Positions 1 to 39,281 of a DNA stretch of 39,281 bases are shown in pieces. The stretch is from Barthelona sp. PAP020. Lineage: Eukaryota. Positions within the stretch are counted from its first letter, which is position 1, and every line of letters begins with the position of its first letter. The position numbers were made by a program, and so were the translations under genes. The notes below the pieces were generated by a model that had not been told where the DNA came from, did no database searches, and was given only the letters and a program-made list of their open reading frames with translations. The stretch lies in assembly GCA_040182905.1 (NCBI GenBank), contig JARQWU010000070.1:1-39281 (forward strand), given 5' to 3'.

Positions 1-49
1 TTTTCTTTCTTGTGGGATTATTAGCTTTATATGCAGGAGTATTTTGGTT

Positions 50-500
50 AGTTCTTCCTTTGCGTCTTCTTTCGGTGAAATTTTTGTTGTTGCCAAATTA
101 ATTTCACACGACAATAATAATAAATGCTTATAAAGACCTTTATTGTTCTCAGTTAGAATTTGGGGGTACTGGCAACTGAGTCGTTTTGCGTGGATGATTC
201 AGAACACTCTTAAAAAAGAAGAAATATTTCCGGTTTAGATGGGACGGGTATTTAAAGAAAAGTATAATACTTTCCTTCAGCCCCTTGATTCACTTTAATG
301 TCTCCACGTATGTTTTCTTTGTAGGACTTTGATATTCCTAGTTAACCTAATTTATTTGCTTATATCCTTAATCTTTGGATTCTTACGATTACGTTTATTA
401 TTACTTGAGCTTTTCAATTTTGATACTCATTAATATCAGAAATTGCAAGAAGAATCCTTAAACACATCTATATTGTCTTTTACGTGAAATTTGTTCGCTT
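50..500. repeat. Degenerate dispersed repeat, related to 32060-32220
   Basis: Collinear same-orientation matches: ~184-225 TTTTGCGTGGATGATTCAGAACACTC vs ~32116-32145 TTTATGTGTGGATGGTTCATAAAACTC; 404-427 CTTGAGCTTTTCAATTTTGATAC vs 32155-32177 CTTGAGGTTTTCATTTTTGATAC; 459-490 TAAACACATCTATATTGTCTTTTACGTGAAAT vs 32179-32210 TAAACACATTTGCATTGTCTTTTACATGAAAT. Boundaries approximate. Confidence 0.75.
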
Positions 501-733
501 TGGTATGAAATTGTTTTGAAAGCCTTTTTCAAAAACAAAAAAACAAAAATAAAAAACTGAACACTTTGCATACAACTGTTAGGTGTGGTGGATACCGTTA
601 TATTGTGATGATGTTTTTTCCTTTTAAAAGATAAGTCCAAATCATAGATAGAACTCGGAAAATTATAAATTTTGGTAAAATTTCCATTGATAACACTGTT
701 GAATAGCCTAAATAGAATCAAAAACATACAGTT

Positions 734-1936
734 TCAATCATCATCATCTTCATCATTTCTTTCATCACTTTGTTCTTTGAAAAATGAGTGCATATTGCCA
801 CCATTAGTTGCATTGATATCAGAAATATCCCAACAGGCGTCAACAATCATCTTGAACTCCTCCTTATTCATGGAAATACCTGCAGCTACCAATTCTCTGA
901 TAGTTGACATTTTCAAATTAAATGACAAAAGTGCTGATAAGACATTGCCATTGTTCTTCGATAACTGAATAAATTTATCATAATCGGAAGGTGCATGTTC
1001 AATTTTATATTGCTTCATATCACGCTGATATAATCCACAAACAAACTCAGTTCTACAGGGAGATACTGCAAAGGTGAACCAAAAAGAATCACTACCCAAA
1101 GAAAACTTTTGGATTTGACTGTAATCATAGGTGTTCAGTGATATCATATACCCATCAATTGTCATAACGAGCAAAATATTAGAAATTAAATAATTAATTG
1201 CTACAACATCATCCGAAAAATATAAAGTATGAAGAAGATGTCCCTTATCGGAGTTCCAAAACTTAATTTTAGCTGATCGATCACCAATTGCAATTATCTC
1301 CCTCTTTGGATGAAAATCAATGGCTCTAATATGATCATCGTGATTGAACACATGAATGATAGACAAATTATCAGAGTTCATCAATTTAGCAGTTGTGTCT
1401 TCACCACATGATAAAAGATACTTACCATTATTTGACAGCTTTAACCGATAAATCTCACCCAAATGAACTTGACTTTGACACAAAATATGGTAATCTGTTA
1501 GTTTCCACTTTTGGATGACTCCAATATTGTCAGTAGAATATAAATAATTAGAACATTGAGAAAAACACACACAATGAATGGAGTTACTGCAATTAATTTG
1601 TGTCAAAATTGAGAAATCTTTCGTGTTGTACAATATAATTTTTTCATCATTGGAACAAGTTGCAAACATTTTATTATTTAACGAAAAATCAACACTATTT
1701 ACATTTTTTTGGTGATCTTTCAAAGAATAATCAATTGTTTCCGTTATTGTATTATATAACAATACCGTTTTATAGCTACTTATGGCTAACCATTCACCAT
1801 TGGGTGAATATTTACAATCGAGAATCGGACCACAAAGCATTATTCCAATCATTTTCTCTTTCTCTTCGTTGATTTTTGGAGGACAAAGTTTGAGAATTGT
1901 TTCACTTGTTATTTCTTTTCCTAAACTATTTAACAT
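734..1936 (-). CDS. WD40-repeat protein with conserved unrecognised C-terminal domain (paralog of 36851-38068)
   Basis: 400-aa ORF with WD40 blades (DHQKNVNSVDFS...ATCSNDEKIILYN; HDDHIRAIDFHP...GDRSAKIKFWN). The C-terminal ~65 aa align without gaps to the 36851 paralog. Confidence 0.9.
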   Translation of the reverse strand: MLNSLGKEITSETILKLCPPKINEEKEKMIGIMLCGPILDCKYSPNGEWLAISSYKTVLLYNTITETIDYSLKDHQKNVNSVDFSLNNKMFATCSNDEKIILYNTKDFSILTQINCSNSIHCVCFSQCSNYLYSTDNIGVIQKWKLTDYHILCQSQVHLGEIYRLKLSNNGKYLLSCGEDTTAKLMNSDNLSIIHVFNHDDHIRAIDFHPKREIIAIGDRSAKIKFWNSDKGHLLHTLYFSDDVVAINYLISNILLVMTIDGYMISLNTYDYSQIQKFSLGSDSFWFTFAVSPCRTEFVCGLYQRDMKQYKIEHAPSDYDKFIQLSKNNGNVLSALLSFNLKMSTIRELVAAGISMNKEEFKMIVDACWDISDINATNGGNMHSFFKEQSDERNDEDDDD

Positions 1937-2111
1937 GGATACAAGTCGATTTAAACTAAAAAAAAAAACACTATTTTCATAAACTATTATTCCAAAGGAT
2001 TATTAGCATACAAACACTTTTTATTCATCTATTCATCTATTAAATGGGAAATCTTATCAAATCTGAGACTTGAATATTGGAAAGAAAAAAAAAAGAAAAT
2101 AATTTATAAAA

Positions 2112-4679
2112 TTAACTCTTTGAAGAAACTTCAACATCAGGAAATACAATAGAAACAGCTGTATGAACTCTAAAATGACTTGTAATGGAAATATTTCCAC
2201 CAATTTCAGTTAAAATTTTTTTGCATCTGGGCAAACCATAACCAAAATGTCCTTTCTTGGTAGTAAAGCCATGATTGAATACCTTTGATAAATTATCAAG
2301 TGGAATACCTTTACCTTTATCATAAATGGCAATTTCAATAATTCTATTAGCACCCTGAATATTTTCTTTGGCACTGATAACAACGTGTCCTACATCTTCT
2401 GAATTTGGTGAATCTGTGGTATTAACACATGCTTCTACTGCATTAATTAAAACATTGAACAAAACTATTCTCAGCTGTGGCTTTTTTAAATGCGACAAGG
2501 AAAGCCTAACGTCTGAATGATTTTGAACACGTATTATACTTAAAGGAAATTCAACAGCAACTAGTTTTGTCAATAGATCTAAGAAAGAACCTAATTGAAG
2601 GGTATCATCATGTTCTAAAACTGTGTCATTGAACAAATAATCATAGGACATCTTTGCATCAAGTAAATGTTCTTGAGCTTGGTTTATTAGAGTCATATTG
2701 TTCCATAAAGAGCTTAAAAGGTCATAAATATCATCCTCTTTCTCCAATAAACCTGCTAGGTTTTCATCCCTCTGAATTTCTTTTAATAATTCCTTGATAT
2801 CCTTCCAATTATACGAAAGGGGATCAAATCGTTTATCTCCAGTAGCAAATGGAGAAATTTCTTCTGAAAACAATTTGGATACATTGATCAATGTTGAATC
2901 TATGGAACATTGAACCAAATTAAATGTGTTTCTGATCTGATAGCCAGCTAACAGTTTCATTCTACCCAATGATTTTTCATCATGTTGTTTTTCCAAGGTT
3001 TGAATAGTGTTTACTTCCAAACATAAGTCATCAAACTTGATAATGTACCCATAGTGTGTAATAGCTTTTTTTCTATTACGAAAGTCAAATCTATCGAAAA
3101 TAGAGTTAGTTTTAGAATTTATTTCATTGTCTATGTGTTGAGATTGAGATCTTGAAAGTTTTGATCCATTATTATGAGTCTTAGAAGTATTTTTTGAAAA
3201 GGATTCAGCATTATTAAGTGTATTTGCTGTATTTGCTAATGAATTATTCGTGTTCAAATTTGAATTAACTTTTATAGCAGATCTGTTCGTATAAAATAGA
3301 TCTGTAGCAGTATCAAACTTTTCTACTGGCAAAATGTCGACACTGAAATAATGTTTTTTCACATTTGATAAACTATTTAAACAAGGTAAAGCTTCAAGAA
3401 AATATGCAGGAATTGACTGTTCAATATCAAAGATGTTTGAATCACTGTTCACATTTAAATTCCCATTATTACTGTTATCTGTACTGTTTCGCATAAATCT
3501 AACTTCCATATCCATTCGAATGTTAGCAAAATTACAATCTTTTGAGGTGGCAATCTCTTTTAGACGTTGATTCAATATGCTTTTATTCTTGCTATCAGTC
3601 GGTAAAAAATCAGGAAATCTTAACAGAGAATGATTTTGAACATTTATGTTCAAAAGGTAATTAGCAGCTAAATTCGAAAATAACAGCCTAAAATCAGAAT
3701 TAACAATGATAATAGCATTTAAAGAACTGCTTAATAGCAAAGATAAGGACCGATTCACTTTCTTATAGGTTTCTCCATAAATAAAATGACTTCTCCTCAA
3801 TATTATGAAACTTAAGATTAAAACCATTAAAAAGAAGGCAATAATCCCTAAAGTGATGGTTATCGTGGTTGTCTTTACTCTTTGAGGACTTTGTACAGGA
3901 AACTTCAATTGACTCAAAATAATTGTCCCATTTTCAATGAGTTCAGTTAATTTTGGATTAAATACATTGTAAAAAGCAATTCCATTGGCACTATTATTCC
4001 CAAAAGCAAATGTATTAAACTCGGGAGATAGATAAAATTGTCCTTCAACAATTTCTACATCAACTGAAGAATATATCAAATCTATAATATATTGGGCATT
4101 ATAAATATCACAAATAGCAACATCAATACTCTTTGCTACCAATTGTTCTAATAATCCATTTGCTGTGTAATGAAAGTATCGCTTTTCAACTTCTATTTGC
4201 ATACTATCCATTAAAGTTTCAAAGAATTCAGTAAATGAAGCATTTAATGTCAACCCTATTGTCTTTCCTTTGAAATCAAATGGTGAATCATAATTGTCAA
4301 ATCCGTAGACTCCAGCAAAAGTTAATTGGGTAATTGTACTGAATACAGCAAAAGTTTGTCGATAATTCGTGGGAAATAATGGAAATACCATATCAACTTC
4401 ACCTAATTTTAATTTATTCACACATAATGAAGCGGTGTCGACTTGATATTGATATGTATAACTGTTTCCATCATCAATTTTATTTACCGTCTTTAAAAAC
4501 ATTTCAAACATCACACCTTTTATTTCTTCTTCACTAAATACTATCCCATCTCTCGCACTTAAATCATAATTCACGTATGCAAAGGGTGCAAAATCCAAAA
4601 TACATACTTTAATTAATGTACTCTCCACAATATTCAATATCAATATTATAAATATTATCTTATATATCATAAAATCCAT
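2112..4679 (-). CDS. Membrane sensor histidine-kinase-like receptor: signal peptide, periplasmic-binding-protein (SBP_bac_3/PBPb-like) domain, TM, PAS-like region, degenerate DHp, HATPase_c
   Basis: N-terminal hydrophobic signal. SBP-like motifs DFAPFAY, LKLGEVDMV, DFKGKTIG, LVAKSIDVAICD and FNPKLTELIENGT. TM segment TITITLGIIAFFLMVLILSFIIL. PAS-like start LNAIIIVNSDFRLLFSNLAANYLL. N box FNVLINAVEA, G1 YDKGKGIP, F box VFNHGFTTK, G2 GHFGYGL. Confidence 0.85.
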   Translation of the reverse strand: MDFMIYKIIFIILILNIVESTLIKVCILDFAPFAYVNYDLSARDGIVFSEEEIKGVMFEMFLKTVNKIDDGNSYTYQYQVDTASLCVNKLKLGEVDMVFPLFPTNYRQTFAVFSTITQLTFAGVYGFDNYDSPFDFKGKTIGLTLNASFTEFFETLMDSMQIEVEKRYFHYTANGLLEQLVAKSIDVAICDIYNAQYIIDLIYSSVDVEIVEGQFYLSPEFNTFAFGNNSANGIAFYNVFNPKLTELIENGTIILSQLKFPVQSPQRVKTTTITITLGIIAFFLMVLILSFIILRRSHFIYGETYKKVNRSLSLLLSSSLNAIIIVNSDFRLLFSNLAANYLLNINVQNHSLLRFPDFLPTDSKNKSILNQRLKEIATSKDCNFANIRMDMEVRFMRNSTDNSNNGNLNVNSDSNIFDIEQSIPAYFLEALPCLNSLSNVKKHYFSVDILPVEKFDTATDLFYTNRSAIKVNSNLNTNNSLANTANTLNNAESFSKNTSKTHNNGSKLSRSQSQHIDNEINSKTNSIFDRFDFRNRKKAITHYGYIIKFDDLCLEVNTIQTLEKQHDEKSLGRMKLLAGYQIRNTFNLVQCSIDSTLINVSKLFSEEISPFATGDKRFDPLSYNWKDIKELLKEIQRDENLAGLLEKEDDIYDLLSSLWNNMTLINQAQEHLLDAKMSYDYLFNDTVLEHDDTLQLGSFLDLLTKLVAVEFPLSIIRVQNHSDVRLSLSHLKKPQLRIVLFNVLINAVEACVNTTDSPNSEDVGHVVISAKENIQGANRIIEIAIYDKGKGIPLDNLSKVFNHGFTTKKGHFGYGLPRCKKILTEIGGNISITSHFRVHTAVSIVFPDVEVSSKS

Positions 4680-5013
4680 TCAATCATTCAATTTAATCGA
4701 TTTGAAAAAGTAGTCTCTCAAAAAAAATAAAATTAATATTCTTACCTCAAGTTTTTGGTAATGAAAAAGAGCATAATGGGCATTTATAATGTTTAAATAA
4801 TCAAAAATTATGATTTTTAACAATCAATAAAAGAAAATGGACAAAATCATATTTCTCACAATTTTTGTTAATCAAAAGTGCAGTAAATTTATGAATTTTA
4901 ATTATTAATATTATTTATTTGCTCAAACCTGAATAAATAATGGAAATAGAATGGTGAAGTCTTGAAAAACTATCCTACAGTTTTTTTTTCATTGTTATTT
5001 TGATCTTATTATT

Positions 5014-6903
5014 ATGGATGAGATACCTTTTGATTTAAATCTTGATTTAGTACCATCGAATGAACAACAAAATCAAAAAACGATTGTCGGTTTTTTTAAA
5101 GGGTTGTCTAAACAATTGATTCCCTCGTTATTTCATTCAAAAAAGAGTCAAAAAAAGTCGAGAATTCAAGCATTTCGAAAATCTTTTGAACCTGAATCAG
5201 TTCCGGAAATTGTCAAAGCTGTTTTTGTCAAAGATTTGGAAAGAATGACTAAAGCTTGGCGTGATAATCCAAATTGCATATTTTCAACTTTTGAAGGCAG
5301 ATATCCAATACATATCGCTTGTGGAACTGATTATTTAGAGGGGCTTCAAAAATTGTTAGATTGGGGAGCTTCACCAACTGAACTTGATATCAAGCATGGC
5401 GGTACACCATTACATCATGCTATTAATGCACCGGGAACCAAATGTTTGGATTATCTATTATCATTAGATATTGATTTTTCTCCGAAAGACATGAATTCTG
5501 TCACTCCTATCATCTTAGCTGTTCAATATAATGACTATAAATCTGTTTATAAGTTAATACAGGCAGGAGTTCCTGTGTCTGGGCTTTATTTACCTGGATT
5601 GAATCAACCTTTAGTTACAATAGCTGTTTCTTACTATGCTATGGATGTTTTGAGGATTCTTCTTGATGCTGGGGCAGATCCAAATCAAATGTCTGAAGGA
5701 ACAAATCCTGATGGAGTTGGATGTCCTTTAACTTGGGCTTGTAAGGCGCGTTTTGAACCAGGTATTCGTTTATTGTTACAATACGGAGCTGATTGTGATA
5801 TTCAAGATACTTTTGGAGCCACACCATTACACTATGCTGTTTCGAAGAAATTTGCAATGCCTTCGAATTTATTATTAGAAGCTGGAGCTGATGTAACCAT
5901 TAAAGACAAATCAGGCATATCCCCTTTACAATTAGCCAAGCAAGTTGGGTTTTCATCTTTTTTAGAAGCTGTAAAAAATGGTACAAAGTTACGTACGCAT
6001 AATAGAAATTGGACATTTACTATAACACTGTTGTATCCTTTCATATGTTACATATATGCATTTTACCTCACTAGTTTTGGTTTTTTTTGGTATTCTCTTT
6101 TATTGTTTGCATCAGCTTCCATCACTTTATTCAATTTACTTCAATGTCATTTATCTGATCCTGGTGTAGTGAAACAAGCCCCGATTGCTTCATCTGCTGT
6201 TCCTTTTGATCAACAATATTGTGCCACATGTCAAAAGCCAAGGCCTATTCGTTCAAAGCATTGCCCATTGTGTGGAGTTTGCGTTAACCGATTTGATCAT
6301 CATTGCCCTTGGGTTGCCAATTGTGTTGGTCAGGGCAATTACCATTTTTTCTATCAATTGGTTCTTTGGGTATCTATTACGGGGGCATATTGCATTGTAT
6401 TAGCTTTGATTACTGCAGGACTACGCTATCACAGTGCCTTTGGGTTTTTACATCCATTAGATCTGGCAGTAATTTGTGCAAGTGGATTTGGTGGTGGATT
6501 TGGTATCAGTATGGTGTTCACTCACACAAGATTAGCAGGAATTGGTTTTACAACAAATGAAATGTCAAATTTTATGCGTTACACTCAATATCATACTGGT
6601 TTTAATGAAGATGGTTTGGTTGATCCTGAAAATCCTTTTGCTTATGGGCCAATGTTCTTTCAAAGACGAATTTTATTTGGTAATTTTGAGCCTTCTTATA
6701 ACAACTATTTGACTTTGGATCATTATTTAAAAGAAAAGCCCATGATTGAAAATATGTTAATTGGTGTGATAAGAAGGAATAAAGAAAGTTTAGCAAAGGC
6801 CAAATCTATGGAAAAAGCTAAGCATATTGATGATTGTGAAGAAGTTGAGGAAATTAATGAAATGCAAAGATCACAATCTCGTGATTTTGAATCAATGGTG
6901 TAA
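5014..6903 (+). CDS. Ankyrin-repeat DHHC palmitoyltransferase (Akr1/ZDHHC13/17-like)
   Basis: Multiple ankyrin repeats ([25 protein letters not shown]), TM helices, the canonical Cys-rich domain [37 protein letters not shown], and a TTNE motif. Confidence 0.95.
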
Positions 6904-7152
6904 TTTTCAAATTTTTGATTTATTTGCTGCTTTTTTGTAGCAATTTTGGGCTATGTAGTATATAAATAGATCTATTCAATTTCTTTTGAAAAAAAAACGT
7001 AACTTTTGAAAAAAAAAAAAAGGAGAACAAATTTTGAAATTTTTTTTTTCATTAATTTATACAGCTTTTTTTTTCTTTTTCAATGTCTTGCGTTTGTTTT
7101 AATATTCATTTAAAATTAAATGAACTTGAAAACAAAAAAAAAAGGAACATGT

Positions 7153-7818
7153 TCAACTCTTTGAATAAACTCTGGGAGAAACATTTTGAAATTGAGGTAA
7201 AGTAAAACTATCAACGGGTGATGTAGGAGTACAAGGAGATCCAGGGGAGCTGGTGTTAGAATGATTATTCCTTTGAGAACGCATATGTTGCAATTTTAAT
7301 TCATAATTACGAGTTTTGTTAACTTTTCTCTTGACTTTGATGGATTCCGTTTCAATATTAAAAGTGACATCATCATCATCATCTTGAAGATTAAAGCCAT
7401 CTTTCATCAATTTAGCAACTGAGTCATTTGATTTTGTAACAATACCATGGGTAGGGGGAGTTAAATTTCTTTCAAATGAATTACCATTGCTTTTGGTGGG
7501 TGTTCTTTTTGGAGATTTAATACCTGATTGTCTAAGCTTTGCGGTTTCAATAGGACTCAATTTTTTTTGAACAGCAATTTTGTTTATTGTGACAATATCA
7601 AGAGTTTTTTCACAATTGTCTTTACATGGTCTTTCTGGTGTCAATAACACTATTTTATTAGAAAATTACAAAATATATGTTACAATACATTCTTTAATTG
7701 AAGGATCTTGATGAACTGTTCTTTCCCCATGAACAATATCAGTATTTTCCATTGTGTTCACAGGAGAAGAACCAATTCTTGATTTTCTAAGTATAGGATT
7801 AATTGAATTCACTTTCAT
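7153..7818 (-). CDS. Hypothetical Ser/Thr-Pro-rich protein, 2 exons (7689-7818, 7153-7649), ~208 aa
   Basis: Two same-frame ORFs are joined by removing a 39-nt GT-AG intron (7650-7688), giving ...IKELLLTPERP.... ATG at 7818. Many SP/TP sites. Confidence 0.65.
7650..7688 (-). other. Spliceosomal intron, 39 nt
   Basis: GTATTG...TTCTAATAAAATAG. Contains the in-frame stop, and its removal preserves frame. Confidence 0.7.
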
Positions 7819-8286
7819 TGTGTAAAAAAAAAAGAGTAAAAAAATATTCTTTGTGATTGCAATTATCAAATCACATTTTTCTGATATTTGGAATTACAAT
7901 AATTTAAATGAATATATTATTGACTTTTTTACAATGAAAATAATAAATTTATAATTTCTTTTTGTTTTGGGAAAAGAAAAACACTGAACTTTTTTTTTTT
8001 TGCCTGATCGAAAATTTCCATTCTTCTCTTTTTTTTGCTTAACTGAAGGAATACATGTTCAATAAAGAGAAGTATCAATATTCTAACAACATTGTGCAAT
8101 AAAGTTGTCGAATAGAGATTCTTTGAATTATTTTTTTTTTTCCTCACAGAAATAATATTAGGATTAGAACACTAGTTAAAACTTTACATAATTCTTCAAT
8201 TCAATTGAAAAAAAAATTCTACTATTCCACTATTTACACACATATACAACAAGTCAGAGTCATGACAACTGTATGACTTTTTTATT

Positions 8287-10116
8287 TTATTTTAAATTCT
8301 TTATTTCCATTTTATCTCGTGAAAACAAAGAATCAATTGAGTTATTGACGTTTATAAGAGTTTCTGATAACATAGAATTTTTGTTATTGAGTTGAAATAT
8401 CTGTTCATCTTTAAATTTGAGCGTTTTATCTACAACATCTTTTAAAAAGAAAAATTTCTTTTCAATATTTTGATAAACTTTTTTAAAATTTCCCAATTGA
8501 TTCTTCAAAACATTAATCTGCTCTAAAACATCTTTCTTTAACGATTCTTTATGTAATAATTTCCCAACAAAACTGTTGTTCATTTCCAGTAGATTTTCAT
8601 TCTGCGACATCAAATCACCATTTATTCTCTTTAAATCATTGTTTTCTTTCAATAATTTTGAGGTTTTGGCATTGAGAGTATCAAATTTTTTTTTTAAAAC
8701 ACTCAAATTAGATTTCCAAAATTTCACTTCCACTTTCTCTTTGAAATCATTAGTTTCTTCTTCAAAAGTTGACAGTTGATTTTCAGGATTTTTTGTTTTT
8801 ATTTTTTCATTTTTTTGTTCTTTTACAAATCGACAAAGTGTACTTTGCAGCGAATTTATAATAATTACTGAGCTGTTTAATTTTTTATCAATCATATCTT
8901 GATTTTCTGTTATATGTTTGTTCAACTCTATGATTTGACCTGTTAACGCTTTTTCTTCTGCAATTCTTTGGTTATTTAATTCTTTTCGATTCAGTCTTTG
9001 AAAATTGTAGTCTTCTTCTTTAAGTTTCATCAAATTCTTTAATTTTCCCATCTCATCATCTGCCGTTCGTGAATTATCCTCAAATTCTTCAATTTTATCC
9101 TTCAATTGAATGTTTTCAATTTCCAAAACGTTAATCTTTTCTTGAAAGGCGATTAAGACATCTTCAAGATCATTCTTTTCATTCAAAATCTGTTTTAAAT
9201 TTTCTTCAACGAATGTCTTACCCGCTTTTAATTCAGAAATCTCTTTCCACAACTCAATTATTTTTGCTTCATATCTTTCAACCATTAATTTAACATTATT
9301 TGATTCAACAAGATTAAGTTCCATTTTTTTTTGTAATACTTCAATTTCTTCAAGTTTTTCATTCACAATATCTGAATTTTCAGACCTTAAAGATTTGGAC
9401 ATATCTTCCAAATTTTCCAAATTTTCCCGAACTTTAATAAATTCAATGAAAAATTCTTCATTCTTTTCTATCTCTTTTCTCAAATCTTTTTTAAGCACAG
9501 TGATATCCTTTAGCTTTTCCTGAGCTACCCTTAAAACCTTATTAACATCAAGAACAATTGTATTATGCAACATTTCTATCTCATTATTCAGTTTTTCGAC
9601 AATAATTTTATGCTCTGTTGCTTCAATGTCTTTATTATCTTCAAAATCTTTCATTTTCTTCTTCATAATTTCAGAACAAATTTGTAAATCTTTATACTTA
9701 CTTTCTAAAGCATTCATTTTGCAAAATTGTCCTTCTAATTCCTCTTCATATTTGTCAATAATTTCATTTTGTTTTTTATTATATAAATTTTTTTCATTTT
9801 CATACTTCTGATTCTCTAATCGTAATTCTATGATAGTTTCAAAATCTTTTTCTTTGATTTTTTTCAACCTTTCATTCGAACATTCAATTTCACACATTTT
9901 TTCTTTTAATTCCCACATTTCATTCTTTAATTGATGAATTATGTTATCTCTTTGAAACATTTGATTTTCATTTGACTTGACGTCATGAGGTTTTCGATTC
10001 ATCATCGGTGATGTTTTTGGTGAGAGTGTAAAAGTTTTTGAACTGTTAGGCATTTTATTTATCGAAGGTGTATTTAATTCATATTTCAATTCGGTTTCAT
10101 GTTTATGTAAATTCAT
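8287..10116 (-). CDS. Long coiled-coil hypothetical protein
   Basis: 609-aa E/K/N/L-rich ORF with heptad character. No family recognised. Confidence 0.75.
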   Translation of the reverse strand: MNLHKHETELKYELNTPSINKMPNSSKTFTLSPKTSPMMNRKPHDVKSNENQMFQRDNIIHQLKNEMWELKEKMCEIECSNERLKKIKEKDFETIIELRLENQKYENEKNLYNKKQNEIIDKYEEELEGQFCKMNALESKYKDLQICSEIMKKKMKDFEDNKDIEATEHKIIVEKLNNEIEMLHNTIVLDVNKVLRVAQEKLKDITVLKKDLRKEIEKNEEFFIEFIKVRENLENLEDMSKSLRSENSDIVNEKLEEIEVLQKKMELNLVESNNVKLMVERYEAKIIELWKEISELKAGKTFVEENLKQILNEKNDLEDVLIAFQEKINVLEIENIQLKDKIEEFEDNSRTADDEMGKLKNLMKLKEEDYNFQRLNRKELNNQRIAEEKALTGQIIELNKHITENQDMIDKKLNSSVIIINSLQSTLCRFVKEQKNEKIKTKNPENQLSTFEEETNDFKEKVEVKFWKSNLSVLKKKFDTLNAKTSKLLKENNDLKRINGDLMSQNENLLEMNNSFVGKLLHKESLKKDVLEQINVLKNQLGNFKKVYQNIEKKFFFLKDVVDKTLKFKDEQIFQLNNKNSMLSETLINVNNSIDSLFSRDKMEIKNLK

Positions 10117-10397
10117 AAAAAATCCTTGTTCTTTTCAAAACAAAGTACTGCCTTCTGTGTAAGAATAAATTTGTATTTATATTTAGTATTTATCATTGTG
10201 TCAAATATTTGTAGGGTCAAAAACTTAATTCAATGTGAGGTGGTGGATTGTTTTCTAAATTTAATTATATTCTTGATCTCCTTAATAATAGCTTTATTGA
10301 GTACAAACAGAAAAGATAAATTTAATTTGAAAGATAATTTCAAACCAAAAAAAAAGACAACCAATAATAATTTTTTTTATATTTAATTTATGATTCG

Positions 10398-12700
10398 ATG
10401 CCTGAAAGCGTTAAAGTTGGAGTAAGATTACGACCATTAAATTCGATGGAACGTAAAAATAGAAATAAAGTGATAGTTAAAGTTGATTCAACTAGAAATT
10501 CGGTTCATGTTCAAAATCCTCAAGATTTAAGTCAAGAACCAAAAGTTTTTTCATATCATTGGGCGTTTGATATGGATTCCAGACAAACTGATGTTTATGA
10601 AAGCACAGCACATCCAATTGTTGAATCTGTTTTAGAAGGTTTTAATGGTACAATTTTTGCTTATGGACAAACTGGTACAGGTAAAGTATTTTATTTTTAA
10701 TTTAATTATTTCTAACCCTATAGACTTTCACAATGACTGGAGATCCAAAAGATCCAACATTGAGAGGTATTACCCCAAATGCATTTGAACATATTTTTTC
10801 CCACATAGCGTTACAATCTTCAGATAACAAAAAGTTCCTAGTCAGTGTTTCGTATTTAGAGATATATAATGAACAAGTCAACGACTTGTTAGATTCTAAG
10901 AATAAAAATTTAAAAGTTCGACAGAATGAGGACAAAATCTTTTATGTTGAAGGATTATCAAAAGAAGTGTGTAATTCTGTTGAGTCGATTTCAGAAGTGC
11001 TTGATAGAGGTAGTGAAAATCGAGCTGTAGGAAGTACAAATATGAATGAAAAGAGTTCTCGATCTCATTCCATTTTTATGATCACTGTTGAAACATGTGA
11101 GACTGATGATACAGGAATTGATCACATTAAAGTTGGAAAACTTAATTTGGTTGATCTTGCAGGTTCAGAAAGAATTAAAAAGACTGGAGCTGAGAATGAT
11201 CGCAGAAACGAGGGTATCAATATCAACTTGTCTTTGATGGTCTTGTCCAATGTTATTTCAGCTCTTATTTCTACGAAAAAGAATGTTGTGGTTCCCTATC
11301 GTGAATCTAAACTCACCCAATTGTTGCAAGATTCACTTGGAGGAAATTCAAAGACAGTTATGATAGCAACTATCGGTCCTGCTGATTATAATCATGAAGA
11401 AACCGCAACGACTTGTCGATATGCTAAACGTGCTTCCAATGTTAAAAACAAACCCAAAATCAATGAAGATCCAAAGGATGCTATGCTTCGTGATTTACAA
11501 GATGAAATTCGTCGATTAAAGGCAGCTTTAGGTGGTCAACCTCTTGAAGCAGGTCAGAATATTATGATTCCTGGAGCTCCAGGTGAAACTGTATACTTGC
11601 CTGGAGAAGTTCAAAAAATTGAGGTTGTTCGAACGGTTGAAGTTGGAATGAAGGAAGAAGAATATAATCGAAAGATCAAAGAGATCGAGGATAAGATTCG
11701 TTCTCAAACTGTTGAAGAACAACAGAAATTATTAGAAGAAAAGAAAAGACTTCAAGAAGAACAGCAAGCATTTGAAGAAGAATTAAAAGCAAAGGAAGAT
11801 GCTTTAGAAAAGGAAGCACAAGCGAAACGTTTGATGGCTTCAAAAATCAAACAAATGGAGGAACAGGTTCTTGTTGGTTCAGTTATTGCTGAAAAAGCGA
11901 AAGCACAAGAAATTGAGCTTTATAAAATGCGTTTGGAAAATGAAGAGAGAAAGCGTCAAGAAACTTTATTGGCACGACAATTAGCTGAACGTGAAGAACA
12001 ACAAATCTTAGTTGAGGAACAGTTCAAAGATATTCAAGAAGAATGTGAAAAGAAAACGCAAAAAATTCAAAAACTGTACAAACTTTACAAGGGTGCCAAA
12101 CAAGAGATTCGAGATATAAATGAAGAGTTTTCGAATGATCGAGCAGATCTTTTGGAAACTATTAGGGAGTTAACCAGTCAGTTACGTCTCAGAATGATGA
12201 TTATTGACCAATTTGTTCCAATGGAAATGGCCAGTGAGTTGGAGCGTAGAGCCGAATTACAGTCAACTGGTGATTGGGTAGTTCCTGGTTTAGATACCAT
12301 GAATAATCTGTTGAATGTTAAAAGACCGATTCCTTTGAATGGAAGAAGGTTAATTTCTAAGTTTACAATTGAACAATCGCGACAAACATACGCAGATGAT
12401 GTAGATTCTGCCACACGATTTTTGGATAACAATATTTTACATTTGGACTTGGATTTACCAACAGATGAGCATTTTGCCAACGACCGATATGATGATGAAT
12501 TGAGAGAAATTGATTGGAATCAACAAAATGATACTGATGATCGTTTTTTTGTCTATCAAGGACAAGAAGAAGAAGAAGAATTAAATAAAAGAAAAAATAA
12601 ATTGGATAAAACAGTTCTTTCACGTAGTAAGAGTAGAGATAAACAAGATAATATTCCAAAAGCAAGAGGTTTAGTCAAAGACAAAATTAGGTATAATTGA
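10398..12700 (+). CDS. Kinesin-2 (KIF3/FLA10-like) motor subunit, 2 exons (10398-10685, 10724-12700), 754 aa
   Basis: The P-loop GQTGTGKTFTM is restored by splicing. SSRSHSIF, LNLVDLAGSER, neck KNKPKINEDPKDAMLRDLQDEIRRLK, a coiled-coil stalk and C-terminal PKARGLV are typical of kinesin-2. Confidence 0.93.
10686..10723 (+). other. Spliceosomal intron, 38 nt
   Basis: GTATTT...TTCTAACCCTATAG. Interrupts the kinesin P-loop exactly between GK and TFTM. Confidence 0.95.
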
Positions 12701-12873
12701 AATTTTTTGCACAGATATTTTTGTTCTGTAAATTTTTATTGTAAATTTTCAATGTATTTTTGTTATTTATATGTAAAAAATAAAATTATTAAGGTCATTG
12801 TTGATGGTTGATCTGGAATGAGACATGAAGCAAACATTTTTTCTTTTTCAAACATAACATTCGAATCTTTCAA

Positions 12874-13425
12874 ATGGGATTTTTAGATTATGTTGCTGAT
12901 CACAATTGGCCTTTAATGAAAGGTGATTCAACTGAAGATACTGAACATGTTCTATTTGTGTGTTTTTCTACCACGGGCGTTTTGTTTTCTTTGATTACAG
13001 TTTTACAATTTATTGGTTTGGTAGGTGCTGTTATTCTTAGAGATTTCGGGGGTACTGAATTGGATTTTATTGATAATGCTTTGACGGCCTTACAATTTAT
13101 TTTTTTGTCTTGGTTGTTGAAAAAACATTGGAAACTTGCTTTATCGTTTGTTAGTTCATGGACTTTGATTAGTAGTGTTATTAAATTATGCATTGATGTT
13201 TTTATCATGTTTTATGTTGAAGTTACACATGGTTCCAGAATTATTGTGTTTATTTGTCAATTTTTTATTATTTATCTTTGTTTAGCTGCTTTAAATTTAT
13301 CTAGAAATTCACAATATGACAATTGGTTGATGGCAGAAATTCCAGATACAGATAGTGAGAACGAACAATATAAAGTTGTTTCACAGACCATTGGTGATGT
13401 TCAATCTGAAGAAGAACTAGTGTAA
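12874..13425 (+). CDS. Small ~4-TM membrane protein, unknown function
   Basis: 183-aa ORF with about four hydrophobic segments and an acidic tail. Confidence 0.75.
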   Translation: MGFLDYVADHNWPLMKGDSTEDTEHVLFVCFSTTGVLFSLITVLQFIGLVGAVILRDFGGTELDFIDNALTALQFIFLSWLLKKHWKLALSFVSSWTLISSVIKLCIDVFIMFYVEVTHGSRIIVFICQFFIIYLCLAALNLSRNSQYDNWLMAEIPDTDSENEQYKVVSQTIGDVQSEEELV

Positions 13426-13494
13426 ATATGTATTAATTTGTTGAGGTTCTTTTTTGTATGTTTTATTGCATTTTTGTAATTCTTTTGTTTTTTG

Positions 13495-16047
13495 ATGATT
13501 AGATTTTTGAAGATCTGTTTGGTATTTTCACTTGTTGGATTGTGTTTTTGTCATTATAATTTAATTGACTATGAAGGCGAAGGTTGTTCGTTTTTTGGAT
13601 ACTTGGAATTGATAAACCCTGATGATACTGCGTTTGGAGAACCTTTGATTAATAATGTTTCCGTTAAAATCAACTGCTATGTAAATAATATGATATTTAT
13701 TGAAATTGGTTCTGAAAAAAATCGAAAAGCAAATTCAATGTTTGACTTCACGGAAAAGAAAGATTTGAAAGATGAATATATGTTTGAAATTAATCAATAT
13801 CCTTTTTTTTTGAAGATCATTCGCAAGTCAGATGAATTTGTAATTTTCAATTCATTTGAAAATGATTATTTGATATTAACTGAACATTATGTTTCTTTAC
13901 GTATAGATATGGGAAGTAATTCACATTATTTTGGGTTTGGAGAGCGTAATGGTGATTTCAAATTGAAGAATGATGAGAGTTATGCATTATTTGCAGAAAA
14001 CAACGCAGGTTGTCCAATAGGAATGCCCTGTTATGCTTCACATCCATTTGGTCTTCGTGCAACAATTGTAGATGACAACTCAATTAAATATTCTGGCATC
14101 TTTTGGCACAACACACATTTGTTAAGAGTTACTCCTCACGATGATAACATTCATTTTGATGCTACAGGAGGTGCTCTTAATTTTGCAATATATTGTGGTC
14201 AAACTCCCTTGGAGATTCTTAAGGATCAACGTATCAATTTGGGATTGCCAATTGAAGTTCCTGATTGGTCATTGGGTTGGCAACAATGCAGATGGGGTCT
14301 TCATGATTTGAATGAAGTTAAAGAGGTGGTTAAAAATTTCTCAAAATTTGATCTCCCATTGGAGATTATCTACATGGATATCGATTATATGGATGGTTAT
14401 CGGGATTTTACAAGCGATCCTGACCGTTTTCCTACTGTCGAAATCAAGGAGTTTTCAGATAGCTTGCATAATAATGGGCAACGTCTTGCCATGATTATTG
14501 ATCCAGGTATTAAATATGAATTGGGTTATGAACCTTATGAAAGACTTGTGAAAAGTGGAGCATTTATACGACATCCAAATGGATCTGCTGTCATTAATTA
14601 TGTTTGGCCAGGACTTTGTCTTTTCCCTGACTTTTCTGATGAACGTTCTCATAGTTGGTGGGCCAATGAATTAGAAATCTGGTGGAAAAAGACTGGTTTT
14701 GATTTGGTTTGGCTTGATATGAATGAACCCGCAGCATTTGCTAAACCCAAGTTCCAAACTACTCTTCACACAAAGAAACATTTTAAAAAGACAAATGGAA
14801 GACTCTTTTGGGGTGATTTTGATCCCAATAATCCTCGTTTTAATCCTTTAAAAGTTCCTTTGAACAAAAATTCTCTTGATGCTCGTTCCCAAACTTATTA
14901 TGGTAGTTTATATTCTGAGCATAATCTTTATGGTTATTGGGAAGGTATAGCAACTCGTAAAGCTCTTAATAAATTTAGGCCCAACGAAAAAGTGCCCATT
15001 GTCACACGATCTTCATTTCCTGGTTCTGGAAAATATGTTAGTTCATGGTTAGGAGACGATACATCAACATGGTCAGATCTTAAGCTATCAATCCCTAATC
15101 TTATGCAAATGAATTTGCAAGGGATAATATATTCTGGTTCTGACATGGGAGGTTACAAAAAAGGTAATTTGGCGGACAATTTCGAACTTTGTGCCAGATG
15201 GATACAAGCCTTTTCATTGGCCCCATTTGCACGTATGCATACTGCTCATGATAGGCCAGCACAATATCCTTGGACTTGGACCAAATTAATTCCCATTGCC
15301 AAAAAAGCAATGGACAATAGATATATTCACATGCCGTACTTGTATAAAACAATGCTTGTTTCTCAAAAACTTGGTATTCCATATTGGCAGCCTTTATGGA
15401 TGAGTTTTCCTCAAGATATGAATATGCTACTGTGTTCTGAAACTCAATTTCTTATTGGTTCAGACATTTTACATGTGCCGGTTATTACACCTGACACCAA
15501 TTATGTTATAGTGTATTTCCCAACAAGTGATACAGCCAATTGTGATGTTTGGTATCATTATGACCAACTTGACACTGATTTTTGGTATGTTCCTGGACAA
15601 CCAACTAAAATCACTACTTTCCTTGAAACTACCAATCTTTTTTATCGTGGTGGATCAATGATGTTAACTACCGTCGCACCTCAAAACACTGTTTATAAAG
15701 CCAGAAGAGCAGATATGGTATTGAATGTGTTTTTTGATCGTTGTGGAAATGCTGAAGGTATTTCTTTAATGGATGATGGATTGACGTATGATAGCAAACA
15801 ATATCAAGCGCAAATGGTTGCTTCGGCTGTGCAGAGAAAAGTGGCATTTGTTCCTCAGATCATGGATTGGAAGGAAGCAAACAATATCAAAATAACTAAA
15901 ATTCGAATTATTGGATTGAAAATGGACCATCTTATTTTTAAAAGCACTGGTAAAATTGTTCACTACAAAAGAATTGGAAACTCTGAATTTAATTTTGAAT
16001 TGGATGTTCAATTCACATTATTTGAAGAAATTCTCATTACTTGGTAG
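13495..16047 (+). CDS. Glycoside hydrolase family 31 (lysosomal-type alpha-glucosidase)
   Basis: Signal peptide, FGFGER, WSLGWQQCRWG, MDIDYMDGYRDFT, catalytic nucleophile motif WLDMNEP, acid/base WLGDDTSTW, GSDMGGY, PFARMH. Confidence 0.95.
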   Translation: MIRFLKICLVFSLVGLCFCHYNLIDYEGEGCSFFGYLELINPDDTAFGEPLINNVSVKINCYVNNMIFIEIGSEKNRKANSMFDFTEKKDLKDEYMFEINQYPFFLKIIRKSDEFVIFNSFENDYLILTEHYVSLRIDMGSNSHYFGFGERNGDFKLKNDESYALFAENNAGCPIGMPCYASHPFGLRATIVDDNSIKYSGIFWHNTHLLRVTPHDDNIHFDATGGALNFAIYCGQTPLEILKDQRINLGLPIEVPDWSLGWQQCRWGLHDLNEVKEVVKNFSKFDLPLEIIYMDIDYMDGYRDFTSDPDRFPTVEIKEFSDSLHNNGQRLAMIIDPGIKYELGYEPYERLVKSGAFIRHPNGSAVINYVWPGLCLFPDFSDERSHSWWANELEIWWKKTGFDLVWLDMNEPAAFAKPKFQTTLHTKKHFKKTNGRLFWGDFDPNNPRFNPLKVPLNKNSLDARSQTYYGSLYSEHNLYGYWEGIATRKALNKFRPNEKVPIVTRSSFPGSGKYVSSWLGDDTSTWSDLKLSIPNLMQMNLQGIIYSGSDMGGYKKGNLADNFELCARWIQAFSLAPFARMHTAHDRPAQYPWTWTKLIPIAKKAMDNRYIHMPYLYKTMLVSQKLGIPYWQPLWMSFPQDMNMLLCSETQFLIGSDILHVPVITPDTNYVIVYFPTSDTANCDVWYHYDQLDTDFWYVPGQPTKITTFLETTNLFYRGGSMMLTTVAPQNTVYKARRADMVLNVFFDRCGNAEGISLMDDGLTYDSKQYQAQMVASAVQRKVAFVPQIMDWKEANNIKITKIRIIGLKMDHLIFKSTGKIVHYKRIGNSEFNFELDVQFTLFEEILITW

Positions 16048-16266
16048 ATTATCTGTGTTATTTGTGTTTTGCATTTCTGAAAATTTTTTTTTTTGTGTTT
16101 TGTGATTTATTTAACAAAGAGAAGGAAAAATTGTTTTATAAATATATAATTTTATTGGTATTTTATTTTTCAAATATTTAAAAATCAGAAAAGAAATTTT
16201 GGTTACTTTTTTTTCGGTATTAAATGGAATTTGTCAGTTGACATTTGTGTTAATTGAATTATTATA

Positions 16267-18495
16267 ATGTTTATATCGAATAAATGCAAATTTATGCAAT
16301 TATTAGTGATTTTATCATTCCTCTTTTTGAATTTTGACGTTGTATCTTCAGAAGATGTAAGAAAATATATTCCAATTAAAAATTTGAAAACTTCTACTGT
16401 GGAAATCAAAGATTGTACGCTGACTTTGACAACAATTTTTTGTTTGACAGCTGATTCAAGGGGTTTTTACATTGGAAAATATATTTTAGGCACATACTAT
16501 GACCAAATTTTTCAATATGAGAGTTTTATGTCTGAGACACCCGTCTTTTCTGAAGGTAAAGCAATAATGACTGGTACTGACTTGTATGTTGTTATAAAGT
16601 GGAAAAATTACGTTGAATGGTATTTAATTAGATACTCTGTTGTTGGTACTTGGGATTTTTTGGAATCTTATCAATCACTGTTGTTGGCATCAGTGGAAGA
16701 GTTTTGTTTCTTGGAGTTTTTTGCTGGTTCAATGCATGTAGTATTTCCTATTTTTGGAGCTTCAAATGTTTTTTTGCATTCGTTTGTCATAGGCTATTCG
16801 GAAAGTGGACTTTTTCTTGTTCCTTTACGTTCGACTCAATTGGGTGCAGATATAAGTGCTATAGGTGCTTGGTGTTATGGTAGTATGGGTTTTGGGAATG
16901 GTACTGTAGGTTTGTTGCTTGCGATTGGTTCAGATCCTTTTTTCACCTATATTTTTGATGTTACTGAAGCACCCATCATTCACAATGATCCAGAAAATAC
17001 TGATATTGATCCTGTATTGGCTCGGTTAGGTTGGGATGGTTTGCCGATGCGATGTAGTTTTGAATCATCCATTGGATATTGCCAAAATAATTCTCCATTC
17101 ACCATTTTATTTCATTCTAATGGTAATGTAGAGTATCTTGCGATTGATCATAAAGTATTCATTTTTGATGACCAATTCTTAGTTATCAACGGTAGCAATG
17201 ATAATCGTGTTGAGAACCTTTTTACCCAAGCCACCTTTAATGTGTTTCCTTATTCCACAGTGCTTATTTTATGGTCTCCTAATGTTTTTTCATTTGTGAA
17301 TCAAGAAAATTTAATATTGTATATTTATGAAGTTAAAACGATTGATATCAGTTCAACTTTAAAGCTTTCACAATCTGTTAGTCCACCTAATGGGGAATTA
17401 GAAACACACAACTTTTGGTTTGGTGTCAGTTATACCTTCACGGAAAGTATGATTGATTTTGGGTTTCCAAATTATTACAATTCTAGGACAACAATAAATA
17501 TTGAAGGATATGTTTTTAACAAACATTGTCTATTTACTAGGTATTTTGGGCATTTTATAGGAAATAATGTTCATTTGATCTTTGCACGGAAATTGGAAAA
17601 AAATTATTTGTTTAAAACACACAATTTTGGTTTTTTTCTTTTGCCATTTGAAAGACATATTGTTTATTATTTTGAAAACATGATTCTTCAACGGCAATAT
17701 TATATTTCTGATGAGATTATATATGATGAAGCCAGACCGCTTGATGTGGATGCAAGTTCACCACATTGCTTGTCTGGGATCTCTTCTATTTCACCAACAA
17801 CTGATGTTGTTCAAACTGCAAAAGGGTTTGTATATGAAGTTTTTAATGATGACATTCAATATCTTTGTTATATTTATCAGAAAGATGATAAAAAGTTTCA
17901 TGTTCAGGCATTTACTGGTGTTTTGGCAACAACAACTGTTTCATTTAGCACTAGTTTGACTTATAATAATAACCATATTGTTCAATACGTTAAGAAGAAT
18001 ACTGTTTTGGGAAATCATAATATTTTACCAGCAATTTCCGGGTTCATCATCAATTTGGAGACCAATAATAGGGAAACATTTGCTGTGGTTGAGCCAGAAT
18101 TTAACTGGGTTGATACCCATTATTATTTGGATACTGACAAATTTATGTACATTGAACAAGATTTGTTTGGATTTTTTTCTGTTTATCGCACAAAAAATAA
18201 TTATGTGTTTCGTGAGGAACATCCGCAAAAGATTCTTTCAAACAGCGTTGAATTAGTTTTGTGTAGTTCCAATTCTTATCTTGTTGTTGTTACAAATGAT
18301 GAAAAATGTGAAACGGGTTATACTTTTGTTGATGGCAGATGTGTTTTCAATGCTAACTGTTTAGATGGACATTTCTTTAATCCATTCAGCAAAGATTGTG
18401 AAGCTTGCGATGATGGCATGATATCTATTCCTTCCAAACAATATTGTGTTTCACCTTTACAAGCTTATGAAGATGGAGCAGGTTTATTTATGTAG
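16267..18495 (+). CDS. Secreted/surface protein, beta-rich with Cys-rich C-terminus
   Basis: 742-aa ORF with signal-like MQLLVILSFLFLNFDVVSS (start may be 16294) and C-terminal CETGYTFVDGRC...CLDGHFFNPFSKDCEACDDG...C (EGF/ephrin-receptor-like Cys repeats). Confidence 0.7.
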   Translation: MFISNKCKFMQLLVILSFLFLNFDVVSSEDVRKYIPIKNLKTSTVEIKDCTLTLTTIFCLTADSRGFYIGKYILGTYYDQIFQYESFMSETPVFSEGKAIMTGTDLYVVIKWKNYVEWYLIRYSVVGTWDFLESYQSLLLASVEEFCFLEFFAGSMHVVFPIFGASNVFLHSFVIGYSESGLFLVPLRSTQLGADISAIGAWCYGSMGFGNGTVGLLLAIGSDPFFTYIFDVTEAPIIHNDPENTDIDPVLARLGWDGLPMRCSFESSIGYCQNNSPFTILFHSNGNVEYLAIDHKVFIFDDQFLVINGSNDNRVENLFTQATFNVFPYSTVLILWSPNVFSFVNQENLILYIYEVKTIDISSTLKLSQSVSPPNGELETHNFWFGVSYTFTESMIDFGFPNYYNSRTTINIEGYVFNKHCLFTRYFGHFIGNNVHLIFARKLEKNYLFKTHNFGFFLLPFERHIVYYFENMILQRQYYISDEIIYDEARPLDVDASSPHCLSGISSISPTTDVVQTAKGFVYEVFNDDIQYLCYIYQKDDKKFHVQAFTGVLATTTVSFSTSLTYNNNHIVQYVKKNTVLGNHNILPAISGFIINLETNNRETFAVVEPEFNWVDTHYYLDTDKFMYIEQDLFGFFSVYRTKNNYVFREEHPQKILSNSVELVLCSSNSYLVVVTNDEKCETGYTFVDGRCVFNANCLDGHFFNPFSKDCEACDDGMISIPSKQYCVSPLQAYEDGAGLFM

Positions 18496-18935
18496 AATCA
18501 TCAAATAATTATTTGATTTGCATTTGTTTAAATGTTCGAATTTTTTGTTTTTTCTCCAACTTTCAATGAGAGGCACTGTTTTTGATGTGCTATTATTAGT
18601 CAATCATGTATTTTAAAGGTGTTCATTTTTAATTTTTTCAGTGTCATTCTTTGTATGAAAATGATTGTTAAGAATGGTTTTGCTGAAAATTTTGCTGTTA
18701 GCACAATAAAATAATATCAATTAATTTATTATTCGTTTATACTTTACTTTTTTGTGCTTTTTTTTGGGTATAAGAAGCAAAAAAGAAAAAGAGAGAAAGA
18801 TGACAACATGAACAAAAAACTAACAAACACATTCAAAAGAGCAATGAAAACACCCACAAAAACACTCTTTGAGCGTTTTTATCTTCAATAGAGAGCTAAT
18901 ATGCGAAAGAAAAAGAAAAAAAACTTCTTTATCGT

Positions 18936-20738
18936 TTATTCCTCATATTTGATCTTATTAGTTTGAATCTTGAAGAATATTCCTATTCCCAAGAAACCAA
19001 TTATTATGGCAACCAATAAACTAACATTCTCTGAATTACCTTTGTCAAAATTGCCACTGGGAGAATCAATAAACTCAAGAGAATACACGTTTTCTAAACC
19101 AAACAAACGAATAATATTTTCACTTTCGAATTCACCAGGGGATAATTTTATCTTATTGAAAGAATTTGTCAACAAGGTTGTTTTGGGAATGGACAACCTG
19201 TTTTCATTGTTGAATGTCAGTTTTGAATTTTGGTTGTTGATTGGAACAACCTTTTTGAAAGGATTGAATCCAGATTTCTTTGGAATAATCAATGTATCTA
19301 ACCACGTTTGAGGATCAAAACGATGAATCAACGAATTCTTGGTCAATATATAAAGGTAGGGTAATTGAATGCCTTGATTAGAATAAGTAATAGCAAAATC
19401 TTTAATTCCACTGGATAAACGGTTGTTCTTAATTTCTAATTCTAAACGAACTCGTCTACTAACAAATTTACCTTGTTCAAAGGTAGGTTTAACGGTAAAC
19501 ATTGAAATAACACTCAAACAAGGTGTAGATCTGATTTGACATCCAATAATAATATGATTGTCAATTAATTTCACTAAAGAAGCTTTTGAATAGCCAACTA
19601 AAAGCTTAACTTTCAAAGTATATCCCTTTTTCCCATCTAATATTGTAACATTTAATCCCTGAGCATGATCAGACACAATAACAATAACATATGGATTGAC
19701 ATAAGTGAATAATATCTTATCATTAATTTTAACATGTCTTTTTGCAGAAATTGATTCTTGAATAAATGCAATTTGAGAAGGCTTACTCTTTAACGGTTTA
19801 GTCCAGTTAAACTTGTGAGAAACAATTGAATATTCACTCTCAGAATCCTCATTGTTTTTTACAACCTCAATAGATTCAACTGTTTCCAAAGTTTGATTGA
19901 ACCGTGTCATTATAACATGACCATTTATTTGAACATCATTTTCAGTAACATCCAGACACAAAAGTTCATTATTTCTGGTAACACATGATAAAGTGTGATT
20001 ATCAGATGAGCATCTGGCAATGGCATCTCTAGAAATGTAATTCTCACTGGCAATATCTTCATACACTTCAAAAATAAGTGATTGTAGTTCATGACTGTAT
20101 GAGACATAACGGGAAAATACATCGTTGCAAATAAAATTACCAAAAGCAATGCTAATGTTATTACAGTTGGCCTCTCCTTTCTTTTCAATCTTTTTTCCAT
20201 CATATTGAAGGGCAATGAACTTAGAACGAGAGCTAGCAATAAAAGTGAAATTATCTTGACAAACTACATCATTAATTTCAAAATCAATTGTGCTTTCATG
20301 CAATTTATCTCCATTTAAAGTATGAATATCAATGTTTTTTCCATTTGCATAAATGATTAATCTCTCACGCTTATTTTTGGTTACACACACTTTTCCCTTT
20401 CCTTCAAAAGTGGAACTGGTTAATTTACGTTTCATGATGGGGGAATATATTTGCAACAAAGTGTTATTTAAAGATTCAGAAATAAAAATTATGTCATTAT
20501 CAATCGAATAACCTTTCTGTATGTTAAAAGGTGTAGGAATCATAAAAGACGCTTCAATTCCAACTTCATCTGCAACAACAATTGATCTATTGTTGACCAA
20601 AAAAAAATATCTGTCATTTGAAAAAAAACCAATTCTATCAATGGAGGAATATTGAAATTGTTCCTTTAAATATTCTTTTGAAAACGTTAATTGAATCAAA
20701 CAAATAACAAAAATAAAATATTTCGTGAAAGAATGCAT
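18936..20738 (-). CDS. EMC1: ER membrane protein complex subunit 1, shortened and divergent
   Basis: Signal peptide MHSFTKYFIFVICLIQLTFS. KILFTYVNPYVIVIV, ITYSNQGI, FESENIIRLFGL and SPSGNFDK plus a C-terminal TM match the EMC1 C-terminal (DUF1620) pattern. Confidence 0.7.
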   Translation of the reverse strand: MHSFTKYFIFVICLIQLTFSKEYLKEQFQYSSIDRIGFFSNDRYFFLVNNRSIVVADEVGIEASFMIPTPFNIQKGYSIDNDIIFISESLNNTLLQIYSPIMKRKLTSSTFEGKGKVCVTKNKRERLIIYANGKNIDIHTLNGDKLHESTIDFEINDVVCQDNFTFIASSRSKFIALQYDGKKIEKKGEANCNNISIAFGNFICNDVFSRYVSYSHELQSLIFEVYEDIASENYISRDAIARCSSDNHTLSCVTRNNELLCLDVTENDVQINGHVIMTRFNQTLETVESIEVVKNNEDSESEYSIVSHKFNWTKPLKSKPSQIAFIQESISAKRHVKINDKILFTYVNPYVIVIVSDHAQGLNVTILDGKKGYTLKVKLLVGYSKASLVKLIDNHIIIGCQIRSTPCLSVISMFTVKPTFEQGKFVSRRVRLELEIKNNRLSSGIKDFAITYSNQGIQLPYLYILTKNSLIHRFDPQTWLDTLIIPKKSGFNPFKKVVPINNQNSKLTFNNENRLSIPKTTLLTNSFNKIKLSPGEFESENIIRLFGLENVYSLEFIDSPSGNFDKGNSENVSLLVAIIIGFLGIGIFFKIQTNKIKYEE

Positions 20739-20900
20739 TTCATAAAAATTTGATACAATTGAAAACAAAGAGGAAAAAAATTCCCTAAAATAAAATTTCA
20801 ACTTGAAAAAACCAAAAATTTATCACTTCATAACATAAATAATATAAATACAGCACTATTAATATTCCTTCAAAAAAAATTCAAAGTTATTTTTTTTCTA

Positions 20901-22676
20901 ATGAGCAATGAAAGGCAAATGAAATTGCAACAATTGTTGCAAGAAAGCCAAATTCAAGCTGCTGCAATGGCTATGGAATGGCAAAATGTACAATCAAAAG
21001 ATAGTCCATTAGAATTAATAGCTGCAATGAATGAACAAAAAAATGCTTGCGAAGCGGTTATTGAAGCCAAAGATAAACTAATACGTGAATTAGAAGAACA
21101 AATTAGTCAAAAGGATGAAGGTTATGTTGATTCATTGAAACAACAACAAGAAGAAATTGATTTATTAATTAAAACGATGAGAACTAAATTGGAAAATGAG
21201 TCAAAAGAGTATGAAATGAAAATTGAACAATATGAAAAACAATTAAAGGGTGGATTGGACAAATTACTTCAAAATAAGAAAACTGAAACTGATGCTATAT
21301 TAGAAGCAAGAAGAAAAGATGAAGAAACATTCATTAATAAGATGGTTACACAATTGGATACTGACAGTAATTTTTTGTCTGAATTAAAGAGATCTCAAGC
21401 ACACAATAGTCATAATTTAACTATGAAATATTGGAAAGATTTACAGGAACAAGATTTGGAAATAGCGAAGAATCGGGCGAATTACCAACATAATGCTGAA
21501 AAGTTAGAGTTTAATCATACAATTTTACTACAACAATCTTCTGAAAATGAACAATTAATTCTCCAGCAAAAGAGAAAGATTGCTAAACTTCGAGATTATT
21601 TGATGAATCTACAAAGCACTTATAATGAAACAGAAAAAAAATTATCAGCAACAAATAATAAATTAACTGAAAAATTTAAAAAAATTACAAAAGATTTCAA
21701 AGAATTACAGAACAAATTCAATTTTTTCCTTAAAAATGACGACAAAAAGTTCATTGAAACATGGACTCATAATGAAACAAGAATTTTAGAAAAGATTAAA
21801 CGATTGTTTTTGATCGAAAAGATTATTAATGAACAACAATTGGCAATAAAGTGGGAATCACCTGATTTTACCAATCTGTTGCAGAAACCAAAATTCGTCG
21901 AAAGAAAATTATTTCAAGCAAATCATGATTTAGTTGATAATGAAAAGAATTTGGATCCTAATCTTATTGATATCAGCAAAAAAGATAGATTTTGGGAGAT
22001 TGTTTATGATCAACCTTTTGGACGTCAAGTTATTGACTTATTGTATCAAGAAGCTAGATTTTTGCTAAAAGAACCATATGATTTATCTAAGTTCAACAGT
22101 ATGGAAGATCAACAAGAAGCCACGCATTTACGGGAAAAAATTAAAAATAAAGAATTGAAAGAAATGTTTGAAGTTTTATACGTTCGTTCTGTGTTAGATC
22201 TAAATTTCTTAGTTCAATTCTTAACAGGTGGTGATGAAAGAAGAGGTGGAAATGATCTTGTTAGTCCTTCAGAAGTTATTGGTGCAGTGAGAAAATTTGT
22301 CGTTCAAAAATTAGATAGAGACAGAATGGAACAAGATGAAATCGATCAAGATGGTGTTAAAAATGTGCATCAAATATCATCACAACAATTGGCTAGAGAA
22401 AATGAAGAATCAATTGAATATTGGAATAGAATAGCCAATTGTCTTCCTGAAAATAAATTTAGAACTTGGAAATTATTGGAAAAAATTTTAATTGAGTACA
22501 AAGACAATTTAAATGCCAGAACAAAGTTGGTAGATGAAATCCAAGATTTGAAAAGACAGAATAGTGAATTCAAGCATCTTTTGAATCAATATTTAAGTGC
22601 TGATATCAATAATGAATTGTTGATTCCTCCTGCTCAAATTATTAGATTGCAACCAAATGCCAATGGAAACAATTGA
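20901..22676 (+). CDS. DRC1: Dynein regulatory complex protein 1 (CCDC164)
   Basis: QKNACEAVIEAKDKLIRELEEQISQKDEGYV (NYD-SP28-like), NAEKLEFNHTIL, and C-terminal LKRQNSEFKHLLNQYLSADINNELLIPP. Confidence 0.88.
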   Translation: MSNERQMKLQQLLQESQIQAAAMAMEWQNVQSKDSPLELIAAMNEQKNACEAVIEAKDKLIRELEEQISQKDEGYVDSLKQQQEEIDLLIKTMRTKLENESKEYEMKIEQYEKQLKGGLDKLLQNKKTETDAILEARRKDEETFINKMVTQLDTDSNFLSELKRSQAHNSHNLTMKYWKDLQEQDLEIAKNRANYQHNAEKLEFNHTILLQQSSENEQLILQQKRKIAKLRDYLMNLQSTYNETEKKLSATNNKLTEKFKKITKDFKELQNKFNFFLKNDDKKFIETWTHNETRILEKIKRLFLIEKIINEQQLAIKWESPDFTNLLQKPKFVERKLFQANHDLVDNEKNLDPNLIDISKKDRFWEIVYDQPFGRQVIDLLYQEARFLLKEPYDLSKFNSMEDQQEATHLREKIKNKELKEMFEVLYVRSVLDLNFLVQFLTGGDERRGGNDLVSPSEVIGAVRKFVVQKLDRDRMEQDEIDQDGVKNVHQISSQQLARENEESIEYWNRIANCLPENKFRTWKLLEKILIEYKDNLNARTKLVDEIQDLKRQNSEFKHLLNQYLSADINNELLIPPAQIIRLQPNANGNN

Positions 22677-22802
22677 GTAAAGTATGTATATTATTTTTTG
22701 TTTTTGAAAGCATGAAAAAAAATTGAATAAAAAACAAACAATAAAACACCAAAACACGGTTATTTATTATAATCATGGTGATTTCAGAACTAATTACCAA
22801 AC

Positions 22803-23389
22803 TTAGGCAGTATAGCGTTCCATAGCTTTAGTACGACGACGTTCACGAGCATTTTTGTTCTTTTCACGACGAGCATCAGCCTTATCAGTTTCAATGGTGA
22901 CACGCTTTTGTTCATTCTTGATGAAGTGAATACGTTCACGAAGAACAGTCTTGTTCTTGAAAGTGTTACCCTTAACTAAGAGATAGAGTTCATGATAAAG
23001 ATATCTATCAATCTTTCCATCACGACGATAACGTTGAAGTAAACGACGTAAGATTCTCATTCTACGAGTCCAAAGAATTTTGGAAGGCATACGAGCTTCA
23101 CGAGTACCGTGACGCTTACCAATACCGGCATGACGACCAAGACGATTAGCCATCATACGCTTTTTATGACGAGTAGTGGAGTGAATTTCAGTGGGGACCT
23201 TACGGATAAGTTTTTGAGAAATTAACTTCTTAACATCGGCACCTAAATATTAGATAGCTTCAAAATAAAATTCATACGATGAGCAGCAGCCTTGATTTCG
23301 GCAGCATCGGCAGGAGACATCCAGACGCGGTTCTTACCACATTTAAGGATAGAAGCAGCCAAACGTTTTTGTAAAGTAACAGAGACCAT
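22803..23389 (-). CDS. RPL19: 60S ribosomal protein eL19, 2 exons (23278-23389, 22803-23242), 183 aa
   Basis: [26 protein letters not shown]... joined to [20 protein letters not shown] and [17 protein letters not shown]. High-expression codon bias. Confidence 0.97.
23243..23277 (-). other. Spliceosomal intron, 35 nt
   Basis: GTATGA...ATCTAATATTTAG. Removal restores the eL19 frame. Confidence 0.93.
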
Positions 23390-23589
23390 GTGTGTTTAGG
23401 TGAAAAATATTTTTGGAAGAATTTTTTTTGTGTAAGTTTTCAACATTTTTTTTTTCTGCATCAATTTTTAAATTTCATAAATAACTTTCAAATACAATTG
23501 AATTATTTTGAAACTCTTTAATGATAAAATTATCTTTTTTGTTAAAAGTCTGAACAAAGAAGGTGAGAGATATTTTTATTTCTTTTTTA

Positions 23590-26500
23590 ATGCAACAACC
23601 ACCAATTCAACTTATTGAGAAGTTGAACTTAACAGATCATGGAATTGCCCAAGAAAGTATTAAATTTTCAACTGTATCAATGGGACCATCTTTCCTTGTT
23701 GTTAGAAATCAAGAAAATAATTCTATTGTAACTGTTAATATTAATGATTCTAATGATATTAATGAGACTCAAATATCAAAAGATTTAGCTATAGAAGGTG
23801 CTATTATGCATCCCACTGCTCTTCATATGTGTGTTAGAGCTCAAAATAAGGTTCAAATATGGGATTTAAAAGTTGGCAGTCGTTCAAAGAATATTGCTCT
23901 CAACGATTCTGTTAAACATTTTTGCTGGCCTGATCCTCAAACCTTTGCTATTATTACAGATAAAAGTGTGTATCATTGGGGATTTTCGAAAGCTGATCCA
24001 GTTGAAATGTTTGAATTATATTCTGATTTTTGTAATGGTCCAAACAAAAAGATTTTGGACTATTGTGTTGATGAAACAGGAAAATGGATGGTTGTTTCTG
24101 CTATGTCTGTTGATAATAGAATAATTTCTGGGTATATGCAATTGCATTCTATGGATAAGAAAGCCTCTAATCGTATTACTGGTTTTACTGGTACATTTTT
24201 AAATGCTTCAAATGGTGCTCCCGTCTTGTTATTCTCTGAAAGAGTTGCAAATCAACCTTCCAAGTATTCTTTCAAGGTTAATCCATTAGGTGCTTGTGAT
24301 ATTTCCAGACAAGAATTTGAATATGAATTAGGAAAGGCAGATGACACTCCATTTTCTATGTTTGTATCAAAAAAATATCAAATAGCCTTTTTATTTTCTC
24401 GTTTGGGTGAGATACTAATTTTTGATGTTCCTAGATGTGAGTTAATTGCACAAACCACAGCAAATAAACCATTCCCTGTTGCTTGTTCGGATGGAGCTGA
24501 TGGGGTATTTGGTTTGTTGAAAACTGGTGAACTGTACAACATTAAGATTGATGAGAATCGTATTGTACCTTACTTATTATCTGTTGGAAATCAAAAATTG
24601 GCCGTTTCTTTGAGCAGCAGATGTGGATTTGCTGGTGCTGAAACTTTATTTTCACAAAAATTCGAAATGGCTTTCCAACAACAAAATTATATCGCAGCAG
24701 CTACATGTGTTGCTAGATCTCCTGGTGGCTTTTTGAGGAATTCAAATACTTTAAACAGATTTTTACATTCTCCTCAACAACCTAATTCACCACCACCAAT
24801 CTTATTGTATTTTAACAAATTGATTGAAATGTGTGGGAAATTAAACGAAATAGAATCTGTTCATATTGCTGATATTCTATTTGGTCAAGGAAAGAGTGAT
24901 ATTTTGGATAGTATGATGGATAAGGGTCAATTGACTCCATCAGAAGGTTTAGGTGATATCATTAGAAAGAAAGGAGGAATGAACTTTTTGAAATTAGCAT
25001 TGAAAGTTTATAATTTAGCGAAATGTTACAATAAGACAATAGTTTTATTTGCTGAAATGGGTAGATTTGATGGTTTGATTAAATATGCTAAACGTGTTGA
25101 ATATGAACCTAATTATGTTCAATTATTGGAGGATTTTGCTAGAAAGAGTCCAGAAATTATTGTTCCATTTGCTAAATTAATTTTAAATCCAAGTGAAGTT
25201 GATCCAGCTTATACTGAACCTTTGGCTCAACCTTTAGATGTGTTAAAGATCTTATTCCAATATGGTCAAACTATTCCTGCTTCTGAAATGGGTGTTGAAT
25301 TGATGAAATTTGAACAATTTGTTGAAGATACTGATGCCAGTTTTGCATTACAAACAATGATTTTAGAACAGAATCTTTTGGTTGACAATTTCGAATTATT
25401 CAAAAGAATGTTAGAACAACAAGAATTGTTCAATAATTTTGATAAGCCTAAGATTGCGTTATTATGTGAAGAAAAAGGTTGGTATAATCTAGCTTTACCT
25501 TTATGTGTAACCATTGAAGATATTAAAAGAGTGTTAAAATATGCTCAAAACATTAGTATTGATGATTTAAGATATTTCTTCAATAATGTAGCAGATGATT
25601 TGAAGTTTGCTTGTTTAAAGGAAGTAATTTCATTGAACAACCCTCAATTTGCTGGTTTAATTGTAGATATAGCCATCAATAATACTTCTTTAATTGGTGA
25701 AATTTCTTTAATTCCACTTATTGAATCAATGAATCAACCAAATGCTTCTTATAGATATTTATCTACCGTAGGACCTTATTCTGAAGAACCAGAAGTTGTT
25801 TTCAAGTTTATTGAAGCTGCTGTTAAGTCTGGACATATTTCTCAAGATGATTCTTTGAATGCTGTTTTACGTGATAACGATTATTATGATGCTTCAAGAG
25901 TTTGTAACTTTTTAATGGATTCTAAATTACAAGATCAATTACCTTTAGTTATTGTGTGTAATAAACATGGTTTTATTGACAAGTTGATTACTTACTTGTA
26001 TAACAATAAGATGTGGGATTATATCAAGATTTTTGTTCAGCAATATGATACTTCAAAAACTCCTTTAGTTATTGGTGTTTTATTAGATATGGGTGTTTCC
26101 GAAGATTCTATCTTATCTTTATTGAATGGAGTTGATAATGTTAATGTAGCTGAAGTCATTGATGTAGTTGAAGAAAAGAATCGTTTGAGAGTTTTGAAAG
26201 GATATTTAGAATCATTAGTTCAACGTGGTAATACTGATGTGAGTGTTCATACCGCATTAGCAAAAATCATTGTTGATACTAATACCAACGCTCTTGATTT
26301 CATTCAAGAAAATGAATTGTATGATACTCTTAAAGTGGGTACATATTGTGAAGATAGACATCCAAGATTGGCAGCAGAGTGTTATATCAAAGGAAAACAT
26401 GATGAAGAATTTTTAAATATCACATCTAAAACAAAATTATATCGTATTCAAGCAAGAGAAGGTATTCATAGACAAGATTCTGAATTTTTGGGAAGAATTC

Positions 26501-28491
26501 TTAACAATGTTGAAGAAAGAACCAGAGTTATTGAAGAAATAATTTCTGTTATCATTCCAGAGACAAATGATGATCGTATGATTTCATTTGCTGTTCAATG
26601 TTTCTTTAAATATGAATTATTTGATGAAGTTGTTAGAATGTTAGATCGAATTATTTTCCAAAAGACTGAATTCAGTGAAAATTCAAAATTACAGACTGTT
26701 TTGTTGATTTCAGCATTTAAAGCCAATTCTTCTAGACTTGAGAGTTATATTAAGCGTTTGAACTGTTATGATGTTGAAAAAGTCATTAACAATGCTATCA
26801 AAGTTGAAAAGTATGATGAAGCATTCGTTTTATGTGAAAAACATGAACAATATGATACTGCTGCTGATATTTTAATTCAACATATGCAAGATTTAGTAAA
26901 GGCTGAGGAATTTGCTATAAAGATGAATTTACCAAGTATTTGGACTAAATTAGGTGAAGCTAAGTTGGAAATACCAAATATCACAGAAGCTATTGAATGT
27001 TTCTTAACTTCTAAAGATATTTCTAGTTATTTACGAGTAATTGATGTTTTCCGTTCTTCATCAAAGAGTGTTGATGATTATGATGAATTGTTGAATAAGT
27101 ATATCAAATATTTGCAGTTGGTACGAAGTTCGATTTCTGATAACAATGTTGATACTGAATTGTGTTTTGCTTTTGCCGCCTCTAAAAAATTAACAGAGTT
27201 AGAAGCACTGATTAATGGTTCTCATTCAATCAATATTGGTTTTGTAGCTGATAAATGTTTTGAAGATGAACATTATCAAGCAGCTAGAATTCTATATTCT
27301 GCTGATAGAAATCATATCCGTGTATCTCAAACATATTTGAGAATGGGTGAATTTTCTGAGGCTATTGAGTCTGCCAGACTTTCAAATTCTGTCTCTGTAT
27401 GGAGAGAAATTACTTTCAAATGCATTGATGCAAAAGATTATAGAAACGCTCAAATTGCTGCAATCAATATTATCAATCAAGATTCAGAATTAGAAAACAT
27501 TATTCGTCACTATGAAGAGTTAGGATTAATTGAAGAATTGATCAAATTATTAAGAAATGGTGTTGATATGGGACATGGATTAACAACTACAACTGAATTG
27601 GGTATTTTATATGCCAAATATCAACCTGAAAAGCTTGCAGATTATTTAGTTACAAGAGGAACAAGAATTAATGTTCATAGAATGTGTCAAATTTGTGAGA
27701 AGTATAGATTGTGGAAAGAAGTGGTTATGCTTTATTTAACAGATAATGATTTTGATTCTGCTGTTAGAACCATGTTAGACTACCCTGTTGTAGCATTCAA
27801 TCATGAAAAGTTCATTGAAAATCTCGCCAAATGTATCAATACTGAGTTAAGTTATGATGCTATTTCTTTCTATGTTCAAACATATCCAGAATTGTTGTGT
27901 GATTTATTCAATGTGTTGGATAGAGCAGACAGAGGAAGAATGATTGAGATTATTAATGAAAAGGATGCCACATTCTTGATAAAATCTTGGTTACAAAAAG
28001 AACAAGTTGAAGACTTGAGTGTTATCAATGAAGCCATTAATGAGATATATCTAAAAGAATTTGATTATACTTCATTGAGATTGAGTGTTGAAAAATATTG
28101 GAATTTTGATCGTTTAAAACTCGCACAATCTTTGGAAGAGCATGAGCTATTAGAATTTAGGAAAATTGCTAGTTATATTTACAGAAGATCTGATATGTTT
28201 AAACGTTCTTTAGAGTTGTCAATGAAAGATAAAGAATATGCAGATTGTATGACAACTGCAGCTACTTCTCAAGACGAAGAAACCATTTTGAAATTGCTGA
28301 ATTATTTCATTGAACAAAAGGAAAACGATGCTTTTGCTGGTTGTTTGATTTCTTGCTCTAAATTTATTCGACCTGATAAGGTTTTGGAATTGAGTTGGAA
28401 GAATGGTTTGAATGACTTTGCTATGCCTTATTTCATTGAATACATACGTTCAACAGAAGAAAGATTAAAAAAATTGGAAGAAAAAAAATAA
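23590..28491 (+). CDS. CLTC: Clathrin heavy chain (divergent)
   Basis: 1633 aa from ATG 23590. AIMHP, SPGGFLRNSNTLNRF, PILLYF, DQLPLVIVCNKHGF, VHTALAKI, TELGILYAKYQPEKL, LEEHELLEFRKIA, IRPDKVLELSW, DFAMPYFI. Confidence 0.97.
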   Translation: MQQPPIQLIEKLNLTDHGIAQESIKFSTVSMGPSFLVVRNQENNSIVTVNINDSNDINETQISKDLAIEGAIMHPTALHMCVRAQNKVQIWDLKVGSRSKNIALNDSVKHFCWPDPQTFAIITDKSVYHWGFSKADPVEMFELYSDFCNGPNKKILDYCVDETGKWMVVSAMSVDNRIISGYMQLHSMDKKASNRITGFTGTFLNASNGAPVLLFSERVANQPSKYSFKVNPLGACDISRQEFEYELGKADDTPFSMFVSKKYQIAFLFSRLGEILIFDVPRCELIAQTTANKPFPVACSDGADGVFGLLKTGELYNIKIDENRIVPYLLSVGNQKLAVSLSSRCGFAGAETLFSQKFEMAFQQQNYIAAATCVARSPGGFLRNSNTLNRFLHSPQQPNSPPPILLYFNKLIEMCGKLNEIESVHIADILFGQGKSDILDSMMDKGQLTPSEGLGDIIRKKGGMNFLKLALKVYNLAKCYNKTIVLFAEMGRFDGLIKYAKRVEYEPNYVQLLEDFARKSPEIIVPFAKLILNPSEVDPAYTEPLAQPLDVLKILFQYGQTIPASEMGVELMKFEQFVEDTDASFALQTMILEQNLLVDNFELFKRMLEQQELFNNFDKPKIALLCEEKGWYNLALPLCVTIEDIKRVLKYAQNISIDDLRYFFNNVADDLKFACLKEVISLNNPQFAGLIVDIAINNTSLIGEISLIPLIESMNQPNASYRYLSTVGPYSEEPEVVFKFIEAAVKSGHISQDDSLNAVLRDNDYYDASRVCNFLMDSKLQDQLPLVIVCNKHGFIDKLITYLYNNKMWDYIKIFVQQYDTSKTPLVIGVLLDMGVSEDSILSLLNGVDNVNVAEVIDVVEEKNRLRVLKGYLESLVQRGNTDVSVHTALAKIIVDTNTNALDFIQENELYDTLKVGTYCEDRHPRLAAECYIKGKHDEEFLNITSKTKLYRIQAREGIHRQDSEFLGRILNNVEERTRVIEEIISVIIPETNDDRMISFAVQCFFKYELFDEVVRMLDRIIFQKTEFSENSKLQTVLLISAFKANSSRLESYIKRLNCYDVEKVINNAIKVEKYDEAFVLCEKHEQYDTAADILIQHMQDLVKAEEFAIKMNLPSIWTKLGEAKLEIPNITEAIECFLTSKDISSYLRVIDVFRSSSKSVDDYDELLNKYIKYLQLVRSSISDNNVDTELCFAFAASKKLTELEALINGSHSINIGFVADKCFEDEHYQAARILYSADRNHIRVSQTYLRMGEFSEAIESARLSNSVSVWREITFKCIDAKDYRNAQIAAINIINQDSELENIIRHYEELGLIEELIKLLRNGVDMGHGLTTTTELGILYAKYQPEKLADYLVTRGTRINVHRMCQICEKYRLWKEVVMLYLTDNDFDSAVRTMLDYPVVAFNHEKFIENLAKCINTELSYDAISFYVQTYPELLCDLFNVLDRADRGRMIEIINEKDATFLIKSWLQKEQVEDLSVINEAINEIYLKEFDYTSLRLSVEKYWNFDRLKLAQSLEEHELLEFRKIASYIYRRSDMFKRSLELSMKDKEYADCMTTAATSQDEETILKLLNYFIEQKENDAFAGCLISCSKFIRPDKVLELSWKNGLNDFAMPYFIEYIRSTEERLKKLEEKK

Positions 28492-28599
28492 GATGAAAAA
28501 TGATTTATTGTGTTTCTTTTTGAATAAATGTTTGTGATTACTGTTTTTTATTGACCTTTTTAGAAATTTTTAAATTTTTTAAGCAAAGAGTAATAAAGA

Positions 28600-29007
28600 T
28601 CATGAAGACCTAAGCTGTTCATTTTCCCTGATATAATCCCCTAAATTTTCCATAGCTTCAGCACAAGAAGCAGGATAAACACCATCATTATACAATCCAA
28701 CTAAAACATATTTAAACGTTTTTACACATATAATTCCCTCAGTACCAGATCTGGCATATATTCCTTCATTATCTGCTCTAACTGCTGTGTACAAAAGACT
28801 ATTAAATTCAACTCCAACACGACAAATTGTGTCTCTGTTATCAAAAATGGTACAAAAATACTTAATTTGAGGTTGAGATAAAGTCCTGGTCGAATGATGA
28901 TAAATTAATCGAGTATTTTCACAATCATAAATGAATACTTCAGAGGCTGAATTATCCCCAGTAATAAATGAACTTACTAAAGAAACCCAATCAAATTCTT
29001 CCTTCAT
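28600..29007 (-). CDS. Profilin family protein (divergent, profilin-4-like)
   Basis: W near the N-terminus, GVEFNSLLYTAVRADNEGIYAR, GIICVKTFKYVLVGLY, AMENLGDYIRE. Confidence 0.88.
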   Translation of the reverse strand: MKEEFDWVSLVSSFITGDNSASEVFIYDCENTRLIYHHSTRTLSQPQIKYFCTIFDNRDTICRVGVEFNSLLYTAVRADNEGIYARSGTEGIICVKTFKYVLVGLYNDGVYPASCAEAMENLGDYIRENEQLRSS

Positions 29008-29209
29008 TATTAATTTTGTACCTGTCAAAAAAAATTTTAAAAAAAAACGAAACGTGTTTTAAATCGGACAACAACACACAATAAAAATTACTTTGAATAT
29101 GTACAATCAAAAATATTTACATAGCTTTCAAAGCACAAACATCAATTTGAATCATTATCAAAAAAAAAAATATTAAAAGACAACATTAAATTTACAATTT
29201 ATTAAAGAA

Positions 29210-29995
29210 TCATTCTATTCGCTTTAACAACTCAATGAATTCAAGATATAAATCTGGATATGAATCATTCAACAGATTATTGGCAGTTTGTGTAATATCA
29301 AATTTTGTAATTTGCCCATCATTAAACCTTTTCAAAGCTTGTAAAAAGGAAGAACAAGCATCATATGATAACACTTCCTTTAACTTTTGGAAAAACAATG
29401 AATCATTGGAAAAAGAAGGCTTCTTTTCTTCAACAACCCTTGATGTCTTCGTTGTGTTAACAACTCCTGTTGCAAATGGTGTTGAAAGCACCTGATTAGC
29501 ATTAGAAGATGCATTATCTGCAAACAATGGTCTTGGAATAGATGAACGAGTAGTTGAAAAGGCGTCTGCATAGGAAGACGTTTTAATGGGTGATGTAGTC
29601 GATTTTAAAGACATTGAAGCAGATAAATTATTGTTCAACCTAATTGGACTTTGAGAAGTACTCATTGACTCATCATTTAATGAAGTAACTATTCTCGATC
29701 TAAATTGATTTAATTTAGCTATTTTTTCAGTCAAATTGACAACTTTATTTGATAAATGACTTTTTTCCTTCAATAGACTTTCATGGTCCCTTTGTAAATT
29801 TTCAATTTTATCATTCTTTTGCTTTTGTTCATTCTCCAAAGCCTTTAATCGTTTTTCAAGAATTAATATATGTTCATTCTTTGAATTCAATTCGGAATTC
29901 AATTCTGAATTTCTCTTTTTTAAAGTTTCACTTTGACTTTTGTAAGCAGTTTGTACTTGAATTATTGCTTGATCTAATAATTGATCTGGGTCCAT
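29210..29995 (-). CDS. Coiled-coil protein with At4g15545-like C-terminal helical domain
   Basis: N-terminal coiled coil ending KIAKLNQFRSRIVTSLNDE, a Ser/Thr-rich linker, and C-terminal FFQKLKEVLSYDACSSFLQALKRFN...PDLYLEFIELL. Confidence 0.7.
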   Translation of the reverse strand: MDPDQLLDQAIIQVQTAYKSQSETLKKRNSELNSELNSKNEHILILEKRLKALENEQKQKNDKIENLQRDHESLLKEKSHLSNKVVNLTEKIAKLNQFRSRIVTSLNDESMSTSQSPIRLNNNLSASMSLKSTTSPIKTSSYADAFSTTRSSIPRPLFADNASSNANQVLSTPFATGVVNTTKTSRVVEEKKPSFSNDSLFFQKLKEVLSYDACSSFLQALKRFNDGQITKFDITQTANNLLNDSYPDLYLEFIELLKRIE

Positions 29996-30084
29996 TCTAA
30001 TTGAAAATTTTCAATTTGAAAAAAAAAAATTTTTTTTGTGTTGCATCACTTTTCCTCATTTACACAATTATAAATATTCCTTAT

Positions 30085-31181
30085 TTACTCAAGTTCTTCA
30101 ATATTCCATAAAACCAATTTACCATCAAATCCAATAGTAGATATAGTTTTATCATTATAACGTTTAACATCTGAAATTGGCAATTGATACAAAGTTTTCT
30201 TTGAAAAATCCATTTCAGATGCACCAACACCCAATTCTGATTCTCTTTGAAATCTATGTATGGCTTTACCAATTCCTGAACCTATTTTCTTCTTTTTACT
30301 TTCCTTTTTATCCAATGAACGAACTTCTTCAATCAGACTCCCATTCATTCTATATAGGAACGGTTCACAATCAAATCCAACACCAATAAAATACTCATCA
30401 TTCAATGGCAATAACTTTGTTATCGGCAAATGGTCCATTAACAGAGTTGAACACTCATCAGTCTCCAGATTCCATGCATATAAACTTGAAGCTTGTAGAG
30501 CTCCAATAACAAATGAACCACAACAACATAAAGAATTAACCCAAGAACCAACATTTCGAGCAGAAACTTTCTTGTAACGTTCACCCTCATCAGTCAAAAC
30601 ACGATTAGAAACAATGATATTTGAATCAGTACCACCAGAAATGAAAACAGAACCATTGTTTTGTTCACAAAAACAGTTAACACATGATTTGTGTGGTTGT
30701 TTTGTTGTAGAATGATATGAGGAAACAGTTTTATCTGCATTGTATTGTAATTGTCCAATTCTACCACGAGAAGTTACAAATAACAAATAATTTCCATCTT
30801 CAGTGAATTTTATTTGATTTACAGATCTTCTTGCATCAGAAGATACCCTGAATCGGAAAAAATCATTTTTCTCTTCATCATATTGCCAAACGTTGACTGA
30901 ATGATCATCACTAGAAGAAGCTAATCGATTGGAAACAGGACACCAATCTAAACTTGTAATTCGTCCCAAATGAACTTTTAAAGTTGTTGATAATTGAAAA
31001 TCAATAGTTTCATTATCATGAACAACATCATAAACTCGAATTAAATCATCATTAAATGATATTACCAATTCTACAAATGTTAGTTCATTAAATACAATAA
31101 ATTACTTTTTCTATCAGGACTCCAAGTGTGTACAGATAGTTGAGATTCAAAATCAAACTGTGAAAGAATCGAATTGGACAT
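30085..31181 (-). CDS. ARPC1: Arp2/3 complex subunit 1 (p40), 2 exons (31106-31181, 30085-31070), 353 aa
   Basis: HTWSPDRKKLVISFND, HLGRITSLDWCPVSNRLASSSDD, IGVGFDCEPFLY, ISTIGFDGKLVLWNI. Confidence 0.88.
31071..31105 (-). other. Spliceosomal intron, 35 nt
   Basis: GTAATT...GAACTAACATTTGTAG. Removal supplies the ATG and the first WD strand of ARPC1. Confidence 0.9.
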
Positions 31182-31484
31182 CTAAAAGATAATATTGTTG
31201 TAAAAATTGTAGATTTTTTTCTTCATCTTACAAGCTGTAACCAAACATTTATCCAAAAAATAGATTTGTATTTATTATATAAGTGTTAAAGACAGAAATT
31301 TCGCAGAATTTTCAGACAATTGTTTTTTTTTGTTAACAAAGCTGATTTTCTTTTTTTTTCTCAAAGATATCAATCAAACAATCAATTAATTATTAGTGAA
31401 TCAAAGAAAAACATACTATCCAAATAAAACAAAAATGTGTGGTCTTGGACTCTTTTTAACAATTTAAGTTTACTCTTCAATGTA

Positions 31485-31557
31485 TCCGATATAGTCTACT
31501 TGGTTAGGATAGTGGGTTTTCACCCCGCAGAACCGGGTTCGAATCCCGGTATCGGAG
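31485..31557 (+). tRNA. tRNA-Glu (TTC)
   Basis: Acceptor TCCGATA/TATCGGA, anticodon arm GTGGG-TTTTCAC-CCCGC, T arm CCGGG-TTCGAAT-CCCGG, followed by T-run TTGTTTTT. Confidence 0.97.
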
Positions 31558-31585
31558 TTGTTTTTAGTCCCAATATCAAAAGAAA

Positions 31586-31599
31586 GAGGATCGAGTCTG
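31586..31599 (+). promoter_or_regulatory. Putative external B-box-like motif GAGGATCGAGTCTG
   Basis: Identical 14-mer at the equivalent position behind tRNA-Gly. GGATCGAGTCT resembles the B-box consensus GGTTCGANTCC. Confidence 0.6.
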
Positions 31600-31607
31600 A
31601 AATTATC

Positions 31608-31679
31608 AAATTATTGAGACCTTTCACCACACTGCACANNNNNNNNNNAAATTATTGAGACCTTTCACCACACTGCACA
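31608..31679. other. 10-N scaffold gap (31639-31648) flanked by an exact 31-bp direct duplication
   Basis: AAATTATTGAGACCTTTCACCACACTGCACA at 31608-31638 and 31649-31679. Confidence 0.95.
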
Positions 31680-31695
31680 AAAGAATTAACACAAA

Positions 31696-31844
31696 TTCAC
31701 GTTAGGTACAAGAAAAGGTATACGAAAGCTTTTATATACGGTGTGTTATTGAAATGAGTAGTTGGGAAAGCCTTGAATTTGAATCCTGGCTGTTTGAAAT
31801 GACTTAGTTCTGATTGAAAGATTGGACGATATTGAATCCCTAAA
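31696..31844. repeat. 149-bp tRNA-associated element, copy 1
   Basis: 148/149 identical to 39004-39152, in the same orientation relative to the upstream tRNA. Confidence 0.95.
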
Positions 31845-32059
31845 AGAAAAAGAAATGACTTCAATAACTTTGGATAGAAAATTTGATTAAGGAAATTCAG
31901 ACAATGGTTGAAAATTTTGGGAAAATTTCTTTTGTAATCTTTCAAGATTCTTTATTAGCCAGTAACATTAGATTCTTATTTGTCTTAAGCTCAACTAGTT
32001 GTTTTATTATTTGATAAATTCTGAAATACGAGAAATTTTGCTTGATTCAAATTCTGGCG

Positions 32060-32220
32060 CATTTCTTCACGCTTTTCTTTTTCCCTCCTTGTGAAATGCC
32101 CACTACGCTACACAATTTTATGTGTGGATGGTTCATAAAACTCAAAAAGAAATGCTTGAGGTTTTCATTTTTGATACATAAACACATTTGCATTGTCTTT
32201 TACATGAAATCTCTCCGTTT
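32060..32220. repeat. Internally deleted copy of the repeat at 50-500
   Basis: Three collinear match blocks that are adjacent here but separated by ~30 and ~170 bp in the copy at the window start. Confidence 0.7.
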
Positions 32221-32497
32221 TTCTGCAAATACATCTAAAAATATTGGAACTTTTCAGTTTTAATCCGCTTATATCGAAACACAAAACTACAAAAACCAAC
32301 AACACATTTTTTGTACTATTTTATGTGGAATTTGTTTGTTTCTGCATAAAGAATTTTCAACAAAGCAAAGAGATGATAATTCCCCACTAATAATAAACGT
32401 TACATTTTCAAAACATATTTACACAAAAAATTCAATATTTAACATTTATTCTTTCAAAAATATTTTAAAAGTATCAAGCAAACAAACTATTAACCAT

Positions 32498-33325
32498 TCA
32501 AAACGATGAACTCTGCGAAAACAACAATCTTTTTTTGCATTGGGGACAATTTGGCTCCATAAATTCATCGCAAATAATACAACAACAGTTGGTACAAACT
32601 CTTGATTTTGAAACCAGATTACCATGACACAAACAAGGCGGTTGTGCAATGCATTCTGAAACTACAGTGATAGGACAAGTCGTTCCCTCTGTTTCAGGCA
32701 AAAAATGAATCAACATATCTCCCAAATTATGATCAAACATGTGCAACAATTCCCCATTACACAAAGAAACTCCTCTTGCTAAAACATTTTCGGTTATTAC
32801 TTTTAACTGTTGTTGAAGTAAAACATTACATTTTAAGCCACTTCTATAACATAATTCAAAAGCATTTAACAGTGACAAATACTGGTTTTTGTGGATATTG
32901 GTTGTGTGAAAAATGGTACAATATGACTCAACTTTAGGGTTGTTGATTGCATATCTCATTTTCAAAATGCATGCCATATGCAAAGCAGCATCCAAAGAAC
33001 TATAATTTATATCCAGTTCAGCGTTTATTTGGGCAAATTCATTTTCAACATTAAGTCTAAAATTTGAAAAAAAAGTATCAGCGGGAAAAGAGAGATTTTG
33101 CTTTTTTAAATCTTTATCAAAAGATTTACTCAAAATTTTTATATCATTTGAAGTGTAACCAATAAGAATAATCTGATAATTTGGGTAAAAATTGTAAAAA
33201 ATGGAAATGAATGAAAAAAATTCATTCAAGGATTCTCTTAATCTTTCATCTGTCTTAGAAAAATAAATAATATTAATATCTATTAGAAATATATGGGCAG
33301 GAAAGGAAATATTTGATTTTGTCAT
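32498..33325 (-). CDS. TFB4: TFIIH subunit p34/Tfb4
   Basis: vWA-like N-terminus with SSLDAALHMA and QYLSLLNAFE, plus C-terminal zinc finger CLCH...VCTNCCCIIC...CPQC. Confidence 0.85.
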   Translation of the reverse strand: MTKSNISFPAHIFLIDINIIYFSKTDERLRESLNEFFSFISIFYNFYPNYQIILIGYTSNDIKILSKSFDKDLKKQNLSFPADTFFSNFRLNVENEFAQINAELDINYSSLDAALHMACILKMRYAINNPKVESYCTIFHTTNIHKNQYLSLLNAFELCYRSGLKCNVLLQQQLKVITENVLARGVSLCNGELLHMFDHNLGDMLIHFLPETEGTTCPITVVSECIAQPPCLCHGNLVSKSRVCTNCCCIICDEFMEPNCPQCKKRLLFSQSSSF

Positions 33326-33515
33326 GTTTTTCGATGTTAATAAAAAAAATTAAGAAAAATTATCTCAAAGATCAGCAAATATTATATTATCAATTAAAGG
33401 AAGTTATAATTTTCGTTTTTTTTTTTTTAAAAAAAGTATTTCTCGTTGAAAAAGAAGTGAATATAAAAAAAAAATTTTTATCCGTTCATTTTTCTTTTTT
33501 CTTTTGAAATTTCAA

Positions 33516-34736
33516 ATGTCTCATGAAACACAACCACTTGTGAACATCGATCCAAGTGATGTTCTTCTTGATGAAAAAGAGAAAACTAATCCCAATGAAG
33601 TTTACCCTTCTGCTATGGTTTTTACTATGACTATGTTTGCTGGTTATGCATCCCTTTTTGCTTTACAAGGGAAATTATTGGATTTCATTCACAAAGGAGA
33701 TCCTTTATATGTTCATGGTGATTCTGATGTACTTTTTGGTGTTGGAACTTCATTTTTATATTTAGGTAATTTAATTTTTAGATTAGGACATAATGTTTTC
33801 TTCTTTTTTTTGACACCTCGTGAAAGAATTTTTCTTTCTATGTGGGCAATGTTTTTTGCAGAAGTTGTTTTAGTTTATGGATTTATTACCCTTGAAAAAG
33901 GAGCTTATTGGATGGTCTTTTTGGCTTATGGACTTGGTGGATTAGGTATTGGTTGTTTTGAATCAAATATGATTAATATTTGCACGCCTTTAGGTCCTAA
34001 AACTAAGAAATGGGCTGTTTCTGGTATTCCACCAGGAGTCAGTCTTCTTACTGTTGGTTCTTTCGTAGCTATGGTTGCTTTTCCCTCATTAGATGAACAT
34101 GTTGAATACATATATGCCTCAATTGGTGTTCTTATTCTTTTCGGTATGTTTTGCGTGAAATTTAGAATGCCTAATAGAGAAGTTAAAGGACAAGGAATAT
34201 CTTTGACTGACATGAGGAATTATTTAGATGAAATAAAGGACTGGATTGGTCCTGTCCTTCCTTATGCTGTTGCTATGATGTTTAATATGTTCTGTGTTTC
34301 ATTCTTTAGCCCTGGTATTGTGTTATATATCTTTGGTGATAGACCTGTGTTGTTAGATTACGGTATTTTCAGTTTTACTTTATCTCACAATGCTTTTGTG
34401 GCTATTTATAATATCCTTTTCTTTTTAGGAGATTTCTTTTCACGTAGAGTCTTTTTTGACCTTGGAAGACATTCTCCCTTTATTCATTTAATTATTTCTA
34501 CTTTTGGTATCATTTGTGGTTTATCACAATTTGGCGCAATCACTTTATTCTGTGCTTTTGCTGTAGCTTGGGCTAATGGTACCATTTATTGTCAATCTAC
34601 CCGAGAAATAGATGAAAAAGTCCATTCCAAATATAATTTGATTGCCACTTCAATGTTCTTCTTTATTGGAGATTGTGGATCTGTTGTTGGATCTAATTTA
34701 ATCCAAATTGTCAAAAGAAACTTTTTCAGTGGTTAA
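33516..34736 (+). CDS. CLN3/battenin-like MFS-fold membrane protein
   Basis: About 10-11 TM helices, YGLGGLGIGCFESN, and C-terminal YNLIATSMFFFIGDCGSVVGSN resembling the CLN3/Btn1 last helix. Confidence 0.7.
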   Translation: MSHETQPLVNIDPSDVLLDEKEKTNPNEVYPSAMVFTMTMFAGYASLFALQGKLLDFIHKGDPLYVHGDSDVLFGVGTSFLYLGNLIFRLGHNVFFFFLTPRERIFLSMWAMFFAEVVLVYGFITLEKGAYWMVFLAYGLGGLGIGCFESNMINICTPLGPKTKKWAVSGIPPGVSLLTVGSFVAMVAFPSLDEHVEYIYASIGVLILFGMFCVKFRMPNREVKGQGISLTDMRNYLDEIKDWIGPVLPYAVAMMFNMFCVSFFSPGIVLYIFGDRPVLLDYGIFSFTLSHNAFVAIYNILFFLGDFFSRRVFFDLGRHSPFIHLIISTFGIICGLSQFGAITLFCAFAVAWANGTIYCQSTREIDEKVHSKYNLIATSMFFFIGDCGSVVGSNLIQIVKRNFFSG

Positions 34737-35178
34737 TTTTAACATTTTATTTGTGAATATTATTTATAAATTTATTATTTATTTTTCTTTCAATTTTTTG
34801 ATTCCATTGGGCTAATTAGAACTTCAAACACTTTGTCTATAATTTCACATAAAGAAAATCGAAAGAAGAAGACTTAAATTAGAAGCGAAACCAGAAATTT
34901 CATTGATTTTCTTGACACCGAATTTTTGGTACATATTCTTTCACGAAAAGACAGAAATAACAAATAATTTTGGCTAAAAATGCACTTGAATTTATCTTTC
35001 AAATTTGTTCTCTTTTTAAACAAGAAAAATTAATAAATATTTATCTCATATGATTGAATTAATTAATTATATATTTTTAAAAAGAATCCTATTTCTCTTT
35101 GTGTCTTACTTTTAAATTTTTATATATTTTTAAATTATTTGGTCCAGTTGTAAAACTATTATATTTATTTACAAAGAA

Positions 35179-35686
35179 AATAAACTCAGAAAACTCATTT
35201 CCTCAAATCTCTACGTGGAAAATGTGTGGCTGTAATTGGATCTTGCTCATTAAGTGTGAAAATTTTAAAGTTTAAACTTTACTTAAAAGAATTTGAAGTT
35301 TTTCAGCAAATTAATAGAGTTTCAAAAATTCTTTTTCAAATAGACATTATTCTTTTTTATTTACTTGTATGGACAATCACAGTGCTTCTTTTTGAATCCA
35401 TGTGAGTTATCTCCAGGCCAAGAAGCACTGTGCGTATGAGTGAATAAAAAAGAACAGTGTTCATTTGATTAATGGCTTTCGAGGCCGATTGATCTGTTGA
35501 AGAACTTTAGATTTTCTAAAGTAAAGTTTAAACTTTAAAATTTTGCTTTGCAATAATACAAAAAAATATGAATGAAGAATTTCTCCAAAAATCTCCTGCT
35601 TGATCGTTCCAATTACATTTTAGTCCCTCAATTCCCCTCCTGGGATATTGACTGAAATTTGCTAGACAAAGTTTTCTGAGTTTATT
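35179..35686. repeat. ~500-bp imperfect inverted repeat (foldback)
   Basis: Nested perfect inverted pairs 35179-35195/35670-35686, 35231-35240/35608-35617, 35259-35284/35519-35544 and 35378-35390/35420-35432, with a 29-nt central loop. Confidence 0.92.
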
Positions 35687-35955
35687 AGATATTAATGAGG
35701 TATGAGTTGTTCAGTGAACAACGAAACAAGTTAGCTTATGGTTTGGGAAAAACTCATGTTGATTCAGATGCCCAAGTAACTTAAAAAATTGGACCTAAAG
35801 GGGATCAAGAAACAACAAATAACAGAAGCGATATTTGATGACCTCTTTATATCTCCAATAAATTCCGTTCATTAAGCATAAACTTCTACATTACCTCAGA
35901 AAATCAAAAGTTCTTCAACAGATCAATGGGACCTCCAAAGCCTTTAACCAAATAA
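35687..35955. repeat. Left arm of long inverted repeat flanking the kinase fragment and WD40 gene
   Basis: Reverse complement of ~38435-38645 (44-bp perfect match 35830-35873/38452-38495). 35898-35955 matches 35465-35517 and ~38205-38265 in inverted orientation. Confidence 0.9.
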
Positions 35956-35981
35956 GTACGCAGGTCCCGGGACCTGGTCTT

Positions 35982-36256
35982 GATTCTTGGTCATTTGGAA
36001 GTGTTTATTTTGAAGTTATAACAGGAGATATTCCTTTCAAAGAAACTCAAGACGGGGTGGTTAGTACTGTAATGGTTATCATTATGATGAAGTTAAGAAA
36101 GTTGATGGATATGATTTCAATTTCATGTTCTCATGTTTTCATCCCGAAGCTAAAGAGAGACCAACAATGTCAGAAATTGTTGAGTTTTTAATGATGTTGA
36201 TCGTCAATTGCACAAATAATCCTCAAGCTGATGTTCAAACTGATGTTCAACGTTAA
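35982..36256 (+). pseudogene. Protein kinase C-lobe fragment (subdomains IX-XI), frameshifted
   Basis: DSWSFGSVYFEVITGDIPF in one frame and SCFHPEAKERPTMSEIVEFL...TAA in another. No upstream HRD/DFG/APE, because the upstream DNA is repeat sequence. Confidence 0.85.
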
Positions 36257-36850
36257 AATTTTCTTTCAATTACTGATCCAAACAAGTGATCACTATTTTA
36301 ATTGCTTTGTAACAACTATGTTTTGTGTTCTCCCAATGTTGCGGAATTTGTAAATTTTGTTGTTTATTTTTATTTGTTCGAAACGTCTTCCATAACTTTT
36401 CAAACTTGGATCGCTTCAAGGGCCATCTAGAGAAGAGAGCTGACCTATACTATGTGCGAAATCATTACCATAATAGTTGTTCAAAAGAGCAACAAGGCTT
36501 TGCTCTTGACATTTATCTTAAGATTCCTGCTAAAGGAAAATAGAAAGAACAGTAAATTTTGATAGCTTTGTGAACTTTATTGTCTTTTCTTTTTTCAAAC
36601 ATGATGTTTGTTTTTTTTGACCAAAAAACATGGTGAATATAAATAAAGAAATAAAAATAAAATTGTGTTAATTTGAAAAAGAGCTATTGACAAGTTGAAG
36701 CTTGATTTTTTTCTAAATCAACAACTCCATCATATTTATCATTTAAATTTTTCAAACACATTATTTGCCTTATTTTCTTTTGCATACTGCTATCCAAGTT
36801 TCTTCAATCAACAAAAAATCCGAAACATTCAAAAAGAAATTTTTCTTTTC

Positions 36851-38068
36851 ATGTTACTTTTGCAATCAACAGAAGAATTGACAAAAAAAGTTATCCATGA
36901 AACAAACAATTGGCAAATTATTGAAAATGATTCAATTAAAATTAAAGCTGATATCTCAAGTTTTATGACATGCTGTGAATATTCACCAGATGGAAAATAT
37001 TTAGCTGTTGGTTGTAATGATGGAGATGTTTACATCATAGATTCAGAGAATGGAAACCTGATTCAAACTTTAGATACCCATTCATACAAAGTTTGTGCTG
37101 TTTGTGCTGTTGCTTTTTCACCTGATGGACAAATGCTTGCAACTTGTGCCGAAGACTGTTTTCTTGCAATTTATTCCCTTGAGGATTACACCATTTCCCA
37201 TTTTTTTAACTATAGTTCTGTTGTTTTTGATATTTGCTTTTCTCATTGCAGTAATTATCTATATTTTCAGGAGATGGAGGGGGTTCTAACTAAATTGAAT
37301 TTGCATAACTATGAGATGGTCCTTAGTGAAGGAGTTGAAGATAGAGCTGTTTGGAAATTGAAACTGTCTCCAGATGGGCGGTATATTTTAACTTCCAATT
37401 GTGCAACAGCTAAATTAATTCTTGCAAATGATTTCTCTGTTGTACACATCTTCGATCATGACGGTTACATCAGTGTTGTTGACTTCCATCCAACACAAAA
37501 AATTGTAGCTGTTGGGGATGATGCACAGTGCATAAAACTCTATAATACAGAAGATGGATCTCTGGTTCGCTCATTTTATGCTAGTGGTGGCTATCTAAAT
37601 TGTATTAAATTTTTATCACCTTATATCATGCTTGTTATGACTACTGATCACTGTTTAACTGCATACAATTTGGATAGTCTTGAAAAGATTCACAGAATTC
37701 AGTGTTATAGCAAAAGCTCAACGAAAACATTTACGATTTCACCTCAATCAACTCAATTAGCCTGTGAGAATCAATATGATGGAAGCATTGAATTATATGC
37801 AATTATGCGTATTTTTGAAACCCTAAATCTTTCTGGACTCATTGAATTGTCGAAGAATCACAGTGGTGTGCTATTGACTCTTATTTCCATGAAGGAGGAT
37901 TTTAAATTAATCAGACAATTAGTAAGTGGTGGAATTTGCATGAATGAGGAGGAGTTTGAAAACATAATTAACATCTGCTGGGATTTAATTACTGTTAATG
38001 AAGCTAATGGTGGTAATATGCAAGAATTTGTGGAAAAGGGAATTGACATTAGCACTGATGATGACTGA
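36851..38068 (+). CDS. WD40-repeat protein with conserved unrecognised C-terminal domain (paralog of 734-1936)
   Basis: 405 aa from ATG 36851. YSPDGKYLAVG, FSPDGQMLATC and HDGYISVVDFHP are collinear with the 734-1936 product over most of its length. Confidence 0.9.
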   Translation: MLLLQSTEELTKKVIHETNNWQIIENDSIKIKADISSFMTCCEYSPDGKYLAVGCNDGDVYIIDSENGNLIQTLDTHSYKVCAVCAVAFSPDGQMLATCAEDCFLAIYSLEDYTISHFFNYSSVVFDICFSHCSNYLYFQEMEGVLTKLNLHNYEMVLSEGVEDRAVWKLKLSPDGRYILTSNCATAKLILANDFSVVHIFDHDGYISVVDFHPTQKIVAVGDDAQCIKLYNTEDGSLVRSFYASGGYLNCIKFLSPYIMLVMTTDHCLTAYNLDSLEKIHRIQCYSKSSTKTFTISPQSTQLACENQYDGSIELYAIMRIFETLNLSGLIELSKNHSGVLLTLISMKEDFKLIRQLVSGGICMNEEEFENIINICWDLITVNEANGGNMQEFVEKGIDISTDDD

Positions 38069-38199
38069 AAAAATCGACACATTCACTCACAAAAGTAACA
38101 GCTACAAAATTAACAGACTGGAAGACATCAAATTGACATTGTCACAACATGGTCCAATACTACTTCTTATACTTCAGGTGTGGAAAACTTTGGACAATT

Positions 38200-38663
38200 G
38201 TATTTATTTGATTAAAGGCTGTTAACGCCCAATTCATTGGGATTAAAAACTTCAGATTTTCCAAAGTAAAGTTAAAATTGATATTTTATTTTTGCCAATT
38301 AATAAAAGAATAGGAATAAAAAATTTTCATATTAGATCACTCATTTAATTTCATAAATTTAAAAGACTTTTATTTTTTTTTGTTAACTCATCACGTTGGG
38401 GTTTGGTATAGTTAGAACTTTTCGATGACGAAGATGTGGAAGTTCATGCTCAATGAACGGAATTTATTGGAGATATAAAGAGGTCATCAAATATCACTTC
38501 CTTTATTTGTTGTTTCTTGACCACCTTTAGGTCCAATTTTTTAAGTTACTTGGGCATTTGAATCCACGTGAGTTTTTCCTAAACCTTAAGCCCTTAGCTA
38601 ATTTGTTTCGTAGTTCACTAAACAACTTATACCTCATAAATATTTAATTATTTTGTAATTGGA
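38200..38663. repeat. Right arm of long inverted repeat / modules shared with 35179-35955
   Basis: ~38205-38300 is a diverged direct match to ~35463-35560, ~38435-38645 is an inverted match to 35687-35890, and TGTAATTGGA recurs at 38654-38663. Confidence 0.85.
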
Positions 38664-38798
38664 TTAATTGTTTAATTCCATTTTAATAAATAATTCGTTT
38701 AAATTAACATTCTTAATTGTCACATTATTATTATTTTGAAAGAAATCTTTTTTAAAAAGACTTATTTTAAGTATATTATAAAATCTTTGTTTTCACCA

Positions 38799-38869
38799 GC
38801 TTCGTTGGTTTAATGGTAGAATGCGACGTTGCCATCGTTGCGACCCGGGTTCGATTCCCGGACGAAGCA
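38799..38869 (+). tRNA. tRNA-Gly (GCC)
   Basis: Acceptor GCTTCGT/ACGAAGC, anticodon arm CGACG-TTGCCAT-CGTTG, T arm CCGGG-TTCGATT-CCCGG, followed by TTTT. Confidence 0.97.
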
Positions 38870-38896
38870 AATTTTAGCTAAAAAGAACAATGAAAT

Positions 38897-38910
38897 GAGG
38901 ATCGAGTCTG
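38897..38910 (+). promoter_or_regulatory. Putative external B-box-like motif GAGGATCGAGTCTG
   Basis: Identical to 31586-31599, and 27 nt after the tRNA end. Confidence 0.6.
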
Positions 38911-38914
38911 TGAA

Positions 38915-39003
38915 TTCACGTTAGAAGAAAGGGCAAAATTAAAGGCTTTAATTTATATTTACTAACTGGGGTTGGGGAAATTACTCCATGGTTTTCAACA
39001 ATT
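38915..39003. repeat. Short diverged relative of the 149-bp element
   Basis: Same TTCACGTTAG start, then AAGAAAGGG..AAAGGCTTTAATTTATA..GTTGGGGAAA vs AAGAAAAGG..AAAGCTTTTATATA..GTTGGGAAAG. Confidence 0.6.
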
Positions 39004-39152
39004 TTCACGTTAGGTACAAGAAAAGGTATACGAAAGCTTTTATATACGGTGTGTTATTGAAATGAGTAGTTGGGAAAGCCTTGAATTTGAATGCTGGCTG
39101 TTTGAAATGACTTAGTTCTGATTGAAAGATTGGACGATATTGAATCCCTAAA
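39004..39152. repeat. 149-bp tRNA-associated element, copy 2
   Basis: 148/149 identical to 31696-31844. The single difference is GAATCCTGG vs GAATGCTGG. Confidence 0.95.
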
Positions 39153-39281
39153 TTCACTCGACAAAATAATAAACATTGGATAAAAGCTTTTACTGTTCAA
39201 GGTTAGAGTTTGGGTTACTTGTCACTGGTCTGTTGTGCGTAGATTGGTTCAGAACTCTCCTATAAAAAAAAAAAGGAAGGT

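What the first reader, a model, noticed from the sequence alone, without database searches (positions are those of the whole stretch)
2112..4679. Bacterial-style solute-sensing 'histidine kinase' with Tyr in place of the phosphoacceptor His and no receiver domain
Seen: the H-box position reads LGRMKLLAG-Y-QIRNTF, against the canonical LG.LAAGIA-H-EIRNPL. The Tyr codon TAT (2940-2942) is one transition from CAT, the adjacent Glu is Gln, and the Pro is Thr. The N, G1, F and G2 boxes are intact, and the ORF ends right after the HATPase. It is AT-rich with an Asn/Ser-rich insert like a resident nuclear gene. Known: eukaryotic HKs are mostly hybrids with a receiver, SBP_bac_3-TM-PAS-HK is a bacterial layout, and HK-derived proteins such as plant phytochromes, subfamily-II ethylene receptors and PDKs no longer use His phosphorelay. 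Inference: a laterally acquired receptor for amino acids or similar solutes, repurposed as a hydroxyl-residue kinase, ATPase switch or pseudokinase.
Basis: partly seen in the sequence, partly recalled or inferred. Interest (0 to 1): 0.75.

Follow-up and report, generated by a model that had tools for sequence, protein, structure and literature searches.

The report
Histidine-less sensor kinase in anaerobic flagellate
A single-celled anaerobic eukaryote carries an intact, transcribed gene built like a bacterial nutrient-sensor kinase but with tyrosine where the signalling histidine should be, so it likely senses amino acids at the cell surface and signals without the usual bacterial phosphate relay.

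Summary
ORF 2112-4679(-) encodes 855 aa: signal peptide, family-3 solute-binding domain, one membrane helix, a weak PAS-like stretch, a long DHp and a GHKL ATPase, with no receiver. Tyr580 falls in the phospho-His column (His in 72/75 and 75/76 bacterial kinases), and the whole first DHp helix has no His. An EukProt Trinity record labelled Barthelona sp. PAP020 has the same Tyr, so it is not an assembly error.

Three corrections. G2 is not intact: its first Gly is His811 (Gly in 80/83 and 79/80). The Gln and Thr beside the Tyr occur in His-bearing kinases. 'One transition from CAT' says nothing on a branch of 2.7-6.8 changes per site.

His-to-Tyr is already known twice: Caulobacter DivL, shown to lack kinase and phosphatase activity, and green-algal CSK, a eukaryotic case. 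The best reading is an ATP-binding pseudo-histidine-kinase receptor, likely for amino acids (about 0.5); a Ser/Thr kinase is the main rival. New here are the surface solute-receptor layout and the host, a metamonad basal to Fornicata. No ortholog was found. Paralogs, receivers and Hpt proteins could not be surveyed, and the donor is unresolved.

The parts
2112..4679 (-). Uninterrupted ORF, 855 aa, histidine-kinase-derived membrane receptor
   Evidence: the exact protein is in the collection with source eukprot; P0001 identical over aa 1-813
4620..4679 (-). Predicted signal peptide (aa 1-20)
   Evidence: hydropathy peak 2.33 at aa 8-9; the cleavage site is inferred
3894..4619 (-). Family-3 (PBP2-type) solute-binding domain, aa ~21-262; keeps R107 and D191
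   Evidence: Pfam SBP_bac_3 E 0.0015, below cut-off; own profile 21.1 bits against a maximum of 8.3 in 1000 shuffles; Arg in 26/26 and Asp in 17/26 bacterial domains
3801..3857 (-). Single predicted membrane helix (aa ~275-293)
   Evidence: hydropathy 2.98
3519..3761 (-). PAS-like N-terminal half (aa ~307-387), weak
   Evidence: Pfam PAS_9 E 0.025, PAS E 0.092; own profile 7.7 bits, shuffle maximum 11.6
3090..3491 (-). Asn/Ser-rich low-complexity insert (aa 397-530)
   Evidence: no match to 80 bacterial kinases
2859..2978 (-). DHp helix 1 (aa 568-607) with the H-box; N584 kept at H+4
   Evidence: model helix, pLDDT about 68-72
2940..2942 (-). Tyr580 codon (TAT) at the phospho-His position
   Evidence: the same residue in P0001
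2625..2807 (-). Extra short helix and long DHp helix 2 (aa 625-685): an extended DHp
   Evidence: His-to-F-box distance 220 aa against 147-185 (58 kinases) and 196-207 (13 long-DHp kinases)
2139..2594 (-). GHKL (HATPase_c) domain, aa ~696-847; N742, N746, D787, G789, G791, G813, G815, G828 kept
   Evidence: Pfam E 1.1e-13; ZraS Z 21.5, rmsd 1.7, 148 aligned
2247..2249 (-). His811 in place of the first Gly of the G2 box
   Evidence: Gly in 80/83 and 79/80

Best explanation
This is an intact, transcribed nuclear gene for a histidine-kinase-derived protein with no phosphoacceptor histidine and no receiver, which likely works as a surface amino-acid receptor whose predicted ATP-binding core would act as a non-phosphorylating conformational switch (a pseudo-histidine kinase). 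Shown: the domain order, Tyr at the His site, no other His in the helix, a conserved adenine/Mg pocket, an altered G2 box, and presence in a transcript assembly. Inferred steps: (1) the external domain closes on an amino acid through R107 and D191 (their roles are recalled from HisJ/GlnBP-type proteins); (2) a dimer passes the movement through the membrane helix and linker to the lengthened DHp bundle; (3) the ATPase domain binds ATP, probably with a changed lid; (4) the output is binding to, or allosteric control of, an unknown cytosolic partner rather than His-Asp transfer; (5) the gene came from a bacterium long ago.
For: Tyr in the His column. A second hit to the catalytic machinery in G2: loss of the His together with G-box changes is the pattern in modified CSKs, and Arabidopsis CSK binds ATP yet did not autophosphorylate in vitro (PMC5054060 passages). 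DivL, with Tyr550, has no kinase or phosphatase activity (PMC4211667 section 12). Selective constraint: 15 of 21 strongly conserved columns outside the search pattern are kept at about 21% overall identity. Six losses is more than in any of 67 bacterial rows (maximum 4; rows were chosen for having the His). The fold model is a DHp-GHKL. Bacteria have the same layout with a normal His (L093; Atlas top hits 0.93-0.96). Flanks are eukaryotic genes (DHHC, kinesin, clathrin).
Against: No activity was measured. A well-kept ATP pocket fits a Ser/Thr kinase just as well, and the CSK authors argue this for CSK. BCK and PDK structures tie with histidine kinases in the fold search (Z 20-21). DivL works by binding a phosphorylated response regulator, and none is known here. 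No ortholog was found, so neither conservation of the Tyr nor dN/dS could be tested. The ligand rests on two residues in a domain below the Pfam cut-off. One transcript form (P0001) ends in an unrelated tail that would break the ATPase.
Confidence: 0.5

Rival explanations
1. A receptor Ser/Thr kinase on the GHKL fold, as inferred or shown for PDK, BCK, plant phytochromes and modified CSK: ligand would switch phosphorylation of another protein.
For: N box, G1 and two of three G2 glycines are kept. The helical bundle is extended, and the model matches BCK/PDK as well as histidine kinases (Z 21.4 against 21.5, tied). Eukaryotic receiver-less HK derivatives often gained Ser/Thr activity (PMC6324907 passage).
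Against: The fold rows are tied and driven by the ATPase domain (full-length rmsd 7-9). The first G2 Gly is lost. Arabidopsis CSK showed no autophosphorylation in vitro.
Confidence: 0.24
2. A DivL-like or phosphatase-only partner in a real two-component network: it would bind or dephosphorylate a receiver, or heterodimerise with a His-bearing paralog.
For: N584 is kept at H+4 (Asn in 66/75), the residue I recall as the HisKA phosphatase determinant. Another metamonad, Trichomonas, has 7 hybrid HKs.
Against: No HK paralog turned up among the candidates of three word-limited searches. No receiver family was hit in the 16 other window ORFs or fragments scanned. Giardia and Spironucleus have no HK. 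The genome itself could not be searched.
Confidence: 0.11
3. A tyrosine autokinase: Y580 would be phosphorylated and serve as a stable docking mark.
For: Tyr sits at the exact acceptor position, with an ATP pocket still under constraint.
Against: The one tested natural His-to-Tyr case, DivL, does not autophosphorylate. H+1 is Gln, not the acidic base (recalled role), and G2 is altered. Conservation of the Tyr is untested.
Confidence: 0.07
4. A decaying relic of a lateral transfer with no present function.
For: A very long branch (2.7-6.8), a low-complexity insert, eroded PAS, no ortholog found, and one transcript form with a foreign tail.
Against: An 855-codon frame stays open in 30% GC DNA. 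Signal peptide, membrane helix, ligand Arg and nucleotide motifs are kept across that branch. Codon use lies within the range of 13 neighbours (0.200 in 0.150-0.338).
Confidence: 0.08

Closest known systems
DivL pseudo-histidine kinase (Caulobacter crescentus)
   Same: Tyr at the phospho-His site, DHp plus GHKL core, no receiver. PDB 4q20 matches the model at Z 20.5, rmsd 1.8, 140 aligned, tied with ordinary kinases.
   Different: DivL senses DivK~P inside the cell and uses its PAS domains to control CckA. This protein has an external solute-binding domain and a much longer DHp, lies in a eukaryote, and has no known receiver partner. Nothing suggests orthology.
Chloroplast sensor kinase (CSK) of green algae and plants
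   Same: A eukaryotic, receiver-less HK derivative; green-algal CSK has Tyr (or Gln) for His, and higher-plant CSK also lost the first G2 Gly yet binds ATP.
   Different: CSK is a soluble stromal GAF protein of plastid origin. This is a predicted single-pass membrane receptor in a plastid-less anaerobe.
Bacterial SBP_bac_3-TM-PAS-HisKA-HATPase sensor kinases (NtrB/AtoS/ZraS-like core)
   Same: Domain order (L093; Atlas), H-box type and best family scores (AtoS model, 58 bits against a cut-off of 646).
   Different: They keep the His and G2. This one is about 190 aa longer, with an Asn/Ser insert and an extended DHp; identity is at most 26% over the core.
PDK / BCK mitochondrial kinases
   Same: GHKL fold used without His relay; tied structural matches.
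   Different: These are soluble, with a different helical domain and no sensor. No sequence match appeared in the PDB sequence search (0 of 17 rows).
PsmA (Streptomyces) histidine pseudokinase
   Same: A His-less HK-like protein acting through a protein partner (abstract only).
   Different: Bacterial, hybrid, and bound to DivIVA.

Membership tests
Canonical HisKA sensor histidine kinase | Phosphoacceptor His in DHp helix 1 | tested here: not met
   Tyr580; no His in aa 567-670
Canonical HisKA sensor histidine kinase | GHKL ATPase fold with N, G1 and F boxes | tested here: met
Canonical HisKA sensor histidine kinase | G2 box GxGxG | tested here: not met
   first Gly is His811; second and third kept
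Canonical HisKA sensor histidine kinase | Helical-hairpin DHp before the ATPase | tested here: met
   model helices at aa 568-607 and 642-685, pLDDT about 60-75; Pfam HisKA itself does not score
Canonical HisKA sensor histidine kinase | Cognate response regulator | not testable with these tools
   no genome is held for this window; no receiver hit in 16 other window ORFs or fragments
Eukaryotic hybrid HK | C-terminal receiver domain | tested here: not met
   stop after the ATPase; neither EukProt form has a receiver; proteins over 1497 aa were not searched
Pseudo-histidine kinase (DivL type) | His replaced, DHp-CA core kept | tested here: met
Pseudo-histidine kinase (DivL type) | No kinase or phosphatase activity | not testable with these tools
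   needs biochemistry
DivL orthologs | PAS-domain sensor region and a DivK/CckA circuit | tested here: not met
   the sensor is a solute-binding domain; 16% identity in the structural match
SBP_bac_3 amino-acid-binding domain | Profile match over both lobes | tested here: met
   21.1 bits against a shuffle maximum of 8.3 and reversed -1.4; Pfam 18.7 bits is under the 26.4 cut-off
SBP_bac_3 amino-acid-binding domain | Conserved ligand Arg and Asp | tested here: met
   R107 26/26, D191 17/26; their ligand roles are recalled
PAS domain | Complete PAS fold | tested here: inconclusive
   only the N-terminal half scores, weakly; the full-length model was unusable
PDK/BCK-type Ser kinase | Ser/Thr phosphorylation of a substrate | not testable with these tools
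   fold tie only

The most novel reading that the evidence does not exclude
A eukaryote has turned a bacterial amino-acid-sensing histidine kinase into a cell-surface receptor kinase with hydroxyl chemistry (Ser/Thr on a substrate, or Tyr580 on itself): a receptor kinase built on the GHKL fold, independent of the usual eukaryotic kinase fold and of any His-Asp relay.
Probability: 0.28. Interest if true: 0.85.

Novelty: new variant of a known kind. Interest (0 to 1): 0.52.

Why it matters
It would be a third independent His-to-Tyr conversion of a sensor kinase, after DivL and green-algal CSK, and the only one I found on a solute-binding surface receptor. It sits in a free-living, bacteria-eating metamonad at the base of Fornicata, a group whose two surveyed members have no histidine kinase. 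It offers a candidate nutrient or prey sensor for such cells and a clean test of what a His-less kinase does once the relay is gone. My search pairing Barthelona with histidine kinase found 0 papers, and the readable supplements of one genome paper had 0 hits. The substitution itself is not new.

Tried and rejected
Sequencing error: rejected, since P0001 has the same Tyr; raw reads were not available.

Another His as acceptor: H566 and H671 score negative in all H-box profiles, and no other His falls in a His column. H803 is shared with 14 of 83 bacterial kinases. H811 as a relocated acceptor is untested speculation.

Splicing to a receiver: not seen in either EukProt form. The 19-aa tail of P0001 matches window 35138-35200 (19 of 21 aa), in repeat-rich intergenic DNA on the other strand, with a 6-base overlap at the join. 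It is likely a chimeric cDNA or assembly, though a rearranged allele is not excluded.

Bacterial contamination: rejected by the flanking genes. Codon use alone does not exclude an AT-rich bacterium (best of 80 scored 0.206 against 0.200).

Relatives: none besides P0001 (word-limited; lengths over 1497 aa not searched). None for the single protein in metagenomes (0 of 51 stretches). Only generic ATPase-domain matches in plasmids (56 records) and phages (8).

Donor: three quick trees put it beside the 13 long-DHp kinases without a star, and an AtoS/ZraS-like placement was not rejected (p-AU 0.161). The careful tree did not finish. A profile of the long-DHp group did not align its insert.

The single-sequence fold failed (pLDDT 30.5). 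A recalled EnvZ H243Y phosphatase result was not found (0 papers) and is not used. Earlier scan notes: none.

Full report
The gene. The window is AT-rich eukaryotic DNA with DHHC palmitoyltransferase, kinesin, glycoside hydrolase 31, clathrin heavy chain and profilin genes. The ORF at 2112-4679(-) is uninterrupted and gives 855 aa. Its GC (0.30), GC3 (0.23) and codon score (0.200; 13 neighbours 0.150-0.338) match the flanks. The only close relative found is P0001, an EukProt Trinity ORF labelled Barthelona sp. PAP020, identical over aa 1-813; the exact 855-aa protein is in the same cluster with source eukprot. Barthelonids are anaerobic flagellates kept with prey bacteria, at the base of Fornicata (PMC7542792, abstract and passages).

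Anatomy. Hydropathy peaks mark a signal peptide and one membrane helix. The external part matches family-3 solute-binding domains: Pfam E 0.0015, under the cut-off, and 21.1 bits with a profile of 26 bacterial domains (26 of 30 loci; four short matches dropped) against a maximum of 8.3 in 1000 shuffles, 704 of them reported. It keeps an Arg found in 26 of 26 and an Asp found in 17 of 26; I recall these as the carboxylate and amine contacts of amino-acid binders. A PAS-like stretch follows but is weak, then an Asn/Ser-rich insert. The ATPase domain scores E 1.1e-13. A model built on 68 sequences (mean pLDDT 76.9) shows a long helix 1, an extra short helix, a long helix 2 and a GHKL fold. Its best structural matches are ZraS, HK853 and BCK, all tied near Z 21, with DivL at 20.5. 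The Atlas returned bacterial SBP-HisKA-HATPase clusters in all ten rows for the whole protein, and a bacterial protein of the same layout with a normal His was fetched (L093).

The H-box. Y580 aligns to the His column in a profile of 83 cores, which is His in 72 of 75 filled rows and 75 of 76 in 80 metagenomic loci. MAFFT places it the same way in A3 (those 67 rows were picked for having the His). Against this, Pfam HisKA does not score, and a sparse position matrix of the helix alone preferred R583, with 51 of 500 shuffles reaching its best score. Splitting by class explains this: the 24 NtrB/AtoS-like rows pick Y580 as best site in the whole protein in three windows (0, 4 and 0 of 300 shuffles), while the CckA-like rows prefer R583 over Y580 without significance. 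Either way there is no His between 567 and 670. Q581 and T585 are within natural variation, and N584 is conserved.

The ATP site. N742, N746, D787, G789, G791, G813, G815 and G828 are kept. The first G2 Gly is His811 and a later conserved Gly is His839. Of 21 columns at least 80% conserved outside the search pattern, 15 are kept; no bacterial row of 67 loses more than 4. So the pocket is under constraint but altered at the lid.

Origin. All other homologues found are prokaryote-type kinases, at most 26% identical over the core. The end branch is 2.7 to 6.8 changes per site in three quick trees (81, 55 and 29 rows; long or redundant rows dropped in the last two), so the codon's closeness to CAT carries no dating. 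The neighbour is an unstarred long-DHp group, and another placement is not rejected (p-AU 0.161). No eukaryotic HK was included, so lateral origin rests on the layout and on the absence of eukaryotic hits. In a 67-genome survey Giardia and Spironucleus had 0 HKs and Trichomonas 7, all hybrid (PMC6324907 passages).

Precedent. DivL has Tyr550, binds an ATP analogue weakly and lacks kinase and phosphatase activity; it signals by binding DivK~P (PMC4211667, passages and section 12; 10.1101/812529 passages). Green-algal CSK has Tyr for His (PMC2677595 passages). Arabidopsis CSK, with changed G1 and G2, binds ATP but did not autophosphorylate, and its authors still suspect Ser/Thr activity (PMC5054060 passages). 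PsmA is another His-less case (abstract). I also saw passages of a VanS preprint on G-box roles, and passages, section 6 and five readable supplements of PMC11316075, with no HK mention; its main supplementary PDF and one scanned file could not be read and may bear on novelty. Searches pairing Barthelona with histidine kinase gave 0 papers; two wider searches gave none on this group (listings only).

Mechanism. I commit to a pseudo-histidine-kinase receptor (0.5): likely amino-acid binding outside, a predicted dimer passing the signal inward, an ATP-bound core that would act on a partner without His-Asp transfer. Rivals are a Ser/Thr kinase (0.24), a partner in an unseen two-component network (0.11), a relic (0.08) and a Tyr autokinase (0.07). 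Only the anatomy is shown.

Limits. There was no genome, no raw reads, no ortholog and no dimer prediction. P0001 ends in a 19-aa tail that matches repeat-rich DNA at 35138-35200 with a 6-base overlap at the join; this is likely an artefact but is unresolved.

Verdict. A real and unusual protein, a new variant of a known kind; interest 0.52.

Noticed in passing
P0001 C-terminus; window 35138-35200 (+): The transcript form leaves the gene inside the G2 box and continues in sequence 19/21 identical to repeat-rich intergenic DNA 33 kb away on the other strand; a 6-base overlap at the join suggests a chimera.
   Followed up: partly
window 35259-36250 and 38200-38648: A family of non-coding repeats: 35684-35891 is an 88% inverted copy of 38434-38648, and 35259-35544 is a 70% self-inverted stretch. 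Beside them is what looks by eye like a frameshifted protein-kinase remnant (~35860-36250; no Pfam hit at 1e-4).
   Followed up: partly
window 31485-31557 and 38799-38869: tRNA-Glu and tRNA-Gly are each followed by a 149-base repeat, 99% identical (31696-31844, 39004-39152); possibly a tRNA-associated element. A 10-base N gap lies at 31639-31648.
   Followed up: no
window 734-1936 (-) and 36851-38068 (+): Two WD40-type ORFs share a C-terminal tail (73% over 116 bases); the first lies just downstream of the kinase gene on the same strand (only the first was scanned with Pfam).
   Followed up: no
window 2247-2249 and 2163-2165 (-): Two nearly invariant glycines of the ATPase domain are both His (811, 839). 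His811 lies in the G2 box and could matter for catalysis; untested.
   Followed up: partly
L056, L050, L064 and L152: Four bacterial kinases among the fetched loci also lack the H-box His (Lys, Asn, Gln, Lys); none has Tyr.
   Followed up: no
L001, L003, L006, L007, L019, L023, L029, L031, L035, L045, L067, P0002, P0003: A well-supported bacterial kinase clade with Asn after the His and a DHp about 45 aa longer than usual; its function was not examined.
   Followed up: partly

Follow-up and report, generated by a model that had tools for sequence, protein, structure and literature searches.

The 149-bp unit A, present twice behind tRNA genes in a 39,281-nt stretch of DNA from Barthelona sp. 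PAP020 (the window), is tentatively explained as belonging to a family of mobile elements, short and non-autonomous, which probably arose by retroposition and likely prefer sites 3′ of tRNA genes. We give this reading somewhat less than an even chance. By analogy the family likely works as TRE3 or Skipper-2 does, and membership of either is not implied.

The two copies of unit A, the only ones in the 39,281-nt window, lie on the forward strand at 31696–31844 behind tRNA-Glu and at 39004–39152 behind tRNA-Gly. Their identity in 148 of 149 positions and their common orientation, claimed in an earlier note on this DNA, were re-derived, the sole mismatch being a C/G difference at 31785/39093. The same distances were also obtained: unit A begins 134 nt from the end of tRNA-Gly and 138 nt from that of tRNA-Glu, or 97 nt if a 31-nt overlap and 10 N are collapsed. 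The latter belong to a scaffold gap (31639–31648, within 31608–31679, no strand assigned) that has the identical 31 nt on both sides; this 31-mer is exact and found only at these two places in the window, and is most simply an unmerged contig overlap. The Glu copy begins 47 nt past the gap and the Gly copy stops 129 nt short of the window end, so that one of them might have been pasted or misjoined in the assembly. The exact and unique overlap backs the join, however, and the two copies are told apart by one base and by the sequence flanking them on either side; an artefact of this kind is most improbable.

Both tRNA genes, tRNA-Glu(TTC) (31485–31557) and tRNA-Gly(GCC) (38799–38869), are on the forward strand and were identified by ARAGORN and Rfam. 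They are followed by a T5 run (31561–31565) and a T4 run (38872–38875) respectively, each a likely Pol III terminator. Beyond these lies the 14-mer GAGGATCGAGTCTG, at 31586–31599 (Glu) and 38897–38910 (Gly), both forward. It begins 28 nt (Glu) and 27 nt (Gly) beyond the tRNA end, with its B-box-like core 31–32 nt past both; the core G (31589 and 38900) is 52 and 51 nt after the G of the internal B box. The 14-mer is thus found behind both tRNA genes of the window at an offset equal within 1 nt, and it has only these two matches in the whole window with two mismatches allowed (0.08 expected). A B-box core would occur at both trailer positions by chance with a probability of about 7e-5. The wider B-box consensus is GWTCRANNC, which the core fits; it agrees with GTTCRANNC (PMC5391098) save at position 2. 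From its position and core the 14-mer is a candidate external B box of Dictyostelium-like character. The distance from its core to unit A is 104 nt at the Gly locus, and at the Glu locus 66 nt with the gap collapsed or 107 nt uncollapsed.

Outside the 14-mer the two loci have little in common. The 20-nt flanks of its two copies agree at just 9/20 and 6/20 positions, and the trailers with unit A left out have no significant homology (p > 0.14 in seven of eight tests, p = 0.039 in one). That the tRNAs and flanks differ, as stated earlier, holds for the tRNAs, which are alike at 38 of 73 aligned positions, and requires amendment for the trailers, which carry the identical 14-mer. An old duplication of the entire tRNA locus was rejected in view of this tRNA divergence and of trailer homology that is insignificant beyond the 14-mer.

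Behind tRNA-Gly three units, each opening with TTCAC, follow one another head to tail in the order C, A, B, with unit A in the centre. Unit C (38915–39003, forward, 89 nt) starts 45 nt past the end of tRNA-Gly; it has the same opening 10-mer as unit A, which thus recurs 89 nt upstream of A (P about 1.4e-4), and weak similarity to A further on. Unit B (39153–39274, forward) adjoins unit A directly, its TTCAC lying exactly at A's end, and terminates in an A11 run (39264–39274) 7 bases before the window end. A diverged copy of B with an A-rich end, unit B′, is located at 99–224 on the forward strand (75% over 129 columns, E 5e-12). The window edge is reached upstream of it, and bases 1–98 contain no tRNA and no 14-mer. 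Four of the five units (both copies of A, B and C) therefore lie behind tRNAs, three of them in one stack. Tandem Repeats Finder reported no array at either tRNA locus (0/20 rows).

Unit A starts with TTCACG and ends with CCTAAA. Since two copies always have both ends in common, the shared ends are by themselves uninformative on mobility. They look like unit ends rather than the edges of a random patch, because the 10-mer recurs at the start of C and the B/B′ similarity sets in immediately after A. Unit A closes with a single CCCTAAA, which resembles one telomere repeat unit, but one 7-mer constitutes no evidence. The Glu copy runs into an A-rich tract (31842–31855) with 12 A in 14 nt, a level reached by 0.7% of 8,995 non-coding 14-mers. 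Per 14 nt at the 3′ ends there are 12 A in unit A (Glu), 12 in B and 11 in B′ (background 0.7% and 1.9%). The earlier statement that no poly(A) is visible was thus too strong, given the Glu copy and B; the Gly copy has just three A at its end, before unit B.

The similarity between A and C (p = 0.002) falls to p = 0.10 once the common 10-mer is removed; with TTCAC held fixed that between A and B has p = 0.11, and that between A and B′ p = 0.002. Judged by sequence, the ties of A, B, B′ and C as one family are weak, which weighs against the mobile-family reading. The idea that unit A at the Glu locus interrupts a B-like unit was rejected as not significant (p 0.14–0.55).

With two copies dropped at random on the 9,283 non-coding bases, the probability that both land within 150 nt on the 3′ side of two different tRNAs and point the same way is P = 2.9e-4, or about 1e-3 after correction for the four non-coding repeat families of the window; this test was devised post hoc, with the data already seen. 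Chance alone is an unlikely source of the tRNA linkage. Unit A might nevertheless be an untargeted dispersed repeat, near tRNAs by luck or by survival in tolerated spacers. This would fit the post hoc choice of test, the lack of a visible tRNA link for B′, and two further repeats that lie away from tRNA 3′ ends. Yet the probability is already conditional on non-coding DNA and four of five units are behind tRNAs, though three form one stack, and we consider untargeted dispersal very unlikely. The two further repeats are a repeat at 35684–35891 and a hairpin at 35259–35544, neither close to a tRNA 3′ end; such nearby dispersed repeats indicate that short repeats arise by other routes too in this genome. 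Intergenic gaps in the window are mainly <450 nt.

Duplicated scraps in the region include probable pieces of a kinase pseudogene. A single ectopic event of repair or gene conversion might have copied the 149-bp patch from one tRNA trailer into the other, with TTCAC-type ends as microhomology and no element family. Such copying is consistent with these other scraps, with two copies that are 99% identical and lack a common target-site duplication, and with the clustering and fragility of tRNA genes. It has to contend with trailers that have no significant homology outside unit A, and with patch ends that fall where C-like sequence and the B/B′ similarity begin; the A-rich ends and B′ are left unexplained. 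We judge it unlikely.

In a further reading, A, B and C would encode small non-coding RNAs or act as regulatory cassettes behind tRNAs, and the 14-mer would supply an external promoter element for Pol III. The 14-mer is conserved where its surroundings are not, and B and B′ can form two common hairpins, with double changes in 2 of 16 predicted pairs (from two sequences only). Metamonad small RNAs are sometimes too diverged for Rfam. However, Rfam is blank over A, B′ and C and gives only sub-threshold chance matches at the tail of B and in the trailer. Unit A is no more stably folded than its shuffled versions, whichever strand is taken (z +0.4 to +1.6), and the best folding z among B, B′ and C is −1.3. 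A T4 run lies inside unit A at position 35, the spacing from 14-mer to A is unequal between the loci with the gap collapsed, and the units lack a C box or U1, U2, U5, U6 or Sm motif. Searches for snRNA, snoRNA, 5S and SRP gave no Rfam covariance-model match and no hallmark boxes in the units. Overall, RNA genes or cassettes are quite unlikely. A tRNA–snoRNA dicistron, spliced-leader RNA and Helitron-type ends were weighed by their known hallmarks and dropped: there is no C box and no Sm site, and T-runs directly follow both tRNAs.

A Pfam scan of 18 ORFs and 39 stop-to-stop frames of the window revealed no reverse transcriptase, endonuclease, integrase or recombinase, in agreement with the earlier note. 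Its report of no target-site duplication is borne out in that none is common to both copies of unit A, and is qualified by a 5-nt direct repeat, TTCAC, flanking the Gly copy; a 7-mer flanks C and A together. TTCAC also opens the Glu copy; for that copy the best match between the flanks lies away from its left end. No exact match was found in viral contigs for a 25-mer from unit A, in metagenome contigs for a 23-mer from it, or in metagenome and prokaryote contigs for a pattern of tRNA T-arm plus 14-mer, and blastn gave no match to phages and plasmids. A 19-mer matched two viral loci, the match being confined to 20–21 nt and attributed to chance. Unit A was rejected as a coding fragment: its 48-codon stop-free minus-strand frame is equalled in length in 19% of shuffles, and has no word-sharing homologue and no Atlas match. 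The three phmmer matches are all tandem-repeat proteins, with a best single stretch of ≤7.4 bits (E about 1e6).

The proposal of a tRNA-targeted mobile element thus gains from a link to tRNAs that is unlikely to be chance, the 14-mer, the stack and the A-rich ends, and is held back by the two copies, the lack of a shared target-site duplication or of an enzyme in the window, and a B′ with neither tRNA nor 14-mer in the 98 bases before it. For a mobile family, insertion would occur preferentially 45–140 nt 3′ of tRNA genes. TFIIIC would bind the 14-mer as an external B box. An autonomous element at another genomic site would provide reverse transcriptase and endonuclease and be tethered through the complex of Pol III factors. 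The 5′ end of the inserted unit would face the tRNA, as the A-rich ends suggest. A newer unit (A, with 99% identical copies) would insert on the 5′ side of its predecessor (B, 75%) and displace B outward, and repeated insertion of this kind would generate tandems, like those of TREs in Dictyostelium. The benefit would be a safe landing site within a gene-dense genome.

Protein similarity marks the host as a barthelonid metamonad. Published barthelonid genomes are of 10.2 and 13.2 Mbp (PMC11316075). Insertion downstream of tRNA genes was found only in dictyostelid genomes, according to a 2018 review (PMC5911963), and a targeting mechanism is established only for upstream-inserting elements (PMC5006619). 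The external B box is, in the text available, described for Dictyostelium, and a paper on Barthelona that mentions transposable elements describes none of this kind in the available text. It is doubtful that the full arrangement known from Dictyostelium, with an external B box behind tRNA genes and an element family that inserts through it, head to tail, downstream of them, arose independently in a barthelonid metamonad. If true, this would add another case, from a distant lineage and in a genome among the smallest of free-living eukaryotes. Downstream targeting and the external B box could then co-arise more than once, and the role of the external B box could be studied by comparison. Even if the repeat is immobile, the 14-mer is of independent interest.

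Among known systems, tRNA-derived SINEs are short and non-coding, with A-rich 3′ ends, internal A and B boxes, and enzymes supplied in trans. The units here are likewise short, non-coding and A-rich at their 3′ ends, and would need enzymes in trans, but A, B and B′ have no internal A or B box or tRNA-like head (C has a single loose match to the A box and none to the B box), and there is no target-site duplication. Unlike a MITE or DNA transposon, unit A has no terminal inverted repeats, 4–8 of 20 terminal positions being complementary. LTRs have TG...CA termini, and each solo LTR copy carries a short target-site duplication. Skipper-2 solo LTRs are short identical-ended repeats, like unit A, whereas unit A lacks TG...CA ends and its Glu copy lacks a target-site duplication. 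In the available text of PMC5006619, Skipper-2, a Ty3/gypsy element of dictyostelids, inserts 7–136 bp downstream of tRNA genes, compared with 97–138 nt for unit A, and its LTRs (208 and 315 bp) are longer than the 149 bp of A.

Yeast Ty1/Ty3 and Dictyostelium TRE5/DGLT-A also land at Pol III genes within compact genomes, but insert upstream of the tRNA, whereas unit A sits downstream (PMC5911963). The 14-mer is like the Dictyostelium external B box (PMC5911963, PMC3159450, PMC5006619), its core departing from GTTCRANNC at position 2 and lying 31–32 nt past the tRNA. TRE3, from the amoebozoan Dictyostelium discoideum rather than a metamonad, has two ORFs, ORF2 encoding an AP endonuclease, reverse transcriptase and zinc finger; the units here have no ORFs, and no such Pfam family is present in the window. 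They are also short (89–149 nt), and both copies of A have both ends alike. TRE3 has a 3′ poly(A) tail, whereas unit A lacks a clean one; the ends hold 12/14 A in A (Glu), A11 in B, 11/14 in B′ and three A in A (Gly). Its insertion window of 40–150 bp downstream of tRNA genes (PMC5911963) includes unit A at 97/138 and 134 nt and C at 45 nt, with the orientation suggested by the A-rich ends. By analogy, a TRE3-like picture of unit A is strengthened by the motif resembling an external B box, by the stacking of units head to tail and by the A-rich ends.

The 149-bp repeat, unit A, lies behind each of the two tRNA genes that ARAGORN and Rfam find in the window (n=2). One copy (31696-31844) follows tRNA-Glu (31485-31557) and the other (39004-39152) follows tRNA-Gly (38799-38869). 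As the earlier note had described, the copies are 148/149 identical on the same strand and start 138 and 134 nt after their respective tRNA genes. The tRNA genes themselves match at 38/73 positions. A 10-N gap (31639-31648) is flanked on each side by an identical 31 nt that is absent elsewhere in the window. This is most simply read as an unmerged overlap, making the distance from tRNA-Glu to unit A 97 nt. An assembly error might be suspected beside such a gap, and is a highly improbable origin for copies behind two different tRNA genes. Two copies were placed at random in the non-coding DNA of the window 2 million times, and both came to lie within 150 nt on the 3′ side of different tRNAs, in matching orientation, with P=2.9e-4; the test was picked post hoc, and allowing for the four non-coding repeat families of the window gives P of about 1e-3. 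Nearby repeats, including probable kinase pseudogene pieces, have no tie to tRNA 3′ ends, so short duplications here also come about by other routes; set against the placement result, an untargeted repeat is an improbable account of unit A. The arrangement behind the tRNA genes is real, non-random and richer than first described.

Each tRNA gene is followed by a T-run and then by an identical 14-mer, GAGGATCGAGTCTG, located 28 nt past tRNA-Glu (31586-31599) and 27 nt past tRNA-Gly (38897-38910). No further match occurs in the window with up to two mismatches allowed (0.08 expected). The flanks of the two repeat copies had been described as different; this overlooked the 14-mer, and holds for the 20 nt on each side of it, which mostly differ. 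As these agree at only nine positions on one side and six on the other, the 14-mer appears to have been kept for its function and not to be the remnant of a duplication. Transfer of a single ectopic copy between the tRNA trailers is a rather unlikely alternative. The 14-mer core fits the wider B-box consensus GWTCRANNC and lies 52 nt (Glu) and 51 nt (Gly) downstream of the internal B box; chance occurrence of a B-box core at both loci is about 7e-5. Save at position 2, the core agrees with the B-box query GTTCRANNC used in PMC5391098.

At tRNA-Gly the repeat forms part of a head-to-tail stack. It is preceded by unit C (89 nt, 38915-39003) and followed directly by unit B (39153-39274), for which self-comparison of the window reveals a diverged copy, B′, at 99-224 (75% over 129 columns, E 5e-12); the similarity begins at the end of unit A. 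Neither a tRNA nor the 14-mer is present in the 98 bases that the window covers upstream of B′. The opening 10-mer of A is identical to that of C, and its three exact matches in the window are all at unit starts of A and C (P about 1.4e-4 for its occurrence within the trailer). TTCAC opens A, B, B′ and C alike. B terminates in A11, and A-rich ends are found in A behind tRNA-Glu (12 A in 14 nt; background 0.7%) and B′ (11 A in 14 nt; background 1.9%). Kinship beyond these shared starts is weak: local similarity of A and C has p=0.002, or p=0.10 without the shared 10-mer; with TTCAC held fixed, p=0.002 for A-B′, 0.014 for A-C and 0.11 for A-B (15 pairs tested), and nhmmer finds no links among the units.

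No target-site duplication is common to both A copies. TTCAC flanks A at tRNA-Gly and a 7-mer flanks C plus A. As the same letters also open A behind tRNA-Glu, they are more readily taken for the end of a unit or for a motif of the target than for a duplication. Unit A has neither terminal inverted repeats nor TG...CA ends, and A, B and B′ lack internal A/B boxes. The 18 ORFs and 39 short frames of the window include no mobile-element enzyme. A minus-strand open frame in unit A does not exceed chance expectation, no homologue of it is credible, and a coding fragment was rejected. No copies were found in the viral, metagenome, prokaryote, phage or plasmid sequences scanned. The units might instead be non-coding RNAs or cassettes, with the 14-mer acting as their external B-box promoter. 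Two hairpins are possible in both B and B′, with 2/16 pairs changed on both sides in a comparison of just two sequences; the units match no Rfam family and unit A has no stable fold, and we consider this reading rather doubtful.

Tentatively, most of the facts are accounted for by a family of short non-autonomous elements, probably spread by retroposition, with a preference for positions immediately 3′ of tRNA genes. The anatomy and positions of the units are directly observed. TFIIIC would bind the 14-mer, an autonomous partner would reside elsewhere, and tethering would be by the complex of Pol III factors; a young A may have inserted at the 5′ end of an older B. Of the tRNA-targeted mobile element first proposed, the non-random placement stands; the targeting mechanism is attractive but unproven.

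The window is gene-dense with about 30% GC, and its genes include kinesin, clathrin, a dynein-regulatory protein and ribosomal protein L19 (22803-23390, minus strand; by eye, near 23243-23277, an apparent single short intron some 35 nt long). The barthelonid genomes published so far measure 10.2 and 13.2 Mbp (PMC11316075). The WD40 paralogues at 734-1936 (-) and 36851-38068 (+) have a C-terminal extension in common. The best 20 relatives of the latter (31-43% identity), of similar length, are in one EukProt transcriptome set, labelled Barthelona in 2/2 checked, which suggests a lineage-specific expanded family. A 406-aa membrane protein (33516-34736, +) shares 99% identity with a EukProt protein and 53% with one of Barthelona sp. 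PCE; it has no Pfam match, and MFS-like relatives in protists and metagenomes. By these protein similarities the host is a barthelonid metamonad. The 855-aa product of 2112-4679 (-) has a C-terminal HATPase_c domain and, by eye, an N-terminal region resembling an extracellular solute-binding sensor of the bacterial type, with a membrane segment; it is possibly a sensor histidine kinase in a metamonad. A dispersed repeat (35684-35891, +; 38434-38648, -; 88% identical over 215 nt) probably represents kinase pseudogene pieces, since one frame resembles a degenerate stretch of kinase, and the first of the two copies continues into kinase fragments (35862-36256, Pfam Pkinase E 8e-4); the second ends 150 nt upstream of tRNA-Gly. 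An imperfect 286-nt fold-back (35259-35544), whose arms of 57 nt are 84% complementary and which also has inner arms of 40 nt, is MITE-like, but no flanking duplication was found; its arm is related to 35888-35953 and 38200-38326. Segments 454-501 and 32174-32221 share a 48-nt similarity (79-81%, E 2e-4); each lies 240-280 nt beyond a minus-strand gene, on its 3′ side.

External B boxes of this kind are known from Dictyostelium: PMC3159450 reports them for 66% of tRNA genes, at a distance of about 41 bp downstream, and the review PMC5911963 for about 80%, at about 100 bp past the internal B box. The two sources disagree on both position and share. According to the review, TRE3 may target downstream of either B box, internal or external, and downstream insertion is confined to dictyostelid genomes. 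Searches of openly accessible papers listed no metamonad report of downstream insertion or of an external B box. The Barthelona units differ from TRE3 in having no ORFs, unit A differs from Skipper-2 in having neither LTR ends nor a duplication, and the lack of an internal promoter sets them apart from tRNA-derived SINEs. In position and stacking they are like both TRE3 and Skipper-2, as these are described in PMC5006619.

Follow-up and report, generated by a model that had tools for sequence, protein, structure and literature searches.

External B boxes behind the tRNA genes of Dictyostelium are said to go back to original reports by Hofmann 1991 and Siol 2006. A literature search, which drew in part on excerpts of papers, found external B boxes behind tRNA genes only for Dictyostelium, where their function is not settled. 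According to the available portion of PMC3159450, such boxes lie about 41 bp behind 66% of the tRNA genes of D. discoideum and follow the strict consensus GTTCRAnYC. The published B-box consensus is GWTCRANNC (PMC4333407), and within the B box yeast TFIIIC is reported to contact bases that we map to canonical G52, G53, T55, C56, G57 and C61 (PMC11724288, in the portion available). The yeast SNR6 (U6) gene depends on a B box situated past its terminator, as stated in the accessible part of PMC13475603. TFIIIC homologs have been reported absent in Giardia, a member of the sister group Fornicata, and present in Trichomonas (PMC3369914).

We analysed a window of 39,281 nt, the whole stretch read from contig JARQWU010000070.1 of Barthelona sp. 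PAP020, an anaerobic protist that has received little study. The proteins encoded in the window indicate a barthelonid metamonad. All that it contains in the way of tRNA genes is two, unrelated to each other, and these constitute the sample (Table 1). The initial annotation had described an identical 14-mer at a fixed distance behind both tRNAs, located beyond the T-run terminators and separated from the genes by DNA that is not conserved, and each of these points was confirmed. The sequence GAGGATCGAGTCTG occurs in exactly two copies in the window, both on the tRNA strand. They remained the only window matches when up to two mismatches were allowed (chance mean 0.08; two matches reached in 0 of 100 shuffles), and a third mismatch added no others. 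The spacer between the tRNA end and the motif measures 28 nt (Glu) and 27 nt (Gly), such that the motif core GGATCGAGTC starts at +31 and +30, respectively. A T5 run (Glu) and only a T4 run (Gly) come before the motif, and at both loci the next T4 runs follow only after more than 120 nt; for termination yeast Pol III needs at least six T residues and vertebrate Pol III four or five. Spacer identity was 13/27 when anchored on the motif and 8/27 when anchored on the tRNA, with TTTTAG at the terminator common to both, and homology breaks off sharply at both edges of the 14-mer. Random intergenic pairs (n = 3802) gave 0 perfect in-register 14-mers (offset ≤3), and 3 of 20000 random window pairs had a common word of at least 14 nt at any offset. 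An upstream element common to both tRNAs was rejected, its 10/12 match being equalled by 218 of 3802 random pairs.

Table 1. Features of the two tRNA loci and of the related repeats (positions within the window)
Feature	Position	Strand	Remarks
Dispersed U3 homolog	99..224	+	preceding 98 nt without tRNA or motif
tRNA-Glu(TTC) gene	31485..31557	+	ARAGORN; Rfam RF00005 59.4 bits
tRNA-Glu internal B box GGTTCGAATCC	31536..31546	+	
T5 run, likely Pol III terminator	31561..31565	+	tRNA-Glu, at +4
14-nt downstream motif, copy 1, behind tRNA-Glu	31586..31599	+	B-box-like core 31588-31597
Two identical 31-nt stretches flanking a 10-N assembly gap	31608..31679 (31608-31638, 31649-31679)	+	true segment length uncertain
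U2 repeat unit, 149 nt, tRNA-Glu copy	31696..31844	+	99% identical to 39004-39152
tRNA-Gly(GCC) gene	38799..38869	+	ARAGORN; Rfam RF00005 62.3 bits
tRNA-Gly internal B box GGTTCGATTCC	38848..38858	+	
T4 run, possible weak Pol III terminator	38872..38875	+	tRNA-Gly, at +3
14-nt downstream motif, copy 2, behind tRNA-Gly	38897..38910	+	B-box-like core 38899-38908
U1, 89 nt	38915..39003	+	begins with TTCACGTTAG like U2; weak homology to first 75 nt of U2
U2 repeat unit, 149 nt, tRNA-Gly copy	39004..39152	+	
U3	39153..39274	+	begins TTCAC, A-rich run at end; 75% identical to 99-224

The motif had also been read as a B box with a precedent in Dictyostelium. It fits GWTCRANNC on the tRNA strand, and external B boxes do exist in that genus (PMC3159450, in the portion available), which supports this reading. 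Among 200000 shuffles of the 14-mer, a fraction of 0.00096 fitted the consensus on the same strand and 0.0028 on either strand. The pattern GGWTCGANTC, which was written post hoc, has exactly four sites in the window, namely the two motifs and the two internal B boxes, GGTTCGA(A/T)TC; the looser GGWTCRANNC has nine sites, five of them elsewhere and unrelated. Under our own mapping of the numbering in the available portion of PMC11724288, which involves an offset of one, the motif retains 6/6 of the bases reported to be contacted by TFIIIC. Position 54 is A in both copies and T in both tRNAs; it is not among the reported yeast contacts, and A54 is allowed by the published consensus. Six free positions, on which GWTCRANNC places no constraint (canonical 50, 51, 59, 60, 62 and 63), are identical between the copies, an outcome expected by chance about 6 times in 10000 (0.29 per base, hand calculation). 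Thus, a plain B box does not account for the whole 14-mer, and the identity of the free positions would imply either that the two copies share a copied origin or that the lineage has an extended consensus of its own.

The motif regions fold at -0.3 and 0.0 kcal/mol, compared with -7.9 kcal/mol for both T-arms, and the best same-strand identity between the motif and either tRNA is 8/14; together these values point to a site acting at the DNA level and not to a tRNA remnant. Accordingly, a T-arm remnant was rejected since the motif lacks the T-arm fold, and an att-type duplication of the tRNA 3′ end was rejected on the 8/14 identity to its own tRNA. An independent type 2 Pol III promoter driving a downstream RNA or SINE was rejected as well, because there is no A box 30-60 bp upstream outside the tRNA. 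At the Gly locus, one A-box-like 11-mer lies 13 nt upstream of the motif, without a counterpart at the Glu locus.

Set against what the available portion of the Dictyostelium source describes, the barthelonid site is similar in being B-box-like, outside the gene and at a near-fixed distance downstream of 2/2 tRNA genes, and in belonging to a protist whose genome is compact and AT-rich, with mobile DNA concentrated around tRNA genes. It differs in that the host belongs to Metamonada, another supergroup, that the core lies about 30 nt and not about 41 bp downstream, that the two copies are identical at 14/14 positions, and that the first T of GTTCRAnYC is replaced by A in both. Because the strict consensus is missed at this position, the motif is described as resembling the external B box and is not classed as the same element. 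As in S. cerevisiae SNR6, going by the accessible part of its source, a B box lies past the Pol III terminator; however, SNR6 lacks an internal B box and relies on a distant one, whereas the barthelonid tRNA genes have intact internal boxes and their extra box is nearby, at 82 and 84 nt from the A-box end. Yeast ETC sites, as presented in the available portions of PMC11724288 and PMC3159450, likewise consist of a B box alone, lacking its own A box at a suitable spacing, and have conserved bases outside the core, but they are not tied to tRNA 3′ flanks, and the barthelonid extension consists of GA before the core and TG after it.

We lean towards the view that the 14-mer is likely a second, extragenic site for TFIIIC, or for a diverged barthelonid TFIIIC, comparable to the external B boxes of Dictyostelium. 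The tau-B module would bind the downstream motif. The yeast tau-B structure spans 40 bp and tau-B forms dimers; a second tau-B would fit next to the first at this spacing from the internal B box, the start of which lies 52 nt (Glu) and 51 nt (Gly) before the core. These distances had been given correctly in the initial annotation, while its remark that they amount to five helical turns is arithmetic on two loci and provides no evidence. Since the motif lies outside the transcribed part, it would retain the factor on the gene as Pol III crosses the internal box, and such retention would aid reinitiation and keep the locus open and insulated. The invariant free positions would form part of an extended lineage-specific consensus. 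The short repeats found 4 to 140 nt further on would be a separate feature, probably mobile, for which the DNA downstream of tRNA genes is likely a safe harbour, with the motif not serving as an exact landing point. Against this view stand the identity of the free positions, the departure from the strict Dictyostelium consensus and distance, the reported lack of TFIIIC in Giardia, the copying of DNA between the two 3′ flanks and the five unrelated GGWTCRANNC sites. Resting on two loci, the case is best regarded as a lead rather than a result.

If this reading is true, it would represent a second case of the external B box in a distant supergroup, implying either repeated origins of the arrangement or an ancient one. 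It would permit a comparative test of external B-box function and of its link to mobile DNA targeting tRNA genes, and it would provide a sequence-based entry point to Pol III transcription in the metamonad lineage adjacent to Giardia, the latter being reported to lack TFIIIC.

The repeat units have the same orientation at both loci, and the window's exact TTCACGTTAG sites are, in 3/3 cases, no more than 140 nt away from a tRNA end. Homology between U1 and U2 scored 41 (equalled in 8 of 1500 null draws, self-hits included) and that between U3 and 99-224 scored 112, while the similarities of U2 to U3 (453 of 1500 null draws) and of U1 to U3 (809 of 1500) were not significant. That all units may belong to one family is partly supported; the left-end pattern common to them was written after the units had been seen. 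A-rich ends were present on U2 (Glu copy), U3 and 99-224, and none on U1. The occurrence of a 99%-identical U2 behind both tRNAs indicates that DNA gets copied between these 3′ flanks. Placement is TRE3-like, with units inside the TRE3 range of about 15-300 bp behind tRNA genes and stacked in tandem. In the available portions of the sources on the dictyostelid elements TRE3 and Skipper-2 (PMC5006619, PMC5391098), the likeness extends to tandem repeats in the same orientation, here within about 140 nt behind the tRNAs; unlike those elements, the barthelonid units measure 89-149 nt and show neither a detectable coding match nor a clear target duplication, and the window contains no partner enzyme for them. 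The minus-strand frames of 84 and 28 codons that cross U2 and U1 matched 0 Pfam families and were rejected as coding sequence, and an integron-like attC reading of the GTTAG junctions was rejected on DNA fold z values of -0.44 and +0.61.

A possible but doubtful alternative traces the 14-mer to a mobile element with insertions at a fixed distance behind tRNAs. The motif would then be an element end, a footprint or a recognition site, the remainder of the element would have been replaced by later insertions, and the B-box likeness would stem from the element. The stacking of repeats behind both tRNAs, the clustering of TTCACGTTAG sites and the near identity of U2 between loci would agree with such an origin, the identity of the free positions would follow from common descent, and compact dictyostelid genomes have tandem-forming elements that target a region about 100 bp behind tRNA genes. 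At the Gly locus, moreover, the motif continues into the palindrome GTGAATTCAC. However, the abrupt edges of the 14-mer homology argue against an element end, as does the lack of an inverted or additional copy in the window even with three mismatches, and a random element end would fit a B box on the tRNA strand only about 1 time in 1000. A terminal inverted repeat of a DNA transposon was specifically rejected, with no minus-strand match at ≤3 mismatches in the window, where 371 nt follow the Gly copy. The initial annotation had further proposed the motif as a landing signal, on the basis that at the Gly locus no more than 5 nt separate it from the first unit. That unit does start 4 nt after the motif, but a fixed landing point is unsupported because the corresponding TTCACGTTAG unit at the Glu locus starts 96 nt past the motif (55 nt if the assembly gap is collapsed). 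Likewise, the U3 homolog at 99-224 has neither motif nor tRNA before its start, a check that the window edge limits to 98 nt.

It is rather unlikely that the 14-mer is bound not by canonical TFIIIC but by a lineage-specific factor marking Pol III genes on their 3′ side, for example a derived B-box binder, a boundary protein or a terminator protein. Such a factor would explain why the 14/14 identity exceeds what the B-box consensus requires and why both copies carry A54 where both tRNAs have T, and it would accord with the reported lack of TFIIIC in Giardia (PMC3369914). Nevertheless, all reported TFIIIC base contacts are retained under our mapping, A54 falls within the published consensus, and TFIIIC is the simplest binder of a B box.

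A far-reaching extension of the second-site reading strikes us as improbable. Here, every barthelonid tRNA gene would bear a uniform 14-nt extragenic promoter module that might supplant the internal B box; either a new factor or a diverged TFIIIC would recognise it, and an undescribed family of enzyme-less short elements would use the bound protein to stack behind the tRNA genes. This would amount to an independent metamonad invention of the pairing of external B box and downstream targeting known only from dictyostelids.

It is very improbable that the motif acts as RNA, either in the trailer of a read-through pre-tRNA or as the beginning of a small RNA made in the same transcript as the tRNA. 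The mere T4 terminator of tRNA-Gly and the distance to the next T4 runs at both loci would permit read-through, but the motif regions and units fold no better than shuffles (z -1.24 to +2.01), the best Rfam matches (E 0.74 and 1.7) are not near the gathering score, and the loci differ in sequence beyond the motif. Chance or an assembly artefact is scarcely credible: an assembly gap lies 40 nt past the Glu copy and the Gly locus is close to the window end, yet each copy is contiguous with its own tRNA, the flanks are different, and the in-register match found no equal among the intergenic pairs.

The arrangement of motif and tRNA is without counterpart in three public collections (viral contigs, metagenomes and prokaryote genomes). 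In viral contigs the exact 14-mer was found at 90 loci, with a tRNA within 200 nt at 0/90, and a further scan of viral contigs gave four loci with a tRNA at 0/4. A pattern combining B box and motif matched 44 metagenome loci with GC of 0.42-0.73; the first box lay inside a tRNA at 4/44 and the full 14-mer was present at 0/44, and we read these loci as chance matches. Prokaryote genomes yielded eight loci, of which 0/8 were linked to a tRNA. Rfam returned nothing near the gathering score on the tRNA flanks, and two 17-mers from U2 had 0 matches in viral contigs. The Gly flank had no match in plasmids, and in phages it gave one match of 29 nt (E 0.03).

The analysis was based on two tRNA loci, both within the window, each comprising a tRNA gene and its 3' flank. 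Behind each gene lies an exact copy of the 14-mer GAGGATCGAGTCTG (the motif), and no further copy was found elsewhere in the window when up to three mismatches were allowed. The motif is separated from the gene end by 28 nt at the Glu locus and 27 nt at the Gly locus and follows a T-run (T5 and T4, respectively); start to start, the distance from the internal B box to the motif core is 52 and 51 nt. The initial annotation had described this arrangement together with a lack of conservation in the intervening DNA, and it was borne out at both loci (13/27 spacer bases are alike when anchored on the motif). A perfect in-register 14-mer occurred in 0/3802 random intergenic pairs, and the motif is real. 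Upstream of the two genes, 31448-31459 and 38759-38770 (at -37 and -40) match at 10/12 positions; since 218/3802 random pairs reach the same score and only two loci are compared, a shared upstream element was rejected as not significant.

Features of the two tRNA loci and the associated repeat units
Feature	Position	Strand	Remarks
tRNA-Glu(TTC)	31485-31557	+	ARAGORN and Rfam
tRNA-Gly(GCC)	38799-38869	+	ARAGORN and Rfam
Motif copies	31586-31599 and 38897-38910	+	Exact matches
U2	31696-31844 (Glu) and 39004-39152 (Gly)		149 nt; copies 99% identical to each other
U1	38915-39003		Just before U2 at Gly locus; first ten bases as U2, weak homology further on
U3	39153-39274		Just after U2 at Gly locus; 75% identical to dispersed homolog 99-224

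The proposed likeness to a B box also held. The motif fits the general consensus reported as GWTCRAnnC (PMC4333407) on the tRNA strand; among 200000 shuffles of its own letters, a fraction of 0.00096 did so too. Written in tRNA numbering, the motif is G52 G53 A54 T55 C56 G57 A58 G59 T60 C61 T62, and it retains all six bases (G52, G53, T55, C56, G57, C61) that correspond, by our own offset-of-one mapping, to base contacts described for the yeast structure of tau-B, the B-box-binding module of TFIIIC (PMC11724288). A54, the only base of the conserved core that departs from both internal boxes, is not among the listed contacts. Only 8/14 bases are identical to either tRNA and a T-arm cannot form, which rules out both a tRNA remnant and an att-type duplication. 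No A box of its own, common to both loci, was found; the tRNA A boxes, read from the sequence, end 84 and 82 nt upstream of it, which exceeds the efficient A-box to B-box spacing of 30-60 bp but stays inside the 93 bp seen in yeast.

We lean towards reading the motif as an extragenic second B box, for which position, strand and consensus fit were observed directly. According to this model, tau-B would bind the motif, and a second module could fit beside the first, given that tau-B covers 40 bp in the yeast structure, with dimers also reported (PMC11724288), and that the boxes lie 51-52 nt apart; the bound factor might then be kept at the gene through rounds of transcription, or the locus might be insulated. 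The closest known case, alike in sequence and position, is the external B box (exB), reported to lie ~41 bp downstream of 66% of the tRNA genes in D. discoideum (PMC3159450). However, one base of the motif departs from the strict Dictyostelium consensus, and the distance to the gene is shorter; the motif is therefore classed as exB-like rather than as the same element. The downstream box B described for yeast SNR6 (PMC13475603) is a second precedent, again alike by sequence and position. The literature searched, which consisted mostly of abstracts and scarcely covered subscription journals, yielded no description of a motif of this kind from metamonads.

Six consensus-free positions are the same in both copies (~6 in 10000, calculated by hand from a per-base chance identity of 0.29), and these lie outside what a plain B box explains. 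The binder may recognise a longer site, as described at yeast ETC loci for bases beyond the core (PMC11724288), or else both copies descend from one copied sequence. Because identity drops abruptly on both sides of the 14-mer, selection on the site is favoured in both cases.

It is unlikely that the motif is the end or footprint of an element. Short repeat units (U1, U2, U3) are stacked behind the tRNAs; all start with TTCAC and carry a short palindrome ~25-30 nt in, a pattern written post hoc, and the pairwise likeness of U2 and U3 is not significant. The units have no Rfam or Pfam matches, and their RNA folds no better than shuffles. The motif had been suggested as their landing signal, but the start TTCACGTTAG lies 4 nt past it at the Gly locus and 96 nt past it at the Glu locus (55 nt with a 10-N gap and its duplicated 31-nt flanks collapsed), which speaks against a fixed landing point. 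The gap, between exact 31-nt duplicates at 31608-31679, is likely an assembly join, making distances across it uncertain. U2 starts 134 nt (Gly) and 138 nt (Glu; 97 nt with the gap collapsed) behind the tRNA ends. This placement looks more like the broad range of positions reported for the dictyostelid retrotransposons TRE3 and Skipper-2 (PMC5006619), for which tandems are described (PMC5391098), than like fixed-point insertion beside the motif. Minus-strand stop-free frames run through U2 (31700-31951, 84 codons) and U1 (38919-39002, 28 codons); both terminate at one common TGA within the shared TTCACGTTAG end and have no Pfam match. AT-rich stretches downstream of the U3 homolog (343-520) and of the Glu-locus U2 (32179-32360) are 62% similar, hinting at a longer degenerate repeat.

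Binding by a lineage factor other than TFIIIC is quite unlikely; TFIIIC is reported absent in Giardia, though present in Trichomonas (PMC3369914). An RNA-level signal is very improbable, and chance or artefact scarcely credible.

Tracts matching the motif were tRNA-linked at 0/90 and 0/4 loci in two scans of viral contigs, 0/8 loci in prokaryote genomes and 4/44 loci in metagenomes, these four being GC-rich (0.63-0.70) and without the full 14-mer; we read these matches as chance. The collections are poor in the barthelonid lineage, so the blanks say nothing on motif frequency. The published PAP020 genome is compact, with 13.2 Mb and 30.5% GC, and the word 'tRNA' is absent from the main text of its paper (PMC11316075); the strain's current name is given as Parabarthelona vacuolata (PMC13087550).

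The window itself has ~30% GC and densely packed genes; clathrin heavy chain, kinesin and WD40 proteins are encoded by long ORFs. Of ten window proteins looked up, four occur in the protein collection with EukProt as their source, and one falls into a 90% cluster together with an entry labelled Barthelona sp. PAP020. The kinesin is 100% identical to a EukProt entry and next nearest to Barthelona sp. PCE (49% identity), which places the organism among the barthelonid metamonads. The clathrin heavy chain (23590-28491) shares just 24-34% identity with the 9 relatives found, indicating a strongly diverged lineage. The WD40 paralogs at 734-1936 and 36851-38068 share 56% nucleotide identity, with repeated DNA near each; the latter is flanked by an inverted repeat pair (35684-35903 and 38419-38648, ~220 nt, 87% identity), with 150 nt between the end of the second copy and the start of tRNA-Gly. 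A MITE-like, 286-nt imperfect palindrome (35259-35544, 70% self-complementary) recurs in part at 35888-35953 and 38200-38326. On the minus strand, a 275-aa ORF (32498-33325) without a Pfam match at E 0.05 has a cysteine-rich C-terminus that recalls TFIIH subunit p34/Tfb4, and an 855-aa ORF (2112-4679), as judged by eye, carries a C-terminal ATPase motif like that of histidine kinases and possibly an extracellular sensor part.
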